DNA of 64,000 nucleotides from a phage: the sequence record PX994957.1. The stretch is one strand, 5' to 3'. How positions within the stretch are numbered: the first letter of the stretch is position 1; every line of letters starts with the position of its first letter. Shown piece after piece: positions 1-64,000 of this stretch. The notes under the pieces were generated by a model that was not told the origin of the DNA, did not search any database, and saw only the letters and a program-made list of their open reading frames with translations. Position numbers and translations under genes: made by a program.

Positions 1-174
1 TTTAATCAACACCCCAATATTACTATTAACTACTGCGTTACCTAAATCTGGATGCACCTCACGAACTTCTGCAGCTGTAATGAAATCTTTCTTAGCAATA
101 GTAATTAAAATCGCAGCAGTTTTTTCATTCAGAACATCGTTAGAAGCTTTGATGATGTAAGTTACTTTAGACAT
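1..174 (-). CDS. motA: MotA middle-transcription activator, N-terminal 58 codons; gene runs off the window start
   Basis: ATG at 174, frame open to nt 1; translation MSKVTYIIKASNDVLNEKTAAILITIAKKDF matches T4 MotA N-terminus as recalled. Confidence 0.7.
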   Translation of the reverse strand, partial: MSKVTYIIKASNDVLNEKTAAILITIAKKDFITAAEVREVHPDLGNAVVNSNIGVLIK

Positions 175-216
175 TTTCTAATCTCCGTAATTCTGTATCA
201 GTAGTTGATAGTTGTA

Positions 217-246
217 TAGTACCACAGTATGCTTTGGTTGTAAACC
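217..246 (-). promoter_or_regulatory. T-even early promoter upstream of motA
   Basis: on minus strand GTTTAC (241-246), 18-nt spacer, TACTAT (217-222); A/T-rich tract 251-278; conserved leader shared with other copies. Confidence 0.55.
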
Positions 247-254
247 GTTTTGTG

Positions 255-298
255 AAAAAAAAAATTAAAATAAAAAAGGGAGAGCCTCGGCTCTCCCT
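255..298 (-). terminator. intrinsic terminator hairpin plus U-tract
   Basis: GC-rich palindrome 279-298 (GGGAGAG..CTCTCCC) followed on minus strand by long U run. Confidence 0.6.
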
Positions 299-302
299 AA
301 AA

Positions 303-452
303 TTACTGCATGACTGTGATAACTGTCATGATAACACGTTGAATTCCGAACGCAAGAAGACCTCCTGCTACGGCTGGAACAACACCTAAACCCGCCAGTA
401 AAATGCTACCGGATACTAATGCAGCGCTTGTAATACCTATGAATGGACTCAT
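303..452 (-). CDS. 49-aa hydrophobic membrane peptide
   Basis: ATG overlaps gene 52 stop (ATGA); SD GAGGAAA; MSPFIGITSAALVSGSILLAGLGVVPAVAGG; under 60 aa so absent from ORF track. Confidence 0.5.
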   Translation of the reverse strand: MSPFIGITSAALVSGSILLAGLGVVPAVAGGLLAFGIQRVIMTVITVMQ

Positions 453-1777
453 TTGATTTCCTCTAAATCTTTAGTGTATTCGGTAACTACATTAGTAGTT
501 TTCCAATATTCGTTTTCTTCTTTCTTAGCTTTAGCTTCTTCAGCAAGTTTCTTTGCTTCGTCGGAAGTCATATGAAAAATATTCATTCCAACTAGTTTAT
601 CAACATAAGAAGAATACATATCGATTTTCGAAAGTTCTTCGGTCAGTTCTTTGCGAGTTTTACCCTGCACAACGATTTCACCTGAAATTACTTTCTTAAT
701 GAAATGTGCCTTGGCAAAGGCTAAACGAAAAGCTGACTCAGTTTCTTTGATTTTGTTATCAATTCGTTTTTGGACATAAGTTTTACGAACTTCAACAAAG
801 TCTTTAATTAAATCAACTACGTTATCGTAAACTTGTAGTTTTCCTTTCTCATTAATAACCGTAATATTCTGAGAACGACGCTCAATCAACCCGAAGTCTT
901 TCATAATTTTTGCATGGCGTTCTTCTTCGTTATCGCTCAAAGAATATTCTTTACGGAATTTAACTTTGAATCCAAAACCATGCTCACCACAAGCATCATC
1001 CCATGTAATGAAGCCTTTATCTTCAAGTGGGTCTAAGATTTTACTCACATAAGTTTCACGATCATACTTATACGGAATCTCAGTGATATGCATTTGAGTT
1101 CGTGAAGTAAACTTATATGTTCCACGAATTTCATATTGGCCATCAATCTCAACGACTTCACCACGAAATTCTGGGAATTCTACCTTCGGTTTAGTTACTT
1201 TCTTTCCTTGAAGAGCTTGTAATACAGCTTTCTTAACAGAAGAAACACTATGAGGAAGAATGTAAGTTGCATAACCAGTTGCAATACCGGAAACACCATT
1301 AAGAAGAACAGTAGGAATAATAGGCAAATAGAAAGCAGGCGGAATGTGTTCTTTATCTTGATGTACCGGAGCATATTCAGTATCTTTATATACGTTATAG
1401 AAATTTTTACTTACACGAGCAAAAATATAACGACTTGCTGCTGCTTTTTGGACGGTACGAGAACCAAAGTTTCCTTGACCATCTAACAGAGGAAAATTAT
1501 TATTCCAAGTGTTAGCCATCAAAGCACCTGCGTCTTGCGCAGAGTTTTCACCATGATGATATCCAAGGTCCGCTACACCACCTGCAATAGAAGCGAGTTT
1601 GTGAAACTTATCTTTATTTCCTCGTGCCAAATCAAGAGCTCGAGCAATAACAAATCGTTGAACTGGCTTAAATCCGTCAATCATATTTGGAATGGCACGA
1701 TTTTCAACCGTGTACATAGCATAAGCCAATGCTTCATTATCAATGATACTTTTTAAATCGCGATTATTCAGTTGCAT
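449..1777 (-). CDS. 52: DNA topoisomerase II medium subunit gp52
   Basis: 442 aa, same length as T4 gp52; MQLNNRDLKS start; position downstream of ndd and upstream of motA. Confidence 0.93.
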   Translation of the reverse strand: MQLNNRDLKSIIDNEALAYAMYTVENRAIPNMIDGFKPVQRFVIARALDLARGNKDKFHKLASIAGGVADLGYHHGENSAQDAGALMANTWNNNFPLLDGQGNFGSRTVQKAAASRYIFARVSKNFYNVYKDTEYAPVHQDKEHIPPAFYLPIIPTVLLNGVSGIATGYATYILPHSVSSVKKAVLQALQGKKVTKPKVEFPEFRGEVVEIDGQYEIRGTYKFTSRTQMHITEIPYKYDRETYVSKILDPLEDKGFITWDDACGEHGFGFKVKFRKEYSLSDNEEERHAKIMKDFGLIERRSQNITVINEKGKLQVYDNVVDLIKDFVEVRKTYVQKRIDNKIKETESAFRLAFAKAHFIKKVISGEIVVQGKTRKELTEELSKIDMYSSYVDKLVGMNIFHMTSDEAKKLAEEAKAKKEENEYWKTTNVVTEYTKDLEEIK

Positions 1778-1781
1778 AAAT

Positions 1782-1928
1782 TTACCATACTAGTGAATGT
1801 AGTGCCATAATAACATCAGAAATGAAAAGCACGACTTGAATTAATCCGAACATTACTCCATAATATAGTGCTACTAATAAAGTAGCAAGGGCTAATGAAT
1901 AGCCCAAGATTTTCTTAATCATTTTCAT
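1782..1928 (-). CDS. 48-aa hydrophobic peptide
   Basis: ATG at 1928 overlapping upstream ORF end; MKMIKKILGYSLALATLLVALYYGVMFGLIQ; stop 4 nt before gene 52 ATG. Confidence 0.4.
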   Translation of the reverse strand: MKMIKKILGYSLALATLLVALYYGVMFGLIQVVLFISDVIMALHSLVW

Positions 1929-2067
1929 TTAATAGCCAAAACAATGATAAAATTGCTAATACGCCTTGAGCTGTTGCTTGTAAAAATACTGAAGTTTCTC
2001 CAGTTATTACTGTTCCGGCGAATAAAAAGGACCAGCAGAAAAAGGCTATACCATAAACAAATTTCAT
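1915..2067 (-). CDS. 50-aa membrane peptide, possible ac-like small protein
   Basis: ATG 2067 with SD GAGGAAAAT; MKFVYGIAFFCWSFLFAGTVITGETSVFLQ; T4 has small membrane ORFs ac/stp in this interval. Confidence 0.45.
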   Translation of the reverse strand: MKFVYGIAFFCWSFLFAGTVITGETSVFLQATAQGVLAILSLFWLLNEND

Positions 2068-2079
2068 ATTTTCCTCACT

Positions 2080-2095
2080 GGCGTCCGAAGACGCC
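2080..2095 (-). other. RNA stem-loop with UUCG tetraloop immediately 5' of an SD
   Basis: GGCGTC CGAA GACGCC perfect 6-bp stem; no U-tract, abuts SD of downstream ORF. Confidence 0.45.
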
Positions 2096-2154
2096 TTTAG
2101 TTTTAAAATTATTACGATAGAACTGCATCACATGTTCGTTATGGAAATTACTCA

Positions 2155-2613
2155 TTAATATGCCTGCAAAACGAATTTAAAGTTATCAGCCAACATACGG
2201 TTCATTTCTTCAAGTGTTTGATACTCAGAATGATGATTACGAGTAAACGCTAAAGCTAACTGTCCTTTTCCAAATCCCGTCGTCAGAGGTTTCATCTTAG
2301 AAGCAGGCAGATAAAACACTGTGTATGGAACATTGTTATTTGCAATAGTACGTGCAAGCTGAGACCGACGTTGACGAATATGACTTAGAACTGCACTGAA
2401 TCCTTGCTTAGAACGCTGATTACCTACATAAAATCGTGCTGACACACATGGATTACTAAATGGACGACCATCTAATTTACTTACTAAAAAGTAAAATCCA
2501 GGTTTAGATAAAATATCTTTATGCGGAGTTCCCAAAAACCACTCACCGCCCTTGATTGTACCAATAACAGTAGCACCTGCATCATTCAGATCAGTAACAG
2601 TCATATATTTCAT
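2155..2613 (-). CDS. ndd: Ndd nucleoid disruption protein
   Basis: 152 aa from ATG 2613 (SD GAGGAAATTAAT); T4 Ndd is 151 aa; position between denB and 52; track ORF N-terminal 16 codons are read-through. Confidence 0.75.
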
Positions 2614-2673
2614 ATTAATTTCCTCTAAATTATTTTCTACTCCAAGGCCGCATGAATACACACGGCCATTAAA

Positions 2674-2889
2674 TTAATCGTCGCAGTCGACGCTCAATTC
2701 CCAAAACTCTTCTACGGTATAAGTTTCAGTATCATTTTCAATACAGAAACGTTCATTACTGTTATTTGCTAAAGTAGCGTTAACTGTCGGTTTCTCGCTA
2801 GTGCTCTTAAGAGGTGAAATACGAATTAACTGATCACCGTTATCTAAACAGAAAATTTCACCAACTTTTACATCTTTAAAACTTTTCAT
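2674..2889 (-). CDS. hypothetical protein (ndd.x-type)
   Basis: 71 aa; ATG 2889 with SD GAGGTGA. Confidence 0.55.
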   Translation of the reverse strand: MKSFKDVKVGEIFCLDNGDQLIRISPLKSTSEKPTVNATLANNSNERFCIENDTETYTVEEFWELSVDCDD

Positions 2890-3004
2890 AATTCACCTCA
2901 AGGAGTATAAAATCCAAATGCAGTTGTTGACCATCCCATCCAATATGGAAAATTTGCACCAATGTAAAACATAAGAATATAAAACCAACCGCTCAACAAA
3001 TTCA

Positions 3005-3202
3005 TCATTTTACACCATTCCAAATTGTTTCAACTACTGATTTTAAACCATTTTGATAAATATCCATTCCGACTACTGCCATCAAATAGATTCCAACTAC
3101 AACTGAACCTAAGGCGAAAATCAGCATAAAAATAAATAAAGTCGGAAAAATATTATCGAAAAACCATTCAATAAATGTAAAAGCACCGCGTTTACGCTTC
3201 AT
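3005..3202 (-). CDS. 65-aa membrane protein
   Basis: ATG 3202 with SD GAGGAAAATA; hydrophobic core FIFMLIFALGSVVVGIYLMAVVG; track start is TTG read-through. Confidence 0.55.
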   Translation of the reverse strand: MKRKRGAFTFIEWFFDNIFPTLFIFMLIFALGSVVVGIYLMAVVGMDIYQNGLKSVVETIWNGVK

Positions 3203-3209
3203 ATTTTCC

Positions 3210-3323
3210 TCACATAAATCCAAAATAAGCGTTTAACATATCAATCATTAAAACGATTGGGAATATACTCAAAACTATTAGTATTATAACTACATTCCAT
3301 ATAGCTTTAACAATCTTTTTCAT
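3210..3323 (-). CDS. 37-aa hydrophobic peptide
   Basis: ATG 3323 after SD GGAGGAACA directly downstream of early promoter; MKKIVKAIWNVVIILIVLSIFPIVLMIDM. Confidence 0.45.
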   Translation of the reverse strand: MKKIVKAIWNVVIILIVLSIFPIVLMIDMLNAYFGFM

Positions 3324-3351
3324 TTTGTGTTCCTCCGTAGTTGATAGTTGT

Positions 3352-3382
3352 ATAGTACCACAGAGGAACAGTCTTGTAAACA
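3352..3382 (-). promoter_or_regulatory. T-even early promoter
   Basis: GTTTAC (3377-3382), 18-nt spacer, TACTAT (3352-3357); flanked by inverted repeat GTTCCTC/GAGGAAC. Confidence 0.55.
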
Positions 3383-3598
3383 ACTTTTTTAAAAATATTC
3401 GTAATAAATGTGAATACCAACTACTACCGCTGAAACCTGTGCAACCCACCACGCGCAAGCAATAAGTACAGAATTAAAAATTTTCATAATAACCTCATCA
3501 CAAAAGTAAATGTTAAACAAATTAATGGAATACTAATTAACCAAACAAAACACCACCATAATGAACTCATAGTTCAATCTCAACGATTTTCATTTTAC

Positions 3599-3805
3599 TC
3601 AATAATCCGCTAAAAGATCGACGATTGCATCACGAAGACACTTATTCGCAATACGTTTAAGAGCAATTTCAGTTTCTGGAGCATTTTGAATAATCATTGA
3701 ATTCAATTCAGCCTCAGCAAACTGAAGTTCTTTAACTAATTCAGCTTTATATTTTCCTTGCCCTTTCTTAGCTTTTGCTCGTTTTAATTCAGCTGTAGTA
3801 AACAT
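3599..3805 (-). CDS. hypothetical protein (denB-proximal)
   Basis: 68 aa from ATG 3805 with SD GGAGAATAAA; track start is TTG within promoter leader. Confidence 0.55.
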   Translation of the reverse strand: MFTTAELKRAKAKKGQGKYKAELVKELQFAEAELNSMIIQNAPETEIALKRIANKCLRDAIVDLLADY

Positions 3806-3839
3806 TTTATTCTCCAAATCCGTATCAGTTGATAGTTGT

Positions 3840-3869
3840 ATATTACCACAGTCCTTGTGGTATGTAAAC
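3840..3869 (-). promoter_or_regulatory. T-even early promoter
   Basis: GTTTAC (3864-3869), 18-nt spacer, TAATAT (3840-3845); spacer dyad CCACAGTCCTTGTGG. Confidence 0.5.
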
Positions 3870-3884
3870 CGTTTGTGAAAATTT

Positions 3885-4442
3885 TTAAATGGAAAGATAC
3901 CATCCGTTGTAGTTGCTTTTTCTTACAACCTTACGAAGGTCTTCTCTGTCACCGATGAACTTCGGAGTGTACTGGATGACACCTGGATGAATTTCTTTAG
4001 TGTTGAATATAATTATACAGTCAGCGACTTGATGATTTAGAATGGGCCCTAAATTTATTCCAGAACCATATGGATACTCTCCGCTGCATCCCGTTGTTAC
4101 CGAAATCCAACGCGAGTCAGTTTGATGTGTTTTGACTTCTACACGAAGCCCGCAATATTTTGGATGCGCTAAAACATCCCATGCATACGTGTACGGGTCA
4201 TTAACGTCCTCTTGGCCTTTGTTAACATACCCGCTTAGCCAATCTGCTACAAAAAACTCTGCGTACACCGCGATACGGCATCTTTCGATAACTTCTGCTT
4301 TATCCTGGTTCGGGTTTTGTTTTAAAGAGTATCTTGCTGTATCAGCAATTTTGACCTTCATTTCACTAGTCAAATCACTGTTCGATAGGGTAAATGTCGG
4401 AATCTGAAATAGTCTCTGTAAACCCGGATTCGTTTTCTGCAT
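3885..4442 (-). CDS. denB: DenB endonuclease IV
   Basis: 185 aa, equal to T4 DenB length; ATG 4442 with SD AAAGGAAAG; adjacent to rIIB side. Confidence 0.85.
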   Translation of the reverse strand: MQKTNPGLQRLFQIPTFTLSNSDLTSEMKVKIADTARYSLKQNPNQDKAEVIERCRIAVYAEFFVADWLSGYVNKGQEDVNDPYTYAWDVLAHPKYCGLRVEVKTHQTDSRWISVTTGCSGEYPYGSGINLGPILNHQVADCIIIFNTKEIHPGVIQYTPKFIGDREDLRKVVRKSNYNGWYLSI

Positions 4443-4704
4443 TTAGACTTTCCTTTTTACCGCTGAGATAAGCGTTATATACTTTAAGAGTGCCGTAATA
4501 AATTCGGTCATTTTCATCTAAAGACTCACGGTCAAGTTCATCGAGTTCCTTTTTATCCATGACTATAACATCATTGCAATAAAGAAACCCAAGTTTTTTG
4601 TGTCCAAACTCAAATTTATTACAGTACACAATATTAGCGTGATGATTACCATGTAGAGAAATTTCTTTTATGTCGGAATCACCGATATTCATACAATAAA
4701 TCAT
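4375..4704 (-). CDS. hypothetical protein; 3' end overlaps denB start by 68 nt
   Basis: 109 aa; ATG 4704 with SD AAGGTG. Confidence 0.5.
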   Translation of the reverse strand: MIYCMNIGDSDIKEISLHGNHHANIVYCNKFEFGHKKLGFLYCNDVIVMDKKELDELDRESLDENDRIYYGTLKVYNAYLSGKKESLNAENESGFTETISDSDIYPIEQ

Positions 4705-4721
4705 AATTCACCTTAAAACAA

Positions 4722-4737
4722 AAGGGCCGAAGCCCTT
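4722..4737 (-). terminator. UUCG-loop hairpin between genes
   Basis: AAGGGC CGAA GCCCTT; followed on minus strand by UUGUUUUAA then SD of next gene. Confidence 0.5.
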
Positions 4738-4740
4738 ATT

Positions 4741-4935
4741 TTATTTGAATTGTGCAATTCTTTTCTCTAGACACTCAGCATAAGATTTCATTGAGATGAA
4801 CTGTGAAAGCAGCAGTTCTTGCTCAACTGCACTAACCGTTAGAAACTTTGTGCTTTCTAAAAATTTGCTCAGTGCATTAATTTTGAGCATTAATTGATCG
4901 TATTCTTCTTTTACTCGTGCTTGATAACCTAACAT
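4741..4935 (-). CDS. hypothetical protein (rIIB.x-type)
   Basis: 64 aa; ATG 4935 with SD AAGGAAAAT. Confidence 0.55.
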   Translation of the reverse strand: MLGYQARVKEEYDQLMLKINALSKFLESTKFLTVSAVEQELLLSQFISMKSYAECLEKRIAQFK

Positions 4936-4949
4936 AATTTTCCTTAGTT

Positions 4950-4965
4950 AAGGGCCGAAGCCCTT
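4950..4965 (-). other. intercistronic UUCG-loop hairpin abutting rIIB stop
   Basis: AAGGGC CGAA GCCCTT overlapping rIIB stop codon, directly 5' of next SD. Confidence 0.5.
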
Positions 4966-5902
4966 ATTTAAATTGTTCAGTAACGTCTTCAATTACTTCG
5001 TATTGGCAGGTACGCATTTTAGCGTCGTTGTAATCAATCGGAATTGATACTACATCACGAGGATGAACTTTAACTTTTACAACTCGGCTGGTTGAACCAC
5101 CGAAGTGACGAATATAAGATTTAGAACACACATGCAGACCACGAGAACAAGTTTGTGTATCATCGTCATTCACACGAGTACGCGGCATTTTAACTACTTT
5201 ACCAGGACTGTTATCAAAGGTATTTGAGTGACAGTCAAAGTAATTGCTGCGAACTACTTTCCAAGCATAGAAGTAACCATCTTCTGTAATTTCAATATCG
5301 TTTGCTACCAAGAAATCAAAAAGTCGAGATACCGCTTTCTGGCTTGGGTTTTCCAGCAGATTTTCCAAGAACGGAAAATAAACTTCAAAGTTTTCGCCTT
5401 TTTCCATCGAATCAAGAATACGATCAACCAAACCAGACCGCAATTCAATATTTTGATAGAATAAGCTTCCACCTTCAATTCGAACATCGCCGGAAATATA
5501 TTTTTCAACAGCGCGACGAACATTAATTTTTTGTGCCGCTTCTTCCAGCTTATCCGCTACAAGCAGATTGAGAATTTCCTGGAAGTTTGAATGAGTATTA
5601 GGTGTTGCATTATAAGTTACACCATCGACAGTAATCGAAATGAATTTTTTAGATGCATTCCAAATAATGTCAGATTTAGTAACTGGAGCAATAACTGCAT
5701 CGCTATTAACTTTAACTGTAATATCACCGCTAATAGTAACTTTAGAGCGTTTAGCTTCTTCAGCATTTTTCAAAACACGACGGATTGTATCAACCGATAC
5801 ACCTTGCCAATCAGCCAATTCCTGCTGAGTATAATTACCGCTTGAATACAGTTTAACAATTTCAGCTTGTTCGTTTTTGGTCAGGCATTTAATATTGTAC
5901 AT
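4964..5902 (-). CDS. rIIB: RIIB
   Basis: 312 aa, equal to T4 rIIB; immediately downstream of rIIA. Confidence 0.9.
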   Translation of the reverse strand: MYNIKCLTKNEQAEIVKLYSSGNYTQQELADWQGVSVDTIRRVLKNAEEAKRSKVTISGDITVKVNSDAVIAPVTKSDIIWNASKKFISITVDGVTYNATPNTHSNFQEILNLLVADKLEEAAQKINVRRAVEKYISGDVRIEGGSLFYQNIELRSGLVDRILDSMEKGENFEVYFPFLENLLENPSQKAVSRLFDFLVANDIEITEDGYFYAWKVVRSNYFDCHSNTFDNSPGKVVKMPRTRVNDDDTQTCSRGLHVCSKSYIRHFGGSTSRVVKVKVHPRDVVSIPIDYNDAKMRTCQYEVIEDVTEQFK

Positions 5903-5913
5903 AATTTTCCTTA

Positions 5914-8091
5914 TTAGGCCGCAAGGGCCTTCATAGTTTTAGCGATTTGGGAAACTTCATCATCACTTAAAGAGTTGCGATATCCGATGAAGTCGGAAAC
6001 AATACGGAATTTCTTGGTAAACTCAGCAACCATTTTATCACTGTTTTTTGAAGCATTATTTGATAATACATCAAAAAGATTAGTTACTGTCCAGATATCA
6101 TGACCGATGGTATCTTTTCCACCATTAAAATATACACCGCGCAATGAACTAACTATATTAGCGAGTCGTGTATATTCTTCAGAAACTTCATCTGTACTGA
6201 AGTACTTCATCATAAAATCTAGCTCAGGATACTTGATAATTTTATCAATATATCGTTGAGCTGAACTTGAATAACCTACATACTTATCATAATCTACATC
6301 ATCAAAAGCATCTACATATAAATCACGCAAAGCTTCAAAAATACATTGGCACTGACCGAGTTCTTTTACCTTTTTCTGTAAAAGCGGACGAATAACATAA
6401 AATTCATTAATGCCAATAAGATTAGCCATACGAATCAAAATATTCATAGATGGATGACAAAGTGATGTAGTACCATCCATAGAGAAAATATCAGAACGAT
6501 GCATATACGCTACATAACCAGTAATTTCATCTGCTTCTGACGTAAGTGTAAATAGTTCCTCTTTTTCCCAGCGCCCATCTTTAATTTCAAATTTAAATGC
6601 TGTAGCAGCTTTAGGACGAGGAGCTTTACTTTTAACTACCTTTGGAATATAACTTTTAACCAAAGCTTCAATTTCTGACAAATAGTGAATGTTAACTTCA
6701 TCACTTTCAAACATCGCCATAATATCAGGGAGTAAATCAATCTGCGATTCTACTTCCGGATTAATAAACAGAAGACGCTCATTGTGATGAATATTCAAAG
6801 TGTTATTAAATTCACTATCATCTAACGCGTGTGCTAATCCACGGACAATATTAACACGATTTTTAATATTATCAATAACGATATTAATTTTTGTTGTATT
6901 AATACCAAACAGACGATAACTTGATGCAACGGCTGAAGTTTCATGACTTTGCTTAATGCGTTTCAGTCGAGGGTCAAGATTTACTTCATACACCACGCCT
7001 GCATTACATAACTTACTGTCAGGTTCAAACATGCTCTGCATCTTCTTATATGACAGATTTTTAGTCGTGAATTTGACTGAATTACTAATCATATAATCTC
7101 GAGCAGAATAGCCCATTTTCATTAACTCGCGATACGTATGGCGAGGAGATGTAGATTCTTTAAATCGTTTTACATCTTCATTAAATGCTTTCTCACTAAG
7201 CTCTTTAACTCGTTCAATAATATTTTTACGAGTACGATCATCCAATGAAAGAGCTTCACGTGATGGAGCAATATCAAGTGAACCCATTGGAAACTTAATG
7301 TAATTCACTTCATTGCGAATGCTTAGCCAGTTACGGTCTCTAATAACACCATCGATAGGATAAACAATACCGCCATAGATAGCATATAATCCACCACGAT
7401 CAGGCCAGTATCTTTCTGGATTTACACCGTAATAATCATCAAAATCCGGAAAATAATCAATTTCACGGTCAAGACCATTAATAATAGCCAAATCTTTGAA
7501 CGGTCGCATGATATAAGAAACTTCATAAGCAAAGTTTCTAAAGTCTTTTTCTTCAACTGGAACTACGATTTCAATACCAGTTTTATCATCTGGACCCATT
7601 TCTTTTACGAATGTAGGTTTAATCTGTGGGCCATCACCATCCATGTAAGCTACATAACCACGAATTTCACCTTTATGATACGAAGTAATACTAAACGTAT
7701 CAGTATAACTAAACGGAGATTTAGAACCTAAACCAAATCCGCCAATGAAATCGTTAGATTCAGCCTTAGATGAACTGAAGTATGAATTATACAAACCAGG
7801 AGAATTATCATCACCCTGAATATCAAAATCACTCATACCCGGACCAAAATCTCGGCAAACAAATCGTGGATCTAAACGTCCAGGAACTTGAATGATAAAT
7901 TTTTCAGGATTTCCATTGAGAGCATGGGCATCAATCATGTTGGTAATCAATTCACGAACAACTGCGCGAATCTTATTTGTATACAAATCAGATGATAAGA
8001 TTTTAAATACTTTAGGAGATGCTGTGATGCTAAATGCTTTTGATTTAGAACCATTACCAAGAATTGTTTCTTTTTCAGTGGTGATAATCAT
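5914..8091 (-). CDS. rIIA: RIIA (GHKL-ATPase-like membrane-associated protein)
   Basis: 725 aa, equal to T4 rIIA; ATG 8091 with SD GAGGAAATTA. Confidence 0.93.
5916..5930 (-). other. rIIA-rIIB intercistronic hairpin
   Basis: AGGCC gcaag GGCCT palindrome between rIIA stop and rIIB SD. Confidence 0.45.
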
Positions 8092-8101
8092 AATTTCCTC
8101 A

Positions 8102-8305
8102 TTAATTCATATTACGCTTAATAACTTCAGCAACTTCTAGTAGTTCGTCTTTAGTTGCGGTGTCGGATTGAATTTTATCTCTAATATCTTTAAAGCGGTT
8201 TTTAAATTCTTCGGCTTCTCCCATATCGAAAAAGCGTTGAATGATTCTATATTCTCGATGAACTGCTTTATCAAAAAGTTCTAAATTTACTTTATATGAT
8301 TTCAT
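8102..8305 (-). CDS. rIIA.1: RIIA.1-like small protein
   Basis: 67 aa; ATG 8305 with SD GAGGATA; between gene 39 and rIIA. Confidence 0.65.
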
Positions 8306-8330
8306 TCCAATATCCTCATTTGCCCAATTA

Positions 8331-8360
8331 ATTATACCACATCCTTGTGGTAAAGTAAAC
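8331..8360 (-). promoter_or_regulatory. T-even early promoter for rIIA.1-rIIA-rIIB
   Basis: GTTTAC (8355-8360), 18-nt spacer, TGgTATAAT extended -10 (8331-8339); spacer dyad CCACATCCTTGTGG. Confidence 0.6.
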
Positions 8361-10177
8361 TACTGGCTCATCCATTCTTTACGAAGGTCAGCATTATCTC
8401 CCATGAGCATTTCAAAAAGCTCTTTCCAGTTCTCAGGAAGTTTAACAACATCATATACTGGATTTTGAATCATCTCACGATATTCAGATTTTTCCAAAGA
8501 GCCAAGTCCCTTAATATAACGGATGCTATGTTTAGGTAGAGCATCTTTAGCACTCTCATATTCAGCGACTGTATAAAACCATTCTTGTTTTTTACCGACC
8601 TGAGCGATGATTACAGGAGTTTTGACAAAGCGAATTCGTCCTTGCTCAAACAATTCTGGCCAATTACTAAAAAATCCGAGCAGAGAAGGATAAATGCTTC
8701 CTAGACCATCATGGTCAGCATCGGTCATAATAGCAATATTATGATAATTCAAGTTTTCAGCTTTTTCACCAAGAACTAATCCAGTGATTGCGCAAATATC
8801 AAACAGTTCTTTGTTTTTAAGCATATCAGCATATGACATACCCCAACTGTTGAGAACTTTACCACGCAATGGATAACCACCGTGAAGTTCTTTATCACGA
8901 ACATCAATAAGATATCCGATAGCAGAATCACCCTCAGTCAAGAAAAGAGTAGTGTCAGCATCTTTACCACAAAGATTCGCTTTGATATGTTTATGAACCT
9001 TAGCTTTAGAAGCCTTTTTAGCTGCTTTAGTTTCTGCCGCTTTTTCTGCTGCCAATTTACGGGCCAAGGCAGCTTCAATAATTGGCATCAAAATAGCTTC
9101 ATTATTTAGAATAGCGCGTGAAATCTTTTTAGCATCAAGTTGAATATGACTACGAATTTCGCCAAATGGAGAAGTCAAACGCTCTTTAGTCTGAGAATCA
9201 AATCGCATGTTTTTCATATCACGAACAAACATAACGATAGTCAAACATTCTTTAACACGTGCTTTAGTCACATCAATTTTGAACTTACGTTTGATTTGTG
9301 GAATAAGGTCTTCACAAATATCATCCATAACACAGTCAATGTGATGGCCACCATTCTTAGTGTGAATGTTATTCACATAAGTTAATTGACGAAATCCATC
9401 CGGTGAACGACCAACAGCAATAGAACAATTTTCTTGTTCTTGAACAATAGCATGCTCATCATATTGGCGTGCATATTTCTTAAAATTACCCTGAACCTTT
9501 TTACCATTAAAGGTAAATTGAATATCAGGATAAACGACAGCAAGTGTCTGGAGACGATCCAGTGTAATGTCAAGATAAACCTGAGACAGCTCATTAGTTT
9601 CAAATGACATAAAATCAGGAATGAAAGTAACACGAGTTCCTTTCCATTTTCCAGGAATAGTTTCCCAGGATTTATTTTCCATACCATTTGAACAACGAAC
9701 TACAATATTATTTTGACCATCGCCAGTTTCACCGACAAACATCACAGAAAAAATGTTTGTCAAACTAGAACCAACACCATTCATACCACCGGTGACGCGT
9801 TCTTTATCATCACCGAAGTTACCACCTGCTTTTGGAATAGTCCAGGCAGCAACAGGACCAGGAATTTCTTCACCGGTAGGTGTTTTAACCATCGCTTGTG
9901 GAATACCGCGACCGTTATCTTCAACTGTTACCTGATTATTTTTAATGGTAACATTAATTTTATTCGCGAATTTAAACTTAGTACGAATACCTTCATCTAC
10001 TGAGTTATCGATAATTTCATCAATAAGCTTAACAAGACCAGGTACATACTGAACACTTTCCCATTTACCAAACAGAAAGCGCTCATGCATTTCATTAGCA
10101 GAAGAGCCAATATACATGCCGCTACGCTTTTTGATATGTTCAATATCGCTCAGAATTTTAATTTCATTCTTAATCAT
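8360..10177 (-). CDS. 39: DNA topoisomerase II large subunit gp39, unsplit (no gene 60)
   Basis: 605 aa from ATG 10177 (SD GAGGATAAGTG); MIKNEIKILSDIEHIKKRSGMYIG; GHKL ATPase and TOPRIM regions contiguous in one ORF. Confidence 0.92.
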   Translation of the reverse strand: MIKNEIKILSDIEHIKKRSGMYIGSSANEMHERFLFGKWESVQYVPGLVKLIDEIIDNSVDEGIRTKFKFANKINVTIKNNQVTVEDNGRGIPQAMVKTPTGEEIPGPVAAWTIPKAGGNFGDDKERVTGGMNGVGSSLTNIFSVMFVGETGDGQNNIVVRCSNGMENKSWETIPGKWKGTRVTFIPDFMSFETNELSQVYLDITLDRLQTLAVVYPDIQFTFNGKKVQGNFKKYARQYDEHAIVQEQENCSIAVGRSPDGFRQLTYVNNIHTKNGGHHIDCVMDDICEDLIPQIKRKFKIDVTKARVKECLTIVMFVRDMKNMRFDSQTKERLTSPFGEIRSHIQLDAKKISRAILNNEAILMPIIEAALARKLAAEKAAETKAAKKASKAKVHKHIKANLCGKDADTTLFLTEGDSAIGYLIDVRDKELHGGYPLRGKVLNSWGMSYADMLKNKELFDICAITGLVLGEKAENLNYHNIAIMTDADHDGLGSIYPSLLGFFSNWPELFEQGRIRFVKTPVIIAQVGKKQEWFYTVAEYESAKDALPKHSIRYIKGLGSLEKSEYREMIQNPVYDVVKLPENWKELFEMLMGDNADLRKEWMSQ

Positions 10178-10204
10178 CACTTATCCTCGTTTGGTTTCGG
10201 GAAT

Positions 10205-10232
10205 ATTATACTCCGGCAATCATAAAGCTAAA
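10205..10232 (-). promoter_or_regulatory. candidate MotA-dependent middle promoter for gene 39
   Basis: TATAAT at 10205-10210 with MotA-box-like TAGCTTTA 12 nt upstream (one mismatch to TGCTTtA). Confidence 0.4.
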
Positions 10233-10246
10233 GGCCCGAAGGCCTT
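10231..10246 (-). terminator. UUCG-loop hairpin after lipoprotein gene
   Basis: AAGGCC CGAA GGCCTT immediately after stop at 10247. Confidence 0.45.
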
Positions 10247-10507
10247 TTATTTAAAACGAATAGTTGAATCCTTAAAGAACAACCCAGAACATACTGTTCC
10301 TTCTACTTTCTGCCCAGTAGGTCCAATAGCACGAAATCCAGTATGTTGGAAATCATTTTCAGAGCAACCGAACCAATTATATCCAGTGATTTCAATATTC
10401 GTAAAACCACTCGATGATAAAATTTTAGTTGCATTATCAGCATCAGTACATCCTACTAAAGATACTGCTAATACTAATGCTGCAATAGAACGATTAATAT
10501 ATTTCAT
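10247..10507 (-). CDS. predicted lipoprotein (signal peptide + lipobox LVGC)
   Basis: 86 aa from ATG 10507; MKYINRSIAALVLAVSLVGCTD. Confidence 0.6.
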   Translation of the reverse strand: MKYINRSIAALVLAVSLVGCTDADNATKILSSSGFTNIEITGYNWFGCSENDFQHTGFRAIGPTGQKVEGTVCSGLFFKDSTIRFK

Positions 10508-10512
10508 AGTTT

Positions 10513-10887
10513 TCACTTAAATTTAATGGCTTGAAGGAGACTAATAATTCTCAAACGGCTTCTTTCATCTTTAACTGTAAAAGAAAGAGGGTCGCCAGAT
10601 TTCATAGTGATAGTGCATTCAAAATCAAAATCTTCAGGAACTTCTTCGAAGAAGTCAAATTCTTCATCATAAATTAGAACTTCACTCCGCAGACTGTGAA
10701 GAATTTTTCCAGCATTTCTGCTAGTTGCTGTACTAATCATTGTAACATTATGACCTTTCATATCTTCAACGATAAATTCGCTTGTAGATATTACGGCATT
10801 AATAGAACCATTCCTATTACTAGCAGAAAGTAGATATTTCTTTTCTTCACCTTCGCGAACACGATATTTCTTACCGATTTTAAACAT
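10513..10887 (-). CDS. hypothetical protein (39.x-type)
   Basis: 124 aa from ATG 10887 with SD AAGGGTGA; track start is GTG. Confidence 0.55.
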   Translation of the reverse strand: MFKIGKKYRVREGEEKKYLLSASNRNGSINAVISTSEFIVEDMKGHNVTMISTATSRNAGKILHSLRSEVLIYDEEFDFFEEVPEDFDFECTITMKSGDPLSFTVKDERSRLRIISLLQAIKFK

Positions 10888-10889
10888 AA

Positions 10890-11066
10890 TCACCCTTTAA
10901 GTAAATCGTAAAAACCGCCATTCACATGCTTAGGAGCAGAAGGCCGACGAGTAGACAAACGATGACATTTAGGGCAAACATCATTTTCTCGTTCAGAAAT
11001 CTTTTTAATTTTTTCATATTCATGCCCGCAATCTTCGGATTGGCATTTATAATCATACATTGGCAT
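10890..11066 (-). CDS. 58-aa zinc-ribbon protein (FmdB-like CxxC..CxxC)
   Basis: MPMYDYKCQSEDCGHEYE...CPKCHRL; ATG 11066 with SD AAGGAATAAT; absent from ORF track. Confidence 0.55.
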   Translation of the reverse strand: MPMYDYKCQSEDCGHEYEKIKKISERENDVCPKCHRLSTRRPSAPKHVNGGFYDLLKG

Positions 11067-11068
11067 AA

Positions 11069-11494
11069 TTATTCCTTAAAGTGTGCTTTCAACATCTGAT
11101 ACAAAGACCATGCCTGTTCATTATTTTCAATAGTAACTTTCATGACCGGGAATTCTGTGAAATCTTCTATTTGTTCTTGCTCTTTCTCTTCCTGCTCTTG
11201 CTCTTCAGCTGCCTGGTATGGATTTTCCACTTCATCAAAGAACACAGCTTCACTCGTTGAAAGCCAGATAAAATCTTCATCCAAAATATCTTTACCAGAA
11301 GATAACGCCAATTTTCCACTAGATGTCACAAGTTTAGTAGGACGACCAAGATAGTCAATATCTGTAACTCTAAAAGGTTCCATACCAAGACGTCGTGCAT
11401 AAATTCCGTTTTCAGTATGGTCCTTGATAAAATCTTCTTGAGCTTGTTTATTTTTAAATTGATACCATTTATTAACTTCAAATTTAATAGCCAT
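11069..11494 (-). CDS. goF: GoF-like protein
   Basis: 141 aa from ATG 11494 (SD GGAAGGAAAC), equal to T4 goF length as recalled; position between 39.x ORFs and cef. Confidence 0.6.
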
Positions 11495-11709
11495 TAATAA
11501 GTTTCCTTCCAATAAGTTGTACCATCTTCAGTAATTTCGCGAAACACACCATAAATTGGTTGTTTATCACCAACTTTTTCGTACACATAAACCGAAGTCA
11601 AGTGAGTAAACTTATTAGTATGTTCCTTTTGAACTACTACAAGATTTGGATCAAATAATACATCTTCAAATTCGTCATTAGTGCAATTCTGAACAATTTT
11701 ACGTTTCAT
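11494..11709 (-). CDS. cef: Cef-like protein
   Basis: 71 aa, equal to T4 cef length as recalled; stop overlaps goF start (ATGA). Confidence 0.55.
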
Positions 11710-11722
11710 TACAATTTCCTCA

Positions 11723-11992
11723 TTAATTGAACAGTGGAGCGATGCGTTTCAGAAGAGTAGCAGCACCTTTAGCGAATTTTACATCATGAAAAACAGTTTC
11801 TTCTTCCGTTACAACACGAGCTTTAATGTTTTCACAATCCCAATTTTTGCGAACAATCTTCAAAAGCTGCAGTAAATCTTTACATTCAGCAATATCGATA
11901 ACACATCCACGAGAATCTTCCATTATTGCACGATAACCGTAAGCCATACCATAATCGTTGAAAGATTGCTCGATGATAATTAAGTTTTCCAT
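11723..11992 (-). CDS. hypothetical protein
   Basis: 89 aa from ATG 11992 with SD GGAGAATAAA; track start is TTG in promoter leader. Confidence 0.55.
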   Translation of the reverse strand: MENLIIIEQSFNDYGMAYGYRAIMEDSRGCVIDIAECKDLLQLLKIVRKNWDCENIKARVVTEEETVFHDVKFAKGAATLLKRIAPLFN

Positions 11993-12034
11993 TTTATTCT
12001 CCAAGTTATTTTCTGTATCAGTAGTTGATATTGA

Positions 12035-12064
12035 TATAGTACCATAATCAACTACTGATGTATA
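12035..12064 (-). promoter_or_regulatory. early promoter variant inside a 12-bp inverted repeat
   Basis: TACTAT -10 (12035-12040) with weak -35 ATATACA; arms TCAGTAGTTGAT / ATCAACTACTGA flank the -10. Confidence 0.35.
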
Positions 12065-12088
12065 TAGTTTTATGAAAAAATTTAAACT

Positions 12089-12586
12089 TTATGCACAGCG
12101 AGCTTTGCTATAGTGTTTAATCCAGCTTTCAGGAATGACTTTGTATGTTCCTAAAAATACCGCGTTGTACAGCTTAACACCGTCTTCTACCCACTGATCG
12201 GTAATGTATGCGCACATAGCACGAGTACGGTGTTTTTGAACAACCCCTTCCTCATCTTCAGTAAATTCGAATTCATAAGGAGCAACGAACTTAATAGCCT
12301 GACCGAGTTTCCACTTAAAGTATACACCTACATGCGAAGTATCAATCGTTTCAATTCCTTTAGCAGGAACAGCTTTCAAAAACGCAGATTCAAGAAATTT
12401 CGCACGAACATAGCCAAACTGAGGTTTAGACTTTCCATCTTTAGGAATGATACGCACTTTTACTTCAGAATCTTCATCTTTAACGCCGTGTTTAAGCTGA
12501 ATGCTTACAATTTCGACCAATTTTCCTGCTGCTTTAGAACGGGATTTATCAGATACACGAGCAATTTCACCAATATTAATAATCAT
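12089..12586 (-). CDS. motB: MotB-like protein
   Basis: 165 aa (T4 MotB about 162 aa); position between cef and dexA; shares C-terminal DQW(V/I)EDGV motif with next ORF. Confidence 0.6.
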   Translation of the reverse strand: MIINIGEIARVSDKSRSKAAGKLVEIVSIQLKHGVKDEDSEVKVRIIPKDGKSKPQFGYVRAKFLESAFLKAVPAKGIETIDTSHVGVYFKWKLGQAIKFVAPYEFEFTEDEEGVVQKHRTRAMCAYITDQWVEDGVKLYNAVFLGTYKVIPESWIKHYSKARCA

Positions 12587-12630
12587 AGTTATCTCTCACT
12601 TGTTAAAAAGATTTTATACTCCACAGGACC

Positions 12631-12660
12631 ATTATACTCTGGTCCCAAGAGTTTGTAAAC
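12631..12660 (-). promoter_or_regulatory. T-even early promoter upstream of motB
   Basis: GTTTAC (12655-12660), 18-nt spacer, TATAAT (12631-12636); -10 bracketed by GGACC/GGTCC inverted repeat. Confidence 0.55.
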
Positions 12661-12662
12661 TA

Positions 12663-13202
12663 TTAATTCAAAATAGCTACCACTGCACTACGAGGTACTA
12701 CGCTAAAATCACCTGCATGAACAACGTTCAGAAGTTCAACACCATCTTCAATCCATTGGTCTGTTACCCAACCACAGACCGAAATAAATGGAGTCTTGAT
12801 AGCTACCGCACGAGTTAAAAGGTCAGTAGGATCGCATTCTTGAAAGAGGATGAACTCTGCTTCAAAGACTATAGTTTTAATTACTTCATCATTATCTAAG
12901 CGATGTGCTCGAATCACGTAAGCTTTATTTTTATCATACCAGTTACTTTTTGAAAAGCTTTTAACCACAAACTCACCTTCACCAAAAACACTAGTCAATG
13001 CTTTATAACCCAAATTTAGTTCAGTTGTTTTAATTTCAGTTTCAACTAGTTTGTAGGTTTTGCCGATTTCAATAGCGGTAGTCATAGTAGGTTCCTTAAT
13101 TTCCAGTGGTTTAACAGGGCATACATAAGTGCTTACAACATCAAAATCAATCAGTTTAGCTACCGGATTTGGTATGTATTCAGGATTATAATTAAATTTC
13201 AT
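12663..13202 (-). CDS. MotB paralog
   Basis: 179 aa; C-terminus VTDQWIEDGVELLNVVHAGDFSVVP parallels motB ITDQWVEDGVKLYNAVFLGTYKVIP. Confidence 0.55.
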   Translation of the reverse strand: MKFNYNPEYIPNPVAKLIDFDVVSTYVCPVKPLEIKEPTMTTAIEIGKTYKLVETEIKTTELNLGYKALTSVFGEGEFVVKSFSKSNWYDKNKAYVIRAHRLDNDEVIKTIVFEAEFILFQECDPTDLLTRAVAIKTPFISVCGWVTDQWIEDGVELLNVVHAGDFSVVPRSAVVAILN

Positions 13203-13204
13203 AA

Positions 13205-13705
13205 TTATCTCATTTCAATAAAATCTACAAGTTCAGCATGGGATTTACGGAACATTACTTGATGCCCACCAATAATAACTTGGTCATCTGGTACTTCGTA
13301 TACAGCAAGATAAAATCCTTTCGAAGATAATTCTTCACGCTCTTCTCGTGTGAACCATCTCATCATATCATATTCGCTAGCAAAAGCAAAATGATAAAGA
13401 GCTATAAACCATCCGGGAATATGATATTCTACTCCAACATAATCTTTCTTGAACTTAGTATTAATTACGATATTAGCATTTTTAACTAATAGTTTATCTT
13501 CGTGTGGTAAAGGAATTCTTTTATTATTATCGCTATGATGCATAAAATTAGGTCTGTCATAACCTACGTGTAATAGCCACTCTTCGCTCCATGAATCTAT
13601 TATACTCCTGTACGGCGTTATTTGAACACAAAGATTTCGACGTATTGTTATAGCATCTTCATAATCAAGAATACTAAACGATGATTCAACACGATAAATT
13701 TTCAT
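13205..13705 (-). CDS. hypothetical protein (motB.x-type)
   Basis: 166 aa from ATG 13705 with SD GAGGATAATAAA; track N-terminus is promoter read-through. Confidence 0.55.
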   Translation of the reverse strand: MKIYRVESSFSILDYEDAITIRRNLCVQITPYRSIIDSWSEEWLLHVGYDRPNFMHHSDNNKRIPLPHEDKLLVKNANIVINTKFKKDYVGVEYHIPGWFIALYHFAFASEYDMMRWFTREEREELSSKGFYLAVYEVPDDQVIIGGHQVMFRKSHAELVDFIEMR

Positions 13706-13732
13706 TTTATTATCCTCAGTAGCTATGGTGTT

Positions 13733-13762
13733 ATAATACCACAACTAACCGAGGAAGTAAAC
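13733..13762 (-). promoter_or_regulatory. T-even early promoter
   Basis: GTTTAC (13757-13762), 18-nt spacer, TATTAT (13733-13738). Confidence 0.5.
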
Positions 13763-13768
13763 AACTTT

Positions 13769-14452
13769 TTATCGTTTTGTTGGAAGAGATAGAGGATCGC
13801 ATTCTTCCTCTGATGGAGCGTCTTCAAGACCCATAGCATACCGCAAAGCATACTTCATCATCAGGATGTCTTTCGCACAGTCATGAATAGAATCATGTGC
13901 AACGAATCCATCTAAAGTTCCCTTTGGAAGAGGACAAGTGGTCATATCACGAACAAGTAGAAGTGCTTCAATTCTGGTACGAATATCACGCTGATTCCAG
14001 AATTTACACGGTTCTAACTTAAATGTATCAAGCTCATTCTCGGAAACGCCATTAAGACGTTGAATATCACGAATGAGATCGACTAAAATTGGAAAATCAA
14101 ACGACATTCCACGGCACCAACCCTGAGATTTCCAAGGATCGATATTATGCGCATTGATGTAATCATTGAATTTTGCAATACCATCAATAGTGCTTACATC
14201 TTCATCTGACGGTGCAATATTTTTTCGAGCTTCAGGGGATTGATTCTTCCACCATTCGATAGTGCTTTTAGTAAAAAGACGATGTCCTTTTTGGCTTTTT
14301 AAATCAAATTTGATTTTAATGCCACGTGAAACTAATTCATCGAATGTTTCAACGACTTCTGGATTAGGGTCAAAAGCAATTACAGCTAAATCAATAACAG
14401 CTGCCTTTTCGCCGCTTCCCATTGTTTCAAAATCTATAATAAAATCAAACAT
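13769..14452 (-). CDS. dexA: DexA exonuclease A (DEDDh 3'-5' exonuclease)
   Basis: 227 aa, equal to T4 DexA; FIIDFETMG and HDSIHD motifs; SD AAGGAAAAT. Confidence 0.88.
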   Translation of the reverse strand: MFDFIIDFETMGSGEKAAVIDLAVIAFDPNPEVVETFDELVSRGIKIKFDLKSQKGHRLFTKSTIEWWKNQSPEARKNIAPSDEDVSTIDGIAKFNDYINAHNIDPWKSQGWCRGMSFDFPILVDLIRDIQRLNGVSENELDTFKLEPCKFWNQRDIRTRIEALLLVRDMTTCPLPKGTLDGFVAHDSIHDCAKDILMMKYALRYAMGLEDAPSEEECDPLSLPTKR

Positions 14453-14694
14453 TAAATTTTCCTTGCTAAATCGCGAATTTGACCTACAGTATAGTCTTGA
14501 ATATAAACTTTATTAATAGGCTCATCAATAAATTTTGCAATAGATTCAATGTCTTTTTGTATCTCTTCAAGACTGTATACTATCTTTGAAGCTTTTTCGC
14601 GAATAGTAATATTTTCAGGACCCGGATTTTCTTCAATGACAGCTTTAACATTTGTCATAAGAGATTTAAACTGACACCAACTTAATTCAATCAT
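14452..14694 (-). CDS. hypothetical protein (dexA.1-type)
   Basis: 80 aa; ATG 14694. Confidence 0.5.
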   Translation of the reverse strand: MIELSWCQFKSLMTNVKAVIEENPGPENITIREKASKIVYSLEEIQKDIESIAKFIDEPINKVYIQDYTVGQIRDLARKI

Positions 14695-14932
14695 TAATAA
14701 TCGCCTTATAAAGATAGCTAATTTCGCCTAAAATATAATCATTGATTGTAACAGTTTTCACTTCACCACAAAAGAATTCTAACGCAATTAAATCTCGTTC
14801 AATTTCTTCTAATTGAAGCCTCAACTTACTAGATTCTATTTTTACAGTTTCACGATTTTTGCTATAAGCAATTTCATAAATTTCGCTTACTTTATCTTGA
14901 AGAAGATAAAACTGATCTTTAGTTATTTCCAC
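14687..14932 (-). CDS. hypothetical protein (dexA.2-type), GTG start
   Basis: 81 aa from GTG 14932 preceded by SD GAGGAAG; no in-frame ATG near 5' end. Confidence 0.45.
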   Translation of the reverse strand: MEITKDQFYLLQDKVSEIYEIAYSKNRETVKIESSKLRLQLEEIERDLIALEFFCGEVKTVTINDYILGEISYLYKAIIND

Positions 14933-15179
14933 GAATAGCTTCCTCAAATTTAATTAGTAATTTACAGACACTTTCATCTAGTGTAATTACCGTATCTGTA
15001 TTACTGTGATATGATTGTTTTTCAATTCGTTTAATTGCTAATATAGTATCACTTATAAGATAAAGCTTATGAAGGAGCTCAGCTCCTGTTACCATAACAT
15101 TAAGATTATCTTGCTTATTAGTATGCTTCCTTATACCATCTATTAGACGATTTAAATATTTTGAATTGATGTTAATCAT
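14919..15179 (-). CDS. hypothetical protein
   Basis: 86 aa; ATG 15179 with SD GAGGATAT overlapping dda stop. Confidence 0.5.
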   Translation of the reverse strand: MININSKYLNRLIDGIRKHTNKQDNLNVMVTGAELLHKLYLISDTILAIKRIEKQSYHSNTDTVITLDESVCKLLIKFEEAIRGNN

Positions 15180-15185
15180 ATATCC

Positions 15186-16505
15186 TCACACATAAAATAC
15201 GTCATAACGACCACGGGTAACACCAACATAAAGAAGCTGCTGAGCTAGTTCAGCATCTGCATAATGAATACAAGGCGTATAAATGAAAGCACGGTCTACA
15301 GACATACCCTGAGCTTTATGGAATGTTGATGCAGGAAGCGCTTTCACTTTACTAAACTGTGATTTAGCATCCCAAAAATCACTCCACGGAGCTTTTCCGC
15401 CTTTATTCCAATTTTTATAAGTTTCTGCCGTTTTACCTAAAAACAGGTTAAACTTATATAGCTCTTCATCAGATGAAATTATTTTAATCTTTTCACGATA
15501 ATATTCATCATCGCCGTAAGTTTCTACTGTTAAATCCCAATGACGAATTAAGTATTCTCCAGGAACACCACGAGCTTTAACAAACGTTGATGTATACTCT
15601 GCTTCTATAATACGAACTAATTGTCCATTATTAAAAATAATTTCTGATACAGGCTTTCCATCAATTTTATATGTTTTAATTAATGGTTCCTGCATTACAA
15701 TAATTTCACCGACAATAAAATCTTTATCAGTTTCAAAAATCTTTTTACGAATAATGCTATTTAACTTATCAACAGATTTATTCGTAAATGCCATTACGCG
15801 ATTTTCAAACAAATCATCTAAAGATTTGACGATTGAAAAATAATTTACCATAAAATCGCGTAAAGCGGTATCACCAGTAAATCCACGTACTCCATGCCCG
15901 TCAACAACTTTATCATAAATCCACTTACCGTTACGAACATCAGTAGCTACATCAATAATAGGAGCATTACTGCGTTTAACTTCAGTAAGTTCACATTGAT
16001 AAAAATCTTTGTGTGTAAAGAATGGACTGATATAAGCAGTATTTTCTCCTGGATCAACAGGTCTAATTTGCTTATTATCACCTATTCCAATTATTGTGCA
16101 CCACGGCGGAATAGTTGAAAGCAGAATTTTAAATAGCTTTCTATCATACATTGACACTTCGTCGCAGATTAATACCCTGCATTTAGCTAAATCTGGTACT
16201 TCCTTCTGTTCAAAAAGAACGTTTTCTTCATACGTAACTGGGTTAATTTTAAGAATACTGTGAATAGTACTCGCTTCTTTCCCCGACAGTTTTGAAAGAA
16301 TCTTTTTAGCTGCATGAGTAGGAGCTGCCAAAATGATACCAGTTTCACCCGTAGATATTAAAGCTTCAATGATGAACTTAGTAAGAGTAGTCTTACCAGT
16401 ACCAGCAGGTCCATTAATAGTTACATGATGTTTCTTTTCTTTAATAGCCCTCATAACGATGTTAAAGGCATTTTTCTGGCCTTCTGTCAAATCATCAAAT
16501 GTCAT
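15186..16505 (-). CDS. dda: Dda SF1 DNA helicase
   Basis: 439 aa, equal to T4 Dda; Walker A GPAGTGKTT; helicase motifs throughout. Confidence 0.93.
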   Translation of the reverse strand: MTFDDLTEGQKNAFNIVMRAIKEKKHHVTINGPAGTGKTTLTKFIIEALISTGETGIILAAPTHAAKKILSKLSGKEASTIHSILKINPVTYEENVLFEQKEVPDLAKCRVLICDEVSMYDRKLFKILLSTIPPWCTIIGIGDNKQIRPVDPGENTAYISPFFTHKDFYQCELTEVKRSNAPIIDVATDVRNGKWIYDKVVDGHGVRGFTGDTALRDFMVNYFSIVKSLDDLFENRVMAFTNKSVDKLNSIIRKKIFETDKDFIVGEIIVMQEPLIKTYKIDGKPVSEIIFNNGQLVRIIEAEYTSTFVKARGVPGEYLIRHWDLTVETYGDDEYYREKIKIISSDEELYKFNLFLGKTAETYKNWNKGGKAPWSDFWDAKSQFSKVKALPASTFHKAQGMSVDRAFIYTPCIHYADAELAQQLLYVGVTRGRYDVFYV

Positions 16506-16813
16506 CGGAAAGTCCCTGCAATTGGAATACTAACAATACGCCCAGTATCTAGAATTCGTTGATATAATCTTTGTGTATCTACATCAGGCTTAACATGTTT
16601 AACTTCTATTTTATTAAACCAAAACTTGCGTGGAGTCTCAACTAGTCTTGGAATTCCCATACCTAAAGCTAGTTTATATTGGTCTTTGAGAGTAGTAAAA
16701 ACTCTATCAGCAATCTCTCTTTCAAAAAATACAGCAGGACGATGTTCATCAAGTGGAACTGGCGCCGTAAATCCGTCTTTGTCTCGGTAAACTATCGCAT
16801 ATACATAAACCAT
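16502..16813 (-). CDS. hypothetical protein (dda.1-type)
   Basis: 103 aa; stop overlaps dda start. Confidence 0.55.
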   Translation of the reverse strand: MVYVYAIVYRDKDGFTAPVPLDEHRPAVFFEREIADRVFTTLKDQYKLALGMGIPRLVETPRKFWFNKIEVKHVKPDVDTQRLYQRILDTGRIVSIPIAGTFR

Positions 16814-16814
16814 A

Positions 16815-17561
16815 TTATCCTCGGATAAGTTTAAAAATTGAACAATTTAGTGGGTATCCTCTTTTCAGTTTAAGTTTATCAATAAAAGACAAGTTTTGAT
16901 ACCGCTCTACACCTTGAATAATTTTATCACACATATCATATTGCATTTCTGCTTCTGACAACTTTTTCACAATTTTCCAATCCGAGCCTTTAAGAAGAAC
17001 GTTCAGTTTAACAACTTCAGCGCCTTCTGCTATGCGAGAACCATCAATACGAGCTTTAAGTGCTATAATCCTTAGCTTAATGTCAGAGGTCTGTTTTGAT
17101 TTAGAAAGCTGAGAAATGTGTTCAATTCGATTTTCACGCTTTTTCTGTATAGCTTTAATTTGATTATAAGTCTTTTTGATTTTAGCCCATTTCTTTTCAT
17201 CTAAATTTAGTTTATGAACTTTTTTCGCAGATGAACGACCAATTCGCAAAGCAAATAAATCCCGTTTTTCAATCAACTCTTCTAAAGTATAATCAGAACG
17301 AAATGTATTATACTTTTTCTTTACTGCAATAACGTTCCCTTTAATGTATCCAATGTTATTATCAAAACGTTCTAATGATAATTTCTCTCCTTCAATACGA
17401 TTATCAAAAGGTTCTCCTGAATAGGCACAAACTTTTTGATCTAAAATGTTCTTAATGTAATTGAAGTCTAAGTTAAAATCTTTAGAACGTCTTTTTGCAG
17501 ATGCCTGAGTATGCTCTAAACGACGTTTAATTTTACGAATTTGGTTATTAGACAGTTTCAT
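16815..17561 (-). CDS. srd: Srd-like protein (sigma-mimic host-takeover factor)
   Basis: 248 aa basic protein between dda.1 and modA, the T4 srd position; assignment by position and size only. Confidence 0.5.
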   Translation of the reverse strand: MKLSNNQIRKIKRRLEHTQASAKRRSKDFNLDFNYIKNILDQKVCAYSGEPFDNRIEGEKLSLERFDNNIGYIKGNVIAVKKKYNTFRSDYTLEELIEKRDLFALRIGRSSAKKVHKLNLDEKKWAKIKKTYNQIKAIQKKRENRIEHISQLSKSKQTSDIKLRIIALKARIDGSRIAEGAEVVKLNVLLKGSDWKIVKKLSEAEMQYDMCDKIIQGVERYQNLSFIDKLKLKRGYPLNCSIFKLIRG

Positions 17562-17591
17562 ATTTTTCTCACGGACGGTTAACTTACTTAT

Positions 17592-17621
17592 ACTATATCA
17601 TTTTTACTTCAGCTTGTAAAC
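17592..17621 (-). promoter_or_regulatory. T-even early promoter upstream of srd
   Basis: GTTTAC (17616-17621), 18-nt spacer, TATAGT (17592-17597). Confidence 0.5.
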
Positions 17622-17677
17622 AACTTTATGTAAAATGCTTTAAAACTTTCGTGGTATAATGAATCTAAGTCCTTCCA

Positions 17678-18280
17678 TTATAGATTAAATCCTTCAAAAT
17701 CAAGAGTATAGATAGTGTATGTTGAATACTTTTTATACTCATATCTATCTGCAATTCTAAATACACTTCCAGCTGGTATCATTACTTCTTGTTCATCTGA
17801 AACTAATTCCATATTACGATAACGATGGCTATCCGGAAACTTAAAGTTTGGATTGTATTCTTTACAGCGTAGAGCTTTTATAGCATACTCCTGGAAATTG
17901 AATACCATAGGAGCTTTGAATTCAAAAATAACCTGTGTGTTATACTCTAAACCGGAAGCAAAATGTAGAGCTATATTTTTATCATATGAAGCTGATACTA
18001 CTTTATCAAATGTAATAATATCAATTCCTTGATTTAACACTTGCTTAGTCTCGACTGGAACACCTCTCCAAAGAGGTTTATCGTTTGGTTCCAAACGAGA
18101 TTTGATTATTTCATTTAACCAAGTATGGTCATCTGGTTTGTTGGTAATACAATGAATTAAAAGTTCAATTTCAGATAAATTAAACCCTTCAGAAAGTAAT
18201 TCTTCACGAATAGAAGCACGCACCGATGCATCCATTGATTTTATTTTAAAATCTTTTAGTTGCATTACTGAGTATTTCAT
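17678..18280 (-). CDS. modA: ModA ADP-ribosyltransferase
   Basis: 200 aa, equal to T4 ModA; ART-like R / S-x-S / E-x-E pattern (LWRGV, SAS, EQEVMIP). Confidence 0.75.
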   Translation of the reverse strand: MKYSVMQLKDFKIKSMDASVRASIREELLSEGFNLSEIELLIHCITNKPDDHTWLNEIIKSRLEPNDKPLWRGVPVETKQVLNQGIDIITFDKVVSASYDKNIALHFASGLEYNTQVIFEFKAPMVFNFQEYAIKALRCKEYNPNFKFPDSHRYRNMELVSDEQEVMIPAGSVFRIADRYEYKKYSTYTIYTLDFEGFNL

Positions 18281-18900
18281 TCAACTACCTCAATATCATA
18301 AACTTTAAATGTTCCAAATGAATCGTGTAATTTTTCTTTTGAAATAGAAGTTATTTTATACTTTCCAATTGGAATCATCCATTCTTGTTCACGCACAATC
18401 ATCATTAAGTTATCAGTTCTTTCTGAATCTAACCCGTCAGTATCTTCATACGTGTACTTAAACTCAGTATTAGGAGAAGAAAGTATAATATCGCTGATAT
18501 GGTCAGAATAATTAAAAGCTTTATCAGTTTTTAAGCGAAAAATTATTTCAGTGAAATATTCAGCATAAGAAAAAGAACACGCTGTATGCAAACTAGTAGT
18601 AAATGAATCTACCCTGTTCGTTGAAAACACTTCTCCAACTTGTAAATCTTTAATGAGTTCTTTTGTCGATTTTGATATACCACGATATAATTGATAAGGC
18701 GATTTAATTAAATGCTTTTTAATGATTTTATTCAACTGTCTGTGAAGAGCTTCATTCTTTTTGGCTTCCATACATTGCCAAAGAACAGACTGCTCAAAGT
18801 CAGTAAATTTTTCACAGACCTTTTTATACATATCATATTGAAAATCAACGCTTTCAGCTTTTATAGATAACTGTTCAACATCTGCAAGATTAATAATCAT
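18277..18900 (-). CDS. modB: ModB ADP-ribosyltransferase
   Basis: 207 aa, equal to T4 ModB; paralog of modA (LYRGIS, EQEWMIP). Confidence 0.75.
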   Translation of the reverse strand: MIINLADVEQLSIKAESVDFQYDMYKKVCEKFTDFEQSVLWQCMEAKKNEALHRQLNKIIKKHLIKSPYQLYRGISKSTKELIKDLQVGEVFSTNRVDSFTTSLHTACSFSYAEYFTEIIFRLKTDKAFNYSDHISDIILSSPNTEFKYTYEDTDGLDSERTDNLMMIVREQEWMIPIGKYKITSISKEKLHDSFGTFKVYDIEVVE

Positions 18901-18926
18901 GATAGCCTCCGTATACTTCAGAAGCT

Positions 18927-18956
18927 ATCATATCATCGTTAGAAAGGAAAGTAAAC
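18927..18956 (-). promoter_or_regulatory. T-even early promoter upstream of modB
   Basis: GTTTAC (18951-18956), 18-nt spacer, TATGAT (18927-18932). Confidence 0.5.
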
Positions 18957-18967
18957 AACTTTTTGAA

Positions 18968-19150
18968 TTATTTTGCCCAGGGAGCCCAAGGCGGAGGGTC
19001 AAGATGGTATGAAGCTAGTTCTTCTAGAAGAGCATCTGGAGCTTCAATTCCATAATTCTGTAATACTATACGGTATTCTTTCTTATAATCACTAGAATCA
19101 TTCTGGTTATTCGTAGAATGATTATCTTCTAACATCTCAAATAAATCCAT
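18968..19150 (-). CDS. hypothetical acidic protein
   Basis: 60 aa; ATG 19150 with SD AGGAATTAAT. Confidence 0.5.
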   Translation of the reverse strand: MDLFEMLEDNHSTNNQNDSSDYKKEYRIVLQNYGIEAPDALLEELASYHLDPPPWAPWAK

Positions 19151-19158
19151 ATTAATTC

Positions 19159-19629
19159 CTAGCGATAAAAACCAAATTGACGATTAGCTTCAACAATCTT
19201 TCTTTCTTCTTCAGACATTCTCCAGCGTAGTCCAACGTCAAAATGAGCCCAGACCATCTTAACAAATGCATTTATATCTTTAATATCTTCAATAATGAAT
19301 GTTTTACTTTTCGAAGGTTGACTCGCTAATTTAACTTTATCATCTTCAAACAGGTCAAAAAGACCATATTCATGAGCTCTTTTATAGCCTTTAATAGTTA
19401 AAGCTTCAGAAGAAGAAAACGGTGAATCAGTATTCTGCAAAATATCTTCAGTATGCTTTATAATTAGAATAACATTTTCTGGATATTTTCTTTCTTTTAT
19501 ATCTTTAATTAAAAAATCCGGATTTTCTGCTAAAGGAATAATTAACGAGCATTTTTTACCAAGAGTATTTACTGATTTACCTTCTTTAGACATAAATTCT
19601 ATTGAATAATGTTTTGCTACTTCAATCAT
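19159..19629 (-). CDS. hypothetical protein
   Basis: 156 aa; ATG 19629. Confidence 0.55.
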
Positions 19630-19786
19630 GTGATTTCCTTTTGCCTACTAATGGACCGTCGGGAATTTTGTTTTCCTGGATATATTTCTCATTTTCTTCC
19701 ATCATTTTACTACCGATTTTAAGAAGCAAATCCATTGCTTCATTTGCTTTAGCTTTAGCCTCTTCTAACGTCATATCTTTGTTCAT
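19622..19786 (-). CDS. 54-aa hypothetical protein
   Basis: ATG 19786 overlapping upstream stop (ATGA); [25 protein letters not shown]; absent from ORF track. Confidence 0.4.
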
Positions 19787-19986
19787 GATTTATCACCATA
19801 GATGTCTCTCATCAATTTAAGCGCTGAGCGTTCTAATTTCTTTTCTTTCTCAGCACTAATCATTGATTTCATCCATTCTTCCGATTCGTTCTGCATTTCT
19901 TTATTTGCTTGTTCAACCCAGCCATCATCAATATACATTGAGTTTGGTCGATTAAACCATTCAAATATTTTCTTTAGGACTTTCAT
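19783..19986 (-). CDS. hypothetical protein
   Basis: 67 aa; ATG 19986. Confidence 0.5.
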
Positions 19987-20455
19987 TCATTTTACCTAAA
20001 ACAATAGTAGGAGCATCGTCAAATTTATGAATTTTTAGCAAATTTGGAGTTAATTTATTCCATAAAGAAGTAATAAAATATGATAGCGCAATTTCTTCCG
20101 CAATTATGAATTTATTTCCCTTATCTCCCTTATCTATTTTCCAGTCATGTACTGAATCATATGAATAGAAGGACAGCGGTTTATTGTTATAAAATGCTTC
20201 ACCAACATCAATATAGTTAGATTTAGTAAATGCTTGAATTGACGTAAATGGAGAATTTTGTACAGTTTCAATAATTCCGATCTTTTTAAGTTTTATTTCA
20301 ACATCTTCTGGAACTGGCATTGAAATAAAATCTTCTACTAGATACATGCTATTGTCATATCTTTTGTCAATCATTACTGCTACAGTAATTGGAACATCCT
20401 TGACAAACGCCATACTAATACTATTAATAAACATTTCAAACAAAATTGCTTCCAT
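19961..20455 (-). CDS. hypothetical protein
   Basis: 164 aa from ATG 20455 with SD GAGGAAAATT; track start is TTG. Confidence 0.55.
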
Positions 20456-20463
20456 AATTTTCC

Positions 20464-20796
20464 TCAATCACAAGATGTAGATGAACAACTAGAATCACAA
20501 GAACTTCCGCATGAATCACTTGCCCATACGTGAACAGGAACATTTGTATCATATGAAGAATTAGAACTTTTAACTTCGTTAGAAGATGTAGGTACTGACC
20601 ATCGCCAAGGATTTTTATAATATTCTTGGGCTTCTTCATAAGTCATAGTAACTGCTTCTACTGTTCCATCTCCCATATAAACATACTCAACTACAGTTAA
20701 AGGAAGGTAGTCATTTGAAATAGGAACTACACCTTCCCCAGGAGTCGTAGAGAAAAAATCCGTAAAGAAACTTTTAAACCAATTAAAGATAAACAC
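20464..20796 (-). CDS. hypothetical protein with Cys/Ser-rich C-terminal tail
   Basis: 110 aa, GTG start after SD GAGAGGT; C-terminus [18 protein letters not shown]. Confidence 0.5.
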
Positions 20797-21002
20797 TACA
20801 AAAAACCTCTCTTGAATTCAACTTGCTTCTCGCCATAATCATATCGAATCTCTGCATTAAATTCGACAGAACCATCTGCGTACATCATAAATGAATGCAC
20901 AACAACTTCTGTGGACCATGGCTGCAGTTCATATTTCTTCATTACATGTCGTGAAATGATAATATCTAAATCTTCATTTGGTTTAATCCAACGATTTAAC
21001 AT
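20796..21002 (-). CDS. hypothetical protein (soc.x-type)
   Basis: 68 aa; ATG 21002 with SD GAGGAGAGCAC. Confidence 0.55.
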   Translation of the reverse strand: MLNRWIKPNEDLDIIISRHVMKKYELQPWSTEVVVHSFMMYADGSVEFNAEIRYDYGEKQVEFKRGFL

Positions 21003-21027
21003 AGTGCTCTCCTCTATAAGATAATTT

Positions 21028-21057
21028 TATTATACCATACTCATTTTGGAAAGTAAA
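21028..21057 (-). promoter_or_regulatory. T-even early promoter
   Basis: GTTTAC (21052-21057), 18-nt spacer, TATAAT (21028-21033). Confidence 0.5.
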
Positions 21058-21073
21058 CCGGTAAAATGAAAAA

Positions 21074-21091
21074 GGACTCCCTAGGGAGTCC
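21074..21091 (-). terminator. intrinsic terminator after soc
   Basis: perfect palindrome GGACTCCCTAGGGAGTCC followed on minus strand by CUUUUUCAUUUU. Confidence 0.6.
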
Positions 21092-21099
21092 TTGAATTA

Positions 21100-21336
21100 T
21101 TAACCACCTATTTCTGTAGGCGTAAACATTGCAGCATTCTTAGTTTTCCAAGTTGCTGCATCGGAAACTACATCAGAATAAGCTGCTTTTTCTGACGGAA
21201 AGATTTGATAATGAGAATCTGCAATACGGTGTTCATTTGAATATACATCAAATGCTACAGAAACTTCCATACCTTTAACTTCTTTGCCTTCACCTGCTGG
21301 ATGAGTAAAGGTCTTGATGTTAACGAAACCACCCAT
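21100..21336 (-). CDS. soc: Soc small outer capsid protein
   Basis: 78 aa; VNIKTF, SVAF, HYQIFPSEKAAYS resemble T4 Soc; late promoter motif upstream. Confidence 0.75.
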   Translation of the reverse strand: MGGFVNIKTFTHPAGEGKEVKGMEVSVAFDVYSNEHRIADSHYQIFPSEKAAYSDVVSDAATWKTKNAAMFTPTEIGG

Positions 21337-21367
21337 AATAAACTCCTTTATTGTTTAATTACAGGTG

Positions 21368-21375
21368 TATTTATA
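21368..21375 (-). promoter_or_regulatory. T4-type late promoter (TATAAATA) for soc
   Basis: exact TATAAATA on minus strand about 30 nt upstream of soc SD AAAGGAG. Confidence 0.55.
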
Positions 21376-21377
21376 AC

Positions 21378-21518
21378 TTACAATTTAGCGGCTTTCCAGA
21401 GTTGTTCAATAATCTCTTGGTCTATTTCTTTAGTTATTTCATTACGTAATAAAGCAGTAAGGGCTTTCGCCCTTTTCTTATTCAACTTTTTGAGTTGACG
21501 TTTATTTAAACAAGCCAT
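21378..21518 (-). CDS. possible 46-aa basic protein; may be non-coding
   Basis: ATG overlaps gp56 stop (TAATG) but no SD; contains GAAA-loop hairpin (21460-21475) and MotA-box-like TGCTTTA. Confidence 0.3.
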   Translation of the reverse strand: MACLNKRQLKKLNKKRAKALTALLRNEITKEIDQEIIEQLWKAAKL

Positions 21519-22036
21519 TAATAACCTCGGTCTTGACGTGCGAAATTTTCAGCATTTTTCAGGTAATAAAGTTTAAAGATTTCTTCTGCTGTAAGACCAA
21601 GACCTTGGAACATGTTCAGAACGAAATGGAGAATATCAATCATTTCAAACTTAATTTCCAGTTGGTCTTGTGGAGACAAATCAGTAATCAGAGTTTCACG
21701 GCGTTCACCATGCTGCGACTTCCAAGGCTTCCATACAGCAGATGCATCTTTTTCACCATTGCTCATACCACCAAGAGAAGTCAGAAGTTCACGGAATTCA
21801 TCATCAATATAATCTTTCTGATTACGCAACCAATCAACAACTTCACCGGCAGTAGCCAAGTCATCAGGATGACGATTATATTCAGGTTTATCTTTAGCTA
21901 AACGAATTTGCAGAGATTTCTGCATGTCAAGCATTACCTGCAGCGGGTCTTTTTCATCACCGAGAATATCCCAATATTCATTTTGAGCTTTATCAGCGCC
22001 TTCGATCAGTTGACTACATTCGTTGAAATGTGGCAT
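21518..22036 (-). CDS. 56: gp56 dCTPase/dUTPase (MazG-like)
   Basis: 172 aa (T4 gp56 171 aa); ATG 22036 with SD AAAGGAAAAAT. Confidence 0.88.
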   Translation of the reverse strand: MPHFNECSQLIEGADKAQNEYWDILGDEKDPLQVMLDMQKSLQIRLAKDKPEYNRHPDDLATAGEVVDWLRNQKDYIDDEFRELLTSLGGMSNGEKDASAVWKPWKSQHGERRETLITDLSPQDQLEIKFEMIDILHFVLNMFQGLGLTAEEIFKLYYLKNAENFARQDRGY

Positions 22037-22072
22037 GTTATTTTTCCTTTCAATTCATGGGTTAGTAGATTA

Positions 22073-22097
22073 ATTATACAATAAATATATAAAGCAA
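22073..22097 (-). promoter_or_regulatory. MotA-dependent middle promoter for gene 56
   Basis: MotA box TTGCTTTA (22090-22097), 11-nt spacer, TATAAT (22073-22078). Confidence 0.5.
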
Positions 22098-22109
22098 TAA
22101 GGAGGACAT

Positions 22110-22310
22110 ATGGTACAAAAATTAATGGCACTTGTTAATGCCATAAAAGGTAATAAAAAACGTATAGCTTTTACTATTTCTGCTATGGTAGGAATTTTAC
22201 TCTGGAACTTTATTCTATCACCTGTTGCAATTGCGCATGGTATTAATATTCCAGTAGTTACTCTTGATACATTTGTAGATTTAGCATTTGCTTTAGTTGG
22301 GTTAATTTAA
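22110..22310 (+). CDS. 66-aa hydrophobic protein on the opposite strand between 56 and 61
   Basis: strong SD AAGGAGG (22099-22105) then ATG 22110; MVQKLMALVNAIKGNKKRIAFTISAMVGILLWNFILSPVAIAHG; stop interleaved with gp61 stop. Confidence 0.45.
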   Translation: MVQKLMALVNAIKGNKKRIAFTISAMVGILLWNFILSPVAIAHGINIPVVTLDTFVDLAFALVGLI

Positions 22311-23335
22311 ATCTTAGCATATTTAGATAGCCGCATTTTAGCCATCAACCCCTGGGCAATATTATTTTTCATATATTCCATAATTTGTTCAGGGGTTGCA
22401 CCTTCCTTTCTAATCATATCATTAACATCTTTTGATTTCCAGGGAGATTTATCCCAAAACATAACCCTTTCTCCTGCATCAACTAATTTAGTCATTCGCT
22501 TAATAGTGTCAGGATGACGAGGTTCATTATCTAAGACCCACACACGCCTATCTTTAAATGGAACAACTTCTAGGTCTAATTGACCACCCGTAATAGCTAT
22601 ACCATTTTCAATAAAAAGTGAATCTATAGGTCCTTCTAGAACATATACATCGCCATCTTTAACTCGTTCAACACCGTAAATTTTTGTTGCCTCAGGATAA
22701 GCTTTAATGGTGATATATTTTTGAGGAGCATCTTTCTTTAATGCACGTCCTTGAAAAGACTCAGCTTTTCCATTAGCATTATAAATTGGAATAACAAGAC
22801 GAGGCTCAGAAATTTCCTTTTTGTATGTTCCCGGTGCTATGCTATTAACTAATTTAGGCCATTCGGTTGTAAACCAAAGATATTTCCATTTATCCTTTGG
22901 AATACAACGAGCTTTTACATATTTTATAATTGGATGGTCTTCCGCCAGTTTATCTAATCTAACACACGACGGAAGAGATTTAATTATTTTCTTCTCAGGT
23001 TGTTTAGGAAGTTCTTTAGGTTTTTCTACTGGACGACTTTTACCTTTTTCTTTTCTTATTTCAAAGATATACTCACGATATAAATCGGGTTCAAACTCCT
23101 TTAAATATATTCCGATTGGTGCATGATAGTTACAGTTATAACAATGAATATTTCCTTCATTATTATCACCATAATACCATCCACGAGCTTTATTCTGATC
23201 GGTTTTTGAATCTCCACAAACAGGGCATCTAAACCGCAATTTAAAAGTTGAACTATTATTTACTTGTGTGAATTTAGGTAAATGAGCTAATGCACGATAC
23301 GCAAACTCATTATCAATCCAAGGTATTGATGACAT
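22307..23335 (-). CDS. 61: gp61 DNA primase
   Basis: 342 aa, equal to T4 gp61; N-terminal zinc ribbon CPVCGD...CYNC; TOPRIM-like VLEGPIDSL / VLDNEPRHPD. Confidence 0.9.
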   Translation of the reverse strand: MSSIPWIDNEFAYRALAHLPKFTQVNNSSTFKLRFRCPVCGDSKTDQNKARGWYYGDNNEGNIHCYNCNYHAPIGIYLKEFEPDLYREYIFEIRKEKGKSRPVEKPKELPKQPEKKIIKSLPSCVRLDKLAEDHPIIKYVKARCIPKDKWKYLWFTTEWPKLVNSIAPGTYKKEISEPRLVIPIYNANGKAESFQGRALKKDAPQKYITIKAYPEATKIYGVERVKDGDVYVLEGPIDSLFIENGIAITGGQLDLEVVPFKDRRVWVLDNEPRHPDTIKRMTKLVDAGERVMFWDKSPWKSKDVNDMIRKEGATPEQIMEYMKNNIAQGLMAKMRLSKYAKI

Positions 23336-23337
23336 TT

Positions 23338-23502
23338 TTACTCTTCTTTTTCTTTAGATTCCTCTTTCTTCTTTTTAGGAATCTGTTCAGGACCTTTATT
23401 TACTACAGCGCCCGACGTTGTTCCAGTAGAGATATTTTCAGGATTACCACCTGAATCTCCAGCGACCATATCTTCTTTGATAAATTCTTTATATGTTTTC
23501 AT
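23338..23502 (-). CDS. 54-aa Lys/Glu-rich protein
   Basis: ATG 23502 inside repeat copy A (TAATATG junction); MKTYKEFIKEDMVAGDSGGNPEN; absent from ORF track. Confidence 0.45.
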   Translation of the reverse strand: MKTYKEFIKEDMVAGDSGGNPENISTGTTSGAVVNKGPEQIPKKKKEESKEKEE

Positions 23503-23546
23503 ATTAACCTCTATTCATAAAAGCATTAAAAATTTGGTCATCAATA
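23500..23546. repeat. 47-bp direct repeat, copy A
   Basis: catattaacctctattcataaaagcattaaaaatttggtcatcaatag; 2 mismatches to copy B. Confidence 0.8.
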
Positions 23547-23860
23547 GATGGAATAGCAACCTTTTCGGCATCATTTAGCAAATCATTAATTTCATCAGAT
23601 AGCATAACACATGTGCCTTTATTTCCTGTAATTGTTACTGCGCAATTACGAACGTTTTCTTTATCAAATTTTAGGTTAATATTTTCGTAGTGAAAATCCT
23701 TTAATGCCGAATATATCTTTAAAATGAAATTGTCTTTTACTACAATAAACCCAACCTCACTATTAAAACGTGGTTCATGGAAACTGTAATAAACCTTTTC
23801 ATCTATAAAATCGTATGAAATTTTTTCCATTTTTAAATATGAAAATTCAGAACTATACAT
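23504..23860 (-). CDS. hypothetical protein (61.x-type) bracketed by 47-bp direct repeats
   Basis: 118 aa; ATG 23860 with SD AAAGGTTAAT; C-terminus SIDDQIFNAFMNRG shared with next gene. Confidence 0.6.
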   Translation of the reverse strand: MYSSEFSYLKMEKISYDFIDEKVYYSFHEPRFNSEVGFIVVKDNFILKIYSALKDFHYENINLKFDKENVRNCAVTITGNKGTCVMLSDEINDLLNDAEKVAIPSIDDQIFNAFMNRG

Positions 23861-23904
23861 ATTAACCTTTATTCATAAAAGCATTAAAAATTTGATCATC
23901 AATA
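23858..23904. repeat. 47-bp direct repeat, copy B
   Basis: catattaacctttattcataaaagcattaaaaatttgatcatcaatag; 358 bp from copy A. Confidence 0.8.
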
Positions 23905-24494
23905 GAAACATTTACTTTAGACTGTTTTTCTGATGGTAATTCATATCCACATATTACAATTTTGTGATCAATATCAAAATACACAGAAGCAATATGATTA
24001 ATGATGTTTTCAGTAAAGTCTAAATCAACATCAATATCTTTTTGACCACAGCCCAAAGGATAAATAATGCGAGTAATTCGATTATCTTTAACAAATATTC
24101 CACCGACATACTCTGTGCTGCGTTTAAAGTTTACACGTTTCCTAAATGAAAAATATTCAGGTTCTTTATGAGCCCGACTCATAGGACACAATGAGTAGCT
24201 AGAATAAGAGATGTCAAATCCTACACCTTCAATATGAGCCAACGCGTCATGATTAAACCAATTATAATCATATGCCAAATCCATTATATTGTAATATGTG
24301 AAAGGCACCGGATTAACATCATGTGTTGTACCTTTAAAATCTGCCCAGGCAACGATTTCGTTATCTTTAACAATTACAAAAATTGTGTCAATAAGATATC
24401 CACGGTTATTTTCATCAGGCGTTATATTATAACATTGTGCATCAGGAAATTTACCGTATTTAAACGGTGGATTTTTGTGCATATAATAAATCAT
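23862..24494 (-). CDS. hypothetical protein (61.2-type)
   Basis: 210 aa from ATG 24494 with SD AGGTGAATAAT; C-terminus SIDDQIFNAFMNKG. Confidence 0.6.
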   Translation of the reverse strand: MIYYMHKNPPFKYGKFPDAQCYNITPDENNRGYLIDTIFVIVKDNEIVAWADFKGTTHDVNPVPFTYYNIMDLAYDYNWFNHDALAHIEGVGFDISYSSYSLCPMSRAHKEPEYFSFRKRVNFKRSTEYVGGIFVKDNRITRIIYPLGCGQKDIDVDLDFTENIINHIASVYFDIDHKIVICGYELPSEKQSKVNVSIDDQIFNAFMNKG

Positions 24495-24495
24495 A

Positions 24496-24789
24496 TTATT
24501 CACCTGTGATTTCGGTTACGATATTTTTGTTATTAAAGTTTTTATCGCAATACAGAACATAATTATACTGCATTACACCACCAAACTTAAGTTGTTTTTG
24601 CACTTCAGCTTTCATTTTAGGACGATCGCGCTCAACAATATTCATAATATCCGCTTCAATTTGAGTTTCAACTTCAGTCTGATCTGCAGTCATAGACCAT
24701 TCACACAAGTCTTTATCATATCCTGCCATAGCAGGCTGAGCAGCACAAGAAGCCAAAGTAAAAATTGTAGCAAAAATAAATTTTTTCAT
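24496..24789 (-). CDS. sp: Sp (spackle) periplasmic protein
   Basis: 97 aa, equal to T4 Sp; signal peptide MKKFIFATIFTLASCAAQPAMA; SD GAGGAGATTATC. Confidence 0.7.
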   Translation of the reverse strand: MKKFIFATIFTLASCAAQPAMAGYDKDLCEWSMTADQTEVETQIEADIMNIVERDRPKMKAEVQKQLKFGGVMQYNYVLYCDKNFNNKNIVTEITGE

Positions 24790-24817
24790 GATAATCTCCT
24801 CAGTAGTTTATGTTTAT

Positions 24818-24847
24818 ATAATATCTCAATTTCCAACAAAAGTAAAC
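24818..24847 (-). promoter_or_regulatory. candidate early promoter upstream of sp
   Basis: GTTTAC (24842-24847) with A/T-rich -10 region 17-18 nt downstream. Confidence 0.4.
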
Positions 24848-24849
24848 AG

Positions 24850-25107
24850 CTATTTTAAAACTTCTGCATAATCACATGTTACAAACTGTTTCTCTAGCTT
24901 AACGATCTTACGAAAGTATCTTTTGCATTGACGAATCTGCCGTTTCGTAGGACGTACAGCAAACTTAATAAATTCCACTCGACCAAATGGAGGGCTTTCT
25001 TCTGCCGGAATATCTAACACCAATTCCCACGTATCCGCAATAAGTGCTTTGAATTGAGTATTTTTCCTGACGTTATACGGAGTAGGTTTAAATAAAACAA
25101 TATGCAT
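24850..25107 (-). CDS. hypothetical basic protein at the T4 61.4 position
   Basis: 85 aa; ATG 25107 with SD GAGGATAATATG; between sp and dmd. Confidence 0.55.
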   Translation of the reverse strand: MHIVLFKPTPYNVRKNTQFKALIADTWELVLDIPAEESPPFGRVEFIKFAVRPTKRQIRQCKRYFRKIVKLEKQFVTCDYAEVLK

Positions 25108-25108
25108 A

Positions 25109-25291
25109 TTATCCTCGGCAATCTACTTCACATACTTTCTTGTCATCAATGAAAGCTTTAACTAATGCTTTATTAACTTCAGCATATTGAGTAGTAGCCC
25201 ATTGAACGTCATCTTTCATCATTGTGGTTTCTTTAGTAAACATGCTTTCATTCTTAAACCACCCCATAAAAACTACCTTTACCAATTCCAT
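25109..25291 (-). CDS. dmd: Dmd antitoxin (inhibitor of host RnlA/LsoA toxins)
   Basis: 60 aa, equal to T4 Dmd; MELVKVVFMGWFKNESMF; adjacent to gene 41. Confidence 0.75.
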   Translation of the reverse strand: MELVKVVFMGWFKNESMFTKETTMMKDDVQWATTQYAEVNKALVKAFIDDKKVCEVDCRG

Positions 25292-25320
25292 AACAATCTC
25301 CTCATTTAACCAACAAGACT

Positions 25321-25350
25321 ACTATACCATAGTCTTGTCAGTTTGTAAAC
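25321..25350 (-). promoter_or_regulatory. T-even early promoter upstream of dmd
   Basis: GTTTAC (25345-25350), 18-nt spacer, TATAGT (25321-25326); dyad CAAGACTA / TAGTCTTG around -10. Confidence 0.5.
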
Positions 25351-26777
25351 TAAAATTTTAATTCATTTGCCAAAGCATCTAACTGAGCTCGAGTGGATTC
25401 ATTTCTTTGATAGCGATTCTGTTCAGCCTGAATCTGTTGTGAACCTGCTACTTCACTCACTTCAGTTGGAGTAGAATCTTGTTCAATTTCTACCCATTTT
25501 TGATTTCCTTTTTGAACACCCATCAAAAACTTATTCCACTTATTCTTATCACCATATCGTGATTTGATTTGCTTAATAAGTTGTTGTTCAGCAGCTGCTA
25601 GCTCCTCGGTTTCAATGACCGCAAGCATAAAATCAGCTGTTGCTGGAAGACCAGCAGATTCTGCAATATCGCTCATGTTAACATCGGAAGAGTCCCAAGC
25701 TTGTTTACCGACCTGTGCTGCAGTCCAAAGAACAGTTTCGGTTTCAACAGCCAGAGCACGCAATTCCTCTGCGATAGCTTTAACAGTTGTGTAACTATTT
25801 TCTGAATAAACTCTAATGCGGCAAGATTTACAAATACCTAGATAGTCGACAATAATGATTGTTGGAACAAAATTCTTCTTGAGCTTCAATTCATTCAAGA
25901 GAGACCTGAATGTGTTAGCATCTGCCCCACCAGTGGGATACTGTTTAACGATTAAACGACCAAGAGTAGATTTCTCACGCCATTTTTCCATTTTTCCTTT
26001 ATACTCAGCGTAAGAAATATGCCCATCATCAATGTCATCAAGAGAAACATCAAGCATATTAGCATCAATACGCTTAGCACAGACTTCTTCTGCCATTTCC
26101 ATGGAAATGTAAAGAACATTATGTCCGAGCTGCAAATAATCTGCTGCCAATGAACAAAGTCCTAATGATTTACCAACGTTAACGCCAGCCATTAAAACGT
26201 TCAGTGTCCCAGTCTCAGCTCCGCCTTTAGTAATTTTGTTTAGAATTCTGAGTTTAAATGGAACCTTACGAGCTTTATTCATATAAGATAGCCAACGTGC
26301 TTCGTAGTCATCCATCCAATCATGACCAACGTAACTATCAAATGAAATTGATAATGCTTGGCGCATGATGTCAGGAATAGCACCAACGTCCGGCATTTTC
26401 TTATTTCGTTTTTCCGGAGGAAGCTCAGCATTAGTTTGAATTTCGATTATTTTAGACGTAGCATTAAACATCGCCCTTTGCTGAACATATTTTTCTGTTT
26501 CTTTTACTAACCAGCTGTGGTCTTCCGGAGAATCAGCTAGTTTTGAAATAAGTGTTTTTACACCAGAATATTCTGTTTCAGTAAATGAACTATTTTCTAA
26601 TGCAACATTTAACGCATTAATAGATGGAACGCTATGGTACTCGTTAACATGAGATTTAATTAATTTGAACGTATTTTTAGCTGGACCACTTTCAAAATAT
26701 TCTGAATCCATATATGGCCAAACTTTTGAAAAATAAGCTTGATCAAATATGAGATGAGAAAGAATAATTTCTACCAC
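25350..26777 (-). CDS. 41: gp41 replicative DNA helicase (DnaB-like)
   Basis: 475 aa, equal to T4 gp41; Walker A GVNVGKS; GTG start behind SD AAGGAG. Confidence 0.93.
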   Translation of the reverse strand: MVEIILSHLIFDQAYFSKVWPYMDSEYFESGPAKNTFKLIKSHVNEYHSVPSINALNVALENSSFTETEYSGVKTLISKLADSPEDHSWLVKETEKYVQQRAMFNATSKIIEIQTNAELPPEKRNKKMPDVGAIPDIMRQALSISFDSYVGHDWMDDYEARWLSYMNKARKVPFKLRILNKITKGGAETGTLNVLMAGVNVGKSLGLCSLAADYLQLGHNVLYISMEMAEEVCAKRIDANMLDVSLDDIDDGHISYAEYKGKMEKWREKSTLGRLIVKQYPTGGADANTFRSLLNELKLKKNFVPTIIIVDYLGICKSCRIRVYSENSYTTVKAIAEELRALAVETETVLWTAAQVGKQAWDSSDVNMSDIAESAGLPATADFMLAVIETEELAAAEQQLIKQIKSRYGDKNKWNKFLMGVQKGNQKWVEIEQDSTPTEVSEVAGSQQIQAEQNRYQRNESTRAQLDALANELKF

Positions 26778-26786
26778 ACTTACTCC

Positions 26787-27131
26787 TTAAAAGAATTTAA
26801 ACTTTTTCTTTGACCTTTTATTAAATGCATCTTGTAGTTGCATTGTAATACATTTTTCTACATGAGGAGCTAACTCAGCTTTTCTTTTTTGGTCAAGAAC
26901 AGCAAAGTCCATTACGACTTTTCCATCAACCCAATCTAATTTTGTCACATACACAATATGTGTAGAACCATCTTCTAGTTTAATGACAATCTCCTGGATA
27001 ACATTTTCCATGGCAGATTTAATTATCTTAAGAGATTCATTAAAAAGACGTTCTTTTCTTTCTTCTTCCCCCTCCGAAGAGGGGGATTCATCGATAATTT
27101 CTAGATCTAAATCTAAATCATCTTTATTCAT
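26787..27131 (-). CDS. 40: gp40 head-vertex assembly chaperone
   Basis: 114 aa from ATG 27131 with SD GGAAGAA (track GTG start gives 120 aa); position between uvsX and 41. Confidence 0.65.
   Translation of the reverse strand: MNKDDLDLDLEIIDESPSSEGEEERKERLFNESLKIIKSAMENVIQEIVIKLEDGSTHIVYVTKLDWVDGKVVMDFAVLDQKRKAELAPHVEKCITMQLQDAFNKRSKKKFKFF
27068..27085 (-). other. GC-rich UUCG-loop hairpin inside the gp40 coding sequence
   Basis: CCCCCTC CGAA GAGGGGG perfect 7-bp G/C stem in an otherwise AT-rich region; encodes SPSSEGEE. Confidence 0.6.
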
Positions 27132-28305
27132 TAAATTCTTCCATATCACTTAACTGCTCGAGGTCAGTTTCTAAATCAGCTGCTGATTTACTTTTACTTT
27201 CTGGAGATTTAAATTTTTCAACCTTTGAGTTAATCAATTCATCAACTTCAGCTTCAACAATTTCATTACTATCAATAGCACCTAACTGATAAGCACGTTT
27301 AATAGCATCTCGGAATGGTTGATGCTTAAATAAAGGACCCCAGAATGTAGTGCAGTTGGTATCTTTTGCACGCCAAGATTTTTCTTCGCGAATCATCTCG
27401 CCGGTTTCTTCGTCAAGAAATTCACGAGCATACCAACCATTCTTAGGTTTTACTACAAATCCTAATTCTAGAGCCATATCTAACAATCCAGAATAAGGAT
27501 CGATACCACCGTCAAATTTAACATCAATAAAGAATTTACTTTTTTCTTTAACGGTACGAGATTTTTCTACATTTAGAACAAATTGATACCCCTGAAGATC
27601 AGAACCATCTTTAATCTGACGCTTACCGATAATGAATACAGTATCAGCCGAATACATTACGCCTGTACCACCTGTCATCACGGTTTTACTAAACATTTCA
27701 ATTGTTTCAATTGTATGGTTAACCGCAACACATGGAATATTTTTAATGCTAAAATAAGGAGTAACAATACGAAATAATGACTTCAGTGATTTAGCACGAG
27801 TCATATCTGCCACAGATTTTTCATTCAAGGCGTCTTCCGTTTCTTTCTTAGAAGCCATATTACCGATTGAGTCGATGAATACAATAACCTTTTCACCACG
27901 CTCAATAGCTTCAAGTTGATTCACCATATCAATTTTCAGCTGTTCAACTGACTGAATTGGCGTATGAATTACTCGTTCCGGGTCAACTCCCATGGATCGC
28001 AAATAAGCTGGAGTAATACCAAATTCGCTATCATAGAATAGACAAACCGCGTCAGGATATTTGTTCAAATATGCCGCAACCATAGTCAAAGACATATTTG
28101 ATTTAAAGTGTTTAGAAGGCCCTGCGAAAATAGTTAAACCAGACTGCATACCGCCATCAATCGCACCAGAAATAGCAATATTCAGCATTGGAATTTTTGT
28201 ACGGATTACATCCTTTTCATTAAAGAATTTAGATGTAGTCAGTTCAGCAGTCATTTTAGAAGTGGAAGCTTTAATCAAACGGGATTTTAAATCTGCAATA
28301 GACAT
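27124..28305 (-). CDS. uvsX: UvsX recombinase (RecA-like)
   Basis: 393 aa (T4 UvsX about 391 aa); Walker A GPSKHFKS; RecA-fold region. Confidence 0.92.
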   Translation of the reverse strand: MSIADLKSRLIKASTSKMTAELTTSKFFNEKDVIRTKIPMLNIAISGAIDGGMQSGLTIFAGPSKHFKSNMSLTMVAAYLNKYPDAVCLFYDSEFGITPAYLRSMGVDPERVIHTPIQSVEQLKIDMVNQLEAIERGEKVIVFIDSIGNMASKKETEDALNEKSVADMTRAKSLKSLFRIVTPYFSIKNIPCVAVNHTIETIEMFSKTVMTGGTGVMYSADTVFIIGKRQIKDGSDLQGYQFVLNVEKSRTVKEKSKFFIDVKFDGGIDPYSGLLDMALELGFVVKPKNGWYAREFLDEETGEMIREEKSWRAKDTNCTTFWGPLFKHQPFRDAIKRAYQLGAIDSNEIVEAEVDELINSKVEKFKSPESKSKSAADLETDLEQLSDMEEFNE

Positions 28306-28384
28306 TCATTTTTTTTCCATAGGCATCATTATATTTTCCTCACTGGTTAAAGATAGAGTAATTATAACACAATAAATTTAGGCA

Positions 28385-29227
28385 TTAATCAACTGCTATT
28401 GGATGAATAGCATTAAACTTATGAAATGCTTCTGATTTTTCTTTACGTGAAACGCACATGCGAAGAACCTTTAATGGCTCGTCTTCTTCACCCAACGATT
28501 TTCGTTTTTCAATATTCGACGTTTTCCAACGAGCTTGCTCTGGAAACTCTCTATTGATTTGCTCAAGCGCTCTATTATGTTTAGAATTACTACGAATTGA
28601 ACTGCACCCGCCAGGAGCTTGTGCTTTTCCAGATACAACCAGATATTTGAACAAGGCCAAATGCGGATAACCTTGATTAATTAAATTGAGAAATGCATAC
28701 ATATCTTCGCACAAATCAATTTTTCCATACCCAATTTGTTCTGTCGTAAGTTTTCCAAGGTCATACCATGTATTCGTGAATCCATATGAATTTTCACGAT
28801 AATTACCCCAAGATGAAGTAATTTTAAAAATAGGTAGACGAGCATGACCATGATAATACCCGCAATCCATGGCATCTTCGACGTATTGAATCAATTCATA
28901 GAACTGTTCATGAGTCAATTGATTAACTTTATCCACACAACGACGGTCATCTCTTTTTCGCATTGAACTCATACGAATAGTAGTATCATCGTCAATCATC
29001 CAGATTCGTTGACCTGCATACATATCAGTAATTGCTTTACGAGTACCGGCAATTCCGTTTACATCATCAGGAATAGTTATAATTTTAGCTCTAGACCCAT
29101 AGGCATCATAATAAGCTTTTTCTTCATGTTCACGCACTACAATATGGGGTTCATAATCAGTCGGAAACATATCAAGGGCAGAAACTGCCCCGACACGCTG
29201 ATAACTTGGAATTACGAATTGAATCAT
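28385..29227 (-). CDS. GT-A-like glycosyltransferase at the beta-gt position; candidate beta-alpha glucosyltransferase
   Basis: 280 aa from ATG 29227 (ATGA overlap with gene 42 stop); DxD-like MIDDDTTI; too short for T4 beta-gt (351 aa, GT-B). Confidence 0.6.
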   Translation of the reverse strand: MIQFVIPSYQRVGAVSALDMFPTDYEPHIVVREHEEKAYYDAYGSRAKIITIPDDVNGIAGTRKAITDMYAGQRIWMIDDDTTIRMSSMRKRDDRRCVDKVNQLTHEQFYELIQYVEDAMDCGYYHGHARLPIFKITSSWGNYRENSYGFTNTWYDLGKLTTEQIGYGKIDLCEDMYAFLNLINQGYPHLALFKYLVVSGKAQAPGGCSSIRSNSKHNRALEQINREFPEQARWKTSNIEKRKSLGEEDEPLKVLRMCVSRKEKSEAFHKFNAIHPIAVD

Positions 29228-29964
29228 TTCCACTCACCTTTATAGTCTTTTTTCACAATATGAGTTTCGCCAGTATTCCACCAATGATCAACCAAGTAAA
29301 AATGACGAGAATATACATGAAGACTTCCGACATTCCATATAATAGAACCTGCTTTATACTGACGAGTTGAATCGCCGGCATTCAAATCAGATACTAATTT
29401 ATCTAATACGTATTTTTGCCATGCATAATCATTACGGAATCCGAAGACTACGTCATTTGAGCGCATGCTTACTACTGCATTGACTTTCTTATCACGAATC
29501 AGGTACTGTACTGTATTAGTACACATGAAATCTGACATGCCATCTTTATTGTAGTCAAATTGCATGGATGGACGAGTATAAATCATGATACCACGTCGAG
29601 AATCAGGATTTTGACCAAGTTCAGCTAAACACATATCATACTGAGCATAGTTATCTTCTGACCAAATAGCCCAACCATAATTCGAGTTAATTTCGCCTTT
29701 AGAAGATGCTACCTGCTGCCAAATCTTTGGTGTTTCACCTGGAATATCTTTAACAAACAAGCTCTTAGATTTATACCATTCAAGTTCGCGCTGAATGTAT
29801 TCATCATTAAGAGCGCCAAAAATAAACGGTTCATCTGCTACAAATGATGCGCCAATAATTTCAATAGTTTTAACACCAGTTTTATCAACTACGAAATCTT
29901 TTTCCTTTAATGCAGTTCCCAAATAAAAACGGATTTCTTCAACTGTCATAGAGTCATTAATCAT
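29224..29964 (-). CDS. 42: gp42 dCMP hydroxymethylase
   Basis: 246 aa, equal to T4 gp42; thymidylate-synthase-like fold. Confidence 0.92.
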   Translation of the reverse strand: MINDSMTVEEIRFYLGTALKEKDFVVDKTGVKTIEIIGASFVADEPFIFGALNDEYIQRELEWYKSKSLFVKDIPGETPKIWQQVASSKGEINSNYGWAIWSEDNYAQYDMCLAELGQNPDSRRGIMIYTRPSMQFDYNKDGMSDFMCTNTVQYLIRDKKVNAVVSMRSNDVVFGFRNDYAWQKYVLDKLVSDLNAGDSTRQYKAGSIIWNVGSLHVYSRHFYLVDHWWNTGETHIVKKDYKGEWK

Positions 29965-29971
29965 TTAAACC

Positions 29972-30121
29972 TCAATTGATGCATTCATATTTAAATTGTA
30001 ACAGTAATAAACCCCACCCTATGATAAGAGTTGGAATCATAGCAGGAACTGTTACGCTATAGTATATACTTATTATAACCATCAAGATTAAAAGCAACAC
30101 TGTTATAATTTTGCTTTTCAT
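29972..30121 (-). CDS. 49-aa membrane peptide
   Basis: ATG overlaps imm stop (ATGA), SD AGAAGGA; MKSKIITVLLLILMVIISIYYSVTVPAMIPTLIIGWGLLLL; absent from ORF track. Confidence 0.4.
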   Translation of the reverse strand: MKSKIITVLLLILMVIISIYYSVTVPAMIPTLIIGWGLLLLQFKYECIN

Positions 30122-30369
30122 TCCTTCTCTCTGATGATAATTACTTGATTTGGTTGTGCGGATTTTTTAGTTTCACCCGCAATTGACCAAATAAATGTAA
30201 TAAACCAACCAATAATTGACCAGTTAAACAGTAAAGATGTGAAAAAGATTCCTACTGTTGATTTTGACCCACGCATCAAGGCGATGAACCATGGAAGCAT
30301 GTATATAATAATAGCCAACACACCTGAAACTAAAACCATAAAAATTGAACCTGCTACTAAAGTTTCCAT
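30118..30369 (-). CDS. imm: Imm superinfection immunity membrane protein
   Basis: 83 aa, equal to T4 Imm; two hydrophobic helices; between 42 and 43. Confidence 0.82.
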   Translation of the reverse strand: METLVAGSIFMVLVSGVLAIIIYMLPWFIALMRGSKSTVGIFFTSLLFNWSIIGWFITFIWSIAGETKKSAQPNQVIIIREKE

Positions 30370-30376
30370 GCTTTCC

Positions 30377-30757
30377 TCACTTAGTCAAATTTTTTACACA
30401 TGAATTATAAGAATTCACTACATACTCCATCGGAGCATTTTTACCAGTACGCCATTGGTAATTATTAGCCCAATTAGCCCAAAGTTCGGCGCAGTAGTTT
30501 TCAATTTTTTCTTCGCGTGTAATTACATCTGAATTACGATATGCTTGAGCAGATTCATCTGGACGAATAGCTTCGTCAAAATTTGCCTGCATTTGTTCTA
30601 CTGTTTGCTTTGGAGCTTCTTTATAACACTTGACATTAGGATTATAAAACTTGCTTGAACAGTTTACAATTTTTCCTACATCAGACTGATTTACTACCGG
30701 TCCTTGAGCCACACAACCAGTAAGACCTAATGCAATAACCAAAATAGCGATTTTCAT
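30377..30757 (-). CDS. lipoprotein (imm.1-type)
   Basis: 126 aa; signal peptide + lipobox MKIAILVIALGLTGC; SD GAGGAAATTATT. Confidence 0.6.
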   Translation of the reverse strand: MKIAILVIALGLTGCVAQGPVVNQSDVGKIVNCSSKFYNPNVKCYKEAPKQTVEQMQANFDEAIRPDESAQAYRNSDVITREEKIENYCAELWANWANNYQWRTGKNAPMEYVVNSYNSCVKNLTK

Positions 30758-30767
30758 AATAATTTCC

Positions 30768-31004
30768 TCAAATGCAAGTAGTAATTACTCCAGTAGTGCT
30801 TATGCAGGTATTACCAATTTGCACACCTAAAGATCCATTTGTATTCACATGAAGATTATCATCAATTTTAACTGATATTTTACCATTAGTGTGAATAACG
30901 GTGCTAGATTCAATCACAGGTTGAGTATCATTTTCAACACTAACAAATGGAACTGCTGCTAATGCAACTAAACAAACTGCTAAGCATCCCATAACAATTT
31001 TCAT
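30768..31004 (-). CDS. small exported protein with signal peptide
   Basis: 78 aa from ATG 31004 with SD GGAGAATAAA; MKIVMGCLAVCLVALAAVPFVS. Confidence 0.5.
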   Translation of the reverse strand: MKIVMGCLAVCLVALAAVPFVSVENDTQPVIESSTVIHTNGKISVKIDDNLHVNTNGSLGVQIGNTCISTTGVITTCI

Positions 31005-31041
31005 TTTATTCTCCAAATCCGTATCAGTAGTTGATAGTTGT

Positions 31042-31071
31042 ATAGTACCATGGAAGAACATTCTTGTAAAC
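31042..31071 (-). promoter_or_regulatory. T-even early promoter
   Basis: GTTTAC (31066-31071), 18-nt spacer, TACTAT (31042-31047); conserved leader. Confidence 0.55.
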
Positions 31072-31158
31072 AGTTTTGTGAAAATTTTTTAGGGAATTTT
31101 AAATGTCCAGAATCATCTGTTTTTCATAAGTATAGATTTATATTACTTGTATGAAAAA

Positions 31159-31174
31159 GGGACCCGGAGGTCCC
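31159..31174 (-). terminator. intrinsic terminator after gene 43
   Basis: GGGACC CGGA GGTCCC hairpin followed on minus strand by UUUUUCAUAC. Confidence 0.6.
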
Positions 31175-31187
31175 TAGATTTATTCTA

Positions 31188-33884
31188 TCAGCCAAACAGG
31201 AAGTCTAACGAAGCTTTTTCTTCATAGTCCATACCAGCCGATTCACACATGCCCGCAAGCGGTTTAACAAACGATTTTTGGAACAAAGTTGAGTAGTCAA
31301 TCCAAAACAGTACGTCAGAACGAATTTCTTTTGGAAGTTCTGTACCCGACGGCCAAGCAATGCATTTGTCACCAAATGGATTTCCTTCACGCAATGGAAG
31401 AACCATTACTTTATTTCCATCCAAAATTGGAGCTACACCTAAACCGCTAACAGCTCGACGATAAGTTAGCACACCACGAATATGGAACGGACATTTAAAT
31501 CCTGGCCAACCTTTATCATCATATTTCGCTATATCGTTCGCAGTTTTTACTTCAGCAATAACTTTATAATCAAGTTGACGATATTCTTTCTCAAAGTTCT
31601 TGTAGTATTCTTGGACAGACTCTTCACCTTCTTGAAGAATACGACGAATACTTTCTTCGAGAGCTTCTTGGACCGCTTTAGGCGTTGAACTCTGCTGAGT
31701 TTCCATACCCATGATTTTTAGATGTGGTTCAGCAAAACGCTTATCTTCCATATCATAAACGTTCAGAGCATAACGCTTTTTCGCTTTCCAAAATCCACCA
31801 ACACCCTTTGAACCAAGCGGAGGGCAAGAAATAGCTTCACGGTCCATATGCATCAGATGCTCGCGGTTATTCATATAATCACATAACTCACGATATGCAA
31901 CATCAATCATAGGTTCCATCTTTTTCTTACCAAACTGATTCATGAATTCAACTAAATCATTTTGTTCTTTAAAGCGGTCAAGACCTACTTTTTCAATTAC
32001 TTTATCTACACAAACATATACCGAATCAGTATCACCTGCTGCGATGAAATCTTCACCATTAGTTCCACATACTTTATTCAGATATTCATTAATTTTGCGA
32101 GCAATCCACTGAATACCGACTTGACCGAAAATTGTGATAGCAGTAGCATTTCGCAAATCATAGTAACGGAAATGAATATTACCAAGAGCACCATAAAGAC
32201 TGTTAATAAGAATTTTACGGTTCAGCTGATTTGTGTTAGCAAGTGTAGCTGCTTTTTCACATTCTTCGATCAGACTATTAAGAACAGATTCGGTGTAATT
32301 CGATAATTCGTTTAAGAAATCATCACTGAACTTAACATATCGTTCAACTTCTGGTTTAGTTGAGCAAGACCCTGCGCCTTTCATAATAATCTTTTTAATA
32401 GCTTCGGCATTCATTTCTTCCGCGAACATTTTCTTTTTCCAATCTTTACGCTGGAAAAATACTTTAGCGATTTCCTTTGGAATGATACCTTCTTGGTGCT
32501 TATCATACATCCATCCATTCGGAGAGCAAGAATATTCATCACTTGGCTTAGGAGCTGTTCCTGCGATATATTCATGAATTGGATGAACTTTAAACTGCCC
32601 ACGAATAGTCTCAGGACTAATGTTAACCTGACGAATAATGCTAGGATACAGAGACGTCAAGTCAAAACTCATAATGTATCGACGAGCAATCGGTTTAGGT
32701 TCAAACACAAATGCACCTGGAAAACTCTGTTTAACGTGCGAACCTTGTTGAGGAATAACCTTATGTTCACCTTTCAGTGAGTTAAAAATAATAGCATCCC
32801 AAGTTTTAATAGGACTCATTACACCAGAAAAAGGCATTTTAGCGTAATAAGACATACTTAAAACTAGATCGATAAACCCACGAATTTTATCAATTGCTTG
32901 AACTGATTCTACGTCAATGATGTTATAACTAATGTATCTCTGATGATTAGTCTCACGAAGTTTATTAATAGGACCATCATACGGTAATTTACCTTTTTTG
33001 GTTTCATGCTGAGCAACTGATTCCAAAGAGAATGACGGCAAATTAGTAAATGCGAATTTCTTATACAAATCTAAATAATCAAGAATAGATACGCCATCAA
33101 TAGAATAAATTTCTTTGCTACCGTACACATTTTGAATTAGTTTAGATTTTACTCGACCGATTGGAGAGAAGCGTTTCATACTACGTTCACCGAGAACCAT
33201 TTTAACGCGATTCATGATATACGGAACGTCAAATCCCTCAATATTCCAACCAGTAAAAATAGCAGGTCGTTTCTGTTCCCAAAGATTGATATATTCCATG
33301 AGCATATCACGCTCATTATCAAATGACATATAAATTACTCGGTCAAGAATTTCTTGAGGAACTTCATCACCACCTTCGCAGTCGAGCTTAGCAGCTAACT
33401 TTGCATCCCATTTTGATACTGAACCGTACATTGAATTCAAAAGGTCGAAAACATAAAAACGATCGTCAATTGAATCATAATGAGTGATAGCATCAATTTC
33501 ATATTCAGCTTTCATTGGATCAGGAAATTTATCACCAGTAACCTCAATGTCACAGTTAGCTACACGAACAAATTTTCGGTCATAAACAATTTCTGAACCA
33601 TACGTATCACTGATATAAGCGAGTTTAAAATCGTTCATACCAAGAGCTTCGAGACCGATGTCTTCCATTCGCTTCATCCAATCTCGAGCATCTTTCATTG
33701 ATGGAAATTTTTGAGGAGCGCAATTTTTACCATAGATGTCTTTGTATTTTGACTCTTCCTTACAATGTCTAAACATAGTTGGAAGATATTCTACTTCACG
33801 AGTACGTTCCTTTCCATTTTCATCAATATAACGTTCAACAATGTTATTTCCGACTGTTTCGATAGAGATATAAAATTCTTTCAT
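31188..33884 (-). CDS. 43: gp43 DNA polymerase (family B)
   Basis: 898 aa, equal to T4 gp43; exo and pol motifs (FDIE, SLYPSII, YGDTDS); N- and C-termini as recalled for T4. Confidence 0.96.
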   Translation of the reverse strand: MKEFYISIETVGNNIVERYIDENGKERTREVEYLPTMFRHCKEESKYKDIYGKNCAPQKFPSMKDARDWMKRMEDIGLEALGMNDFKLAYISDTYGSEIVYDRKFVRVANCDIEVTGDKFPDPMKAEYEIDAITHYDSIDDRFYVFDLLNSMYGSVSKWDAKLAAKLDCEGGDEVPQEILDRVIYMSFDNERDMLMEYINLWEQKRPAIFTGWNIEGFDVPYIMNRVKMVLGERSMKRFSPIGRVKSKLIQNVYGSKEIYSIDGVSILDYLDLYKKFAFTNLPSFSLESVAQHETKKGKLPYDGPINKLRETNHQRYISYNIIDVESVQAIDKIRGFIDLVLSMSYYAKMPFSGVMSPIKTWDAIIFNSLKGEHKVIPQQGSHVKQSFPGAFVFEPKPIARRYIMSFDLTSLYPSIIRQVNISPETIRGQFKVHPIHEYIAGTAPKPSDEYSCSPNGWMYDKHQEGIIPKEIAKVFFQRKDWKKKMFAEEMNAEAIKKIIMKGAGSCSTKPEVERYVKFSDDFLNELSNYTESVLNSLIEECEKAATLANTNQLNRKILINSLYGALGNIHFRYYDLRNATAITIFGQVGIQWIARKINEYLNKVCGTNGEDFIAAGDTDSVYVCVDKVIEKVGLDRFKEQNDLVEFMNQFGKKKMEPMIDVAYRELCDYMNNREHLMHMDREAISCPPLGSKGVGGFWKAKKRYALNVYDMEDKRFAEPHLKIMGMETQQSSTPKAVQEALEESIRRILQEGEESVQEYYKNFEKEYRQLDYKVIAEVKTANDIAKYDDKGWPGFKCPFHIRGVLTYRRAVSGLGVAPILDGNKVMVLPLREGNPFGDKCIAWPSGTELPKEIRSDVLFWIDYSTLFQKSFVKPLAGMCESAGMDYEEKASLDFLFG

Positions 33885-33890
33885 AGATAT

Positions 33891-33925
33891 TCCTTAGTTT
33901 ATAGCCCGAGTTATTAGGCTCTTGA
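33891..33925 (-). promoter_or_regulatory. gene 43 translational operator hairpin plus SD
   Basis: minus-strand GAGCCUAAUAACUCGGGCU hairpin directly 5' of SD AAGGAAUAUCUAUG, matching the gp43 autoregulatory operator as recalled. Confidence 0.55.
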
Positions 33926-33942
33926 TATATTATACTCCAAAT

Positions 33943-33960
33943 AAGGGGCCGAAGCCCCTT
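33943..33960 (-). terminator. UUCG-loop hairpin
   Basis: AAGGGGC CGAA GCCCCTT immediately after stop at 33963. Confidence 0.5.
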
Positions 33961-33962
33961 GC

Positions 33963-34184
33963 TTAAATTAATACCAGTTGTCGGTGAAAAATTGTCAATC
34001 CATCTGCATTAATTGACTTAACGACTGCTGTAAAATGTTTTTGTTCTGGATGAACTAGTTTTTGAAATTCTACTTGAAATTTTAGTTGGAGGTTTTCTGG
34101 TAAATCAAAAAGCGTTTCTGTCGCAGAAAGATTATATTTTTCTTTAAGAGACGTCATGTATTCTTGTGGAGTTATAGCAGTCAT
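33963..34184 (-). CDS. hypothetical protein between regA and 43
   Basis: 73 aa from ATG 34184 (TAATATG junction with regA stop). Confidence 0.45.
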   Translation of the reverse strand: MTAITPQEYMTSLKEKYNLSATETLFDLPENLQLKFQVEFQKLVHPEQKHFTAVVKSINADGLTIFHRQLVLI

Positions 34185-34185
34185 A

Positions 34186-34554
34186 TTAATTACCAATCGT
34201 ATATTTAGGAACGAGTTTCCATTCATGTTTTTGTTTAAAAGAAATAACTCGGAAGTTATTAGTTAAATCTTTCATAAAAGTTCTTTGACCAGGGACGATT
34301 TCAATCAGTCCCCAATCTTCTAACAGCCATGCAATCGAATCACGACGAACTTCATCTTCTTCTGTCATTTCAACTTGACGGCCATCCATACGAAGCATTT
34401 CTTTAAAATGAACGATATAGTATAGTCCTTTTTTCTGAAGAATATGACAGGACTGATACAGAACTTTATCTTTATTATTAGCAATTCCCATACGAGTCAA
34501 AGTTTCTTTTACTTTCAGAAAATCTTCAGGTTTTTTAAGAGTAATTTCAATCAT
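34186..34554 (-). CDS. regA: RegA translational repressor
   Basis: 122 aa, equal to T4 RegA; between 62 and 43. Confidence 0.88.
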   Translation of the reverse strand: MIEITLKKPEDFLKVKETLTRMGIANNKDKVLYQSCHILQKKGLYYIVHFKEMLRMDGRQVEMTEEDEVRRDSIAWLLEDWGLIEIVPGQRTFMKDLTNNFRVISFKQKHEWKLVPKYTIGN

Positions 34555-34555
34555 T

Positions 34556-35119
34556 TTACCATTCCAATGCTAGTTTTTTGAGTTGTTTCTGTTCTTTTAC
34601 GTTCTTAGTCACTTCTTTCAAAAAATCATCCGTGACTAAACCTTTTAGTTCTTTTAATACTAAAGGAAGTTTTCCATTTTTAGTAAGAATTGATTTATAG
34701 TTAATTGCATCATTTGTATTAACTTGATAACGCTTAGCAAGTAACTTAATAATCAATACTTCGGTGGAATCTTCAACTAGTTTTGCCCATTTACCATATC
34801 TTTTACCACGAGGAACTGCAGCCATTAGATAATTAAAATGGGCTTCATCACTTAAGCCTGATCCAATTAAATTCATAGCATATACAGCTGGCATGCACTC
34901 TGGAAATTGTGATAATGCATTTTCAACCATGAATTTTGAATAATCTTTTTGAGCAATAGAGCATTTAGTTTTATTATTAATAGCTCCAATTATTTCAAAA
35001 AACTCATTTTCAGCTTTTTCTTTAAAAGTATCAGCAGAAGATTGGACAGCTGTCCAATCTTTAGAATACCAAGCAACTTGATGCTCGTTTAATTGAATAT
35101 CATCTTCAAATAAGCTCAT
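34556..35119 (-). CDS. 62: gp62 clamp-loader subunit
   Basis: 187 aa from ATG 35119, equal to T4 gp62; track start is GTG. Confidence 0.85.
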
Positions 35120-35120
35120 A

Positions 35121-36080
35121 TCACTTCCACTGCATTTCACATGCTAATTGAATGAAAAGATAAGCTAAATGCAATTCAGTATTAGCTGCAATACCATGAT
35201 ACTGATTATTTTCGCCGACAATTTCGTACATACGAATAATACTCTGTGGAGTTACACGTGAATAGATTTCTTCGGCAAGTTTACCCACGAACCACGAATA
35301 ATCGGCTGCATATTTTGGTGCTAAAGCTCTGAGTTGTTTAACATCTTTATTTTTGAGAGACTCAAGAACATCATCAATAGCACCACGATCGTTAGTAACC
35401 AGTGATAAAATACCAGCATCCAAAACACCTTTAGATGAATAACTATCGAGCTCGCCAATAGTTTTACGAAAATCAGGAAAATTCTTTTTAACCAAAGCTG
35501 CTACAACTTTCATATCAGCTATAGCAATTCCTTCATGCTTGCAGATTTCAGTCAATCGACGAATCATCTGCTTCATCATTTCAATTTTATCTTCATCGGT
35601 CGGTTGACCGAACGTAATAACTCGGCAGCGTGACTGAAGTGGTTTAATAATACCATCAATATTGTTAGCAGTAATAATAATACTACAGTTTGAACTATAA
35701 GCTTCCATAAAGGAACGAAGATGTCGCTGAGACTCTGCTAGCCCTGAACGGTCAAATTCATCAATAACGATTACTTTTTGACGACCATCAAATGAAGCTG
35801 CGCTGGCAAAATTAGTCAAAGGACCGCGAACGAAATCAATTTTACAATCTGACCCATTCACAAACATCATATCAGCATTTACATCATGACACAATGCTTT
35901 TGCTACAGTTGTTTTACCTGTTCCTGGAGAAGGAGAATGAAGAATAATATGTGGAATCTTACCTTTACTTGTAATAGATTTAAAGGTTTCTTTATCAAAG
36001 GCGGGAAGAATACATTCATCGATAGTAGATGGACGATATTTCTGTTCAAGAATGTGTTCTTTTTCATTTACGGTAATCAT
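35121..36080 (-). CDS. 44: gp44 clamp-loader ATPase (AAA+)
   Basis: 319 aa from ATG 36080 (SD GAGGAAATT), equal to T4 gp44; Walker [10 protein letters not shown]. Confidence 0.9.
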
Positions 36081-36115
36081 AATTTCCTCATTCAAGTTTT
36101 AGTGTAAATTATAAA

Positions 36116-36127
36116 GGGCCGAAGCCC
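36116..36127 (-). other. UUCG-loop hairpin between 45 and 44
   Basis: GGGC CGAA GCCC after gp45 stop. Confidence 0.45.
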
Positions 36128-36131
36128 TCTA

Positions 36132-36818
36132 TTAAAAATCGTGGGTAGAATCAGCTTCAAGAGCTACTACATAATTCGCGTGTTCACCTTCAAATTTAGC
36201 AGCACCTTGTTTACCTTTTGCCCAGAGCAGAAGTTTATAATTTCCTGGTTGCATTTTCATATTTGCCATATTGATAATGAAATTAAATGTATTTTCACCA
36301 TCATAATCACCAAGAGTCAAAGAATATTTAACACGGGTCAGAGCAGAATCTTCTACTTTATTAAAACCGTTAATTACGATTTTACCTTCTTTTACCGTGA
36401 TAGCAATTGTATCAATTTGCAGACCACGAGATACACGCAACAGTTGTTGAAGGTCTTCAGCTTTAATTTCAGTAACAACAGATGCTACCGGGAATGGAAT
36501 TGGTTTATTAGGAGCAACTACTGTACTCGGATCGGCTGCTGGCCAAAAAATTGTTGAACGAGCATCAGCAATTTTAATATTTCCATCTTCTGACTGGGAA
36601 ATTTCTGCATCATCATTAACTAGAGACAGAATACCGAGAAAACCGTTCAAATCGTAAATTGCTACATCAAAATCAATAACGTCAGAAATATTTGCTTCCG
36701 CATAAGTTGTACCATTAACTGCTCGAGTCATAATAAATTGACCGGATTTAAGCATAATACCAGAGTTAATAGTAGCGAAATTTTTCAGCAGAGCAGTAGT
36801 ATCTTTAGACAGTTTCAT
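36132..36818 (-). CDS. 45: gp45 sliding clamp
   Basis: 228 aa, equal to T4 gp45; SD AAGGAAATTAC. Confidence 0.9.
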   Translation of the reverse strand: MKLSKDTTALLKNFATINSGIMLKSGQFIMTRAVNGTTYAEANISDVIDFDVAIYDLNGFLGILSLVNDDAEISQSEDGNIKIADARSTIFWPAADPSTVVAPNKPIPFPVASVVTEIKAEDLQQLLRVSRGLQIDTIAITVKEGKIVINGFNKVEDSALTRVKYSLTLGDYDGENTFNFIINMANMKMQPGNYKLLLWAKGKQGAAKFEGEHANYVVALEADSTHDF

Positions 36819-36849
36819 GTAATTTCCTTCAATTCAAATGAGATTTAAT

Positions 36850-36873
36850 TTTATAATTAATTTAATAAAGCAA
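36850..36873 (-). promoter_or_regulatory. MotA-dependent middle promoter for gene 45
   Basis: MotA box TTGCTTTA (36866-36873) with A/T-rich -10 (TATAAA/TAAAAT) 10-12 nt downstream. Confidence 0.5.
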
Positions 36874-37263
36874 TTAACGATTAAAATCAGCCGCAATTGT
36901 TTCAGCAACAATTTGAGCAGCAACAATTAGACGTTCATCTGCATTACCGCAATAATCATCTTCAAGACGTTCACCGCATGAAGTCATAATAAATTTAGCA
37001 CCGGCGTTTAGGGATTCTGTAGTATGTTTGCGCATTAGTTCAATCCATTTATTACTTACTTCACGATCGATAGCTTCATAATACGCATGACGAGCAGGTG
37101 CAGATTTAATTTTGTTCTGAATAACTTCCATTGCGTTATCAGAAAGAGACAAAACCCATGCTCGACGAATTTTATTTTGGTTTTGTGGATTTGATTCAGA
37201 ACGCACGTGTTTTGGCTGAATATCTTTTACATCAACAGTATAATTCACAGTAATTTTAGTCAT
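36874..37263 (-). CDS. rpbA: RpbA RNA-polymerase-binding protein
   Basis: 129 aa, equal to T4 RpbA; between 46 and 45. Confidence 0.75.
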
Positions 37264-37272
37264 AATACACCT

Positions 37273-37461
37273 TTAGTCATAATAATCAGTAACAGTCCAA
37301 GCTTCATTTCTATTGGACATTATTTTTGTATATTCTGCTTTAAATGCATTCCTAAGCATAGATTCAGTAACTATATGCTCTTCATTAGAAAAATTATTTC
37401 TCAGAATATATCGTTTTATTTCAGGAATAGTTAATAGATGTTGTCCAGTTGAATATTCCAT
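37273..37461 (-). CDS. hypothetical protein (45.2-type)
   Basis: 62 aa; ATG 37461 with SD GGAGGAAAAAC. Confidence 0.55.
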   Translation of the reverse strand: MEYSTGQHLLTIPEIKRYILRNNFSNEEHIVTESMLRNAFKAEYTKIMSNRNEAWTVTDYYD

Positions 37462-37478
37462 GTTTTTCCTCCACAGAG

Positions 37479-37502
37479 ATTATACTCTAATAAATTAAAG
37501 CA
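37479..37502 (-). promoter_or_regulatory. MotA-dependent middle promoter
   Basis: MotA box aTGCTTTA, 11-nt spacer, TATAAT (37479-37484); inside inverted repeat GAGATTAT / ATAATCTC. Confidence 0.5.
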
Positions 37503-37516
37503 TAATCTCTTATAAA

Positions 37517-39199
37517 TTAAACCATTACAGTAAATCGACCAACTTTCTTCATTTGAAGGTGCTGACCATATGCTTGTGGGTCATGGTCTCTATGCGAAAT
37601 AACAAAAACATTAGTATTTTTTAAACTATCTAAAATAGTTGAAATAGCTTTTACACCTTCAACATCGGTCGCTGAATCAAAAACTTCATCAAGAATTAGT
37701 GTGTTTATTTTAACACCTGAAACTTTTTCAGCAATATCACGCCAAGTAAATAAAAGAGCAATATCAATTCGTGCTTTTTCACCTTGACTGAATGAAGCAT
37801 AACTAAAATCTTCACGACCACGGGATTTAATTGTCTCATTAAATTCTTCATCTAATGTAAACACATAATCCGCTTCCATTATTTTAAGATAATGGTTAAT
37901 CTGCTTATTAAATAATGGAATGTACTTTTTAATAATAGCACCTTTAATACCAGAATCTTTGAGCATATCAGTCAAAATTCCTCGGTGGTATTTTTCCATT
38001 ACTAAATTAGTTTTTGTCTTAACAATTTTATCAAGTTCTTCTTGAAGCAATGCTATTTCATCAGCATGGTCAATAAACTCAGAAGATGCTTTTTCTATAG
38101 CCGCTTTAACTTTTTTAGCTTTATCTACCGTCGTGATTAGAGATTGCTTTTTATTGCGAATATCATTTGCCAACGACTGCTGGGTTTTAATATTATCTCG
38201 GTATTCATCAACAAGAACTTTTAAATTATCACGGTGTGTTGAAAGCTGTTCAAATGAATGCGTACATTCAGAAACTTTATCTTTAATTTTAGAAACAACT
38301 TTATCACCGGAACTTAATTGTGACAAACAGGTTGGACATAATCCACCTTCGTGATACATATTAATGACTTTATTATACGAGTCAATTTTTGATTTAATTA
38401 AAACTGCTTCTTGACCGATTTTATTAAATGCATCAGTCGGGTCTTCATCCAAAACAATATTAACTAATCTTTCATTAGCTTCTTCTATTTCCGATTTTAG
38501 CGTTCTAGCTTCTTTTGCCAAATCATCATACATATTCTGCAGACGAGTAAGGTTGTCACCAGACAATTTTTTCTGGCGTTCAACATTATCATTATATATT
38601 TTAATTTGTTGGATAATACTATCTTTTTTAACATCAAGCACTTGGTTTTGTGAATTTAATTCACGTATTAGTGCTTTATTAAGCTTATCCATTTCAGCTA
38701 ATGTTCCTACCTCAAGCAGGTCTTCCACAAGCTTTCTTCGTGCAGGGGTCGACAAACCCATGAAAGGGGTATACCCTGCTGTACCAAGGACAACAATCTG
38801 CTTGAAACTGGCATATGACATTCCGATAAGCTGTTCAAATTCTGCTTGGAAATCTTTACTGCTGGCAGATTCATTAAGACGTGTACCGTTAACGGTGATT
38901 TCGAAAACGTTTGGTTTTTGTCCTCTTTTGATATAGTACTTTTTCTCATCATATTCCATCCACAGTTCAACTAAAAGTTCTTTCTTATTTGTGCTGTTTA
39001 TTAATTGACCTTTCTTTACATCACGAAATGGCTTACCAAAAAGCCCAAATGTGATGGCTTCTAGCATAGTAGACTTACCGCCGCCATTTCGTCCAGTAAT
39101 AAGAGTTTTTTGAACCTTATCTAATTGAATGTCAATAGGATTTCCACCTACTGACATTATATTTTGATACCTAACTCGGTTTAGTTTAAAATTCTTCAC
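37517..39199 (-). CDS. 46: gp46 recombination nuclease subunit (SbcC/Rad50-like ATPase)
   Basis: 560 aa, equal to T4 gp46; Walker A GRNGGGKST; coiled-coil middle; GTG start behind SD AAAGGAA. Confidence 0.9.
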   Translation of the reverse strand: MKNFKLNRVRYQNIMSVGGNPIDIQLDKVQKTLITGRNGGGKSTMLEAITFGLFGKPFRDVKKGQLINSTNKKELLVELWMEYDEKKYYIKRGQKPNVFEITVNGTRLNESASSKDFQAEFEQLIGMSYASFKQIVVLGTAGYTPFMGLSTPARRKLVEDLLEVGTLAEMDKLNKALIRELNSQNQVLDVKKDSIIQQIKIYNDNVERQKKLSGDNLTRLQNMYDDLAKEARTLKSEIEEANERLVNIVLDEDPTDAFNKIGQEAVLIKSKIDSYNKVINMYHEGGLCPTCLSQLSSGDKVVSKIKDKVSECTHSFEQLSTHRDNLKVLVDEYRDNIKTQQSLANDIRNKKQSLITTVDKAKKVKAAIEKASSEFIDHADEIALLQEELDKIVKTKTNLVMEKYHRGILTDMLKDSGIKGAIIKKYIPLFNKQINHYLKIMEADYVFTLDEEFNETIKSRGREDFSYASFSQGEKARIDIALLFTWRDIAEKVSGVKINTLILDEVFDSATDVEGVKAISTILDSLKNTNVFVISHRDHDPQAYGQHLQMKKVGRFTVMV

Positions 39200-39459
39200 A
39201 AAAGATTCCTTTTAATGTATCTTTTAGACCATTCTATCATATCATCATAATCTAAAAAGTATTCATCAAATTCAGCCATGCAAACAACACCTTGTGCTGT
39301 TTTTGATGTAATATAAATTATTCCAACATATCTAGAATCTTCTTCGGTATAATCAATATTTGCTATGAATTCATCATTAATGTCAAATGTCGAAAACTTC
39401 ACAATATGCATCCTTAATACAAGATACAGCCATATCTCGTAATGATTTAGGTGTGTCAT
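39196..39459 (-). CDS. hypothetical protein (46.1-type)
   Basis: 87 aa; overlaps upstream ORF by 77 nt in another frame; start uncertain. Confidence 0.4.
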   Translation of the reverse strand: MTHLNHYEIWLYLVLRMHIVKFSTFDINDEFIANIDYTEEDSRYVGIIYITSKTAQGVVCMAEFDEYFLDYDDMIEWSKRYIKRNLL

Positions 39460-39646
39460 TATCTAAAATGTTGAAGTTAAAAGATACAGCCCAGTCAGTG
39501 CAGACCGTAACCTTTTTAATACAATTATCTTCAACCTCTAGCGGTTCAAACCAATATTCAATAATTTCTTTATGACCAATATCATCTTTTACTTCGCATT
39601 CAAAATGCTGACTCATCATAACATTTTTAAATTCATCAAAAGTCAT
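39383..39646 (-). CDS. hypothetical protein (46.2-type)
   Basis: 87 aa; ATG 39646 overlaps gp47 stop (ATGA). Confidence 0.5.
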   Translation of the reverse strand: MTFDEFKNVMMSQHFECEVKDDIGHKEIIEYWFEPLEVEDNCIKKVTVCTDWAVSFNFNILDNDTPKSLRDMAVSCIKDAYCEVFDI

Positions 39647-40662
39647 TGTGTTGCCTCTACATATAACTGATTTGCATATTGAATAAGTGCTTCACGGTCA
39701 GAATCAGTGATGTCTGGAATTGCATTAATGTATTCTTCCATCAACGTCTGAAGAGATTGAACTTCAACTTCTTCACTGTCATCTGACTCGACAAAGTTAT
39801 CAATCTTTGACACAACTCGTAATGAATGCACAACTTTTTCTAGTTCAGATTCGAACTTCGTTAGATTTTTGTCTACTTCAGTTACTATAACACGTACTGA
39901 TAGATTTGTAAAATCTTTATAGTCAATTTTTCCTTTAAATGGATAATGAATTCTACGATGCCAGGTAGTATTGTTTGGAATAAATTCCATTCGTTCTGTT
40001 TCTGTATCAAACATCCAGAACCCACGAGGGTCATTCTCGTCACCTGCAGTTAGTGTCCATGGTGTCCCAATATATCTAACGTTAGCAGCCTCAGAGATAG
40101 TATGGAAGTGACCAGACCACACTTCTTTATAAGTCTTAAGGAAATCAGGTTCAAGACCATGAGATTTCATTCCTTTATAAAAATAAAATCCATTCAGTTC
40201 CCAGTGACCAACACAAAAAGAAGCAGATGAAGTTTTGATGTGTTCAAGAATTTCACCAGTATTTTCTTCACACATCCAAGGAATTAAATCAATTAAACAT
40301 CCGTCAAAATCTACTGTAGTAGGCTTATCATATACTTTAACATTAGGATATTTAGCCAAAAGCTCAGTAGAAGCATTTGGATGCATTACATTTTTGTAGT
40401 GAAGATCGTGATTTCCTACAATAGTATGTAGGGTAATACCAGCATCATCAAGCATTTGAACTATTTCACGAGCAAATTCCATAGTTTTATGCGTGATCGC
40501 TTTTCGCACATCAAAAATATCACCGTATTGAATCCATACCGTAATTCCATTTTTCTTAGAATATTCTATCGCTTGCTTAATTCCATCAATTTGAATACCG
40601 CGAATCCACTCATCATCAGCTTTAACGCCTAAATGCCAATCACCTAAATTTAAAATTTTCAT
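39643..40662 (-). CDS. 47: gp47 recombination nuclease subunit (SbcD/Mre11-like)
   Basis: 339 aa, equal to T4 gp47; phosphoesterase motifs DWH, GDIFD, GNHD. Confidence 0.9.
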   Translation of the reverse strand: MKILNLGDWHLGVKADDEWIRGIQIDGIKQAIEYSKKNGITVWIQYGDIFDVRKAITHKTMEFAREIVQMLDDAGITLHTIVGNHDLHYKNVMHPNASTELLAKYPNVKVYDKPTTVDFDGCLIDLIPWMCEENTGEILEHIKTSSASFCVGHWELNGFYFYKGMKSHGLEPDFLKTYKEVWSGHFHTISEAANVRYIGTPWTLTAGDENDPRGFWMFDTETERMEFIPNNTTWHRRIHYPFKGKIDYKDFTNLSVRVIVTEVDKNLTKFESELEKVVHSLRVVSKIDNFVESDDSEEVEVQSLQTLMEEYINAIPDITDSDREALIQYANQLYVEATQ

Positions 40663-40799
40663 ATATCAAGAACCGTCGTTGAAATGCAAAATAAAATTAT
40701 TGAAATAAACCCATCTGGTGTGCTAAAGAACCCAATCCAACATGCTCTAGTGAATAGATAAAATGCGAGAAAAAGTATCACATATCCAAGAAATATCAT
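40660..40799 (-). CDS. 46-aa hydrophobic peptide (47.1-type)
   Basis: stop overlaps gp47 ATG (ATGA); MIFLGYVILFLAFYLFTRACWIGFFSTPDGFISIILF; absent from ORF track. Confidence 0.4.
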
Positions 40800-40822
40800 T
40801 ATATCAAACTCTGTATAAAGCT

Positions 40823-40840
40823 AAAGGGCCGAAGCCCTTT
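40823..40840 (-). terminator. UUCG-loop hairpin after a-gt
   Basis: AAAGGGC CGAA GCCCTTT overlapping a-gt stop, followed by U/A-rich tract. Confidence 0.5.
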
Positions 40841-42041
40841 ATTTTGTAATAATGTCAAACTGTTCTTTAAAGCAGAAGCTTGAATCTTGATGCTGATACA
40901 AAAATTCATAAGCTTTTTCGCGTTCGCGGTCATAAAGAGTTCGGTCAGATGACAGTTCTTTAATACGTTCAAATGTTGATTCCATGTCATTTTCATCAAA
41001 CCAAATGATACCGCTATCATGCGAGGTCAAAGGAGTATTATCAACACGGAATTTTAAATTTTCGCCAGTAGATTTCCAAAATACCGGAATTGTTCCACAT
41101 GCACCAAGCTCGAGATGAGTATATTCTAAAGAACGTTGTAGATATTTTTTGTCCAACTTACTCAGCTGATAACCAAATCCGGATTTACTCATACGTTCAA
41201 GCATTTCGCTATTTACATAACGGTCAAGAATTTGCGTTGGCAAATTAGGAGCAATTTTAATTTGGTCTACTTGATGAAGACGATAATACTCGTATGGAAT
41301 TCCTTTTTCTTTAATAGGAATGAACGCTGGAGAACGTTCCAGACCTTCCATAATAGTACTTAGTCCTGCAGGTTTAAGATGTTTTTCATGAAAATCAAAC
41401 ATCTGATAAAAACCTTTCCATGTAGTCGTACGACCAATCCAACGGTTAACATTCATGTTAATTTCAGAAACATCTTTCCAGTAGGTTGATCGAACCTTCG
41501 CAATATCCATAGGAGGCTGAAAGTTATATACTGTCGGTGCTTCTTCAATATCATCAAACAGAGAAACAGTTTCTGGATACCATTCTTTCATCAGAACTTT
41601 ATTAAAATCACCATTATCAGAATGGCTAAAAATAACATCAGCTCGACGAACAGTTTCTTCTAATCCCAAATTTCGGCGCAAAGAAAGAGAAGAATGGTCA
41701 TGTTGATAAACTACAACACGAACCGAAGGTTTAATGTTATCAATAATTTTTTTATAGTTATTAATAGTGTCTTCTTCAACTGAAGTAGCAGGAACTGAAT
41801 TGATAATTAGAATATCACAATCATTTACCAGCTTAAGTGTTTTATCATATTCTTTTGCCAATAAAACCGGAATTGAAAATGATTTATAATCATGCGCGCA
41901 ATTACGAGTAAATGATTTATCTTTAGCATAAACCAAAGTCACTTCATGACCATTTTTAATAAACCAATCACGTTGCTCGAGTGAGAATTTTGTTACACCA
42001 CAACCTTCAAGACCTCGAGCCATAAAAATACATACTTTCAT
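40839..42041 (-). CDS. a-gt: alpha-glucosyltransferase
   Basis: 400 aa, equal to T4 a-gt; N-terminus ICIFMARGLEGCGVTKFSLEQRDWFIKNGHEV as recalled. Confidence 0.92.
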   Translation of the reverse strand: MKVCIFMARGLEGCGVTKFSLEQRDWFIKNGHEVTLVYAKDKSFTRNCAHDYKSFSIPVLLAKEYDKTLKLVNDCDILIINSVPATSVEEDTINNYKKIIDNIKPSVRVVVYQHDHSSLSLRRNLGLEETVRRADVIFSHSDNGDFNKVLMKEWYPETVSLFDDIEEAPTVYNFQPPMDIAKVRSTYWKDVSEINMNVNRWIGRTTTWKGFYQMFDFHEKHLKPAGLSTIMEGLERSPAFIPIKEKGIPYEYYRLHQVDQIKIAPNLPTQILDRYVNSEMLERMSKSGFGYQLSKLDKKYLQRSLEYTHLELGACGTIPVFWKSTGENLKFRVDNTPLTSHDSGIIWFDENDMESTFERIKELSSDRTLYDREREKAYEFLYQHQDSSFCFKEQFDIITK

Positions 42042-42065
42042 TTAATATCCTCTTTGTTTTGGTTT

Positions 42066-42090
42066 ATTTTACCAAAAATTTATAAAGCAA
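42066..42090 (-). promoter_or_regulatory. MotA-dependent middle promoter for a-gt
   Basis: MotA box TTGCTTTA (42083-42090), 11-nt spacer, TAAAAT (42066-42071). Confidence 0.5.
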
Positions 42091-42094
42091 TATA

Positions 42095-42109
42095 GGAGCC
42101 GAAGCTCCT
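42095..42109 (-). other. UUCG-loop hairpin
   Basis: GGAGC CGAA GCTCC directly upstream of the MotA box. Confidence 0.45.
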
Positions 42110-42284
42110 ATCCACATAATACGCCATACAGAGGCTCGTTAGAACTTTTAAATTTTATGCGCTTATATTTTATAGTTCCTTCTGCTTTAGCTTTATCATG
42201 AGACTCTTTAAAGCGTCTCATCATTTCCTCTTTAGAGGAACGAACTTTATTATAATCTATTTCAGAAGTCTGGGTGTTCATCTT

Positions 42285-42488
42285 TCATAACTGCCACCAT
42301 TTTTTAACTTGATAAGAATCAACCCACACTTTCATATTAGGGTCTGCTCTTACAATAGGAGGATTAACTTCTTTAATTGAACTATCATGGTATTCTTTTT
42401 CAGAAATTTTCACACAAAGATGACCATTCAAAGATTCAGTAAATCCTGCATTAATTTTAAGACGCTTGAATTTTACATGCGTAAGCAT
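42285..42488 (-). CDS. hypothetical protein
   Basis: 67 aa from ATG 42488; overlaps upstream ORF by 32 nt. Confidence 0.45.
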   Translation of the reverse strand: MLTHVKFKRLKINAGFTESLNGHLCVKISEKEYHDSSIKEVNPPIVRADPNMKVWVDSYQVKKWWQL

Positions 42489-42774
42489 CAATCATATCCT
42501 CAATCTGTGATCTAGTAGTCTTCCAAAGAATACTAATAAGTTCATCGTTATATGGCTGTTTTAGAATATCCCGACTTTTCTTGATAGCATATTCGTATTG
42601 AGCAAAATTATTGTTTTCAGCTGCGATCTGAGCGTGCTTATAAAGACGATTCAGTTCGCGTTTGTTTTTAGACAATAACTTATTTGCTTTTCTTTCTGCT
42701 TCAAGACGGTTCTTTTCTTCAATAGAAGAAATAAGCTTTTCCACTTCATCATTAATTTCGGGTTTATCAGTCAT
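42457..42774 (-). CDS. hypothetical coiled-coil protein
   Basis: 105 aa; ATG 42774. Confidence 0.55.
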   Translation of the reverse strand: MTDKPEINDEVEKLISSIEEKNRLEAERKANKLLSKNKRELNRLYKHAQIAAENNNFAQYEYAIKKSRDILKQPYNDELISILWKTTRSQIEDMIDAYACKIQAS

Positions 42775-42775
42775 A

Positions 42776-42994
42776 TTATTTCTCTAATATAAAATAAAAA
42801 TCATCATCTGTTAAATGATACCGATAGTTTAATTCTACACCATTAGATTTAAAAGCGGTATCATACGGATTTTCTGGATCAATATCAATGTCAAGAGCTA
42901 AAACTTCCCTGAGATACATTTTAAGTAAATAGGGAATAGCTTCAACTTCAGGTATTTCTTCCAAGAATCCGGAGAGGTTAATTGTTAGCCTCAT
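42776..42994 (-). CDS. hypothetical protein
   Basis: 72 aa; ATG 42994. Confidence 0.5.
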
Positions 42995-43535
42995 ATAAAA
43001 AATCCAAACTAGGAGAATCGTCTACAACACTTTTCTTTTCAGCCCCCGGTGTTCTATAGGTTGATTCTTCGTAATGCGTCATTTTATCATAGATGTCTTG
43101 AATAAAAGTTTCATCTACTAACGCAACCATATCGTCGTCACGGCTGTCATAGACATTGTGAACGAAGTAACTATATTTCTTTGCAACTTCCTTACGTTCT
43201 TTTTTAATACGTTGGACGAATGCATTAAAACAAGCTTGAGTTATATATGCATGTGGGTTTTTATATTTCGTTTCATCAAAATTATGAAGCCCCTTAATAG
43301 AAGCTTCTATACCATCTGCAATCATTTCTTGTTTCCAAGACTGGGTGTATCCTGAAAAGTTGAAACGTTTAGATAAGCCTTCTGCAATAAGCATAATGGC
43401 TAATCCGATAGTATCATTCTGACGAACTACTTTATTTGGGTCTTTATTATTTGCTAATTCTGTTTTCCAATCAATAATAGCTTGTAAAAGCTCTTTATTG
43501 TTTACGTAATTATATTTAGGCTTAGTTTCTGACAT
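42978..43535 (-). CDS. 55: gp55 late sigma factor
   Basis: 185 aa from ATG 43535 (SD AAGAGGTG), equal to T4 gp55; [20 protein letters not shown]. Confidence 0.9.
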
Positions 43536-43613
43536 TTTCACCTCTTAGCTCAATTCATAGATCTATTATATCATAATATTTGAAGATCTATCTTAAAGCA
43601 TAGAGGATATCAG

Positions 43614-43883
43614 TTATCTAAGTAAACAGTATGCTTGGAATACTTTCTCCATCATCTTTTTAAATTCATGAATATCTATATAATGACTAGTTAGATCAGC
43701 ATGATATAAAAAGTCTAAAAACTTTTCATGTGTACTAACATATTCACTTTCATTTAATTCAGAAACATGACTTTCCCAATATCCAACACCAGTCTTATTT
43801 GGGAAAAATGAAATTTTCATGTATTGGTCAACATAGAAAATGCCATAATTTTCAATAGTAATAGAAATATTAATAAATTTCAT
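43614..43883 (-). CDS. hypothetical protein (55.x-type)
   Basis: 89 aa; ATG 43883. Confidence 0.5.
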   Translation of the reverse strand: MKFINISITIENYGIFYVDQYMKISFFPNKTGVGYWESHVSELNESEYVSTHEKFLDFLYHADLTSHYIDIHEFKKMMEKVFQAYCLLR

Positions 43884-44095
43884 ACATTCATCAGCTTAGC
43901 CGCTCCAAGAGCTGCATCTAGTGAATCAAATTGGTCAACGTATTCAATCAATTCGCCGTAATTAGCGTATAACCACCATTGGCTAAATTCATACTCAAGG
44001 ATGAATCCATTTCCTTCAATTTGAGTTAAACCATTGCCGTTTGTATTTACTTCATATCCGGCAAGACGCAAATCGTTAATAAAAGCTTCGTTCAT
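43880..44095 (-). CDS. hypothetical protein (55.x-type)
   Basis: 71 aa; ATG 44095. Confidence 0.5.
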   Translation of the reverse strand: MNEAFINDLRLAGYEVNTNGNGLTQIEGNGFILEYEFSQWWLYANYGELIEYVDQFDSLDAALGAAKLMNV

Positions 44096-44097
44096 AA

Positions 44098-44424
44098 TTA
44101 TACCTTAGTAATTTTCAGGTCTGCAAATTTTTTCTTGCGTTGATTTTTCATGCGACGAATAGTTTTATCGGAAATTTCATGCTTTTGATAAGCTTTAGAT
44201 TCTACACCAAAAGCTTTAACATCAAATTCTGACAAGATATATTGAACCAACAATTCACGGACAGTATTGCGTCCAATTTTCTGATCATTCTGTTTCATCG
44301 TCTGATGAAGTTCTTTTTCCCATTTATCCAAAATTTGAGGAGTTACAATATCGCCTTTTTCTAGCAAAGAAACTACTTTATCATATGCGTAAGAATTGAT
44401 GGCGTTTTTAATTTGAATAGTCAT
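44098..44424 (-). CDS. hypothetical basic protein (55.x-type)
   Basis: 108 aa; ATG 44424 with SD GAGGATAATG. Confidence 0.55.
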   Translation of the reverse strand: MTIQIKNAINSYAYDKVVSLLEKGDIVTPQILDKWEKELHQTMKQNDQKIGRNTVRELLVQYILSEFDVKAFGVESKAYQKHEISDKTIRRMKNQRKKKFADLKITKV

Positions 44425-44464
44425 ACATTATCCTCAATTGCGTTAAAATTTTATTATCCAAAAA

Positions 44465-44480
44465 AAGGGCCGAAGCCCTT
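44465..44480 (-). terminator. intrinsic terminator
   Basis: AAGGGC CGAA GCCCTT followed on minus strand by UUUUUUGGAUAAUAAAAUUUU. Confidence 0.6.
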
Positions 44481-44679
44481 AGCTAAACTGTTTGGCACCC
44501 TTCCAGCCTTCGTACATCATTGCGACTGACAATGACAAAGCTCCTTCGCATGCTGCATACTTATTATTCCAGAACCAATTTAGAAAAACTTCATCCTCAA
44601 TACCATTGTGTTTCATGTTCTGGAAAAATTTGGCGCGTTCTTCACGAAGCTTTTGCGATAACATAGATTCAGGATTCAT
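44479..44679 (-). CDS. hypothetical protein
   Basis: 66 aa; ATG 44679 (TAAATG junction). Confidence 0.5.
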   Translation of the reverse strand: MNPESMLSQKLREERAKFFQNMKHNGIEDEVFLNWFWNNKYAACEGALSLSVAMMYEGWKGAKQFS

Positions 44680-44811
44680 TTAAATTTTCCAGTTACCGTT
44701 TTCATCAATAAATTTAATCCAGTCATTTACTGACCACTTAGTTGTATCGCCTTTTGGAGTAACATTTAAAGTATATAGCCCTTGCTTAAAAAGCATTCGT
44801 TTGATATTCAT
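44680..44811 (-). CDS. 43-aa hypothetical protein
   Basis: ATG 44811 with SD GAGGAAAAT; MNIKRMLFKQGLYTLNVTPKGDTTKW; absent from ORF track. Confidence 0.45.
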   Translation of the reverse strand: MNIKRMLFKQGLYTLNVTPKGDTTKWSVNDWIKFIDENGNWKI

Positions 44812-44818
44812 ATTTTCC

Positions 44819-45112
44819 TCAGCTGTAACGATAGCACTCGTTTGATTTACGCTTAGCAACTAGTTGAGAAGTATTATAATCAAAATCATCGTCAATGTAA
44901 ACTGATTTTTTCAACTTTCTTACTTCACCACGCAGTTGACGATTCAATTCATTCTTAACCTCTGAATCAACACCTCGCATACGTCGCCATTTATCTGAAC
45001 GAAAAATGTTTTCAACCATATCTTTATGACTTACCCCATCAGGAGCTTTACGCTTTCCGAAATAGTCATAATCACGAACTTTCAAGTCTTTACGACGATA
45101 CGTTTTACCCAT
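44819..45112 (-). CDS. hypothetical basic protein
   Basis: 97 aa from ATG 45112; track start is read-through across the upstream small gene. Confidence 0.5.
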   Translation of the reverse strand: MGKTYRRKDLKVRDYDYFGKRKAPDGVSHKDMVENIFRSDKWRRMRGVDSEVKNELNRQLRGEVRKLKKSVYIDDDFDYNTSQLVAKRKSNECYRYS

Positions 45113-45281
45113 GGAGTTTAATTTCCTTAGCAACTGAACTAAATACAGCACGATCACAAATCATACGTTTGTTCCATTTAATCACAGTATAATGAACATC
45201 TAAATCATCGACTGCTGTAACAATAACGATATGTCCGTTAGCACGATAGTACTGGTCAATTTTAATCTCTTTATCAACCAT
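45105..45281 (-). CDS. 58-aa hypothetical protein
   Basis: ATG 45281 with SD GAGGAATTGAT just downstream of early promoter; absent from ORF track. Confidence 0.5.
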   Translation of the reverse strand: MVDKEIKIDQYYRANGHIVIVTAVDDLDVHYTVIKWNKRMICDRAVFSSVAKEIKLHG

Positions 45282-45311
45282 ATCAATTCCTCAAAGGTAA
45301 TTCATATGTTA

Positions 45312-45341
45312 ATAATACCACGGTTTGAACTTCTTGTAAAC
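45312..45341 (-). promoter_or_regulatory. T-even early promoter
   Basis: GTTTAC (45336-45341), 18-nt spacer, TATTAT (45312-45317). Confidence 0.5.
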
Positions 45342-45422
45342 AACTTTGTGAAAATTATTTTAGGGAATGATAAGAAGTGAACGATAGCTTAGAATGGTAA
45401 TATACAGAATGTGAGAAAGAAA

Positions 45423-45435
45423 GGCCCAGAGGGCC
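45423..45435 (-). terminator. hairpin terminator after nrdH
   Basis: GGCCC aga GGGCC followed on minus strand by UUUCUUUCUC. Confidence 0.5.
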
Positions 45436-45439
45436 CGTC

Positions 45440-45763
45440 TTAGTCTTCTATGATATCTCTATCATATCCAAGTGAAATGAGAGTTTCTTTGAAGTGTTTA
45501 ATGTTCTTTTGTCTAGAATCATTAATGAAAATGACTGGATAACGAATGTTAAGAGATGTGAATCCGGCGCGTTTGGCAAGAGATACAATCAGTGGACGAT
45601 CATACTCAATCTTACCATTATTTGTAAGAACTTTATAGAAAGTAAAAGGAGCACTGAGCTCCTTTAGAAGTTTTGTAACTGATTGACATCCAGGACAACG
45701 ACCTACTTCATCTGGAATTCCATAGACTTCAATCTTATTCTTTAAGTTCGAGTTTTGTTCCAC
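45440..45763 (-). CDS. nrdH: NrdH-like glutaredoxin
   Basis: CPGC redox motif after a KIEVYG beta-strand; no in-frame ATG, probable GTG start at 45763 behind SD AAGGAA; start uncertain. Confidence 0.6.
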   Translation of the reverse strand: MEQNSNLKNKIEVYGIPDEVGRCPGCQSVTKLLKELSAPFTFYKVLTNNGKIEYDRPLIVSLAKRAGFTSLNIRYPVIFINDSRQKNIKHFKETLISLGYDRDIIED

Positions 45764-46046
45764 GAGAAATAATTCCTTGGTAAGCCCAATAAGGAGGATT
45801 AACAGAATCCTCACCAGAGTTTTCTTCAGGAAAATAAACCTGGATAACGAAGCCGGATTCATCAAAGGTGAAATAAGTAGTAGGCAGTTCACCTAACAAA
45901 TCGGCACGAGCGTTGATTTCTTCGAGGTCTTGTTCACGTCCAGCCCAGAAGCTTGGGTTCAGACTACATTCATAGAAATAATAGTCATTACCGAACATAT
46001 CAAAACCATTCCAACTCTCTACTACATACCGCTCAAAACTAATCAT
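45735..46046 (-). CDS. hypothetical protein (55.x-type)
   Basis: 103 aa; ATG 46046 with SD AAGGCTTAATT. Confidence 0.5.
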   Translation of the reverse strand: MISFERYVVESWNGFDMFGNDYYFYECSLNPSFWAGREQDLEEINARADLLGELPTTYFTFDESGFVIQVYFPEENSGEDSVNPPYWAYQGIISRGTKLELKE

Positions 46047-46048
46047 AA

Positions 46049-46264
46049 TTAAGCCTTTTTATCAAGAACAGCATTCAGCTTGTTAGTAATTTTATCCAGA
46101 CGCTCATTGAACTCACTAGAAGATAAGCCTTTTTCTGGAGAAATTAAGCTAATCACGAAAAATACAACAATAAAAGGAATAAGGAAAATAGCTCCAACTG
46201 CCATAAACAGAAAGAATGTTACAGTTGTAAGAAAATCAGCTAAACCTTTACGAAATTTATACAT
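46049..46264 (-). CDS. small membrane protein
   Basis: 71 aa; hydrophobic stretch TVTFFLFMAVGAIFLIPFIVVFFVISLI. Confidence 0.5.
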   Translation of the reverse strand: MYKFRKGLADFLTTVTFFLFMAVGAIFLIPFIVVFFVISLISPEKGLSSSEFNERLDKITNKLNAVLDKKA

Positions 46265-46379
46265 ATTTTATCCTTAATTAATTAACCAAGCATTGATAAG
46301 CACTAAACTATATTGGGAATAAAATTCTGGACCAAAATGAAAAATCATATCATTTATAGTATCCATAATGTAATTCAAT

Positions 46380-46850
46380 TTAATCATGTTTCCACACCCC
46401 ATCGGTATTTGACCAAAGTCGCTGATTATCTGATCCTCGCCACAGCTTTTTGGTCGGAAGATTTTTCTCATACTTCCCATCAATAATAACATCAACATAT
46501 TTAAGCATTTCTAGTTGTTTAATATCTTCAAACTTATATCCTGTCCACAACCAAATGCTTTTACTGGGATAAAGATTTTTTACTGTTTGAACAATGCAAT
46601 GAATCACGTCTCTGTTATCAGGATAAAGAGGGTCTCCTCCAGTTATAGTTAATCCTTCTATATAATCATTATTCAAACATTCAATTAATTGTTCCAGTGT
46701 TTCACCAGTGAATGGAACGCCATTTCTAGCATTCCATGTTGATTTATTATAACACCCTTCGCATTTATGCAAACAACCTGTAACGAAAAGAACGACCCTG
46801 CAACCAGGGCCATTAACAAAATCGCAAGGATAAAATCTATCATAATTCAT
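46380..46850 (-). CDS. nrdG: NrdG anaerobic ribonucleotide reductase activase (radical SAM)
   Basis: 156 aa, equal to T4 NrdG; Cys cluster CLHKCEGC; ATG overlaps nrdD stop. Confidence 0.88.
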   Translation of the reverse strand: MNYDRFYPCDFVNGPGCRVVLFVTGCLHKCEGCYNKSTWNARNGVPFTGETLEQLIECLNNDYIEGLTITGGDPLYPDNRDVIHCIVQTVKNLYPSKSIWLWTGYKFEDIKQLEMLKYVDVIIDGKYEKNLPTKKLWRGSDNQRLWSNTDGVWKHD

Positions 46851-48664
46851 TGGTGTTTAACCCTATGCATGATTTCTTTATTTTTACCGAGATTAAATCC
46901 GCGTTCGTTCGGATTTCCCAAATAACCACATGTTCTTCTTATGGTATTCATCTTTTTAGGATCAGTTTCTCCACAAATAGAACAAACAAATCCGTTTTCA
47001 GTAGGAGTCATTTCATGGGTACTTCCACACGTAAAACATTTATCTACCGGCATATTAACACCAAAATAATCTAAATGTTGTGCGGCATAATCCCATACAG
47101 CCTCAAGACCTTTTAAGTTATTTTTCATATCAGGAAGTTCAACATAAGAAATGTGACCACCTGTCGCAATGAAATGATATGGCGCTTCACGAGAAATCTT
47201 TTCAAACGGAGTAACATTTTCTTCTACTGAAACGTGGAAACTGTTAGTGTACCAGCCTTTATCAGTAACATCCTTTACACTTCCATATTTTTCTGTATCA
47301 AGTTTACAGAAGCGATAGCAAAGGTTTTCAGCAGGAGTAGAATACAAACTAAAAGCAAACCCAGTTCTTTCAGTCCACTGTTTAAGATGAGCATTCATTT
47401 TAGTTAAAATTTCTTGTCCAATATCACGACCGATAAGAATATTCAATTCGTGAATACCAATGTATCCTAAAGACACTGAACTTCTACCGTTTTTAAATAA
47501 CTCAATTATATCGTCATCGGGTTTAAGACGAACCCCGAATGCACCTTCTTGGTAAAGAATAGGAGCAACAGTAGCTTTAATTCCTTTTAAGGAACTAATT
47601 CTACACATCAAAGCTTCAAAACATAAATCCATTCGTTCATTGAACAATTCGATAAATTTCTGTTCATTGAACTGTGTTCCAATATAAGAATCTAACGCGA
47701 TGCGAGGAAGATTCAGTGTTACAACACCAAGATTATTACGTCCATCAAGAATTTCATTACCAGTCGAATCTTTCCATACGCTCAAGAAACTACGGCAACC
47801 CATTGGAGAAACAGGAACAGATGAACCAGTGATAGCTTTATTGTTCTTAGCTGAAATAATATCAGGATACATCCTTTTGCTTGCACACTCTAAAGCAAGC
47901 TGCTTAATATCATAGTTCGGATCATCTTTATAAAGATTAACACCTTCTTCAACGAACATAACAAGCTTAGGGAAAATAGGAGTTATCCCATCACGACCAA
48001 GACCTTTAATACGATTTTTCAGAATTGCTTTCTGAATCATTCGTTCAGTCCAGTCAGTTCCCGTACCAAATGTAATTGTTACAAAAGGTGTTTGTCCGTT
48101 TGAACTAAAGAGAGTATTTACTTCATATTCATAAGCTTGGAATGCATCGTATACGTCTTTTTCTGTTTTAGATTGGGCATAATTTAACGCATCAGCGATT
48201 TGCCATTTTTCTGCATCCTCAATATGTTTTGCATAGGTGCGTTTAACATAAGGAGAAAGTACTTTATCTACATTAGCAAAAGTCGTTCCGCCGTATTGAT
48301 GGGAAGCAACCTGTGCAGTAATTTGTGCCATAATTGCAGTAGCAACACCGATTGATTTAGGAGTTTCAATCTGTGCATTACCAAGCTTAAATCCGTTCTC
48401 AAGCATTCCTTTTAAATCTACTAAACAACAATTAGTAAATGGAAGAGCAGGGGAATAATCAATATCATGGAAATGGATAATTCCGCTTTCATGCGCTTTC
48501 ATAATAAAAGACGGGACCATATTTTTGGCAATGTGTTTAGACACAATACCAGCCATAAGGTCCCGTTGAGTTGGAAAAACACGAGAATCTTTATTAGCAT
48601 TCTCGTTTAAAAGGTCTTTATTAGTTTTATGAATCAATCCTTCAATTTCTTTTTCAATTGTCAT
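46847..48664 (-). CDS. nrdD: NrdD anaerobic ribonucleotide reductase, uninterrupted
   Basis: 605 aa single ORF; C-terminal zinc site CFTCGS...CSICG and glycyl-radical region RTCGYLG. Confidence 0.92.
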   Translation of the reverse strand: MTIEKEIEGLIHKTNKDLLNENANKDSRVFPTQRDLMAGIVSKHIAKNMVPSFIMKAHESGIIHFHDIDYSPALPFTNCCLVDLKGMLENGFKLGNAQIETPKSIGVATAIMAQITAQVASHQYGGTTFANVDKVLSPYVKRTYAKHIEDAEKWQIADALNYAQSKTEKDVYDAFQAYEYEVNTLFSSNGQTPFVTITFGTGTDWTERMIQKAILKNRIKGLGRDGITPIFPKLVMFVEEGVNLYKDDPNYDIKQLALECASKRMYPDIISAKNNKAITGSSVPVSPMGCRSFLSVWKDSTGNEILDGRNNLGVVTLNLPRIALDSYIGTQFNEQKFIELFNERMDLCFEALMCRISSLKGIKATVAPILYQEGAFGVRLKPDDDIIELFKNGRSSVSLGYIGIHELNILIGRDIGQEILTKMNAHLKQWTERTGFAFSLYSTPAENLCYRFCKLDTEKYGSVKDVTDKGWYTNSFHVSVEENVTPFEKISREAPYHFIATGGHISYVELPDMKNNLKGLEAVWDYAAQHLDYFGVNMPVDKCFTCGSTHEMTPTENGFVCSICGETDPKKMNTIRRTCGYLGNPNERGFNLGKNKEIMHRVKHQ

Positions 48665-49134
48665 TTTAAACTCTTTCTAAGCTGCTTCTTAAATGAAGCT
48701 ATTAATTGTGTTTTAGTGTCAGATTCATTATATTCAAATCCTCTTTGAAGCATCTCAGCCATCATTTCCTCTTTTCCTAAACGAGAAAATTCCTTTGATT
48801 TATCTCCAACAAAGTTAGGGTGAATATTATTTTGGGTGTAATCGGATTTTAAATAAGTAAGTAAATTTTCTAACCATTCAAGATAATCAACACCTTGCCC
48901 CTTTAAGCCAGAACGATTAAATTTATGCTTCATTTGACCTTCTGCGGCATTGCAGAGATTACAAAGCAATCCACGTACCTTTCCTGCTTTTGGCCCATTT
49001 AATTCATGGTCATGATCAAGATGATTAGCTTGAACATCAGGATTTAGTTCTCGTTGGCAAATTAAGCATTTACCGTTTTGTGCATCATAAAATTTCTGTT
49101 TTTCTTCTTTATATAATTTGCCAGTCAATAACAT
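48661..49134 (-). CDS. 49: gp49 endonuclease VII (Holliday junction resolvase)
   Basis: 157 aa, equal to T4 endo VII; zinc-binding CLIC...CNLCN. Confidence 0.9.
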   Translation of the reverse strand: MLLTGKLYKEEKQKFYDAQNGKCLICQRELNPDVQANHLDHDHELNGPKAGKVRGLLCNLCNAAEGQMKHKFNRSGLKGQGVDYLEWLENLLTYLKSDYTQNNIHPNFVGDKSKEFSRLGKEEMMAEMLQRGFEYNESDTKTQLIASFKKQLRKSLK

Positions 49135-49140
49135 AATAAA

Positions 49141-49163
49141 CCCTTACCTTAAATAGATAAGGG
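49141..49163 (-). promoter_or_regulatory. stem-loop sequestering the gene 49 SD
   Basis: CCCTTA / TAAGGG arms with the SD AAGGTAAGG in the loop and 3' arm; T4 gene 49 is recalled to be regulated by such a hairpin. Confidence 0.45.
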
Positions 49164-49175
49164 TATTTATTATTT

Positions 49176-49661
49176 TCAAGTATTGTAAAACATTTGATTC
49201 AATCGCTTATATTGCCGAATCTTTTGGTCAGAAAAAGAAATTTGGGTTTCAAGCCATTCAATATATTCTGCCGCAGCTTGCATCAAATTTCCTTCATAGC
49301 CATCGTTATTTTCTTGTGCAGCTAATTTAGCTAATGCGTATGAAATACGTTCACCTTGAAAATCAGCTTTAGGCTTCTGAACAACTTGATTAGTTCTCTC
49401 TACAACTTCTTCAATTTCGCCATTTTCTACTGATTCAGTATTCCACAAGCACCAATACGTAATTGGCTTATCGTAGATGTTAATAATCTTTCCATCAGAA
49501 AGTTCAATTTCAATAATTCCAGTATCAGGTTCTATATCATCTTCACATTCTTTTGCAAGTTCACGAACTTTAAAGACAGTACCTGCACTAAGTTCCGGCC
49601 AGTAATTACACAGCCCTGTATCAGCACGATTAATTCTAAACCACTTATCTACTGTAATCAT
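49176..49661 (-). CDS. pin: Pin (inhibitor of host Lon protease)
   Basis: 161 aa from ATG 49661 (SD GGAGATGGGAC), equal to T4 Pin; track start is TTG. Confidence 0.7.
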   Translation of the reverse strand: MITVDKWFRINRADTGLCNYWPELSAGTVFKVRELAKECEDDIEPDTGIIEIELSDGKIINIYDKPITYWCLWNTESVENGEIEEVVERTNQVVQKPKADFQGERISYALAKLAAQENNDGYEGNLMQAAAEYIEWLETQISFSDQKIRQYKRLNQMFYNT

Positions 49662-49701
49662 GTCCCATCTCCATATCAATTAAGTCATTTATCGTTGGTT
49701 C

Positions 49702-49731
49702 ATTATATACTGTTTCTTCATCAGTGTAAAC
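49702..49731 (-). promoter_or_regulatory. T-even early promoter upstream of pin
   Basis: GTTTAC (49726-49731), 18-nt spacer, TATAAT (49702-49707). Confidence 0.55.
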
Positions 49732-49783
49732 CGGTTCTTCCGGCTCTGGCTCTACAGTTTCCCATCTAGCCGCCCACCAAGGT

Positions 49784-49993
49784 TTAACCCCGAAGCTTAT
49801 TAAGTTCTTCATCATCAATCCAGGATTCTAGTCCTGATGGCAGGTCACATTCAATTTCCCAAAGAAGTTCTTCAATTTTCTGAAGACGATCTAGTTCTTC
49901 AGCAGGAATAGTAACCATTGACGGAGCTCTTGCTACATTAATATCGTAAATCATATTTACCCCAGTTTGACCATACAATCGCCGTATTTCCAC
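49784..49993 (-). CDS. hypothetical protein (49.x-type)
   Basis: 69 aa ORF from track. Confidence 0.5.
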   Translation of the reverse strand: MEIRRLYGQTGVNMIYDINVARAPSMVTIPAEELDRLQKIEELLWEIECDLPSGLESWIDDEELNKLRG

Positions 49994-50172
49994 TTAGAAA
50001 TAGACTTTTCACCATTAGAATAATAAACTTCAAGTTTAGCACGATTATTTTTAATTTGAATAACCTTTGCTGTCATCAAAGTTCCATACCCATAATAAAC
50101 TGCAACTTCATCACCTACATATACCGCGCTTCCGCGGTAATCGTGAATATAGTCAGTTCCTTCGAGCATCAT
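49957..50172 (-). CDS. hypothetical protein (49.x-type)
   Basis: 71 aa ORF from track. Confidence 0.5.
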   Translation of the reverse strand: MMLEGTDYIHDYRGSAVYVGDEVAVYYGYGTLMTAKVIQIKNNRAKLEVYYSNGEKSISKWKYGDCMVKLG

Positions 50173-50432
50173 TTAAAATATTCTCGCAGTTGGTCAAATC
50201 CACCAATATGACTTCCATCAGGAGCAAATACTTGTGGCATTGTCAAACCAATTTGAGTATCACGGCCTAGTTTAGTCAGAAGCTCAGCGATTTTTTCATC
50301 ATCAAAAACACCTTTTTCCGGCATAATGTTGATAAATTCAAACGGCTGTTTCTTCACGGTCAAAAGACGTTTTGCATTATCGCAATACACACATTTATGG
50401 ATGTTGCTATCATAACCATATACTTTAAACAT
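50169..50432 (-). CDS. nrdC: NrdC thioredoxin/glutaredoxin
   Basis: 87 aa, equal to T4 NrdC; active site CVYC; SD AAGGAATAAT. Confidence 0.88.
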   Translation of the reverse strand: MFKVYGYDSNIHKCVYCDNAKRLLTVKKQPFEFINIMPEKGVFDDEKIAELLTKLGRDTQIGLTMPQVFAPDGSHIGGFDQLREYFK

Positions 50433-50433
50433 A

Positions 50434-50676
50434 TTATTCCTTAATTCCTAGTACTTGTTTAAAAGTCTCGTCGTAATCAAGACTTTGGCCCGTTTGTTCT
50501 TTATGTTTGTATATAATATCACTTACTTCTGATAGCATATTTTTGTATGAACGAGTTACAGCAGATTTAAGCACGCTGTATCTATCAGGAAATTTACCAT
50601 GTTCATTATAATAAGCTATTGCTAATTCACGGACTGCCTTTTCAGCAGTCTCCATATATTCTTTACGCTTGGTCAT
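50434..50676 (-). CDS. hypothetical protein (nrdC.1-type)
   Basis: 80 aa; ATG 50676. Confidence 0.5.
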
Positions 50677-50678
50677 TT

Positions 50679-51068
50679 TTAATCCAAAATATTATTAGGC
50701 ATTGGTTGAACACTCACAAGTTCTTTAAAGAACTCAGTAGAGTCAGGCAATTTAACCATTTCCGGAGCATGCTTATTAAATTTATGTTTACAATGACGGC
50801 ATTTATATTCAAGCTCTGGTTTACGCCAGTTAATCAATTGAACTTGTTCAGTACCGCATTCAGGGCAATTAGGAACGTTTTTAGAAGCTCTTTCACGTCG
50901 TTCAACCATAGCCATAATAGCATCCCATGCTGGAGGTTTAAAATCTAAATCGTCGCAGCCGTGAATCTTTCCACGCATTTCCAGATCGTCTTCTTCACCA
51001 GCCATAATAATTTTAATTAGACTAGAATTACTTGAAGCTGCAATGTCTTCTAATAGACGCTTTTTCAT
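50679..51068 (-). CDS. zinc-finger protein
   Basis: 129 aa; CPECG...CRHCKH. Confidence 0.5.
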
Positions 51069-51991
51069 TTCAATACCTCAATAGCATTACGTAAACCATT
51101 TGCTTTGGCGGTTAAAGCCTTAAGAACTTTAGTATGCTCTTCAATTTGTTTTTCAACTTCAGTCAAACGGACATTGAGATATTCACGTTCTTCTTTCATA
51201 GTATCATTTCCATGATTGGGTTTTGGTATAGGTTTAAATTCACTAGGGTCCTTTAATTTAATAACAAATTTAGTTTCAAACAGTGAAAGACCATAATTCG
51301 TATTATCATCAAAGGATTTGACTACATCCATATCAGATAATAACACGCGCAAATTATAAGCCAAAGAACTAATAGTTTCATTGTGTTTATTAGCTTCGCG
51401 TGGTTTCATATACGGAAGATTTTTATATATCTCATGCGGAGCGCAAACGATAATTGACAATTCAAATTGTCCATTCTGGGACGATGGAATGAATTTAGCC
51501 GTAACCCAGTCTTTTACATTCACATTAATAGTACGGTTATCACCATGACAAAACAGTCTACGAGAATGCTTAAAAAGCATATTCACGTTATTATTGAATT
51601 CGTGTGAAAATTCACTAGCAAATTTTTCTTTACTATCTTTAGAAAACCATTCTTCTAAATAAGTTCTTTTCACGTCGTTAATAATATTAAATGTAACAAC
51701 ACTAGCATTTGATACATTAGTCTTAATGTAGCTTGGATACATAAATTTTTTAACATTATTAACAGCTATCACAGAAGATAGTAATCGGGAACGTTTGAAC
51801 CACTCGAGCAAAGAACCAAGAGAATGTGAATACGCATTTTGTGTATCTTTACAAATATGGTTTTCCCATCCAATATAGTCTAAAAAATCACGAAGAATAT
51901 TATTGATTACTGCTCTGTGTCCGATTTGATAATTACGGTGTTTAGTAATAAGACTGTCAAAATAATCAATATAATGTTTACGAGTTTTCAT
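51065..51991 (-). CDS. hypothetical protein with C-terminal coiled coil (array member 1)
   Basis: 308 aa; MKTRKHYIDYF start; tail [42 protein letters not shown]. Confidence 0.6.
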   Translation of the reverse strand: MKTRKHYIDYFDSLITKHRNYQIGHRAVINNILRDFLDYIGWENHICKDTQNAYSHSLGSLLEWFKRSRLLSSVIAVNNVKKFMYPSYIKTNVSNASVVTFNIINDVKRTYLEEWFSKDSKEKFASEFSHEFNNNVNMLFKHSRRLFCHGDNRTINVNVKDWVTAKFIPSSQNGQFELSIIVCAPHEIYKNLPYMKPREANKHNETISSLAYNLRVLLSDMDVVKSFDDNTNYGLSLFETKFVIKLKDPSEFKPIPKPNHGNDTMKEEREYLNVRLTEVEKQIEEHTKVLKALTAKANGLRNAIEVLK

Positions 51992-52013
51992 GTTCTTCTC
52001 ACTTGGTTAATGA

Positions 52014-52043
52014 TTTATACTCCGAGCCATCCTTGGCTTTAAA
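52014..52043 (-). promoter_or_regulatory. early promoter variant
   Basis: TTTAAA -35 (52038-52043), 18-nt spacer with AGCCATCCTTGGCT dyad, TATAAA -10 (52014-52019). Confidence 0.4.
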
Positions 52044-53045
52044 TTACTTAATTAACTGTAAAGCTTGTTCAAGACGATCAAGACGATTAACAGATTCTTC
52101 CCAAATCCTTTTAGCCTGCTCATATTCTTTCTGCGCTTTATTAGAAATTTCTAGAACTTCTTTATAAGCTTTTTCTAGTGCAATAACTTCTGGACGAATT
52201 TCTACCGGTTCAGGTGAATCATCAAGATTATCCATTAGTTCCTCAAGGGTAGTTTCTTCTTTAGGAGTATTCACAATTTCATCACATTTTTGTTGATAAA
52301 TTTCTTTATCAGTAGGTGAGTACGCGCACTTTACTTCACGAAGACTAATTACAATTTTATATCCTTCCCAACCGCATATATTCTTAAAAGGATAAGTATG
52401 AATATTTTCTACTGTTTCCATACAATCCAAAGCCGTCTCTAATTGATGAGTTATAGTGCTAGCAATTGAGAAAAATTTATTAATATTCTTTTGGTTAGCT
52501 TCTGGTGTAAAAAATTCGTAATTCACAAAAATAGCTACTTTGTTTTTATCAAGCTCATATTCTTTTACGATAATCATATCAGAAGCCAAAGGATGAATTT
52601 GACGATAATCGCCATAACATAATTTAGAAGCTGATTTTAGAATTTGTCCTTTAAAAAGTCTGAAATTACTAATCCAACGACGAGTAAAAATATTCTTAGG
52701 GTCTTCTTTGATATTAAGATGATAAGAATTAACATCACCGAACCAATTGTATCCTATTACACCTTTAGTTTGTTTAATTTCTTTCCCAAATTTACTAAGA
52801 ATATCTCTGTTGACTAAGTATGAAAGAAGACGAGACCCTTTAAAGATTATCTTAATATCATCTTTATCTACACGGCTAGAAATTTCACGAACTTCATGAA
52901 TAAATTTACTGGAAGAAACAATACTTGCATCAATACTGCTGAGCCATTGATTGATAATAGAAAGAACAACGTTCTGACTAGACATGGGTTTAACTTTATC
53001 ATCAATAACACTATTGAATGATTTGATATATTCGTTACGAGTCAT
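52044..53045 (-). CDS. hypothetical protein with C-terminal coiled coil (array member 2)
   Basis: 333 aa from ATG 53045 with SD GAGGAGATTATT (track start lies inside the promoter -10); tail KEYEQAKRIWEESVNRLDRLEQALQLIK. Confidence 0.6.
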   Translation of the reverse strand: MTRNEYIKSFNSVIDDKVKPMSSQNVVLSIINQWLSSIDASIVSSSKFIHEVREISSRVDKDDIKIIFKGSRLLSYLVNRDILSKFGKEIKQTKGVIGYNWFGDVNSYHLNIKEDPKNIFTRRWISNFRLFKGQILKSASKLCYGDYRQIHPLASDMIIVKEYELDKNKVAIFVNYEFFTPEANQKNINKFFSIASTITHQLETALDCMETVENIHTYPFKNICGWEGYKIVISLREVKCAYSPTDKEIYQQKCDEIVNTPKEETTLEELMDNLDDSPEPVEIRPEVIALEKAYKEVLEISNKAQKEYEQAKRIWEESVNRLDRLEQALQLIK

Positions 53046-53073
53046 AATAATCTCCTCAGTAGAAAGTAAGAAC

Positions 53074-53103
53074 ATTATACCACATCCTTGTGGTAAAGTA
53101 AAC
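53074..53103 (-). promoter_or_regulatory. T-even early promoter
   Basis: GTTTAC (53098-53103), 18-nt spacer, TATAAT (53074-53079); same spacer dyad as the rIIA.1 promoter. Confidence 0.55.
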
Positions 53104-54128
53104 TAGTTCAGTGCATTTAATGCATTGTTCAGTTTAGAACGTTGCTTCGTGAGATTTTTGACTTTTTCTTGTGCTTTTTCTAGCATCTTTTCAGCTTCTA
53201 ACACTTCATTGGTCGCTTTAACGAGTTCATCATCTACTGCCTTGATAGACTTCTCAATCGCATCCGCGTGCCATTTTTCAACAGGTTTAAGACTCGGATT
53301 TTCAATAGGAAGAAAATTCACTTTATTGAATTTCCATGCATCTTTATTACCTGAACTATACATCCAAAATTTAGGATCGTTTGATGAGTAATTGGATAAA
53401 TTTAAATTTAAGTTATCTTGCACTTCCTGCTTCTTCTCTTGCGTGACTTCGTCCTTTCTCAAAAAATCATATTTAAATGAAACAATCATATCAAGTTCAT
53501 ATGTTGTTGTGTCTAATTTAAATCGTTCGAAATGCTGTGAAATCTTAGATTGAACAGCAGCAACAACATCCATATACTTAAATGCTTCTGTCAGCTGTGA
53601 TTTAAGGCATTCACAAATTGAAAGAGAATTTTTTGTATTAGGTTTAAAGCTAATTCGTGCAGTTCTATTATTTTCTTTTAACGGTCTTACTTCCATCTGA
53701 AGAGTATAACCATCAAATTTCAGGTTCTTTAAGTTAATGTCAGAACCTTTTAATCGACTAGCCGTCGACAAAATTTGCTTTAATTGTTTACGGAATAGAG
53801 CAATAAATCTCCATTCAAGACGGTAATGATTTGGATTAAAAAATCCTGTTGATAAATCAACCTTACTCTGACCAACGCCTTGAACAAATAGAGGATTTTT
53901 ATAATCAATAGTTTTACAGAAATCGGTGAGCTGTTCGCGAGCAGTCATTTGCGTAATATATCCAGCTTTATCAAAATGTCGCAGCCATTCACTGCTATTC
54001 ATATACTTAAAGTGAATGGAACTATTAACTCTATCAGGGTCTAAATTATTTTGGCACAAAAATGTCATAACATCACGAGTATAGCTGGCATTACGAACCA
54101 TATCTTCAATTTGAGAACGAGTTTTCAT
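53103..54128 (-). CDS. hypothetical protein with C-terminal coiled coil (array member 3)
   Basis: 341 aa; MKTRSQIEDMV start; tail LEAEKMLEKAQEKVKNLTKQRSKLNNALNALN. Confidence 0.6.
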   Translation of the reverse strand: MKTRSQIEDMVRNASYTRDVMTFLCQNNLDPDRVNSSIHFKYMNSSEWLRHFDKAGYITQMTAREQLTDFCKTIDYKNPLFVQGVGQSKVDLSTGFFNPNHYRLEWRFIALFRKQLKQILSTASRLKGSDINLKNLKFDGYTLQMEVRPLKENNRTARISFKPNTKNSLSICECLKSQLTEAFKYMDVVAAVQSKISQHFERFKLDTTTYELDMIVSFKYDFLRKDEVTQEKKQEVQDNLNLNLSNYSSNDPKFWMYSSGNKDAWKFNKVNFLPIENPSLKPVEKWHADAIEKSIKAVDDELVKATNEVLEAEKMLEKAQEKVKNLTKQRSKLNNALNALN

Positions 54129-54136
54129 GGTGTTCC

Positions 54137-55024
54137 TTAAGATTTAAGTAAATCAACAATTTTAATTAATTTTTCACGTTCAGATTTAGCTTTACTACTC
54201 AATCCAGATAGTCTGAATATTTCATCATCATATTGTTGAATAGAAATATTTAGCTCTTCAATTTGCTTATTAAAATAATCAATTTGTTCAGAATGTTTTT
54301 CGTTACTACGAACTGGTACAGGTTTTGTAGGTAATTTAGATGAACTGGATTCATCCGGGCGATAAATTAAAATACAACTTGAACCAATTGGACATTTTGC
54401 ACCAGACACATATTCTAATGTTCCGGCTTCTTTTAAAACTTCAAAAGCTAAACAGAGATGATGCCCCATATTAACATAATCTGTAGAGCGAGCTCTGACG
54501 TAATAATCATCTCCACGAGTGCTAAATTTAAAGCATTTAAGGTCTTCTGTATTATTTGTCTTAAAAATCATTTGTTTATCTAGACCTTTAGCTAATCGAG
54601 CGCCTAATGCTAATAATCGTCGTTGATTTTCCCACAAATCCTCAATCATTTGATCGAATGATAATTTTGGCATTAGTCGACCATAAAGGTCATATCCTTT
54701 ATTATAATTGCGAAGAATTTCACTTGCATTAATACGAGACAATGCTCCAATTTTATTAAGGGCTTTCATAATGCGATTAGATAAATCCATTCCAGACTCG
54801 TGTGTTCGCTGCAAATGTTTTTCTAATCCAAATCCAATATCAACTTTAAATTTATCTAAAATTTCAGCATGAACATCTTTGTCAATAACATTCAAATTCA
54901 GAGTTAGATTAAATCTATGAAAAAATTTATCTGGCTCTCCACGACGAAGTACAGTCCATTCATTCATTTTTTTATTAACTAAAGATTTAATTACTGCATT
55001 GACATTATTAATTACTACTGACAT
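54137..55024 (-). CDS. hypothetical protein with C-terminal coiled coil (array member 4)
   Basis: 295 aa from ATG 55024 with SD GTGAGGAAAATATG; tail QIEELNISIQQYDDEIFRLSGLSSKAKSEREKLIKIVDLLKS. Confidence 0.55.
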   Translation of the reverse strand: MSVVINNVNAVIKSLVNKKMNEWTVLRRGEPDKFFHRFNLTLNLNVIDKDVHAEILDKFKVDIGFGLEKHLQRTHESGMDLSNRIMKALNKIGALSRINASEILRNYNKGYDLYGRLMPKLSFDQMIEDLWENQRRLLALGARLAKGLDKQMIFKTNNTEDLKCFKFSTRGDDYYVRARSTDYVNMGHHLCLAFEVLKEAGTLEYVSGAKCPIGSSCILIYRPDESSSSKLPTKPVPVRSNEKHSEQIDYFNKQIEELNISIQQYDDEIFRLSGLSSKAKSEREKLIKIVDLLKS

Positions 55025-55031
55025 ATTTTCC

Positions 55032-55439
55032 TCACTCAATTTCAATTTTACTAAATACGCAGAATATGATGGAAAAGACTATATAAGCACCGCATACAGA
55101 TTGAACTAATACCATTCCAAAGAACCAAACAATATTATCAAACAATGTCTGTTTTACGTCGAAAGGACGTAAACTTACAGTAATATTATCACCTTTTTCT
55201 ATTGAAGAATACATCTCTGGTGAAATATATTCGCTAAATCTATAACCGTCATTTAGTTCATATACAGCAATAAACGATAAACTAGACCCCTTTCCTTGAG
55301 TTCCTGTAAAGGTATTAACTACAGTAACATCATAATCTTTATAATGCATATAATCATTAATTGCGTAATAACCATATGCAATTACTATACATAAACAACA
55401 TATCAATAAATTCAATCTTTTAATTATCAACCGTTTCAT
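55032..55439 (-). CDS. membrane protein (two predicted TM segments)
   Basis: 135 aa; N-terminal LLICCLCIVIAYGYYAI and C-terminal FFGMVLVQSVCGAYIVFSIIFCVF hydrophobic stretches. Confidence 0.55.
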   Translation of the reverse strand: MKRLIIKRLNLLICCLCIVIAYGYYAINDYMHYKDYDVTVVNTFTGTQGKGSSLSFIAVYELNDGYRFSEYISPEMYSSIEKGDNITVSLRPFDVKQTLFDNIVWFFGMVLVQSVCGAYIVFSIIFCVFSKIEIE

Positions 55440-55468
55440 AATAATCTCAATTAAAAGGGCTTAGAACC

Positions 55469-55498
55469 ATTATACCATCCTTGGTATAAAGCGGTTAT
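55469..55498 (-). promoter_or_regulatory. candidate extended -10 promoter
   Basis: TGgTATAAT on minus strand (55469-55477) but no recognisable -35. Confidence 0.3.
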
Positions 55499-56022
55499 GC
55501 GAGTACCGTCTTTAACCGTTCTTCAAACTTCCGAAGAGTATTTTGGCGTTCAGCTCTTTGCTTTTTGTAAGTTTCAATACGCTCTGAAATGAGAGTGTAT
55601 CGTTCATTTACTGATTTTTTCATAAAATCAGGAATTTCACGAGAAGCTTTAATCTCGTCAAATTTATCAATAACAGCTTGCTCTTCAGCAATTAAGTTAT
55701 CATACATCAAAATATCTTTCTTGATGAACTCAATATCTTCTTGAGTTACACGAGATAATTTAGATGCTTTATCCTTTTTGTACTGTTCGTTAGTATCACG
55801 AGACCAGTGTAATGTACGATTTTTATTCGTGTTCTTGTAAATTTCTACAATACCAATCTCATCGATAATAACGATCCAATTCCAACGGGATTTGTAAATT
55901 TGCCCTCCATCAACCGTGATTTCACCACCGATTGAGACATCATTAAAGAACTTGCTTTGAGCTTCAGATTTAAATTTACCATCATTGTAGTTTACCAAGT
56001 TGAAAATATCTTTAGCATTCAT
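55495..56022 (-). CDS. hypothetical protein with C-terminal coiled coil
   Basis: 175 aa from ATG 56022 with SD GGAGGAACAGAAA; track N-terminus is promoter read-through. Confidence 0.55.
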   Translation of the reverse strand: MNAKDIFNLVNYNDGKFKSEAQSKFFNDVSIGGEITVDGGQIYKSRWNWIVIIDEIGIVEIYKNTNKNRTLHWSRDTNEQYKKDKASKLSRVTQEDIEFIKKDILMYDNLIAEEQAVIDKFDEIKASREIPDFMKKSVNERYTLISERIETYKKQRAERQNTLRKFEERLKTVLA

Positions 56023-56050
56023 TTTCTGTTCCTCCGTAGTTGATAGTTGC

Positions 56051-56080
56051 ATAGTACCACAGAGGAACGGTCTTGTAAAC
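56051..56080 (-). promoter_or_regulatory. T-even early promoter
   Basis: GTTTAC (56075-56080), 18-nt spacer, TACTAT (56051-56056); GTTCCTC / GAGGAAC inverted repeat. Confidence 0.55.
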
Positions 56081-56082
56081 AA

Positions 56083-56397
56083 CTAAAAGAAACTTCTTTC
56101 ACAATTTTTTCCACTGAACCAAGCGCTCACTGCTTTCTTAGTCTCAGGAGCAGTGTTATCCATAAACCATTCAAAGGCAGCCTTTTTATGATTCTGGAGG
56201 GCTTCTCGGGCTTTAATCTGCTCACGGTCTATTAACACTAACATATGAGCCTTTCTTGTCACCAAAGGCTTCTTATGATTTTTTGAATACTCCCAATCAT
56301 TTGTCCAACGCATTGTCGTTGCGAACTGAAATACTGCTTCTTTAATTTTAGTTTCGTAAATTTCACGAGCCTTTGAGTATAACATCATTACCTCCAT
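56083..56397 (-). CDS. hypothetical protein
   Basis: 104 aa; start may be the ATG 9-12 nt downstream, just after SD GGAGGT. Confidence 0.5.
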   Translation of the reverse strand: MEVMMLYSKAREIYETKIKEAVFQFATTMRWTNDWEYSKNHKKPLVTRKAHMLVLIDREQIKAREALQNHKKAAFEWFMDNTAPETKKAVSAWFSGKNCERSFF

Positions 56398-56487
56398 TTA
56401 CCAGTTTAATTCTAGTCATCTTTTTGATGGCAGTCCATATAATCTATTTCTGAACTGCCTTTTTGTCTTAGAAGGCCTCTTATGAAT

Positions 56488-57456
56488 TTATTTCAGAAGA
56501 GTAACCTCAGCGATTTCTTGCCAACCGTTTTTGTCGGTCATAATAAAGTCAGCAAGATAAAGTGCAGTACGCAGTGAAACATTGCGTAAACGGTTAACAT
56601 TGACTTTCATCCATGATAATGCTTTATAAGTTTCTTCATCAGAAAGACCGCGCTTTTGCATCATGTCGGTTGAAAGAATAACATCTTCAACCCTGACCAT
56701 AATTTCTTCATTAGTGTGAACACCCAAATCTAAATAAACTGAGCGGGACACTAATGCTTGTAAATGTGGAGCAAGTTTAGTACCACGGTCTAATTCGCGG
56801 TCAATGTCAACGTTTGTGATAAAAACAATCGTTCCTTTAAATTCAAACTCACGCTCAATGCCTTTTTCTTCTAAGTAAGAAGATGCAGTGCTCCAGCAGA
56901 CTTTACGGGTCTCTCCAGTGTCCAGAGCAGCTTTCAGAAGATTAAGAATGTCCATATCAGAGAAAACATCCACATCATCAATCAAAAGGACAGAATTCTC
57001 TTCACGATTATTCCAAAGTTGTTCATAAAGACCGATACCGGAGATTTTACCGTTAATGCTTTTATATTCAATGTATCCATTATCATTTGCTTTATTCAAA
57101 GCTTTATCTAAAGAATACGTTTTACCAATACCCGCCGCACCAGAGATAATTAATGAACGAATGTTTCCGTTAATAATACCATTCGTCATCATTCCCATAA
57201 CATTAAATCTTTTATTAATGCGGGTTTTCATATCTTCATATGATTCTTTAACTTCTTCAACTTTTACACCATCATATGAAATGTCTGATTTATAAACCCA
57301 AACACCGCGACGTTTACCGTCAATTTCAACAAAAACTTTACCATCTCCTTGTGCATCTACCGGAGCATTATCTGGGAACCATTCGCCTAAGAGCTCAAAA
57401 GTTCCAGAGATTTCTTTACCGAAGTAGATACCCTTATTGATAGTTACAGTTTTCAT
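56488..57456 (-). CDS. P-loop NTPase (AAA-like ATPase)
   Basis: 322 aa from ATG 57456 with SD GGAGAATAAA; Walker A GAAGIGKT, Walker B VLLIDDVD; track N-terminus is promoter read-through. Confidence 0.65.
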   Translation of the reverse strand: MKTVTINKGIYFGKEISGTFELLGEWFPDNAPVDAQGDGKVFVEIDGKRRGVWVYKSDISYDGVKVEEVKESYEDMKTRINKRFNVMGMMTNGIINGNIRSLIISGAAGIGKTYSLDKALNKANDNGYIEYKSINGKISGIGLYEQLWNNREENSVLLIDDVDVFSDMDILNLLKAALDTGETRKVCWSTASSYLEEKGIEREFEFKGTIVFITNVDIDRELDRGTKLAPHLQALVSRSVYLDLGVHTNEEIMVRVEDVILSTDMMQKRGLSDEETYKALSWMKVNVNRLRNVSLRTALYLADFIMTDKNGWQEIAEVTLLK

Positions 57457-57490
57457 TTTATTCTCCAAATCCGTATCAGTTGATAGTTGT

Positions 57491-57520
57491 ATAGTACCAT
57501 AAAGCTTTATGCTTGTAAAC
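57491..57520 (-). promoter_or_regulatory. T-even early promoter upstream of the ATPase gene
   Basis: GTTTAC (57515-57520), 18-nt spacer containing palindrome ATAAAGCTTTAT, TACTAT (57491-57496). Confidence 0.55.
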
Positions 57521-57552
57521 AATTTTGTGAAAAAATTTTTGAAATAAAAAAA

Positions 57553-57570
57553 GGGAGCCCGAAGGCTCCC
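57553..57570 (-). terminator. intrinsic terminator after the NTase-like gene
   Basis: GGGAGCC CGAA GGCTCCC followed on minus strand by UUUUUUUAUUUC. Confidence 0.65.
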
Positions 57571-57572
57571 TA

Positions 57573-58586
57573 TCATTTATAATAACTTCGGTGGTTTTCA
57601 AGATAAACCTTCTCAAGGAAGTCATCCCAGAAACCCATGTCTACTTTTTGCTGCATACCGTTCTTAGAAGCTTCAGTAGATGCTGCTTCTACTTGATCGA
57701 CCACATCTTCCAAAAACTCTTGAACTGTTTTAAATGGATGTTTACCCAACTTCACGTCGAGAATAAATGGAGCATCTTGAAGTGGATAAACCAAGTCACC
57801 AGTTTTGTAAATTTCCAATAGTTGAAGTCCACCACGGCAAGCATGGCTCAGAGCTTTCCAGTCAATGCCCTCATTCGCTTCAGCCTTACGAGCACGTTCG
57901 CCGTATTCAGCATCTAATTTGTTAAGTGACTGCTTAAGCTCAATAAGAGAAAGTGTTGTCTGATATTTACGACCCAACACAGTGTAAAACGTTTGTGGAC
58001 CTGTTTTCTCATGATTATGGAATACCCATTCACAGAACTCGTTTTCAGGGAGTCTGTGTTTGATATCTTCTATCTTAGTACGACGAAGTCTATCAGGGAT
58101 TCCTTCTTGATAGTCGACCCACTGGTCAGGGATTTGATTAACTACTTTCAATACATCACGTAATGCGGCCAAACGAGAACCCTTGACACCGTATTTAGAA
58201 GCTTGCTTGCGGACATATCCTAAATAGGATTTCATGTTAGTTGTATAAAACCGTGAACGATTGTCTTGGATAAATTTCCATACATCAGGCAAATCAGATT
58301 TAACCACTAGTTCAGGCGGAGTGTGAAGCATATCCAATGCTACAGTTTCACCATCTGCTGCTAATTTAAAGAAATACTTAAGACTGTATAGTTCATGGTC
58401 AATATCATCTTTAGTGTTTTTAGATGATGTGTTGTTAGTGTTTTTACTCATATGCTCTTTAACATTTCCGATAAGAATATCGCGAGCACGAGGAACAAAG
58501 ATTTCTTTAAAATCTACATCAGATTCTGGAGTAGAAGTTCCATAAAGATGACTACCAAAATAGCTTTTCATTACTGTTTTCATCAT
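57573..58586 (-). CDS. nucleotidyltransferase-fold protein
   Basis: 337 aa; N-terminal FGSHLYGTSTPESDVDF fits Pol-beta NTase GS-x10-DxD signature with a later candidate catalytic Asp (VALDMLH). Confidence 0.55.
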   Translation of the reverse strand: MMKTVMKSYFGSHLYGTSTPESDVDFKEIFVPRARDILIGNVKEHMSKNTNNTSSKNTKDDIDHELYSLKYFFKLAADGETVALDMLHTPPELVVKSDLPDVWKFIQDNRSRFYTTNMKSYLGYVRKQASKYGVKGSRLAALRDVLKVVNQIPDQWVDYQEGIPDRLRRTKIEDIKHRLPENEFCEWVFHNHEKTGPQTFYTVLGRKYQTTLSLIELKQSLNKLDAEYGERARKAEANEGIDWKALSHACRGGLQLLEIYKTGDLVYPLQDAPFILDVKLGKHPFKTVQEFLEDVVDQVEAASTEASKNGMQQKVDMGFWDDFLEKVYLENHRSYYK

Positions 58587-59044
58587 TCAGCCTTATATTC
58601 AATAACAGGACATACTTTAGCTTTACGAGCTTTTAAAAATTCAACGATAATCGATTTCTTGGATTGAATAGGAGGTAAACCTTTATTTTTCCTATCAATA
58701 TTTTCTACGTGTAAAGCATAATCCTTTTTCCATTTATAATCTTTATATTTTTCACGCAAATGTGCAGGAATAACAAATGAACCGATAATAAGTAAAACAA
58801 CCAAAAGCGCAAGTATAAATGCCGATGGAAGAAGAGCCCATAAACTACCGAAAATAAGCCAACGTTGTAGGCTTTCTGCACAAATAATTGTTAACCCTAC
58901 GAGTATAGCACACCCAAAAATAGAAACGAAAAATGTAGGTATGGCAATAGACCAAAAATATGCGCATAGTGTCTTAGGTCGTTGCCATTCATCGTTAAAC
59001 AATTTGAATAATTTATAGTGCCAAGAGTTTTCATTAATAATCAT
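58583..59044 (-). CDS. membrane protein
   Basis: 153 aa; hydrophobic segments SIAIPTFFVSIFGCAILVGLTIICA and GSLWALLPSAFILALLVVLLIIGSFVI. Confidence 0.55.
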   Translation of the reverse strand: MIINENSWHYKLFKLFNDEWQRPKTLCAYFWSIAIPTFFVSIFGCAILVGLTIICAESLQRWLIFGSLWALLPSAFILALLVVLLIIGSFVIPAHLREKYKDYKWKKDYALHVENIDRKNKGLPPIQSKKSIIVEFLKARKAKVCPVIEYKAE

Positions 59045-59046
59045 AA

Positions 59047-59568
59047 TTATCCTTTCATTGAAGGCGTAACGGTTGTTAAATACTTAATCATAGCTTCAGC
59101 TTCTGATTTTGATAGTGAAATTTCTTCACCGTTTTGGCGAATAGAAACAAAATCTGGATGACGATCACCACCAGCTTTTAAAACACACATATAAGTATCA
59201 GCTTCGCCTTCAATATTTGAAATGATTGAAGCAGTTCCACACGAATGTGGTTTTTGATAAATCAATACAGCTTTTCTTCCACCATTTGACTGTTCATAGG
59301 CTTTTAATACATCAAACAAATCAGTTCTTTTATCAATAGCTAAAATGTTATTTTCATCTTCAATGTTAAATCCTTCGGATACTTCATAAAGCGTTACCCA
59401 TAAATCACCAATGTCAATAACAGCATTTACTTTTCCACGACTTTCAAGAGTATGACAAATTTTCTTGATTTCGTCATAACTCATTTTAATAATATCATCT
59501 CCTTGACTAAGGAAGATGTCATTTTTAAATTCAACACGAATTAAACCGCTTCCACTTGAAATAAACAT
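59047..59568 (-). CDS. hypothetical protein (paralog pair member)
   Basis: 173 aa; C-terminal FVSIRQNGEEISLSKSEAEAMIKYLTTVTPSM parallels next ORF. Confidence 0.55.
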   Translation of the reverse strand: MFISSGSGLIRVEFKNDIFLSQGDDIIKMSYDEIKKICHTLESRGKVNAVIDIGDLWVTLYEVSEGFNIEDENNILAIDKRTDLFDVLKAYEQSNGGRKAVLIYQKPHSCGTASIISNIEGEADTYMCVLKAGGDRHPDFVSIRQNGEEISLSKSEAEAMIKYLTTVTPSMKG

Positions 59569-59574
59569 ATTTCC

Positions 59575-60129
59575 TCACTTTGAAATCATAGTTGGAATAA
59601 CAGAATCAAGATAAGTCTTTAGTGCAATAGCTTCGTCTTTGGTAAATGTGACAATATGTGATCGAAAATCGTCAATTTGACGAATAGATACTATATCTCC
59701 CTCTTCATAGCATTTTGAAACATTTAAAATAGTTTCATCATTCTGATTACAGGAGTTAGTAATAATAGCATTACATTTTTTAAACCATTTTAAATTATGT
59801 TTTCTTTTAGTAGAATCATAAAAATATTTAATGTTAGTTATAAAATTATCCCAATTATTAATTGATAAGCACATTGACTCGCTTTTAATATTAAATCCTG
59901 GACATGAAGAATAAAAATGAATTTTATGCTCATCATTAATGCTTACAATTTTATCAGTGTAAGCATATTCAATTTGGGTTAAACGAACAATTTCACTAGG
60001 CGTAAAATATAACATATCGTCTTCTTGTGTCAAACGATACATATTATTTACTTTTTCTATAGCCAATTCACCAAAAAGTGAACTAACTTCTAATACTAAT
60101 CGTTTCATATTAATCCTTTTTAATGGCAT
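59575..60129 (-). CDS. hypothetical protein (paralog pair member)
   Basis: 184 aa; C-terminal IVSIRQIDDFRSHIVTFTKDEAIALKTYLDSVIPTM. Confidence 0.55.
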   Translation of the reverse strand: MPLKRINMKRLVLEVSSLFGELAIEKVNNMYRLTQEDDMLYFTPSEIVRLTQIEYAYTDKIVSINDEHKIHFYSSCPGFNIKSESMCLSINNWDNFITNIKYFYDSTKRKHNLKWFKKCNAIITNSCNQNDETILNVSKCYEEGDIVSIRQIDDFRSHIVTFTKDEAIALKTYLDSVIPTMISK

Positions 60130-60376
60130 GAATTTGTTCTAAAATTTTAGAGTATTCCTTTATATCAGATTTACGTACAATCGATACACTATAAGGCATA
60201 CTATCGGTGTCTTTTATAAAGCGTTCCAAATGACACTCTAACAAAATTTCTGGATTATAAATCGTGTACATCAAATTACCTGTTGCTCCACGATATTGAC
60301 AGATTTCTACTGATTGAGCATCATTCCACAATTTTGTTAAGACCAAATCACCTACTTCTAATTTAGGAAAGCCCAT
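60110..60376 (-). CDS. hypothetical protein
   Basis: 88 aa from ATG 60376 (TAACATG junction, SD GGTGA). Confidence 0.5.
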   Translation of the reverse strand: MGFPKLEVGDLVLTKLWNDAQSVEICQYRGATGNLMYTIYNPEILLECHLERFIKDTDSMPYSVSIVRKSDIKEYSKILEQIHAIKKD

Positions 60377-60377
60377 G

Positions 60378-60563
60378 TTATTCACCAATTAAAGTTTCAA
60401 TATAAGAATCAAGATTTACTTTAGCTTCTTCCATAAGAGTTTTGTATTTAATCTTGATAGCATGTCCGGAGAAAGCTGATTCATCAATAACTGTTGCTGT
60501 ATGAACAGCTTTGCTATATGTTTCAATTAATTCTCTTAATTTAAAAGCCTGCTCACTCGTCAT
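60378..60563 (-). CDS. hypothetical protein
   Basis: 61 aa; ATG 60563 with SD AAAGGAGT. Confidence 0.5.
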   Translation of the reverse strand: MTSEQAFKLRELIETYSKAVHTATVIDESAFSGHAIKIKYKTLMEEAKVNLDSYIETLIGE

Positions 60564-60667
60564 TACATACTCCTTTGAATCATATCAATAATATTGTTCA
60601 CCAGATTATAGGTAAACAAAGGATAATTATATTGAATCATCACATACACGACAAACAAAATTTTCAT
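60563..60667 (-). CDS. 34-aa hydrophobic peptide
   Basis: ATG 60667 with strong SD GAGGAGAAGAGA directly downstream of early promoter; absent from ORF track. Confidence 0.4.
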   Translation of the reverse strand: MKILFVVYVMIQYNYPLFTYNLVNNIIDMIQRSM

Positions 60668-60695
60668 TCTCTTCTCCTCAGCAGTTGACAAGATT

Positions 60696-60725
60696 ACTAT
60701 ACCATAACCTTGCCAACTTGTAAAC
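60696..60725 (-). promoter_or_regulatory. T-even early promoter
   Basis: GTTTAC (60720-60725), 18-nt spacer, TATAGT (60696-60701). Confidence 0.5.
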
Positions 60726-60727
60726 CA

Positions 60728-60901
60728 TTAAATGGCGTTTTCAATAAAATTCTGAAGCTTTGTGTGAGCATCAACCATGATTTTCATTTCTTCTTTGGCG
60801 AAAGCTGTACCTCTTTCCCGAGAAGAACATTCATAGTCAGAAACTGCATTAGCATATTCTTCGATTAGTTTCATTAAAAACATCTGTTTTTCAGTTTTCA
60901 T
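60728..60901 (-). CDS. 57-aa hypothetical protein
   Basis: ATG 60901 with SD AGGTGGAATA; MKTEKQMFLMKLIEEYANAVSDYECSS; absent from ORF track. Confidence 0.45.
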   Translation of the reverse strand: MKTEKQMFLMKLIEEYANAVSDYECSSRERGTAFAKEEMKIMVDAHTKLQNFIENAI

Positions 60902-61085
60902 TATTCCACCTAATCATTTCAAGATATTGAACTAACTTAGCTTTAGATTTATCCAAATCCTTTTTAGCTGCTTCTATACCGTCGTATGAATATCCTTCAC
61001 AATGCTCAACTGCTAATTGATATGAATCTATTTCAATATCACGTGCTAATTTAATGATTTTTTCAAACTGTTCGCGTGTTAGCAT
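60891..61085 (-). CDS. hypothetical protein
   Basis: 64 aa; ATG 61085. Confidence 0.5.
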   Translation of the reverse strand: MLTREQFEKIIKLARDIEIDSYQLAVEHCEGYSYDGIEAAKKDLDKSKAKLVQYLEMIRWNNEN

Positions 61086-61087
61086 AC

Positions 61088-61291
61088 TTACACTCTCGTA
61101 TTATGATCGATAATTTCATCAAGAAACATATCTAACGCTTCTATAGCATTATCCACTTTAGTTTCAAAGTCTTTAATGCCTTTATTCGAAATACCCGATG
61201 AATACCAAGCAAAGTCAATCAGCTCTTCATCTGCTTTACGAATTGAAGCCACTAATTCCTTGATTTTATCTGCTTGCTCTATACTAATCAT
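61088..61291 (-). CDS. hypothetical protein
   Basis: 67 aa from ATG 61291 (TAATG junction, SD GGTGGAATA); track start is GTG. Confidence 0.5.
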   Translation of the reverse strand: MISIEQADKIKELVASIRKADEELIDFAWYSSGISNKGIKDFETKVDNAIEALDMFLDEIIDHNTRV

Positions 61292-61479
61292 TATTCCACC
61301 ACATATGACAGAGAGAATATTGCACACGCCATGTGAGTTGCAACTTCATCACACATATTATAACGTTTCTTAAGAAATTCTACAAGTTCTTCACTAGTAA
61401 CTTCATCCATGTCGACGAAAAAATCACCATTAATGATGACGTAGATATTTCCTTCTTGATTGAGTGCTTCAATTTTCAT
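61291..61479 (-). CDS. hypothetical protein
   Basis: 62 aa from ATG 61479 with SD GAGGAGAATATC. Confidence 0.5.
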
Positions 61480-61507
61480 GATATTCTCCTCTTTATCTGA
61501 TAGTTGT

Positions 61508-61537
61508 ATAGTATCACAGCTCAAACGGAAAGTAAAC
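61508..61537 (-). promoter_or_regulatory. T-even early promoter
   Basis: GTTTAC (61532-61537), 18-nt spacer, TACTAT (61508-61513). Confidence 0.5.
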
Positions 61538-61553
61538 CGGTAAAATGAAAAAA

Positions 61554-61569
61554 GTCTCCCGAAGGAGAC
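61554..61569 (-). terminator. intrinsic terminator after rI.-1
   Basis: GTCTCC CGAA GGAGAC followed on minus strand by UUUUUUCAUUUUA. Confidence 0.6.
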
Positions 61570-61574
61570 TAATG

Positions 61575-61961
61575 TTATTCGAGGGAAAGAAGATACTTAC
61601 TCTGGTAAAACATTCCAGTAATATCATCTATCGTGCTTTGAATGGCTGGAGGCATTTCTTTATAAATGCTGTTAGATTGGTCTAGTATGCGATCAATCAT
61701 TTTAATTGTGTCGGTAGGAAGTTTACTGGCATCTGGAATTGAAGGCGTGTATTTTCTACCAGAATACCCCAAATATTGCTCACCAAATTTATCAATCAAA
61801 TCTGGCAACTCGGAGAAAATAAAATCGTATGCTTTGTGTCTAGCATAACTTTTAGTTTCAAAATGCGCAGAATGAAAATAAGCTTGTGCAGCCATTAATA
61901 AACCTAAGTATTCATCTGCCTTTGAAGGTTTTCCACTTTGTGAAAAGTCGCTGAATTTCAT
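61575..61961 (-). CDS. rI.-1: rI.-1-like protein
   Basis: 128 aa, same length as T4 rI.-1 as recalled; immediately downstream of rI. Confidence 0.6.
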
Positions 61962-62251
61962 TCAGTCTCCAATTTAATGTTCATAATTCTAGCGTATGAT
62001 TGTGCCATCTCCGCGCCTCGTTCTATACATTCAAAATCAGAAGAGCACGGGTCATTTTTATAGGTCGTTCTCATAAAACTATAGAACTGTTCAGATGATT
62101 CTACGCTTTTATTTTCAAAAAGCATATAAACATGTCTAATACCAGATTCCATAAATTTATCAAAATGAGGATCGACATTCGCTTCAATTGGTGGAGATAA
62201 AGCAAATGACAATCCTAGCATGGCAAAAAGTGCCGTTGCTTTTAAGGCCAT
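61958..62251 (-). CDS. rI: RI lysis-inhibition regulator
   Basis: 97 aa, equal to T4 RI; N-terminal signal-anchor MALKATALFAMLGLSFALSP; SD GGAGG. Confidence 0.8.
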   Translation of the reverse strand: MALKATALFAMLGLSFALSPPIEANVDPHFDKFMESGIRHVYMLFENKSVESSEQFYSFMRTTYKNDPCSSDFECIERGAEMAQSYARIMNIKLETE

Positions 62252-62263
62252 AAAGGCCTCCTA

Positions 62264-62476
62264 TCATTTTTGTCCTGTATTTACTTTATGCCGATGCACG
62301 GCCTTAACTTTATCAAGGTATTTTTCAAAATTTCGCAATCTAGTATAGTCTGCCGGAGATTGGTTGAGTGATACTTCTCGACGCAAAGCTGAAATGATAT
62401 TTCCAACTTCCCTACGAATTTCATCTAATTGAAGCACAGTAAGATTGCGAAGTTGCTTTTCAGTTAATTGTAGCAT
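62264..62476 (-). CDS. hypothetical protein (rI.1-type)
   Basis: 70 aa; ATG 62476; late promoter motif upstream. Confidence 0.5.
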
Positions 62477-62501
62477 ATATACCCCTTTAGTTAGATAAAC
62501 C

Positions 62502-62509
62502 TATTTATA
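62502..62509 (-). promoter_or_regulatory. T4-type late promoter (TATAAATA)
   Basis: exact TATAAATA on minus strand about 27 nt upstream of the rI.1 ATG. Confidence 0.45.
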
Positions 62510-62518
62510 ACTTTTGCA

Positions 62519-63100
62519 CTAACCGAGCTTTTTAGTTAATTCATTCCAATGTTTTCTACACAAAGAAACATAAATTTCATCACCAATACAGATTTGATTA
62601 CCTTCTTTAACTGGTGTTCCATCTTCCATTAATCGAGCTGTCATAATCGCTTTTTTGCCGCAATGACAAACTGCCTTTAGTTCAATAAGTTTATCTGCAA
62701 TCGCTAAAAGTTCTTTAGAACCTTCAAACAATTTTCCAGCGAAATCAGTCCTTAATCCATAAGCCATAACAGGAACATTATATGTATCAACAATTCGGCT
62801 CAATTGATGCACTTGTTCAGTTTTTAAAAACTGAGCTTCATCTACAAATACACAATGAATATCTTTTTGTGCTTCAGCCCATTTATAGAACTCGAAAATA
62901 TCCATATCATCTGTAATAATATTCGCTTCCTGTTTAATTCCAATGCGAGAAACAACTTCACAGACAGAATCGCGAGTATCAATAGCCGGCTTAAGAACTA
63001 ATACACTCATTCCACGTTCTTTATAATTATGTGCAGCAGTCAAAAGAGAAGCAGATTTTCCAGCATTCATTGCTGCATAAGTAAAAATTAAACTCGCCAT
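62519..63100 (-). CDS. tk: thymidine kinase
   Basis: 193 aa, equal to T4 Tk; P-loop NAGKSAS; C-terminal zinc-binding cysteines. Confidence 0.92.
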   Translation of the reverse strand: MASLIFTYAAMNAGKSASLLTAAHNYKERGMSVLVLKPAIDTRDSVCEVVSRIGIKQEANIITDDMDIFEFYKWAEAQKDIHCVFVDEAQFLKTEQVHQLSRIVDTYNVPVMAYGLRTDFAGKLFEGSKELLAIADKLIELKAVCHCGKKAIMTARLMEDGTPVKEGNQICIGDEIYVSLCRKHWNELTKKLG

Positions 63101-63109
63101 ATCACCTTC

Positions 63110-63295
63110 TTAAAGCGTATTCACATAAGCTATTAATTCATTTTCTTTCTTATCAAACCGATCAGCAAATTCTTCCTGCTGTTCAGGAGATAGCGGGCCG
63201 TATTCATCATAAAAGGTGTTTGCTTCTGTATGCTCATCTAGAAGTTCATGGATAAGCTCAAACAATTTATCTTTTTGTTCTTTACTCAGACTCAT
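63110..63295 (-). CDS. hypothetical acidic protein (tk.1-type)
   Basis: 61 aa; ATG 63295. Confidence 0.5.
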   Translation of the reverse strand: MSLSKEQKDKLFELIHELLDEHTEANTFYDEYGPLSPEQQEEFADRFDKKENELIAYVNTL

Positions 63296-63465
63296 ATATT
63301 AATTTCCAGGAGTTTTAAAATAATTCGCTTTTGCTTAAATATTTCCATAGTTAAATGACTAGTATCTTTTTGACCGATTCCAATGGCAAAACCTTTATTA
63401 ACAGCGAGTTCAATTAAATTATCAAGCTCACGTAACACTTCGTATTGTAACTCAAAACTATTCAT
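63292..63465 (-). CDS. 57-aa hypothetical protein
   Basis: ATG 63465 with SD AAGAAGGTAAACC; stop overlaps tk.1-type ATG (ATGA); absent from ORF track. Confidence 0.45.
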   Translation of the reverse strand: MNSFELQYEVLRELDNLIELAVNKGFAIGIGQKDTSHLTMEIFKQKRIILKLLEINI

Positions 63466-63668
63466 TTTGGTTTACCTTCTTTAACGAAATCAGGATAAGG
63501 ATAAAATCCTGAATAAAATCCTTCACCTTTATGATTGATGCATCCTTTATTAGAACAATAGCACCAATAATCGAAATCACAAGCCATTTCATCATTACAT
63601 AAAGCAAAAACAACCGGCCACTTACACTTTTCACAGTGGGCATTTTTAAGAATACTAGTTTGGCTCAT
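63462..63668 (-). CDS. Cys-rich small protein (probable zinc-binding)
   Basis: 68 aa from ATG 63668 with SD AAAGGTTACA; CEKCKW...CNDEMACDFDYWCYCSNKGC. Confidence 0.5.
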   Translation of the reverse strand: MSQTSILKNAHCEKCKWPVVFALCNDEMACDFDYWCYCSNKGCINHKGEGFYSGFYPYPDFVKEGKPK

Positions 63669-63877
63669 AACCATGTAACCTTTAAGCAATATTCTTCTAC
63701 ATGTTGTTTACGACCTTTCTTATCAATAAAGGTATATTCAACGAATGTTCCAATGTAGTCTTTATCTACATCATGTGGACTATTAATTGGACATTTAGTA
63801 CGGCAAATGCGTTCCCATTGACGAATAATTTCTGCTTTGTTTTTAGGATCAAACGGATGCGGGTAATGCACTTTCAT
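63665..63877 (-). CDS. hypothetical protein (tk.x-type)
   Basis: 70 aa; ATG 63877 with SD GGTGGATT. Confidence 0.5.
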   Translation of the reverse strand: MKVHYPHPFDPKNKAEIIRQWERICRTKCPINSPHDVDKDYIGTFVEYTFIDKKGRKQHVEEYCLKVTWL

Positions 63878-64000
63878 AATCCACCACTATTAAATCAATA
63901 TCAGGAGTAAACATGTCAATTAATTTAGAAACCTTATCCCAATCGCCGCCAGCGATACCACAACCTATGCGTGGAATGTAAATTACTGGTTTGAACAAAA
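63848..64000 (-). CDS. C-terminal fragment of an ORF entering from beyond the window end
   Basis: open frame to nt 64000, stop at 63848; ...FKPVIYIPRIGCGIAGGDWDKVSKLIDMFTPDIDLIVVDYESALPASV. Confidence 0.4.

Follow-up and report, generated by a model that had tools for sequence, protein, structure and literature searches.

Three short hairpins at the ends of cistrons of a T4-like phage are under RNA-level selection for base pairing on the sense strand, as the comparison of related phages indicates, and this holds also where a U-tract is absent and where the hairpin lies inside coding sequence. By the same sequence evidence they are not canonical intrinsic terminators. From their anatomy and by analogy with known hairpins, we infer a role as barriers to RNA decay from the 3' end, possibly with weak pausing or termination, a reading to which roughly even chances are given.

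Results

Location and structure of the hairpins

The window, which is the whole 64,000-nucleotide stretch of DNA analyzed, belongs to a T4-like phage of the genus Tequatrovirus and matched phage CAM-21 at 99% identity. Early genes are carried on the minus strand, which is the sense strand of the hairpins. Hairpin stability was expressed as nearest-neighbour energies only (dG, about -10 kcal/mol for the 16-18 nt of hp1 and hp2). The features concerned are:

2080..2095, minus strand: hairpin 1 (hp1), GGCGUC-UUCG-GACGCC, a C(UUCG)G tetraloop on a 6-bp stem, dG -10.0, no U-tract
2075..2155, minus strand: stp gene, 26 codons, from the translation and the T4 annotation; its start codon and the ndd stop overlap in UAAUG
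2065..2076, minus strand: ac translation initiation region, SD GAGGA 2076-2072, AUG 2067-2065; annotated ac
4949..4966, minus strand: hairpin 2 (hp2), UAAGGGC-UUCG-GCCCUUA, dG -10.1, no U-tract
4933..4945, minus strand: denB.1 translation initiation region, SD AAGGA 4945-4941, AUG 4935-4933; annotated denB.1
4715..4737, minus strand: hairpin 4 (hp4), outside the earlier note, AAGGGC-UUCG-GCCCUU then UUGUUUU, after denB.1; terminator-like
5916..5930, minus strand: hairpin 3 (hp3), AGGCC-CUUGC-GGCCU, a pentaloop, dG -7.0, no U-tract
5897..5912, minus strand: rIIB translation initiation region, SD AAGGA 5912-5908, AUG 5902-5900, RegA operator AAAAUUAUGUAC 5908-5897

An earlier note on this DNA had described UUCG-loop hairpins at 2080-2095, 4950-4965 and 5916-5930, placed between a stop codon and the next SD and lacking a downstream U-run. 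Hairpins were found at all three sites on the minus (sense) strand, the second spanning 4949-4966, and the description of the loop was right for hp1 and hp2, which are C(UUCG)G, but not for hp3, which has a CUUGC pentaloop. The lack of a U-run was borne out, with a single U in the first 8 nt of each of the 3' tails of hp1, hp2 and hp3 (AGUGAGGAAA, ACUAAGGAAA and AAUAAGGAAA, respectively), and a consensus terminator scan of the sense strand made no call at the three sites. The next SD does begin 3-4 nt past each stem; however, no hairpin sits cleanly between stop codon and SD, and all three overlap the end of a translated ORF. The site given as 'ndd-52' in fact lies between ndd/stp and ac, hp1 being formed by codons 21-25 of stp, and the stp stop UGA (2077-2075) overlaps the SD of ac (ORF 1915-2067). 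The overlap of hp2 with the rIIB stop was correctly seen, as the stem has this UAA (4966-4964) at its base. The third hairpin had been put between rIIA and rIIB, but is instead made of the last five rIIA codons (KALAA), its 3' base coinciding with the first letter of the UAA stop (5916-5914). Note that stp is often missing from annotations, so that hp1 appears intergenic.

The stems of hp1, hp2 and hp3 are 5-7 bp long with 4-5 G-C pairs, and are thus GC-rich stem-loops of the kind found in intrinsic terminators. Each AUG begins 13-14 nt past the stem, and the 12-13 nt between are all SD and spacer; the stem-to-AUG distance in Dhakavirus and Slopekvirus is 12-13 nt. Because a sense U-tract is absent and each stem is 3-4 nt away from the next ribosome-binding site, the three hairpins are not canonical intrinsic terminators as judged from their sequence. 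GenBank record MK327937 labels hp1, hp2 and hp4 as putative terminators, an annotation made by computational prediction.

Hairpins at cistron ends across the window

The motif CTTCGG occurs 32 times in the window against 12 expected. Window-wide, C(UUCG)G hairpins with a stem of at least 5 bp numbered 13 on the sense strand and one on the opposite strand, compared with 0.17 in shuffles. The stop-proximal zone (-18 to +40 nt; ORFs of at least 50 aa) takes up 12% of positions and holds 11 of the 13 sense-strand hairpins, while a twelfth falls within stp. A U-tract is absent from 8 of the 12 C(UUCG)G hairpins in the window whose stem has at least 6 bp. Hairpins 1, 2 and 3 belong to a window-wide class of small, stable cistron-end hairpins, most of them C(UUCG)G. 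Rfam covariance models matched nothing in the window at the gathering threshold, and within 1900-6100 nothing at E<=1. The sequence AAGGGCTTCGGCCCTT is present in four exact copies in the window.

Some other hairpins have different surroundings. The U-less hairpins at 10230, 40822 and 42092 have a Mot-box-like GCTTTA after them and fit the PeSL/PmSL layout of stem-loop plus promoter, those at 2646, 33943 and 12624 are followed by GGAG, and a U-less UUCG hairpin (36111-36132) stands ahead of gene 44, a RegA target.

Conservation of base pairing

The comparative set consisted of GenBank phage records; IMG/VR viral contigs gave 8 loci with the rIIB protein and 12 with the junction pattern, few of them informative. 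At the orthologous positions a U-tract is found in some genera and not in others, while the pairing is conserved by compensatory and wobble changes.

Hairpin 1 is kept in T4 and Dhakavirus with changes that are all compatible with G-U pairing; read on the antisense strand, these G-U pairs would become A-C mismatches. The hp1-coding nucleotides of stp are almost invariant. The last 8 codons of Stp, among which hp1 sits, are dispensable; without them the protein loses activity only to a moderate degree (PMC3014915). The ndd-ac junction of Mosigvirus has a hairpin together with a U-run.

In 11 of 12 Straboviridae genera rIIB is followed by a hairpin, and the stem sequences differ. These stems are 100% paired, and five of the six pairs covary, with changes on both sides. 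The stems of Tequatrovirus and Dhakavirus are three compensatory pairs apart (AAGGGC/GCCCUU versus GGAGGC/GCCUCC) and both lack a U-tract, which is present in Mosigvirus, Gelderlandvirus, Jiaodavirus, Biquartavirus and a Providencia phage. In Mosigvirus, Jiaodavirus and Gelderlandvirus, rIIB and its hairpin with U-tract are directly followed by a homolog of orf109; Tequatrovirus and Dhakavirus have denB.1 inserted between rIIB and this homolog and lack the U-tract. The identical 16-mer of hp2 recurs 228 nt downstream in hp4, which adds a U-tract, and a direct repeat of 26 nt (4722-4747 / 4950-4975), of which the hairpin is part, flanks denB.1. The indel in orf109 between T4 and the window was considered as an event at hp4 and rejected, since it falls between GATTCCGACAT repeats.

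The stability of hp3 is unremarkable by itself (z = -0.13), and its support comes from conservation only: the orthologs in Mosigvirus and Dhakavirus carry two compensatory synonymous double changes (GCC..GCG to GCU..GCA and AAG..GCC to AAA..GCU). Of the 10 genera examined at the rIIA 3' end, 4 showed no hairpin, and in Jiaodavirus about 30 nt separate the hairpin from the SD. The RegA site at the rIIB initiation region, adjoining hp3, is known (PMC3014915).

Two processing sites were considered and rejected. The stems, at merely 5-7 bp, do not suit RNase III, and the SDs GAGGA, AAGGA and AAGGA of hp1-hp3 contain no GGAG, where a RegB site would be expected to have GGAG or GGAU with A-rich sequence.

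Discussion

A proposed barrier to decay at the 3' end

The structures, their specificity for the sense strand, their location at cistron ends and the selection on their pairing are observed; how they act has to be proposed. In early and middle polycistronic mRNA with the sense-strand sequence the hairpins would fold, and most RNA polymerase would read through into ac, denB.1 and rIIB because the U-tract is absent. The message would then be cut or terminated farther downstream, the candidate events being Rho-dependent termination or cleavage by RNase E or RNase G in the initiation regions with their AU-rich AAAAUUAUG. At that stage the hairpin would stop host 3'-to-5' exonucleases, presumably PNPase, RNase II and RNase R, and the upstream cistron (stp/ndd, rIIB or rIIA) would persist as a distinct RNA segment of greater stability. 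The names of all these nucleases, RNase E/G included, are putative. All three hairpins overlap the ends of translated ORFs, so terminating ribosomes must repeatedly melt them, and protection would therefore be confined to the gaps between successive ribosomes and to the period after the final one.

CUUCGG hairpins are plentiful in T4 intergenic regions with varied functions, and one was reported to stabilize gene 32 mRNA (PMC8948821; PMC4371310). During T4 infection host exonucleases enter at the new 3' ends made by RNase E (PMC3014915), and Rho-dependent 3' ends of E. coli fold into terminator-like stem-loops without U-tracts (Dar & Sorek 2018, cited in PMC13613805). The latter are like the phage hairpins in being stable hairpins at a cistron end inside a longer transcript, proposed as barriers to exonucleases. 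A literature search found no T4-specific maps of transcript 3' ends (Term-seq, Rend-seq, SEnd-seq, ONT), nor 3'-end or half-life data for these sites. Against the decay barrier stand the weakness of hp3 (dG -7, z = -0.13) and the genera in which the rIIA-end hairpin was not found. In addition, the U-tract terminators at orthologous positions in other genera may leave room for a role in termination or attenuation. The suggestion in the earlier note of a stabilizing or processing structure rather than a terminator is the most plausible one, by inference from the known hairpin class, but the U-tract orthologs and MK327937 keep the terminator reading alive.

Other explanations

The hairpins could be leaky or conditional terminators, or pause sites, halting a fraction of polymerases and so setting the ratio of upstream to downstream transcript, with an efficiency that may depend on the closeness of the following ribosome or on host or phage factors. 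The U-tracts after rIIB in five other phage groups, the Mosigvirus ndd-ac hairpin with its U-run and the repetition of the hp2 16-mer with a U-tract after denB.1 are consistent with this. However, each stem is followed by one U in 8 nt, and efficient intrinsic termination by E. coli RNA polymerase requires a U-tract. Moreover, the 13 nt before the next AUG are too short for a promoter and the downstream genes consequently rely on read-through. The labels in MK327937 also point to termination, but are computational predictions, and on this evidence leaky termination appears unlikely, though it deserves to be kept in mind. It is very doubtful that the hairpins are evolutionary by-products or recombination motifs, that is, half-terminators left by insertion of a cassette beside a terminator hairpin and offering at most brief homology when modules are shuffled, in the manner of the stem-loop in PeSL elements (PMC4122927). 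The position of denB.1 between rIIB and the orf109 homolog where the U-tract is missing, the hairpin-containing direct repeat around denB.1 and the four copies of AAGGGCTTCGGCCCTT would fit such an origin. However, the pairing was kept by compensatory changes after loss of the U-tract, the G-U variants, like the 13:1 preference of UUCG loops for the sense strand, indicate a function in RNA rather than homology in DNA, and the indel between T4 and the window lies at the GATTCCGACAT repeats, away from the hairpin.

An element of downstream translation initiation, in which the hairpin would keep upstream RNA away from the ribosome-binding site, control re-initiation or coupling, or frame the RegA operator, is quite unlikely. 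The nearly constant stem-to-AUG distance, in the window and in Dhakavirus and Slopekvirus, argues for it, as do the RegA site beside hp3 and the U-less hairpin ahead of gene 44, also a RegA target. Note, however, that short spacing may just be intergenic compactness and that the Jiaodavirus rIIA hairpin is some 30 nt from the SD. The opening energy of the region from -13 to +6, computed with 60, 150 and 300 nt of upstream context for native, shuffled and deleted hairpins, was not consistently lower with the native hairpin. In classical genetics, a nonsense mutation in rIIA does not prevent complementation of rIIB mutants, an indication that rIIB initiates independently. The translational-coupling barrier that had been proposed for these sites accordingly found no support, given that predicted accessibility of the SD and AUG was not consistently hairpin-dependent. 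Terminators on the antisense (plus) strand are hardly credible. A plus-strand consensus scan did call all three, with tails TTTAGTTTTA, TTTAAATTGT and TCATAGTTTT, but the genome is AT-rich, these runs of T simply lie opposite lysine and UAA codons, and plus-strand genes are absent nearby. The plus-strand loop would be CGAA, which is not specially stable, the 13:1 UUCG sense bias would go unexplained, and the G-U variants of hp1 would become mismatches.

Relation to known hairpins

REP elements are intercistronic stabilizers and, like the phage hairpins, stable structures at cistron ends without a U-tract; the phage hairpins differ in being much shorter and in overlapping stop codons or coding sequence. 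Intrinsic terminators are alike in the GC-rich stem-loop at a gene end and in the frequent UUCG loop, and other T4-like genera have the full hairpin and U-tract at orthologous positions, whereas hp1-hp3 have no U-tract, an SD 3-4 nt after the stem and downstream genes that need read-through. Tuerk et al. 1988 (PNAS 85:1364) reportedly described CUUCGG hairpins at T4 cistron boundaries, and the motif has since entered the textbooks. Hairpins 1 and 2, and also hp4, are members of this already known T4 class of 'extraordinarily stable' C(UUCG)G hairpins (Tuerk et al. 1988, summarised in PMC4371310, PMC8948821), with which they share the phage group, the CUUCGG loop, the C-G closing pair, the location on the transcribed strand and the preference for intercistronic or gene-end mRNA. 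The class is further marked by unusual thermal stability and by blocking reverse transcriptase. Hairpin 3 falls outside by its CUUGC loop, and neither hp1 nor hp3 is intercistronic, both being part of coding sequence. The PeSL/PmSL cassettes, in which an early (-35/-10) or Mot-box promoter lies between stem-loop and SD (Arbiol 2010; Comeau 2014, PMC4122927), likewise place stem-loops at gene boundaries of hyperplastic early regions, and the repeated hairpins around denB.1 are a further likeness; in hp1-hp3, by contrast, SD and AUG follow directly and leave no room for a promoter.

Implications

Since CUUCGG hairpins at T4 cistron ends have been known since 1988, the hairpins themselves have little discovery value. 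They should not, however, be annotated as efficient terminators, as they are in at least one GenBank record. It could be, although we consider it improbable, that the U-less hairpins began as intrinsic terminators, had their U-tracts pushed away by cassettes inserted at the hairpin (denB.1, stp) and were then kept, even inside coding sequence, as translation-gated decay barriers by compensatory evolution. If so, RNA structure more than protein function would shape the last codons of stp and rIIA, and one type of element would switch between terminator and stabilizer as modules shuffle. Because pairing is selected without a U-tract, even in coding sequence, the three hairpins are good candidates for studying the part of U-less hairpins in phage mRNA decay.

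Gene order and the three hairpins

The first 9 kb of the window matched Tequatrovirus (T4-like phages), with Escherichia virus CAM-21 at 99% identity alongside hundreds of relatives, and gene names in the hairpin region were transferred from annotated relatives and from T4 itself.

Genes of the hairpin region in transcription order (annotation transfer)
5914-8091, minus strand: rIIA, first
4964-5902, minus strand: rIIB, after rIIA
4741-4935, minus strand: denB.1, after rIIB
4375-4704, minus strand: 109-codon ORF, after denB.1
Minus strand, between the 109-codon ORF and ndd: denB, then the ndd.x genes
2155-2613, minus strand: ndd, after the ndd.x genes
2075-2155, minus strand: stp, after ndd
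1915-2067, minus strand: ac, after stp
Minus strand, after ac: 52.1 and gene 52

Within this region, an earlier note had described three hairpins (here hp1, hp2, and hp3) as UUCG-looped structures without a U-tract, placed between a stop codon and the next Shine–Dalgarno (SD) sequence.

The three hairpins
2080-2095, minus (sense) strand: hp1, GGCGUC-UUCG-GACGCC, dG -10.0
4949-4966, minus (sense) strand: hp2, UAAGGGC-UUCG-GCCCUUA, dG -10.1
5916-5930, minus (sense) strand: hp3, AGGCC-CUUGC-GGCCU, dG -7.0

All three were present on the sense strand, each with a single U in the first 8 nt past the stem and no U-run, as had been claimed. An SD (GAGGA or AAGGA) was located 3-4 nt past each stem, with an AUG start at 13-14 nt. 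The UUCG loop was found in hp1 and hp2, while the hp3 loop is CUUGC. The base of the hp2 stem contains the rIIB stop codon, in line with the overlap noted earlier, and the other two placements had to be revised. Rather than being intergenic, hp1 forms codons 21-25 (GVFGR) of stp, which encodes the 26-residue Stp peptide in the 81 nt after ndd and has a UGA stop that overlaps the ac SD. Similarly, hp3 does not lie between rIIA and rIIB: it is formed by the five terminal codons of rIIA (KALAA before the stop), and its final nucleotide is the U of the stop codon. Since hp1, hp2, and hp3 overlap the ends of the upstream ORFs, a ribosome finishing that ORF must melt the hairpin.

The stp gene is annotated in T4 and left out of many records, including those of the closest relatives OP611477 and LR746311, which is why the interval between ndd and ac looks noncoding. 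A second stp-like copy with an hp1-type hairpin (3′ arm GACGCU) was observed in three Dhakavirus-like loci; CGG replaces the ATG start in two of them (L014 and L028) and the ATG is kept in L031, and this copy is perhaps a pseudogene or part of a fusion with an upstream ORF. Elsewhere, one ORF of ~ 605 codons encodes the whole topoisomerase large subunit (‘60plus39’ type; 8360-10180, minus strand), so the gene 60/mobA insertion of T4, with its 50-nt translational bypass, is absent from this phage.

UUCG hairpins across the window

The window contains 32 copies of the CTTCGG motif, where 12 would be expected. With at least five flanking base pairs it was found 13 times on the sense strand and once on the other strand, the mean in dinucleotide shuffles being 0.17. 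Counting ORFs of 50 aa or more, 11 of the 13 sense-strand hairpins lie at -18 to +40 nt from a stop codon, positions that make up 12% of the sequence, and the twelfth is hp1, within the short stp gene. A U-tract (at least four U in the first 5 nt past the stem) followed only four of the 12 UUCG hairpins whose stems reach 6 bp or more (61553, 57552, 44465, and 4722); the remaining eight, one of them between genes 45 and 44, had none. This sense-strand, cistron-end excess identifies the three flagged sites as examples of a genome-wide class. The class is already known: the C(UUCG)G hairpins of T4 mRNA, whose discovery is credited to Tuerk et al. 1988 in later summaries (PMC4371310, PMC8948821), include hp1 and hp2. 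By itself hp3 is statistically unremarkable (z = -0.13), an ordinary GC hairpin in a comparable location.

Conservation across lineages

The rIIA-rIIB-denB-ndd region was compared between T4 and representatives of eleven other lineages, including Mosigvirus, Dhakavirus, Jiaodavirus, Gelderlandvirus, Tegunavirus, Slopekvirus, Krischvirus, Biquartavirus, and Providencia and Acinetobacter phages. Just past the rIIB stop, a GC-rich and mostly UUCG-looped hairpin was found in 11 of the 12, Krischvirus being the only lineage without one. When eight different post-rIIB stems were aligned on the loop, 100% of positions were paired and five of six pairs had changed on both sides, a count that is biased because the rows were preselected as hairpins. 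About half of these orthologous hairpins have a U-tract behind them (Mosigvirus, Gelderlandvirus, Jiaodavirus, Biquartavirus, and the Providencia phage); Tequatrovirus, Dhakavirus, Slopekvirus, and the Acinetobacter phage do not, and Tegunavirus is borderline. The Tequatrovirus and Dhakavirus stems, both lacking the U-tract, differ by three compensatory pairs, which argues that the post-rIIB hairpin is under selection even without it.

At the rIIA 3′ end, a hairpin was present in six of the 10 lineages where the junction could be examined, with unrelated stem sequences. Among alignable relatives, two double substitutions in hp3 are compensatory and leave the protein unchanged (GCC..GCG to GCU..GCA; AAG..GCC to AAA..GCU), and 89% of cells were paired compared with 25-46% in slid controls. 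The hp1 hairpin is identical in T4 and one Dhakavirus stp copy, and its two variants differ only by a change to G-U pairs, which fit only folding of the sense-strand RNA. Deletion of the eight C-terminal stp codons is described as only moderately lowering Stp activity, in a polymorphic part of the peptide (PMC3014915), and the near-invariance of the hp1 nucleotides would thus be better explained by a constraint on the RNA than on the protein.

The denB.1 insertion

The ORF immediately downstream of rIIB in Mosigvirus, Jiaodavirus, and Gelderlandvirus is a homolog of the 109-codon ORF, separated from rIIB by a hairpin and U-tract. Tequatrovirus and Dhakavirus have denB.1 inserted between the post-rIIB hairpin and this ORF, and the U-tract is gone. 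A 26-nt direct repeat with 92% identity (4722-4747 and 4950-4975, minus strand), including the AAGGGCUUCGGCCCUU hairpin, flanks denB.1 and keeps the U-tract in its downstream copy only. The hairpin after denB.1 (hp4) shares an exact 16-mer with hp2 that occurs four times in the window, and rIIB and denB.1 share a QFK-stop ending. The repeat looks like the rIIB 3′ end duplicated upon insertion of a denB.1 cassette, and the U-less post-rIIB state looks like the outcome of such an insertion duplicating or splitting a terminator hairpin, in the spirit of the modular shuffling proposed for PeSL (promoter plus stem-loop) cassettes (model outlined in PMC4122927). T4 lacks ~ 270 nt of the 109-codon ORF (about 4401-4672 of the window), a deletion between GATTCCGACAT direct repeats and not at a hairpin. 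Compared with the window and most relatives, the T4 reference NC_000866 is also one G short in the hp2 stem (4949-4966) and one C short in the hp4 stem (4722-4737); the difference may be genuine, or it may be an early sequencing error caused by gel compression at GC-rich hairpins.

Other stem-loops and palindromes

U-less hairpins followed within a few nt by a Mot-box-like (T)GCTTTA were seen at 10230-10247, 40822-40841, 42092-42111, and 21459-21474 (minus strand), composites of a stem-loop and a middle promoter that resemble the PmSL elements of other T4-like phages. At six further stable hairpins (2646-2667, 33943-33960, 12624-12647, 37475-37510, 60683-60718, and 25308-25343, minus strand) GGAG lies 1-8 nt past the stem, often as part of the next SD and with A-rich sequence behind it. 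The T4 RegB nuclease cleaves this motif, and a cut at these sites would yield an upstream fragment that ends shortly beyond the hairpin. The SDs at hp1, hp2, and hp3 lack GGAG and were set aside as RegB targets. Two of the six, 25308-25343 and 60683-60718, have 15-bp stems with a common core, CAAGRYTATGGTATAGTARTCTTG (0 expected by chance), and the AUG of a small ORF 16-17 nt downstream of each. Predicted early promoters (TTTACW-N17-TATAAT) carry the palindrome TACCACAAGGATGTGGTA in their spacer and extended -10 region (8335-8352 and 53078-53095, with a variant at 3844-3862, minus strand).

Possible function

The hairpins gave no matches in Rfam. Efficient intrinsic termination was considered unlikely for hp1, hp2, and hp3, as they have no U-tract and leave no room for a promoter before the downstream genes; in the former respect they differ from intrinsic terminators, and in having no promoter they differ from PeSL/PmSL elements. 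A terminator scan called the three sites on the antisense strand only. Weak pausing or attenuation at these sites is conceivable, given that orthologous hairpins with U-tracts exist and that GenBank MK327937 labels hp1, hp2, and hp4 ‘putative transcriptional terminator’, and it is reasonable to regard stabilising or processing structures, as originally suggested, as more likely than efficient terminators. The companion idea of a translational-coupling barrier found no support, the predicted accessibility of the downstream SD and AUG not being consistently altered by the hairpin.

The best-supported reading is that the hairpins act as barriers to 3′-end decay within polycistronic prereplicative transcripts. 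RNA polymerase would read through, and the RNA would later be cut or terminated further downstream; host 3′ exonucleases, such as those listed for T4 infection (PMC3014915), could then trim back as far as the hairpin, leaving the upstream cistron intact. For the CUUCGG hairpins one account states that ‘known functions vary’ and that one member reportedly stabilises gene 32 mRNA (PMC8948821), and E. coli Rho-dependent transcript ends are described as folding into stem-loops without U-tracts (PMC13613805). A decay-barrier role would fit both the stabilisation of gene 32 mRNA and these U-less 3′ stem-loops of E. coli.

Follow-up and report, generated by a model that had tools for sequence, protein, structure and literature searches.

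Do the very short open reading frames (ORFs) packed between denB and ndd of a T4-like phage encode proteins and, if so, what might those proteins do? The question arises in a 64,000-nucleotide stretch of phage record PX994957.1 (hereafter the window), a Tequatrovirus (T4-like) genome with 99.8% identity to phage vB_EcoM-G157lw. A preliminary description made from the letters alone had reported runs of tiny ORFs in this interval and had suggested that they may encode membrane-targeted host-modulating factors. On the evidence of comparative sequence, the interval holds five protein-coding genes whose peptide sequences are kept by purifying selection, and we are nearly certain that these ORFs are real genes and the orthologues of the ndd.x genes of T4.

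Layout of the block and its counterparts in T4

The five ORFs lie back-to-back on the minus strand and are orthologues of ndd.6, ndd.5, ndd.4, a fused ndd.2a and ndd.3, and ndd.2 (table 1). The positions, Shine–Dalgarno sequences and overlapping junctions given in the preliminary description were borne out, all on the minus strand; ndd.6 lies within the range it covered and is absent from its itemised candidates. Strong Shine–Dalgarno sequences precede ndd.4 (GGAGGA), the 65-aa ORF (GAGGA) and ndd.5 (GAGG), and weak ones precede ndd.6 and ndd.2, both of which are frames with a coupling-type overlap to the ORF upstream. The ndd.6/ndd.5 junction is an ATGA overlap in which the ndd.6 stop falls on the ndd.5 start, and the junction of the 65-aa ORF with ndd.2 is an ATGATGA overlap in which the ndd.2 start falls on the stop of the 65-aa gene. 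An additional ATG upstream of ndd.2, at 3008, would give a product of 36 aa; six of 23 relatives have ATA instead.

Table 1. Small genes, early promoters and reference genes in the window
Feature	Position	Strand	Evidence	Peptide
ndd.6 orthologue, 28 aa	3484..3570	-	phrog_8851, E 3e-17	MSSLWWCFVWLISIPLICLTFTFVMRLL
ndd.5 orthologue, 32 aa	3389..3487	-	phrog_5011, E 9e-26	MKIFNSVLIACAWWVAQVSAVVVGIHIYYEYF
ndd.4 orthologue, 37 aa	3210..3323	-	phrog_3098, E 1e-20; Pfam PF26889	MKKIVKAIWNVVIILIVLSIFPIVLMIDMLNAYFGFM
65-aa gene (T4 "ndd.3" + "ndd.2a")	3005..3202	-	phrog_2401; Pfam DUF7248 (PF23906)	QNGLKSVVETIWNGVK
ndd.2 orthologue, 35 aa	2898..3005	-	phrog_4135, E 2e-24	MNLLSGWFYILMFYIGANFPYWMGWSTTAFGFYTP
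T4-type early promoter before ndd.4	3352..3380	-	TTTACA, 17 nt, TG-n-TACTAT (promoter scan)	
Second early promoter copy, upstream of 68-aa ORF and ndd.6/ndd.5	3840..3868	-	TTTACA, 17 nt, TG-n-TAATAT	
68-aa hydrophilic ORF, same early transcription unit	3599..3805	-	phrog_4535	
motA.1 orthologue, 49-aa hydrophobic peptide	303..452	-	T4 annotation; phrog_3487, E 2e-31; hydropathy	
52.1, 48 aa	1782..1928	-	Pfam DUF7396; PHROG match	
ac, acridine-resistance gene, 50 aa	1915..2067	-	annotation; PHROG match	
49-aa hydrophobic ORF between gene 42 and imm	29972..30121	-	phrog_3610, E 2e-26	
imm	30118..30369			
47.1 orthologue, 46-aa hydrophobic peptide	40659..40799	-	T4 annotation; phrog_6693, E 2e-30	

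The hydrophobic, membrane-type character that had been noted for the peptides also holds. Each has a single hydrophobic stretch of ~19–25 residues; the best 19-residue Kyte–Doolittle mean is 2.2–2.9 in four of them, giving a hydrophobic helix of membrane-spanning length, and only 1.17 in Ndd.2, which is borderline. One transmembrane (TM) helix is predicted in Ndd.6 and in Ndd.5, and in Ndd.4 a single TM helix comes after an N-terminus rich in Lys. Ndd.2 is aromatic-rich and has zero charged residues; given its moderate hydrophobicity, this peptide may be interfacial instead of membrane-spanning. In the 65-aa protein the N-terminus is basic (MKRKR) and a single TM helix (about residues 20–45) precedes a conserved amphipathic tail with a hydrophobic moment of 0.45–0.50; an AlphaFold2 model (pLDDT 81) is all-helical, with a kinked long helix.

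All five peptides match PHROG families (E 3e-17 to 6e-28) and two belong to Pfam families, one of which, PF26889, is found on all database homologues of Ndd.4. The 65-aa protein scores 67.3 bits against PF23906, above the gathering cut-off of 27 (E 1e-18; residues 13–63 on model positions 8–57 of 58). Its layout is that of DUF7248/phrog_2401 relatives, with a single TM helix between a short N-terminus and a GLKS-x-x-E-x-x-W-x-G tail, and it differs from them in no substantive way, the source label "periplasmic protein" being a prediction only. A profile search recovered 27 clusters of 25–76-aa relatives with this tail motif.

The ORFs had been taken for overlooked, and this part of the preliminary description does not stand: they escaped the ORF track only because of its length cut-off. 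They are ndd.2 to ndd.6, known from T4 annotation for decades, annotated in the GenBank/RefSeq records of relatives and represented in PHROGs and Pfam, so that they carry little weight as a discovery. In T4 (NC_000866, T4p270–T4p275), ndd.2, ndd.2a, ndd.3, ndd.4, ndd.5 and ndd.6 occupy the same denB–ndd locus in the same order and on the same strand, with a nucleotide identity of about 95% and peptides that are 90–100% identical; position, strand and order also match the annotations of PP01 and G157lw.

The comparison yields practical corrections: ndd.2a and ndd.3 are one DUF7248 gene, and more exact start codons can be given for ndd.2 and ndd.4. The T4 reference has separate ndd.3 and ndd.2a genes, unlike the window and 21 of 23 relatives, in which a single 65-codon ORF is present. 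Two other T4 records (KJ477684 and OL964735) contain a G that is absent from the T4 reference, and the split arises because this one G is missing there; on the sequences compared, it is a property of the reference record and not of the family. For ndd.4, the T4 annotation gives 42 aa, whereas the start with the strong Shine–Dalgarno sequence, common to 23 of 23 relatives, gives 37 aa. Database records name the products "outer membrane," "periplasmic" and "naphthalene dioxygenase," and none of these names is supported. Inspection of the five peptides revealed neither a lipobox nor a mature domain after the helix, and because the peptides are 28–65 aa and essentially one hydrophobic helix each, they do not fit the outer-membrane and periplasmic labels, which are legacy localisation predictions.

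Evidence for coding

Chance open frames in AT-rich noncoding DNA, whether leader or spacer, would be one way to account for the block, given that the ORFs are very short and that published LC-MS of T4-infected cells detected none of the five peptides, tiny hydrophobic peptides being hard to detect by this method. We rejected this reading, to which we assign almost no probability, on the basis of a shuffle test, frame conservation and the codon-position pattern; the comparative data already refute it. ATG-initiated ORFs of at least 28 codons number five and cover 84.5% of 711 nt, whereas 2000 dinucleotide-preserving shuffles contain a mean of 1.6 such ORFs with 25% coverage, which places the observed arrangement at P about 0.001. 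Frame conservation in related phages was the check proposed in the preliminary description, and the frames are clearly conserved: among the sampled Tequatrovirus loci, ndd.5 and ndd.4 are intact in 23 of 23, and ndd.6, the 65-aa gene and ndd.2 in 21 of 23 each.

The pattern of substitution points the same way. In the pooled alignments 82 of 133 variable sites are at the third codon position, and dN/dS is 0.16 in frame compared with 0.95 and 1.24 in the two other sense frames. Apart from the predicted frame, the third-position excess is seen in just one frame, the antisense one with the same third positions. Coding in that antisense frame was considered and rejected: its dN/dS is similar (0.21), but the plus strand has only short TTG-start ORFs. 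A structured RNA was also rejected, as Rfam gave no match at E ≤ 1 over positions 2000–4500. Taken singly, ndd.5 has 3/2/11 variable sites at the first, second and third positions (dN/dS 0.16), the 65-aa gene 8/5/28 (0.14) and ndd.2 6/3/14 (0.15). Within-genus dN/dS is 0.22 for ndd.6, with two degenerate copies left out, and its 12 variable sites are mostly at the first position. The most conserved gene of the block is ndd.4, with six of 114 sites variable within the genus; these changes are too few to judge, and the per-gene range of 0.14–0.22 covers the other four genes.

Because the within-genus codon-position signal is slight for ndd.4 and ndd.6, the coding case for these two genes rests mainly on comparisons across genera, which for ndd.6 amount to a single pair. 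Four of the five genes have homologues of the same length at the denB–ndd locus of other genera, in which length, start and specific residues are kept and pN is well below pS. A 28-aa homologue of ndd.6 is present in Mosigvirus TU01 (pN 0.27 vs. pS 0.54), and homologues of ndd.4 occur in Gaprivervirus, Dhakavirus and phages of Enterobacter and Klebsiella (pN 0.04–0.38 vs. pS 0.42–1.09). The ndd.2 homologues of Klebsiella and Enterobacter phages encode 35 and 39 aa, respectively, and both contain the motif G-x-N-x-PYW-[LM]-G. Ndd.5 is confined to Tequatrovirus (491 records), with no homologue outside this genus. Sequence alone had been held insufficient to confirm such short ORFs in AT-rich DNA; this was too pessimistic, as comparative sequence confirms coding here.

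The locus is also subject to change. Its gene content differs among genera, and natural disruptions occur within it in T2, sb4, slur04 and EC121. An IMG/VR scan with Ndd recovered only five near-identical loci, and a word-indexed search of 5.8 billion proteins with the 65-aa protein and Ndd.4 returned proteins of T4-like phages only, with no bacterial or host homologue.

Early promoters, variable cassettes and other small ORFs

The genes ndd.6–ndd.5–ndd.4–(ndd.3+ndd.2a)–ndd.2 form a cluster within one early minus-strand transcription unit, which two sigma-70-type early promoters drive and in which some genes are translationally coupled through the ATGA and ATGATGA junctions. The promoter before ndd.4 lies inside a 48-nt repeat copy (3339–3386; repeat family D1, three copies). 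Both promoters fit the consensus TTTACW-N17-TAYWAT published for the promoter-early-stem-loop (PeSL) elements of the PST/T4 phage pair, in a study that takes the denB–ndd locus itself as a PeSL example (Comeau 2014, PMC4122927). As in the PeSL cassettes described from hyperplastic regions of T4-type phages (Arbiol 2010; Comeau 2014), the promoters here flank small ORFs that vary between close relatives. Unlike those cassettes, however, both copies in the interval have a weak stem-loop half: the hairpins upstream of the two promoters have energies of -6.4 and -4.2 kcal/mol, which are not significant (z -1.2 and -0.8). A strong hairpin is found only at the repeat/promoter copy at 216–298 (promoter 216–244; -17.6 kcal/mol, z -4.3).

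In contrast to the five hydrophobic ORFs, which are stable within the genus, two ORFs upstream of ndd.6, of 207 and 264 nt, are the variable cassettes. The 68-aa ORF between ndd.6 and denB is present in the window phage and missing from T4, is present or absent among close relatives and has 86.5% nucleotide identity to its counterpart in Gaprivervirus VR26, compared with 54–70% for the neighbouring genes; its behaviour is that of a variable cassette.

Transcripts of ndd.2 to ndd.6 are classed as "early" in T4 (PMC9697503, Table S2); a literature search found no ribosome-profiling study of T4. In a CRISPRi-ART translational knock-down of T4, ndd.1 to ndd.6 were scored "Not fit," meaning that infectivity was not lost, in an assay of limited sensitivity in which 13 known essential T4 genes were likewise "Not fit" (PMC11879866). 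The genes ndd.2 to ndd.6 are dispensable in laboratory hosts, in keeping with an accessory status. They are unmentioned in the anti-defence and transposon screens examined; one toxicity screen employed ndd merely as a control.

Four further sites listed in the preliminary description (303–452, 1782–2067, 29972–30121 and 40660–40799) likewise proved to hold real ORFs with PHROG matches. The 52.1 and ac ORFs at the second of these overlap. At the third, the start of the 49-aa ORF overlaps the stop of imm (ATGA); T4 has an intact homologue of this 49-codon ORF beside imm, and nothing is annotated there in the T4 RefSeq record.

Possible functions of the peptides

Searches by family gave no direct indication of function, as the peptides have no match in NCBIfam and match in Pfam only families without an assigned function. 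The only PADLOC hit paired Ndd.4 with KwaA, the membrane protein of Kiwa (E 0.0086, 13.7 bits); it is insignificant and was rejected as hydrophobic-segment noise. We propose that each product would be a single α-helical membrane-spanning peptide that enters the host inner membrane in the first minutes of infection. The basic N-termini of Ndd.4 and the 65-aa protein suggest an N-in/C-out orientation, which would place the conserved amphipathic tail of the latter (NGLKSVV-x-x-IWNG) on the periplasmic face; both this topology and membrane insertion are suggested by hydropathy and charge. Through helix–helix or tail contacts, the peptides might bind larger inner-membrane proteins of the host, of a resident prophage or defence system, or of a superinfecting phage, and might thereby modulate exclusion, counter-defence or the functions of the membrane. 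As such they would be accessory host-range or fitness genes outside the core lytic programme. We advance the specific binding of inner-membrane proteins tentatively, as somewhat less than an even bet; the gene-cluster identity and this mechanism, taken together, we regard as fairly probable.

The model for the proposed action is a set of bacterial regulators, AcrZ, MgrB, MgtS, SgrT and KdpF, which have fewer than ~70 aa and a single TM helix and act by binding a larger membrane protein. The ndd.x peptides are similarly small and single-helix, but they are not homologous to these regulators and their binding partner is hypothetical. Polar or helix-breaking residues in or beside the TM segments are conserved across genera, for example SIFP and MID in Ndd.4, SIP-x-IC and a C-terminal R in Ndd.6, N-x-PYW-x-G in Ndd.2 and the DUF7248 tail motif, which argues for specificity rather than generic hydrophobicity. 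Within T4, the 83-aa superinfection-immunity protein Imm and the acridine-sensitivity protein Ac, of about 50 aa, resemble the ndd.x peptides in being early, small, hydrophobic and non-essential, and both genes are present in the window. Neither has detectable sequence similarity to the ndd.x peptides, from which they are separated in PHROGs, and Imm differs further in having two TM segments.

A rival reading would make the peptides superinfection-exclusion or anti-rival-phage factors that block DNA entry or channel formation by later phages at the inner membrane, as T4 Imm does, acting alone or as co-translated pairs (ndd.6 with ndd.5; the 65-aa protein with ndd.2). We consider this unlikely, albeit credible. 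Early expression, membrane-type sequence and dispensability in single infections are all in keeping with it, as is the direct translational coupling of another small hydrophobic ORF (29972–30121) to imm; yet the peptides have no sequence similarity to Imm or Sp, and no such phenotype has been mapped to the interval in the literature examined. Four tape-measure-like proteins (820–976 aa) contain tandem "ETVWNGIK" repeats, whose single units the tail of the 65-aa protein resembles, but this likeness is a 15-residue amphipathic motif scored over 5–10 repeats and may be convergent. Membrane-damaging peptides of the type I toxin or holin-like kind, which would depolarise or permeabilise the inner membrane for host shut-off, are a distinctly less attractive explanation and one that we doubt. 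Hok, TisB, Ldr and Ibs are small hydrophobic toxins that the ndd.x peptides resemble in size and hydrophobicity, and among their neighbours are ndd, denB and stp, whose products attack host functions or trigger them. However, the conserved polar and proline motifs and the extramembrane tail point to specific contacts instead of bulk perturbation, fitness is unchanged on knock-down and the peptides are made early, when T4 still requires an energised host membrane. Rfam revealed no antitoxin RNA in the region 2000–4500.

It is also conceivable, though very improbable, that only the act of translation matters, with ribosomes covering the early transcript or coupling translation to the downstream ndd.1 and ndd, and that the peptides have no function. 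The tight packing and overlapping stop/start junctions upstream of ndd would suit such a role, as would the absence of a knock-down phenotype and of a terminator in the single early unit before 298–277. Nevertheless, purifying selection acts on the amino acids (dN/dS 0.14–0.22), and even between genera with saturated synonymous sites particular residues have been kept, something that a role of position alone would not achieve; this reading is disfavoured.

Returning to specific binding of inner-membrane proteins, the ndd.x products are conserved micro-proteins of the best-studied phage, and purifying selection acts on them across several genera. Being early, membrane-type and dispensable in the laboratory, yet selected, they stand out as candidates for roles in host range, exclusion or counter-defence that show only on natural hosts. 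An improbable extension is that the block is an early membrane toolkit in which each of the five peptides neutralises a different membrane-embedded opponent and the periplasmic DUF7248 tail mimics a tape-measure repeat unit. If so, the tail would interfere either with the channel through which superinfecting phages pass DNA across the inner membrane or with an abortive-infection effector anchored in the membrane, and the peptides would represent a new class of exclusion or anti-defence factors, peptide-sized and working inside the membrane.

Gene order and identity of the small ORFs

Window 2600–3900 is 99.8% identical to Escherichia phage vB_EcoM-G157lw, and 511 phage records, nearly all of them Tequatrovirus (T4-like), match it at 80% identity or above. 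Laying the annotation of G157lw, PP01 and T4 over the window gives the gene order tabulated below. The preliminary description had pointed to runs of tiny hydrophobic ORFs between denB and ndd and at several other sites, and the ORFs of 28–65 codons, their ATGA and ATGATGA junctions and their hydrophobic products are all found as claimed. When the 711-nt block was shuffled 2000 times with dinucleotides preserved and ATG ORFs of at least 28 codons were counted, mean ORF coverage was 25% versus 84.5% observed (P ~0.001), and four hydrophobic ORFs were attained in just 0.05% of shuffles; the observation is thus confirmed. Only the wording that the ORF track missed them misleads, because they are annotated in T4 and many relatives; the five ORFs and the other listed sites are already catalogued and not new. 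The Shine–Dalgarno sequences also reported are strong upstream of ndd.4 (GGAGGA), the 65-codon ORF (GAGGA) and ndd.5 (GAGG), as they are for ndd.1 (GAGGTGA), but weak for ndd.6 and ndd.2, both of which overlap the upstream ORF in coupling-type fashion. The plus strand of the region holds nothing beyond short TTG-start ORFs, and an Rfam search of the region matched no family.

Features of the window, with frame integrity and variable sites among 23 Tequatrovirus sequences (gene rows from motA.1 to rIIB: overlaid annotation; "listed", site outside denB–ndd also named in the preliminary description)
Feature	Position	Strand	Intact	Exceptions	Variable sites, codon positions 1/2/3	Remark
Terminator	298–277					first strong one after the promoters
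motA.1	303–452	−				listed
gene 52	449–1777	−
52.1	1782–1928	−				listed
ac	1915–2067	−				listed
stp	2075–2155	−
ndd	2155–2613	−
ndd.1	2674–2889	−			3/6/24
ndd.2	2898–3005/3008	−	21/23	slur04, EC121 (frameshifts)	7/4/14
65-codon ORF	3005–3202	−	21/23	T4 reference, T2	8/5/28	T4 ndd.3 + ndd.2a
ndd.4	3210–3323	−	23/23	none
Promoter	3380–3352	−
ndd.5	3389–3487	−	23/23	none	3/2/11
ndd.6	3484–3570	−	21/23	sb4 (nonsense); one IMG/VR contig (2-nt insertion near end)
68-codon ORF	3599–3805	−				hydrophilic; not in T4
Promoter	3868–3840	−
denB	3885–4442	−
rIIB	4964–5902	−
49-codon ORF	29972–30121	−				listed
imm.1	30377–30757	−				126 aa
47.1	40659–40799	−				T4 annotation; listed

Coding status of the five ORFs

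Frame conservation in related phages, which the preliminary description had proposed as a check, was borne out when the ndd.6-to-ndd block from 22 Tequatrovirus loci (93–99.8% identical) was aligned with the window: each frame is intact in 21–23 of the 23 sequences. The predicted frame has a pooled dN/dS of 0.16; the two other sense frames give 0.95 and 1.24. ndd.4 gives no within-genus codon signal because only 6 of its 114 sites vary (5%, the lowest density in the block, against 11–22% elsewhere, intergenic promoter included). The variable sites of ndd.6 are in excess at the first codon position, owing to the degenerate sb4 copy and to Leu/Ile/Val exchanges, and its dN/dS is 0.22 once the two damaged copies are left out. 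In vB_EcoM-fFiEco06 (locus L016, 641–900), the adjacent ndd.1 is split into two annotated ORFs by an internal duplication of ~48 nt.

Homologues from Gaprivervirus, Dhakavirus, Mosigvirus, and Enterobacter and Klebsiella phages, all located between denB and ndd, close the gaps in the within-genus data. Ndd.4 homologues in Gaprivervirus VR26, Dhakavirus KIT01, Enterobacter phage MY742 and Klebsiella phage Biddle_MM4 keep MKK-x-x-KAIWN, VLSIFP and MID, with pN of 0.04–0.38 versus pS of 0.42–1.09. The Ndd.6 homologue of Mosigvirus TU01 (28 aa, MSSKMWIGIWLLSIPMICIIFSIVLRYL) agrees in start, in length and in being coupled through ATGA to the ORF upstream, and Ndd.2 homologues of 35 aa in the Klebsiella phage and 39 aa in the Enterobacter phage retain G-x-N-x-PYW-[LM]-G; Ndd.5 is the sole member of the five restricted to Tequatrovirus. 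From these comparisons we conclude that each of the five ORFs is a real protein-coding gene, with support that is strongest for the 65-codon gene, ndd.2, ndd.4 and ndd.5 and thinner but adequate for ndd.6. Between genera, ndd.4 is the best conserved gene of the locus (70% DNA identity to VR26; denB and ndd, 54–64%). The TU01 Ndd.6 homologue (L026 1801–1887) is unannotated and the Biddle_MM4 Ndd.2 homologue (L027 1801–1908) is annotated in the wrong frame, and spurious product names ("naphthalene 1,2-dioxygenase", "outer membrane protein", "putative baseplate wedge subunit", "DnaB-like helicase") have spread to the tiny ORFs and their neighbors.

The 65-residue DUF7248 protein

The product of the 65-codon gene matches Pfam DUF7248 across almost its full length, and among 1.84 billion representative proteins a profile search yielded 27 related clusters at E <1e-3, including proteins of the T4-like Serratia phages CHI14, X20 and LC53 and of Kosakonia phage Kc304. 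Most clusters consist of proteins of 25–76 aa that have a single TM helix and whose tail reads [EQ]-x-GLKS-[VI]-[VI]-E-x-[IV]-W-[NE]-G. The gene order is rIIA-rIIB-denB-DUF7248-ndd on one T4-like metagenomic contig, and another contig carries the gene in other genomic surroundings. AlphaFold2 predicts two helices, one at residues 3–17 and a long one at 19–64, with a kink at Pro20 (pLDDT 81); the final 18–20 residues, the most conserved part of the family, are amphipathic (hydrophobic moment 0.45–0.50). The conserved tail (ETIWNGVK) is matched by 5–10 tandem repeats, e.g., "ETVWNGIKSFF", in four tape-measure-like proteins of 820–976 aa (P0011, P0014, P0020, P0026), which may reflect motif-level convergence between amphipathic helices. 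In Shigella phage Sf25, gp120 (P0007) naturally joins residues 1–31 of Ndd.4 in frame to the last 31 of the DUF7248 protein and so bears PF26889 and PF23906 together.

In the T4 reference (L003, NC_000866, 3933–4149), one G is absent in codon 2/3 of the gene (ATGAA-CGT versus ATGAAGCGT). Since the G is present and the ORF intact in T4 records OL964735 (L030) and KJ477684 (L031), T4 "ndd.3", which is read out of frame, and "ndd.2a", which begins at an internal ATG, look like artefacts of this one-base gap, itself an error of sequencing or else a mutation particular to that stock. Two T2 records carry different nonsense mutations, LC348380 (L014) and MH751506 (L032), at codon 33 (TCA>TAA) and codon 45 (GGA>TGA), which could be independent losses in laboratory stocks or sequencing errors.

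Expression, and possible cassette exchange and role

Two putative promoters, which have an extended −10 element and belong to a 48-nt repeat that occurs in three copies, match the T4/PST early-promoter consensus TTTACW-N17-TAYWAT for promoter-early-stem-loop (PeSL) elements (PMC4122927); neither has a convincing stem-loop half. No strong terminator intervenes before 298–277, which places the peptides on the same early transcripts as ndd, stp, ac, 52.1 and gene 52. Wolfram-Schauerte et al. (2022) classed the T4 transcripts of ndd.2, 2a, 3, 4, 5 and 6 as early and detected none of the ndd.2–ndd.6 proteins by LC-MS, giving the 5-kDa Ndd.4 (P39249) as a protein probably missed owing to its size (PMC9697503). 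CRISPRi-ART scored T4 ndd.1 to ndd.6, ndd, stp, ac and denB all as "Not fit", that is, infectivity was unreduced on translational knock-down, in an assay that misses some essential genes (PMC11879866).

The locus has been named as an example of PeSL-associated gene exchange (Comeau et al. 2014; PMC4122927). The 68-aa hydrophilic ORF shares 86.5% DNA identity with its copy in Gaprivervirus VR26 (L023 1178–1384), versus 54–70% for its neighbors, and within Tequatrovirus it is present or absent, by itself or with a 264-nt ORF, a pattern suggesting that it is a cassette flanked by promoters and exchanged recently. Because ndd.5 and ndd.6 are intact, though unannotated, in Yersinia phage PST (L011, ~1399–1580), the difference between PST and T4 at this locus looks like an ORF268/269 insertion rather than a replacement of ndd genes.

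By hydropathy, each of the five peptides is essentially a single hydrophobic helix, and the basic N-termini of Ndd.4 (MKK..K) and the 65-aa protein (MKRKR) suggest, under the positive-inside rule, an N-in/C-out topology. Less likely readings are superinfection exclusion specifically, membrane-damaging toxins and, at lower odds still, translation-only roles; chance ORFs are refuted by the comparisons above. The best fit, we infer, is that the peptides would have specific larger membrane proteins as binding partners, whether of the host, of a prophage or defense system, or of a competing phage, and so may serve as accessory host-range, exclusion or counter-defense factors. Specific binding and an accessory role are favored by early synthesis, by single TM helices, by the conservation of polar and proline motifs and not just of hydrophobicity, by purifying selection, by dispensability on laboratory hosts, and by a location in a variable region surrounded by genes of host takeover or related to exclusion (rII, denB, ndd, stp and ac). 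For research on phage micro-proteins the five genes are of moderate interest as targets, and of low interest as a discovery. Nothing in the peptide sequences supports the database labels "outer membrane protein" and "periplasmic protein". A weak match of Ndd.4 residues 2–29 to PADLOC KwaA, the membrane protein of the Kiwa defense system (E 0.0086, 13.7 bits), most probably reflects noise from the hydrophobic segment.

The 49-codon hydrophobic ORF, whose ATG overlaps the imm stop, belongs to phrog_3610 and hence is not new. Its homologue is intact in T4 (L033 821–973), where RefSeq annotates nothing between gene 42 and imm; the ORF is conserved, and its translation is coupled to that of the superinfection-immunity gene imm. 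Adjoining imm and this small ORF is an imm.1 orthologue, spuriously named "iduronate sulfatase" in database records, which begins MKIAILVIALGLTGC, a start resembling a lipobox-bearing lipoprotein signal peptide.

Follow-up and report, generated by a model that had tools for sequence, protein, structure and literature searches.

The window analysed in this study is a stretch of 64,000 nucleotides from a phage (PX994957.1). Many Tequatrovirus genomes, among them CAM-21, wV7 and RB14, matched the region at 95-99% identity, and the window was assigned to Tequatrovirus. According to the ORF list, rIIA (8091-5914) and rIIB (5902-4964) lay on the minus strand, and they were followed on the same strand by denB.1, a gene of the DUF7418 family and denB, giving the locus order rIIB, denB.1, DUF7418, denB. 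The denB.1 gene (4741-4935), which is located upstream of the DUF7418/denB pair, encoded 64 aa and matched PF21825 with an E value of 3e-19. Between denB.1 and the DUF7418 gene, we found a terminator-like hairpin (GGGCUUCGGCCC, 4722-4737) followed by a U-run, and the DUF7418 ORF started 17 nt past this hairpin. A Shine-Dalgarno (SD) sequence, AAGGTGA, was read at 4708-4714, 3 nt ahead of the ATG at 4704-4702. The DUF7418 gene (4375-4704; 109 aa; equivalent to RB32ORF268c and phrog_2237), identified from its ORF and profile matches, ended with the C-terminal peptide ESLNAENESGFTETISDSDIYPIEQ. Its TGA stop (4375-4377) took its T from the third position of denB codon 22 and its G and A from the start of the Asp23 codon (AGT GAT).

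The denB gene (3885-4442, minus strand) encodes DNA endonuclease IV and was identified as an ORF of 185 aa with an ATG start and a profile match. Its SD sequence (AAGGAAAG, 4448-4455) lay within the DUF7418 codons K-K-E-S, 8 nt ahead of the ATG. The dual-coding segment was therefore 68 nt long (4375-4442); it encoded DenB residues 1-22 (MQKTNPGLQRLFQIPTFTLSNS) together with 2 nt of codon 23 and, in the other frame, DUF7418 residues 88-109 (NAENESGFTETISDSDIYPIEQ) together with the stop. The denB frame was +1 relative to the DUF7418 ORF, and DUF7418 read on in the -1/+2 frame for 22 codons. The preliminary description had reported a denB of 185 codons starting at 4442 with a good SD, a 109-aa upstream ORF staying open in another frame until 4375, and thus a 68-nt out-of-frame overlap at 4375-4442; the ORF list and the sequence agreed with it exactly on each of these points. 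It had also given 1-14 nt as the range of all other overlaps, which proved wrong. When the RB14 annotation was mapped onto the window, same-strand overlaps of 32 nt (a-gt.3/a-gt.4, 42457-42488), 29 nt (nrdH and the next ORF, 45735-45763) and 26 nt (srh/mrh, 19961-19986) were found, and three further same-strand pairs overlapped by 20, 17 and 17 nt. The 68-nt overlap was nevertheless the longest in the window, more than twice the length of the runner-up.

The DUF7418 ORF matched the Pfam profile PF24193 with an E value of 4e-37 and 127.1 bits (cut-off 27), its residues 1-109 aligning with positions 1-101 of the 101 in the profile, and it matched phrog_2237 with an E value of 2.4e-44. A tblastn search gave 353 full-length matches in phage records, those in other genera being 37-47% identical, and homologues from other genera were placed at 38-50% identity overall. 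Both word-indexed and exhaustive profile protein searches indicated that the family was small and confined to T4-like phages. Judged from these homologues, the DUF7418 ORF represents a real gene family. By its distribution the gene is accessory: T4 has lost its intact copy by deletion, many T4-like phages do not carry the gene, about 17 of the 60 loci had no intact copy, and DenB functions in its absence. In the AF2 model, a beta-rich core (residues ~10-80) had a pLDDT of 86-91, and the acidic tail (residues 81-109) had a pLDDT of 44-53 and was predicted to be disordered. In the PDB, neither a Foldseek search (best E = 1.4) nor a sequence search found a relative, the Foldseek search against BFVD returned DUF7418 members only, and the structure searches gave no match to known antitoxin folds. 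The C-terminal modules of the family were exchangeable, with ..VYIGGDYE.. and ..LHIRGIYG.. types and several tail lengths; two loci (L006 and L039) had the 5' end of denB in common and carried different tail modules. A tandem duplication of the overlap was considered as the source of the form seen in Yersinia phage P8 (L006 type) and was rejected, as the nucleotide identity of its tail segment to overlap segments (0.41-0.46) did not exceed that of shuffled controls (95% null of 0.45-0.49).

The DenB protein matched phrog_1360 with an E value of 9.7e-98 (residues 1-184 on profile positions 1-188 of 203), and its homologues carried PF26887 in precomputed tables. No solved relative of DenB was found by sequence search, and its fold showed a weak, non-significant likeness to PD-(D/E)xK restriction enzymes. 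Three residues, G71, G180 and W181 in the numbering of the window protein, were invariant in the alignment. Mutations of these residues have been reported to inactivate the enzyme in T2 mutants that escape retron Eco2, which is triggered by DenB, and some denB-carrying phages were reported to evade Eco2 through unknown factors (PMC12916289).

Relatives for a comparison of the overlap were taken from IMG/VR (47 denB loci), a dozen phage records and three assembly contigs, and both genes were placed in them with profile HMMs. The DUF7418 gene was present in 43 loci and was located directly upstream of denB in all 43. Measured from the conserved Met1 of DenB, the overlap was 68 nt in 24 loci, with the same phase and the same stop position, in Tequatro-, Karam-, Dhaka- and Gelderlandvirus and others. 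It was 65 nt in three loci, 77 nt in two, 53 nt in three, 17 nt in six, and 59 nt in one locus whose DenB was three residues shorter. One locus (L060) had an overlap of 28 nt in a different phase, and in the three loci of the Yersinia phage P8 type (L006, L040 and L041) the stop lay 4 nt before denB. The constancy of the 68 nt is explained by the stop itself, which arises where a denB codon 22 ending in T meets the conserved Asp23 codon. Since some lineages shorten or abolish the overlap, L060 uses another phase and the tail is variable, the exact 22 codons are not indispensable. Among 12 lineages, the mean pairwise identity in the overlap was 60% for DenB residues 2-22 and 43% for the DUF7418 tail, and both frames contained conserved motifs, namely NPGL..RL in DenB and D(I/F)YP in the tail.

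Phage T4 (NC_000866) resembled the window in having the same rIIB-denB.1-denB order and a near-identical denB, and its 68 overlap nucleotides differed from those of the window at four positions, one of them after the stop. Unlike the window, T4 carried an internal deletion of the DUF7418 gene, 216 nt in all, which joined the first 11 and the last 25 codons in frame and left an unannotated 37-codon remnant (MIYMNIGDSDIKESLNAENESWVTETISDSDIYPIEQ) ending at the same TGA inside denB. Because of this deletion, no overlap is annotated in T4. We considered the remnant as a functional mini-gene and found this unlikely, because the other Tequatroviruses with the same deletion (L012, L013 and L015) had an extra A that put the start of the remnant in another frame; the T4 remnant is thus probably non-functional.

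A natural uncoupling of the two genes was observed in Salmonella phage STML-198. In this phage, a 1.57-kb insertion encoding a 205-aa protein and a D12-class N6-adenine DNA methyltransferase was located between DUF7418 and denB. The overlap segment had been duplicated, so that the insert was flanked by two copies, each spanning the denB ATG to a point shortly after the DUF7418 stop. In the upstream copy, the acidic tail was intact (NGQEQSSSVETEETADIYPREE) and the NPGL motif of DenB was broken. In the downstream copy, DenB was kept (MEKTNPGLLRL...), 7 of the 22 tail residues were changed and the acidity was lost. Each frame was therefore retained in the copy in which it is used, in this single case. 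Each copy differed at 8 of 69 nt from single-copy S16, compared with 3 for another single-copy relative, and the relaxation could be read only in the first ~25 nt, because over the 3' 45 nt the copies have hardly diverged. The SD of denB in STML-198 was new and was supplied by the insert.

These comparisons point to a genuine, evolutionarily maintained out-of-frame overlap of two real genes in the T4-like early operon, a reading that we consider very probable. A single polycistronic early mRNA would be the source of both proteins. After passing the denB SD and AUG, the ribosomes that translate DUF7418 would terminate 65 nt further on. DenB would most likely initiate independently at the internal AAGGA-N8-AUG, with neither termination-reinitiation nor frameshifting involved, and ribosomes arriving from upstream may reduce its initiation. 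In every overlap lineage, the denB SD and AUG were located inside the DUF7418 coding sequence; an SD-like G-rich element was present there in all of them, and in most a conserved Gly codon of DUF7418 provided the GG of the denB SD. The DUF7418 stop (4377-4375) was 65 nt downstream of the denB ATG, an arrangement outside the ATGA/TAATG type of coupling, and at this distance termination-reinitiation is unlikely.

The position of the denB start inside the upstream ORF raises a different reading, namely that the overlap is regulatory and that translation of DUF7418 doses the toxic DenB by coupling or by occlusion of the internal ribosome-binding site. The presence of the SD and AUG inside the upstream ORF in all overlap lineages and the invariant gene order are in its favour, as is the observation that DenB expression is lethal in E. 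coli (PMC1635256; PMC12916289). Several results argue against it, and we regard it as unlikely. The fold of 4520-4340 had an energy of -28 kcal/mol (z = 0.67), and 148 of 200 shuffled sequences folded as well, so no stable or conserved structure was seen at the denB start in this fold of the window sequence. The DUF7418 stop was too far beyond the denB AUG for ordinary termination-reinitiation, and the length and even the phase of the overlap varied among lineages. In addition, denB is expressed without DUF7418 in T4, in phages lacking the gene and, with its new SD, in STML-198, which indicates that the overlap is not required for DenB synthesis.

A second reading accepts that the 22 extra codons are real and regards them as unselected, the tail being a tolerated read-through or the remnant of a frameshift or stop loss. 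To evaluate the contribution of chance, the amino acids of DenB were held fixed and synonymous codons were redrawn. In the window genome, the other frame stayed open for 22 codons in 29% of the trials; an open frame in one genome is thus not improbable, and its significance rests on the comparative evidence. The tail is also predicted to be disordered and is the least conserved part of DUF7418, several lineages have a shorter or no overlap, and, with the stop fixed by the conserved Asp23 codon, the constant 68 nt would require no selection on the tail. However, the composition of the tail exceeded what the DenB sequence imposes. The overlap tail was always acidic and ended in D-(I/F)-Y-P (..SDSDIYPIEQ in the window), and in 11 of 13 lineages the real tail was more acidic than the codon-resampled tails (P <= 0.04). 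Short-overlap forms ended in acidic sequences too (..NDSEQ, ..DDSEE and ..ESEAD).

The codon usage of denB provided further evidence. In overlap lineages, NCG was used at 28 of 56 Ser/Pro/Thr/Ala codons in denB 2-22, compared with 47 of 330 elsewhere in denB (Fisher 1.5e-8), and since the lineages are not phylogenetically independent, the P values of the codon and entropy tests overstate the significance. In lineages with no or a short overlap, the corresponding values were 5 of 60 and 37 of 423. An NCG codon before A gives GAx (Glu or Asp) in the other frame. The third-position entropy of denB in overlap lineages was 0.83 bits for codons 2-22 and 1.15-1.23 bits downstream, whereas in non-overlap lineages it was 1.48 and 1.30-1.33 bits, respectively. 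The NCG bias and the suppressed third-position variability were therefore confined to overlap lineages, and in STML-198 the copy serving DUF7418 kept the acidic tail, whereas the unused frame of the other copy lost its acidity. With small counts and a single uncoupling event, we argue from these patterns that the DUF7418 frame in the overlap is very probably under selection and constrains the codon choice of denB, and we consider an unselected read-through improbable. The preliminary description had left open whether the upstream C-terminus truly overlaps denB or whether the arrangement is a frameshift remnant. The first possibility was supported by the same phase across genera and the signs of selection in both frames. 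The second was not supported, as the arrangement occurred in hundreds of independent genome records, counted as the 353 full-length tblastn matches. A stop of the upstream ORF before the denB start, which had been expected to count against the overlap, does occur in relatives of the Yersinia phage P8 type, but these are a minority with a different tail module, so that their stop is not diagnostic.

A true overlap also depends on where DenB begins. If DenB began at Met28 (ATG at 4359-4361), its first 27 codons would not be translated as DenB and no real overlap would exist. Some annotations follow this reading: denB is annotated from Met28, with 158 aa, in CAM-21 and IME281, so that CAM-21 shows no overlap, and gene callers give DenB versions of 158-180 aa in the protein collection. 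The comparison showed, however, that DenB starts at Met1 (4442). The N-terminal motif M-x-K-x-N-P-G-(L/W)-x-R-L was conserved in 57 loci of all groups, and residues 1-27 were conserved as protein also where the upstream ORF was missing and the intergenic spacer provided a clean SD for denB (L034-36, L042, L043, L045, L050 and L054). Karam-, Gelderland- and Kanagawavirus and phages of the Yersinia phage P8 type, in contrast, had R, L or other residues at position 28, and the Met28 ATG of the window was preceded only by AGTGAA, compared with the good SD at Met1. Residues 1-30 of DenB were modelled with a pLDDT of 79-93, with residues 6-11 forming a helix and 17-19 a strand. Moreover, the recombinant 185-aa DenB studied by Hirano et al., which begins with ATGCAGAAAACG, was active (PMC1635256). 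A start at Met28 is accordingly very improbable, and the denB starts annotated at Met9, Met14 and Met28 are artefacts of overlap avoidance. The conservation of the N-terminus in phages without the upstream gene, together with its predicted structure, showed that the DenB frame is the older one. The DUF7418 tail, predicted to be disordered and compositionally biased, is overlaid on the DenB start, which is the usual asymmetry between older and overlaid frames.

A programmed +1 frameshift in the overlap that would produce a DUF7418-DenB fusion was considered extremely improbable: the denB frame is +1 relative to DUF7418 in nearly all loci, but no conserved shift-prone motif was found in the overlap when it was compared across genera, the codons at the stop differed by genus (CAG TGA, CAA TAG, ATC TGA and GAA TGA), a -1 shift on the AAAAAG run (4458-4453) would lead into a frame with an immediate stop, L060 is in another phase, and DenB has its own SD and start.

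A maintained overlap has a direct consequence for annotation. Across T4-like genomes, denB is annotated at 185, 177, 172 and 158 aa, and these inconsistent starts result from gene callers and curators avoiding the 68-nt overlap. RB14 (NC_012638) already annotates the same pair with the same 68-nt overlap (RB32ORF268c / RB14ORF272 and the 185-aa denB); that record contains the annotation only, and other records hide the overlap by a shifted denB start. Our literature search found no discussion of the overlap, RB32ORF268c or DUF7418. The comparative evidence fixes Met1 as the start of denB and establishes the overlap as real. The interest of the overlap is practical, in providing a consistent denB start, and illustrative, as a clean case of dual coding with natural controls. 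It is a compact example in which a disordered acidic reading is superimposed on an ordered ancestral frame, and the available controls include lineages without the gene, other overlap lengths and the insertion-duplicated overlap.

The function of DUF7418 can be approached from its position and its tail. DUF7418 is a reasonable candidate for a role in the control of DenB, a toxic dC-specific nuclease that triggers Eco2. The acidic, disordered tail with its aromatic tip (..SDSDIYPIEQ) is reminiscent of DNA-mimicking or SSB-tip-like tails. There is a slim chance that DUF7418 is not next to DenB at random but serves it as a dedicated partner, and its tail could bind DenB or a host ssDNA-processing protein. 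If so, DUF7418 might modulate the nuclease by which host DNA is degraded and retron Eco2 is triggered, and the overlap would lock the two genes together both genetically and translationally. As separate observations, the gene order was invariant (43/43) and both ends of the overlap were preserved by the STML-198 duplication, which is compatible with such a partnership.

In toxin-antitoxin-like operons, the gene of a small acidic protein is found just upstream of, and overlapping, the gene of a toxic nuclease. The present pair is similar, as a lead only, in that a small protein with an acidic tail is encoded upstream of a lethal nuclease in an order that was invariant in 43 loci. Unlike a toxin with its antitoxin, DenB is not always accompanied by the partner, which is missing in T4 and many other phages. 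Since the DNA of the phage itself is protected by cytosine modification (PMC1635256), no antidote is obviously needed.

The overlap belongs to a known class of terminal out-of-frame overlap or overprinting in phages, and no new mechanism was revealed. Out-of-frame overprinted pairs in phages and viruses include gene E within gene D of phiX174 and the lysis gene of MS2, which lies over the coat and replicase genes. As in these pairs, one stretch of nucleic acid encodes two proteins in different frames. Structure and the higher conservation are found in the older frame, here the N-terminus of DenB, a biased composition and predicted disorder in the overlaid one, and within the overlap the older gene shows distorted codon usage. 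The present case differs from those of phiX174 and MS2 in that denB and DUF7418 share a terminal overlap of 22 codons and no whole gene is nested. It also differs in what has been overlaid, which is not a protein that arose de novo but the tail of a folded protein that already existed, and in that the overlap between denB and DUF7418 has repeatedly been lengthened, shortened, re-phased or undone.

In T4 (L003, NC_000866 167661-167780 region), the DUF7418 gene was found to carry an internal deletion, equivalent to 4454-4666 of the window, the ends of which lay within short A-rich repeats (ATAAAAG / GTAAAAAG). The remnant was an in-frame, unannotated 37-codon ORF, MIYMNIGDSDIKESLNAENESWVTETISDSDIYPIEQ, which retained the 68-nt denB overlap and was present among the predicted proteins of a public collection (P0017). 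In three other Tequatroviruses (L012, L013, and L015), the T4-type deletion was accompanied by one extra A, placing the remnant start in the third frame; when read from this start, the third frame was open through the entire overlap as well. We also compared the loci L006 (Yersinia phage P8 type, 1441-1605) and L039 (1380-1530), in which the 5' end of denB was identical (MIQKSKTWEHL...), whereas the C-terminal modules of DUF7418 differed. In L039, the DUF7418 gene overlapped denB by 17 nt and ended in ..DDSEE*, while in L006 it stopped 4 nt before denB, with the older ..YDSEE* ending still legible past the stop. This combination indicates that the DUF7418 tail region is subject to modular exchange.

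In Salmonella phage STML-198 (L062, JX181825), a two-gene insert of 1.57 kb (2925-4490) was located between the DUF7418 gene and denB. The insert was flanked by duplicated sequence (2854-2922 and 4491-4559) that was precisely the overlap segment, and the upstream copy also carried a DenB-frame pseudo-ORF of 41 codons, SD included. One inserted gene encoded a D12-class N6-adenine DNA methyltransferase (PF02086, 3e-37), and the other encoded a 205-aa protein with a weak match to Hjc/PD-(D/E)xK-like proteins.

Within the DUF7418 ORF of the window, an 11-nt exact direct repeat, GATTCCGACAT, was observed on the minus strand at 4670-4680 and 4394-4404, the second copy falling within the overlap. Both copies were in frame and encoded DSDI (residues 9-12 and 101-104), and 0.02 such matches per window were expected by chance. 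If the RB14 annotation is transferred to the window, six further same-strand overlaps appear: a-gt.3/a-gt.4 (42457-42488, 32 nt), nrdH/next ORF (45735-45763, 29 nt), srh/mrh (19961-19986, 26 nt), 46.1/46.2 (39383-39402, 20 nt), a-gt.5/55 (42978-42994, 17 nt), and pin/49.1 (49645-49661, 17 nt).

Across L001, L004, L005, L007, and L009, together with protein clusters P0021-P0035, public denB starts disagreed, comprising Met1 (185 aa), Met9 (177 aa), Met14 (172 aa), and Met28 (158 aa). The DUF7418 gene lacked any annotation in S16, a single-copy relative of STML-198, and some records put the label "endonuclease" on this gene or on denB.1. In the window, denB.1 (4741-4935, minus strand) encoded 64 aa matching PF21825 (crAss001_48-related protein), an accession that carries the name "Sequestin" in the assembly collection's precomputed Pfam table. 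Identical minus-strand hairpins, AAGGGCUUCGGCCCUU (UUCG tetraloop, then a U-run), followed rIIB (4949-4966) and denB.1 (4722-4737). These hairpins are intercistronic and terminator-like, a kind long known in T4.
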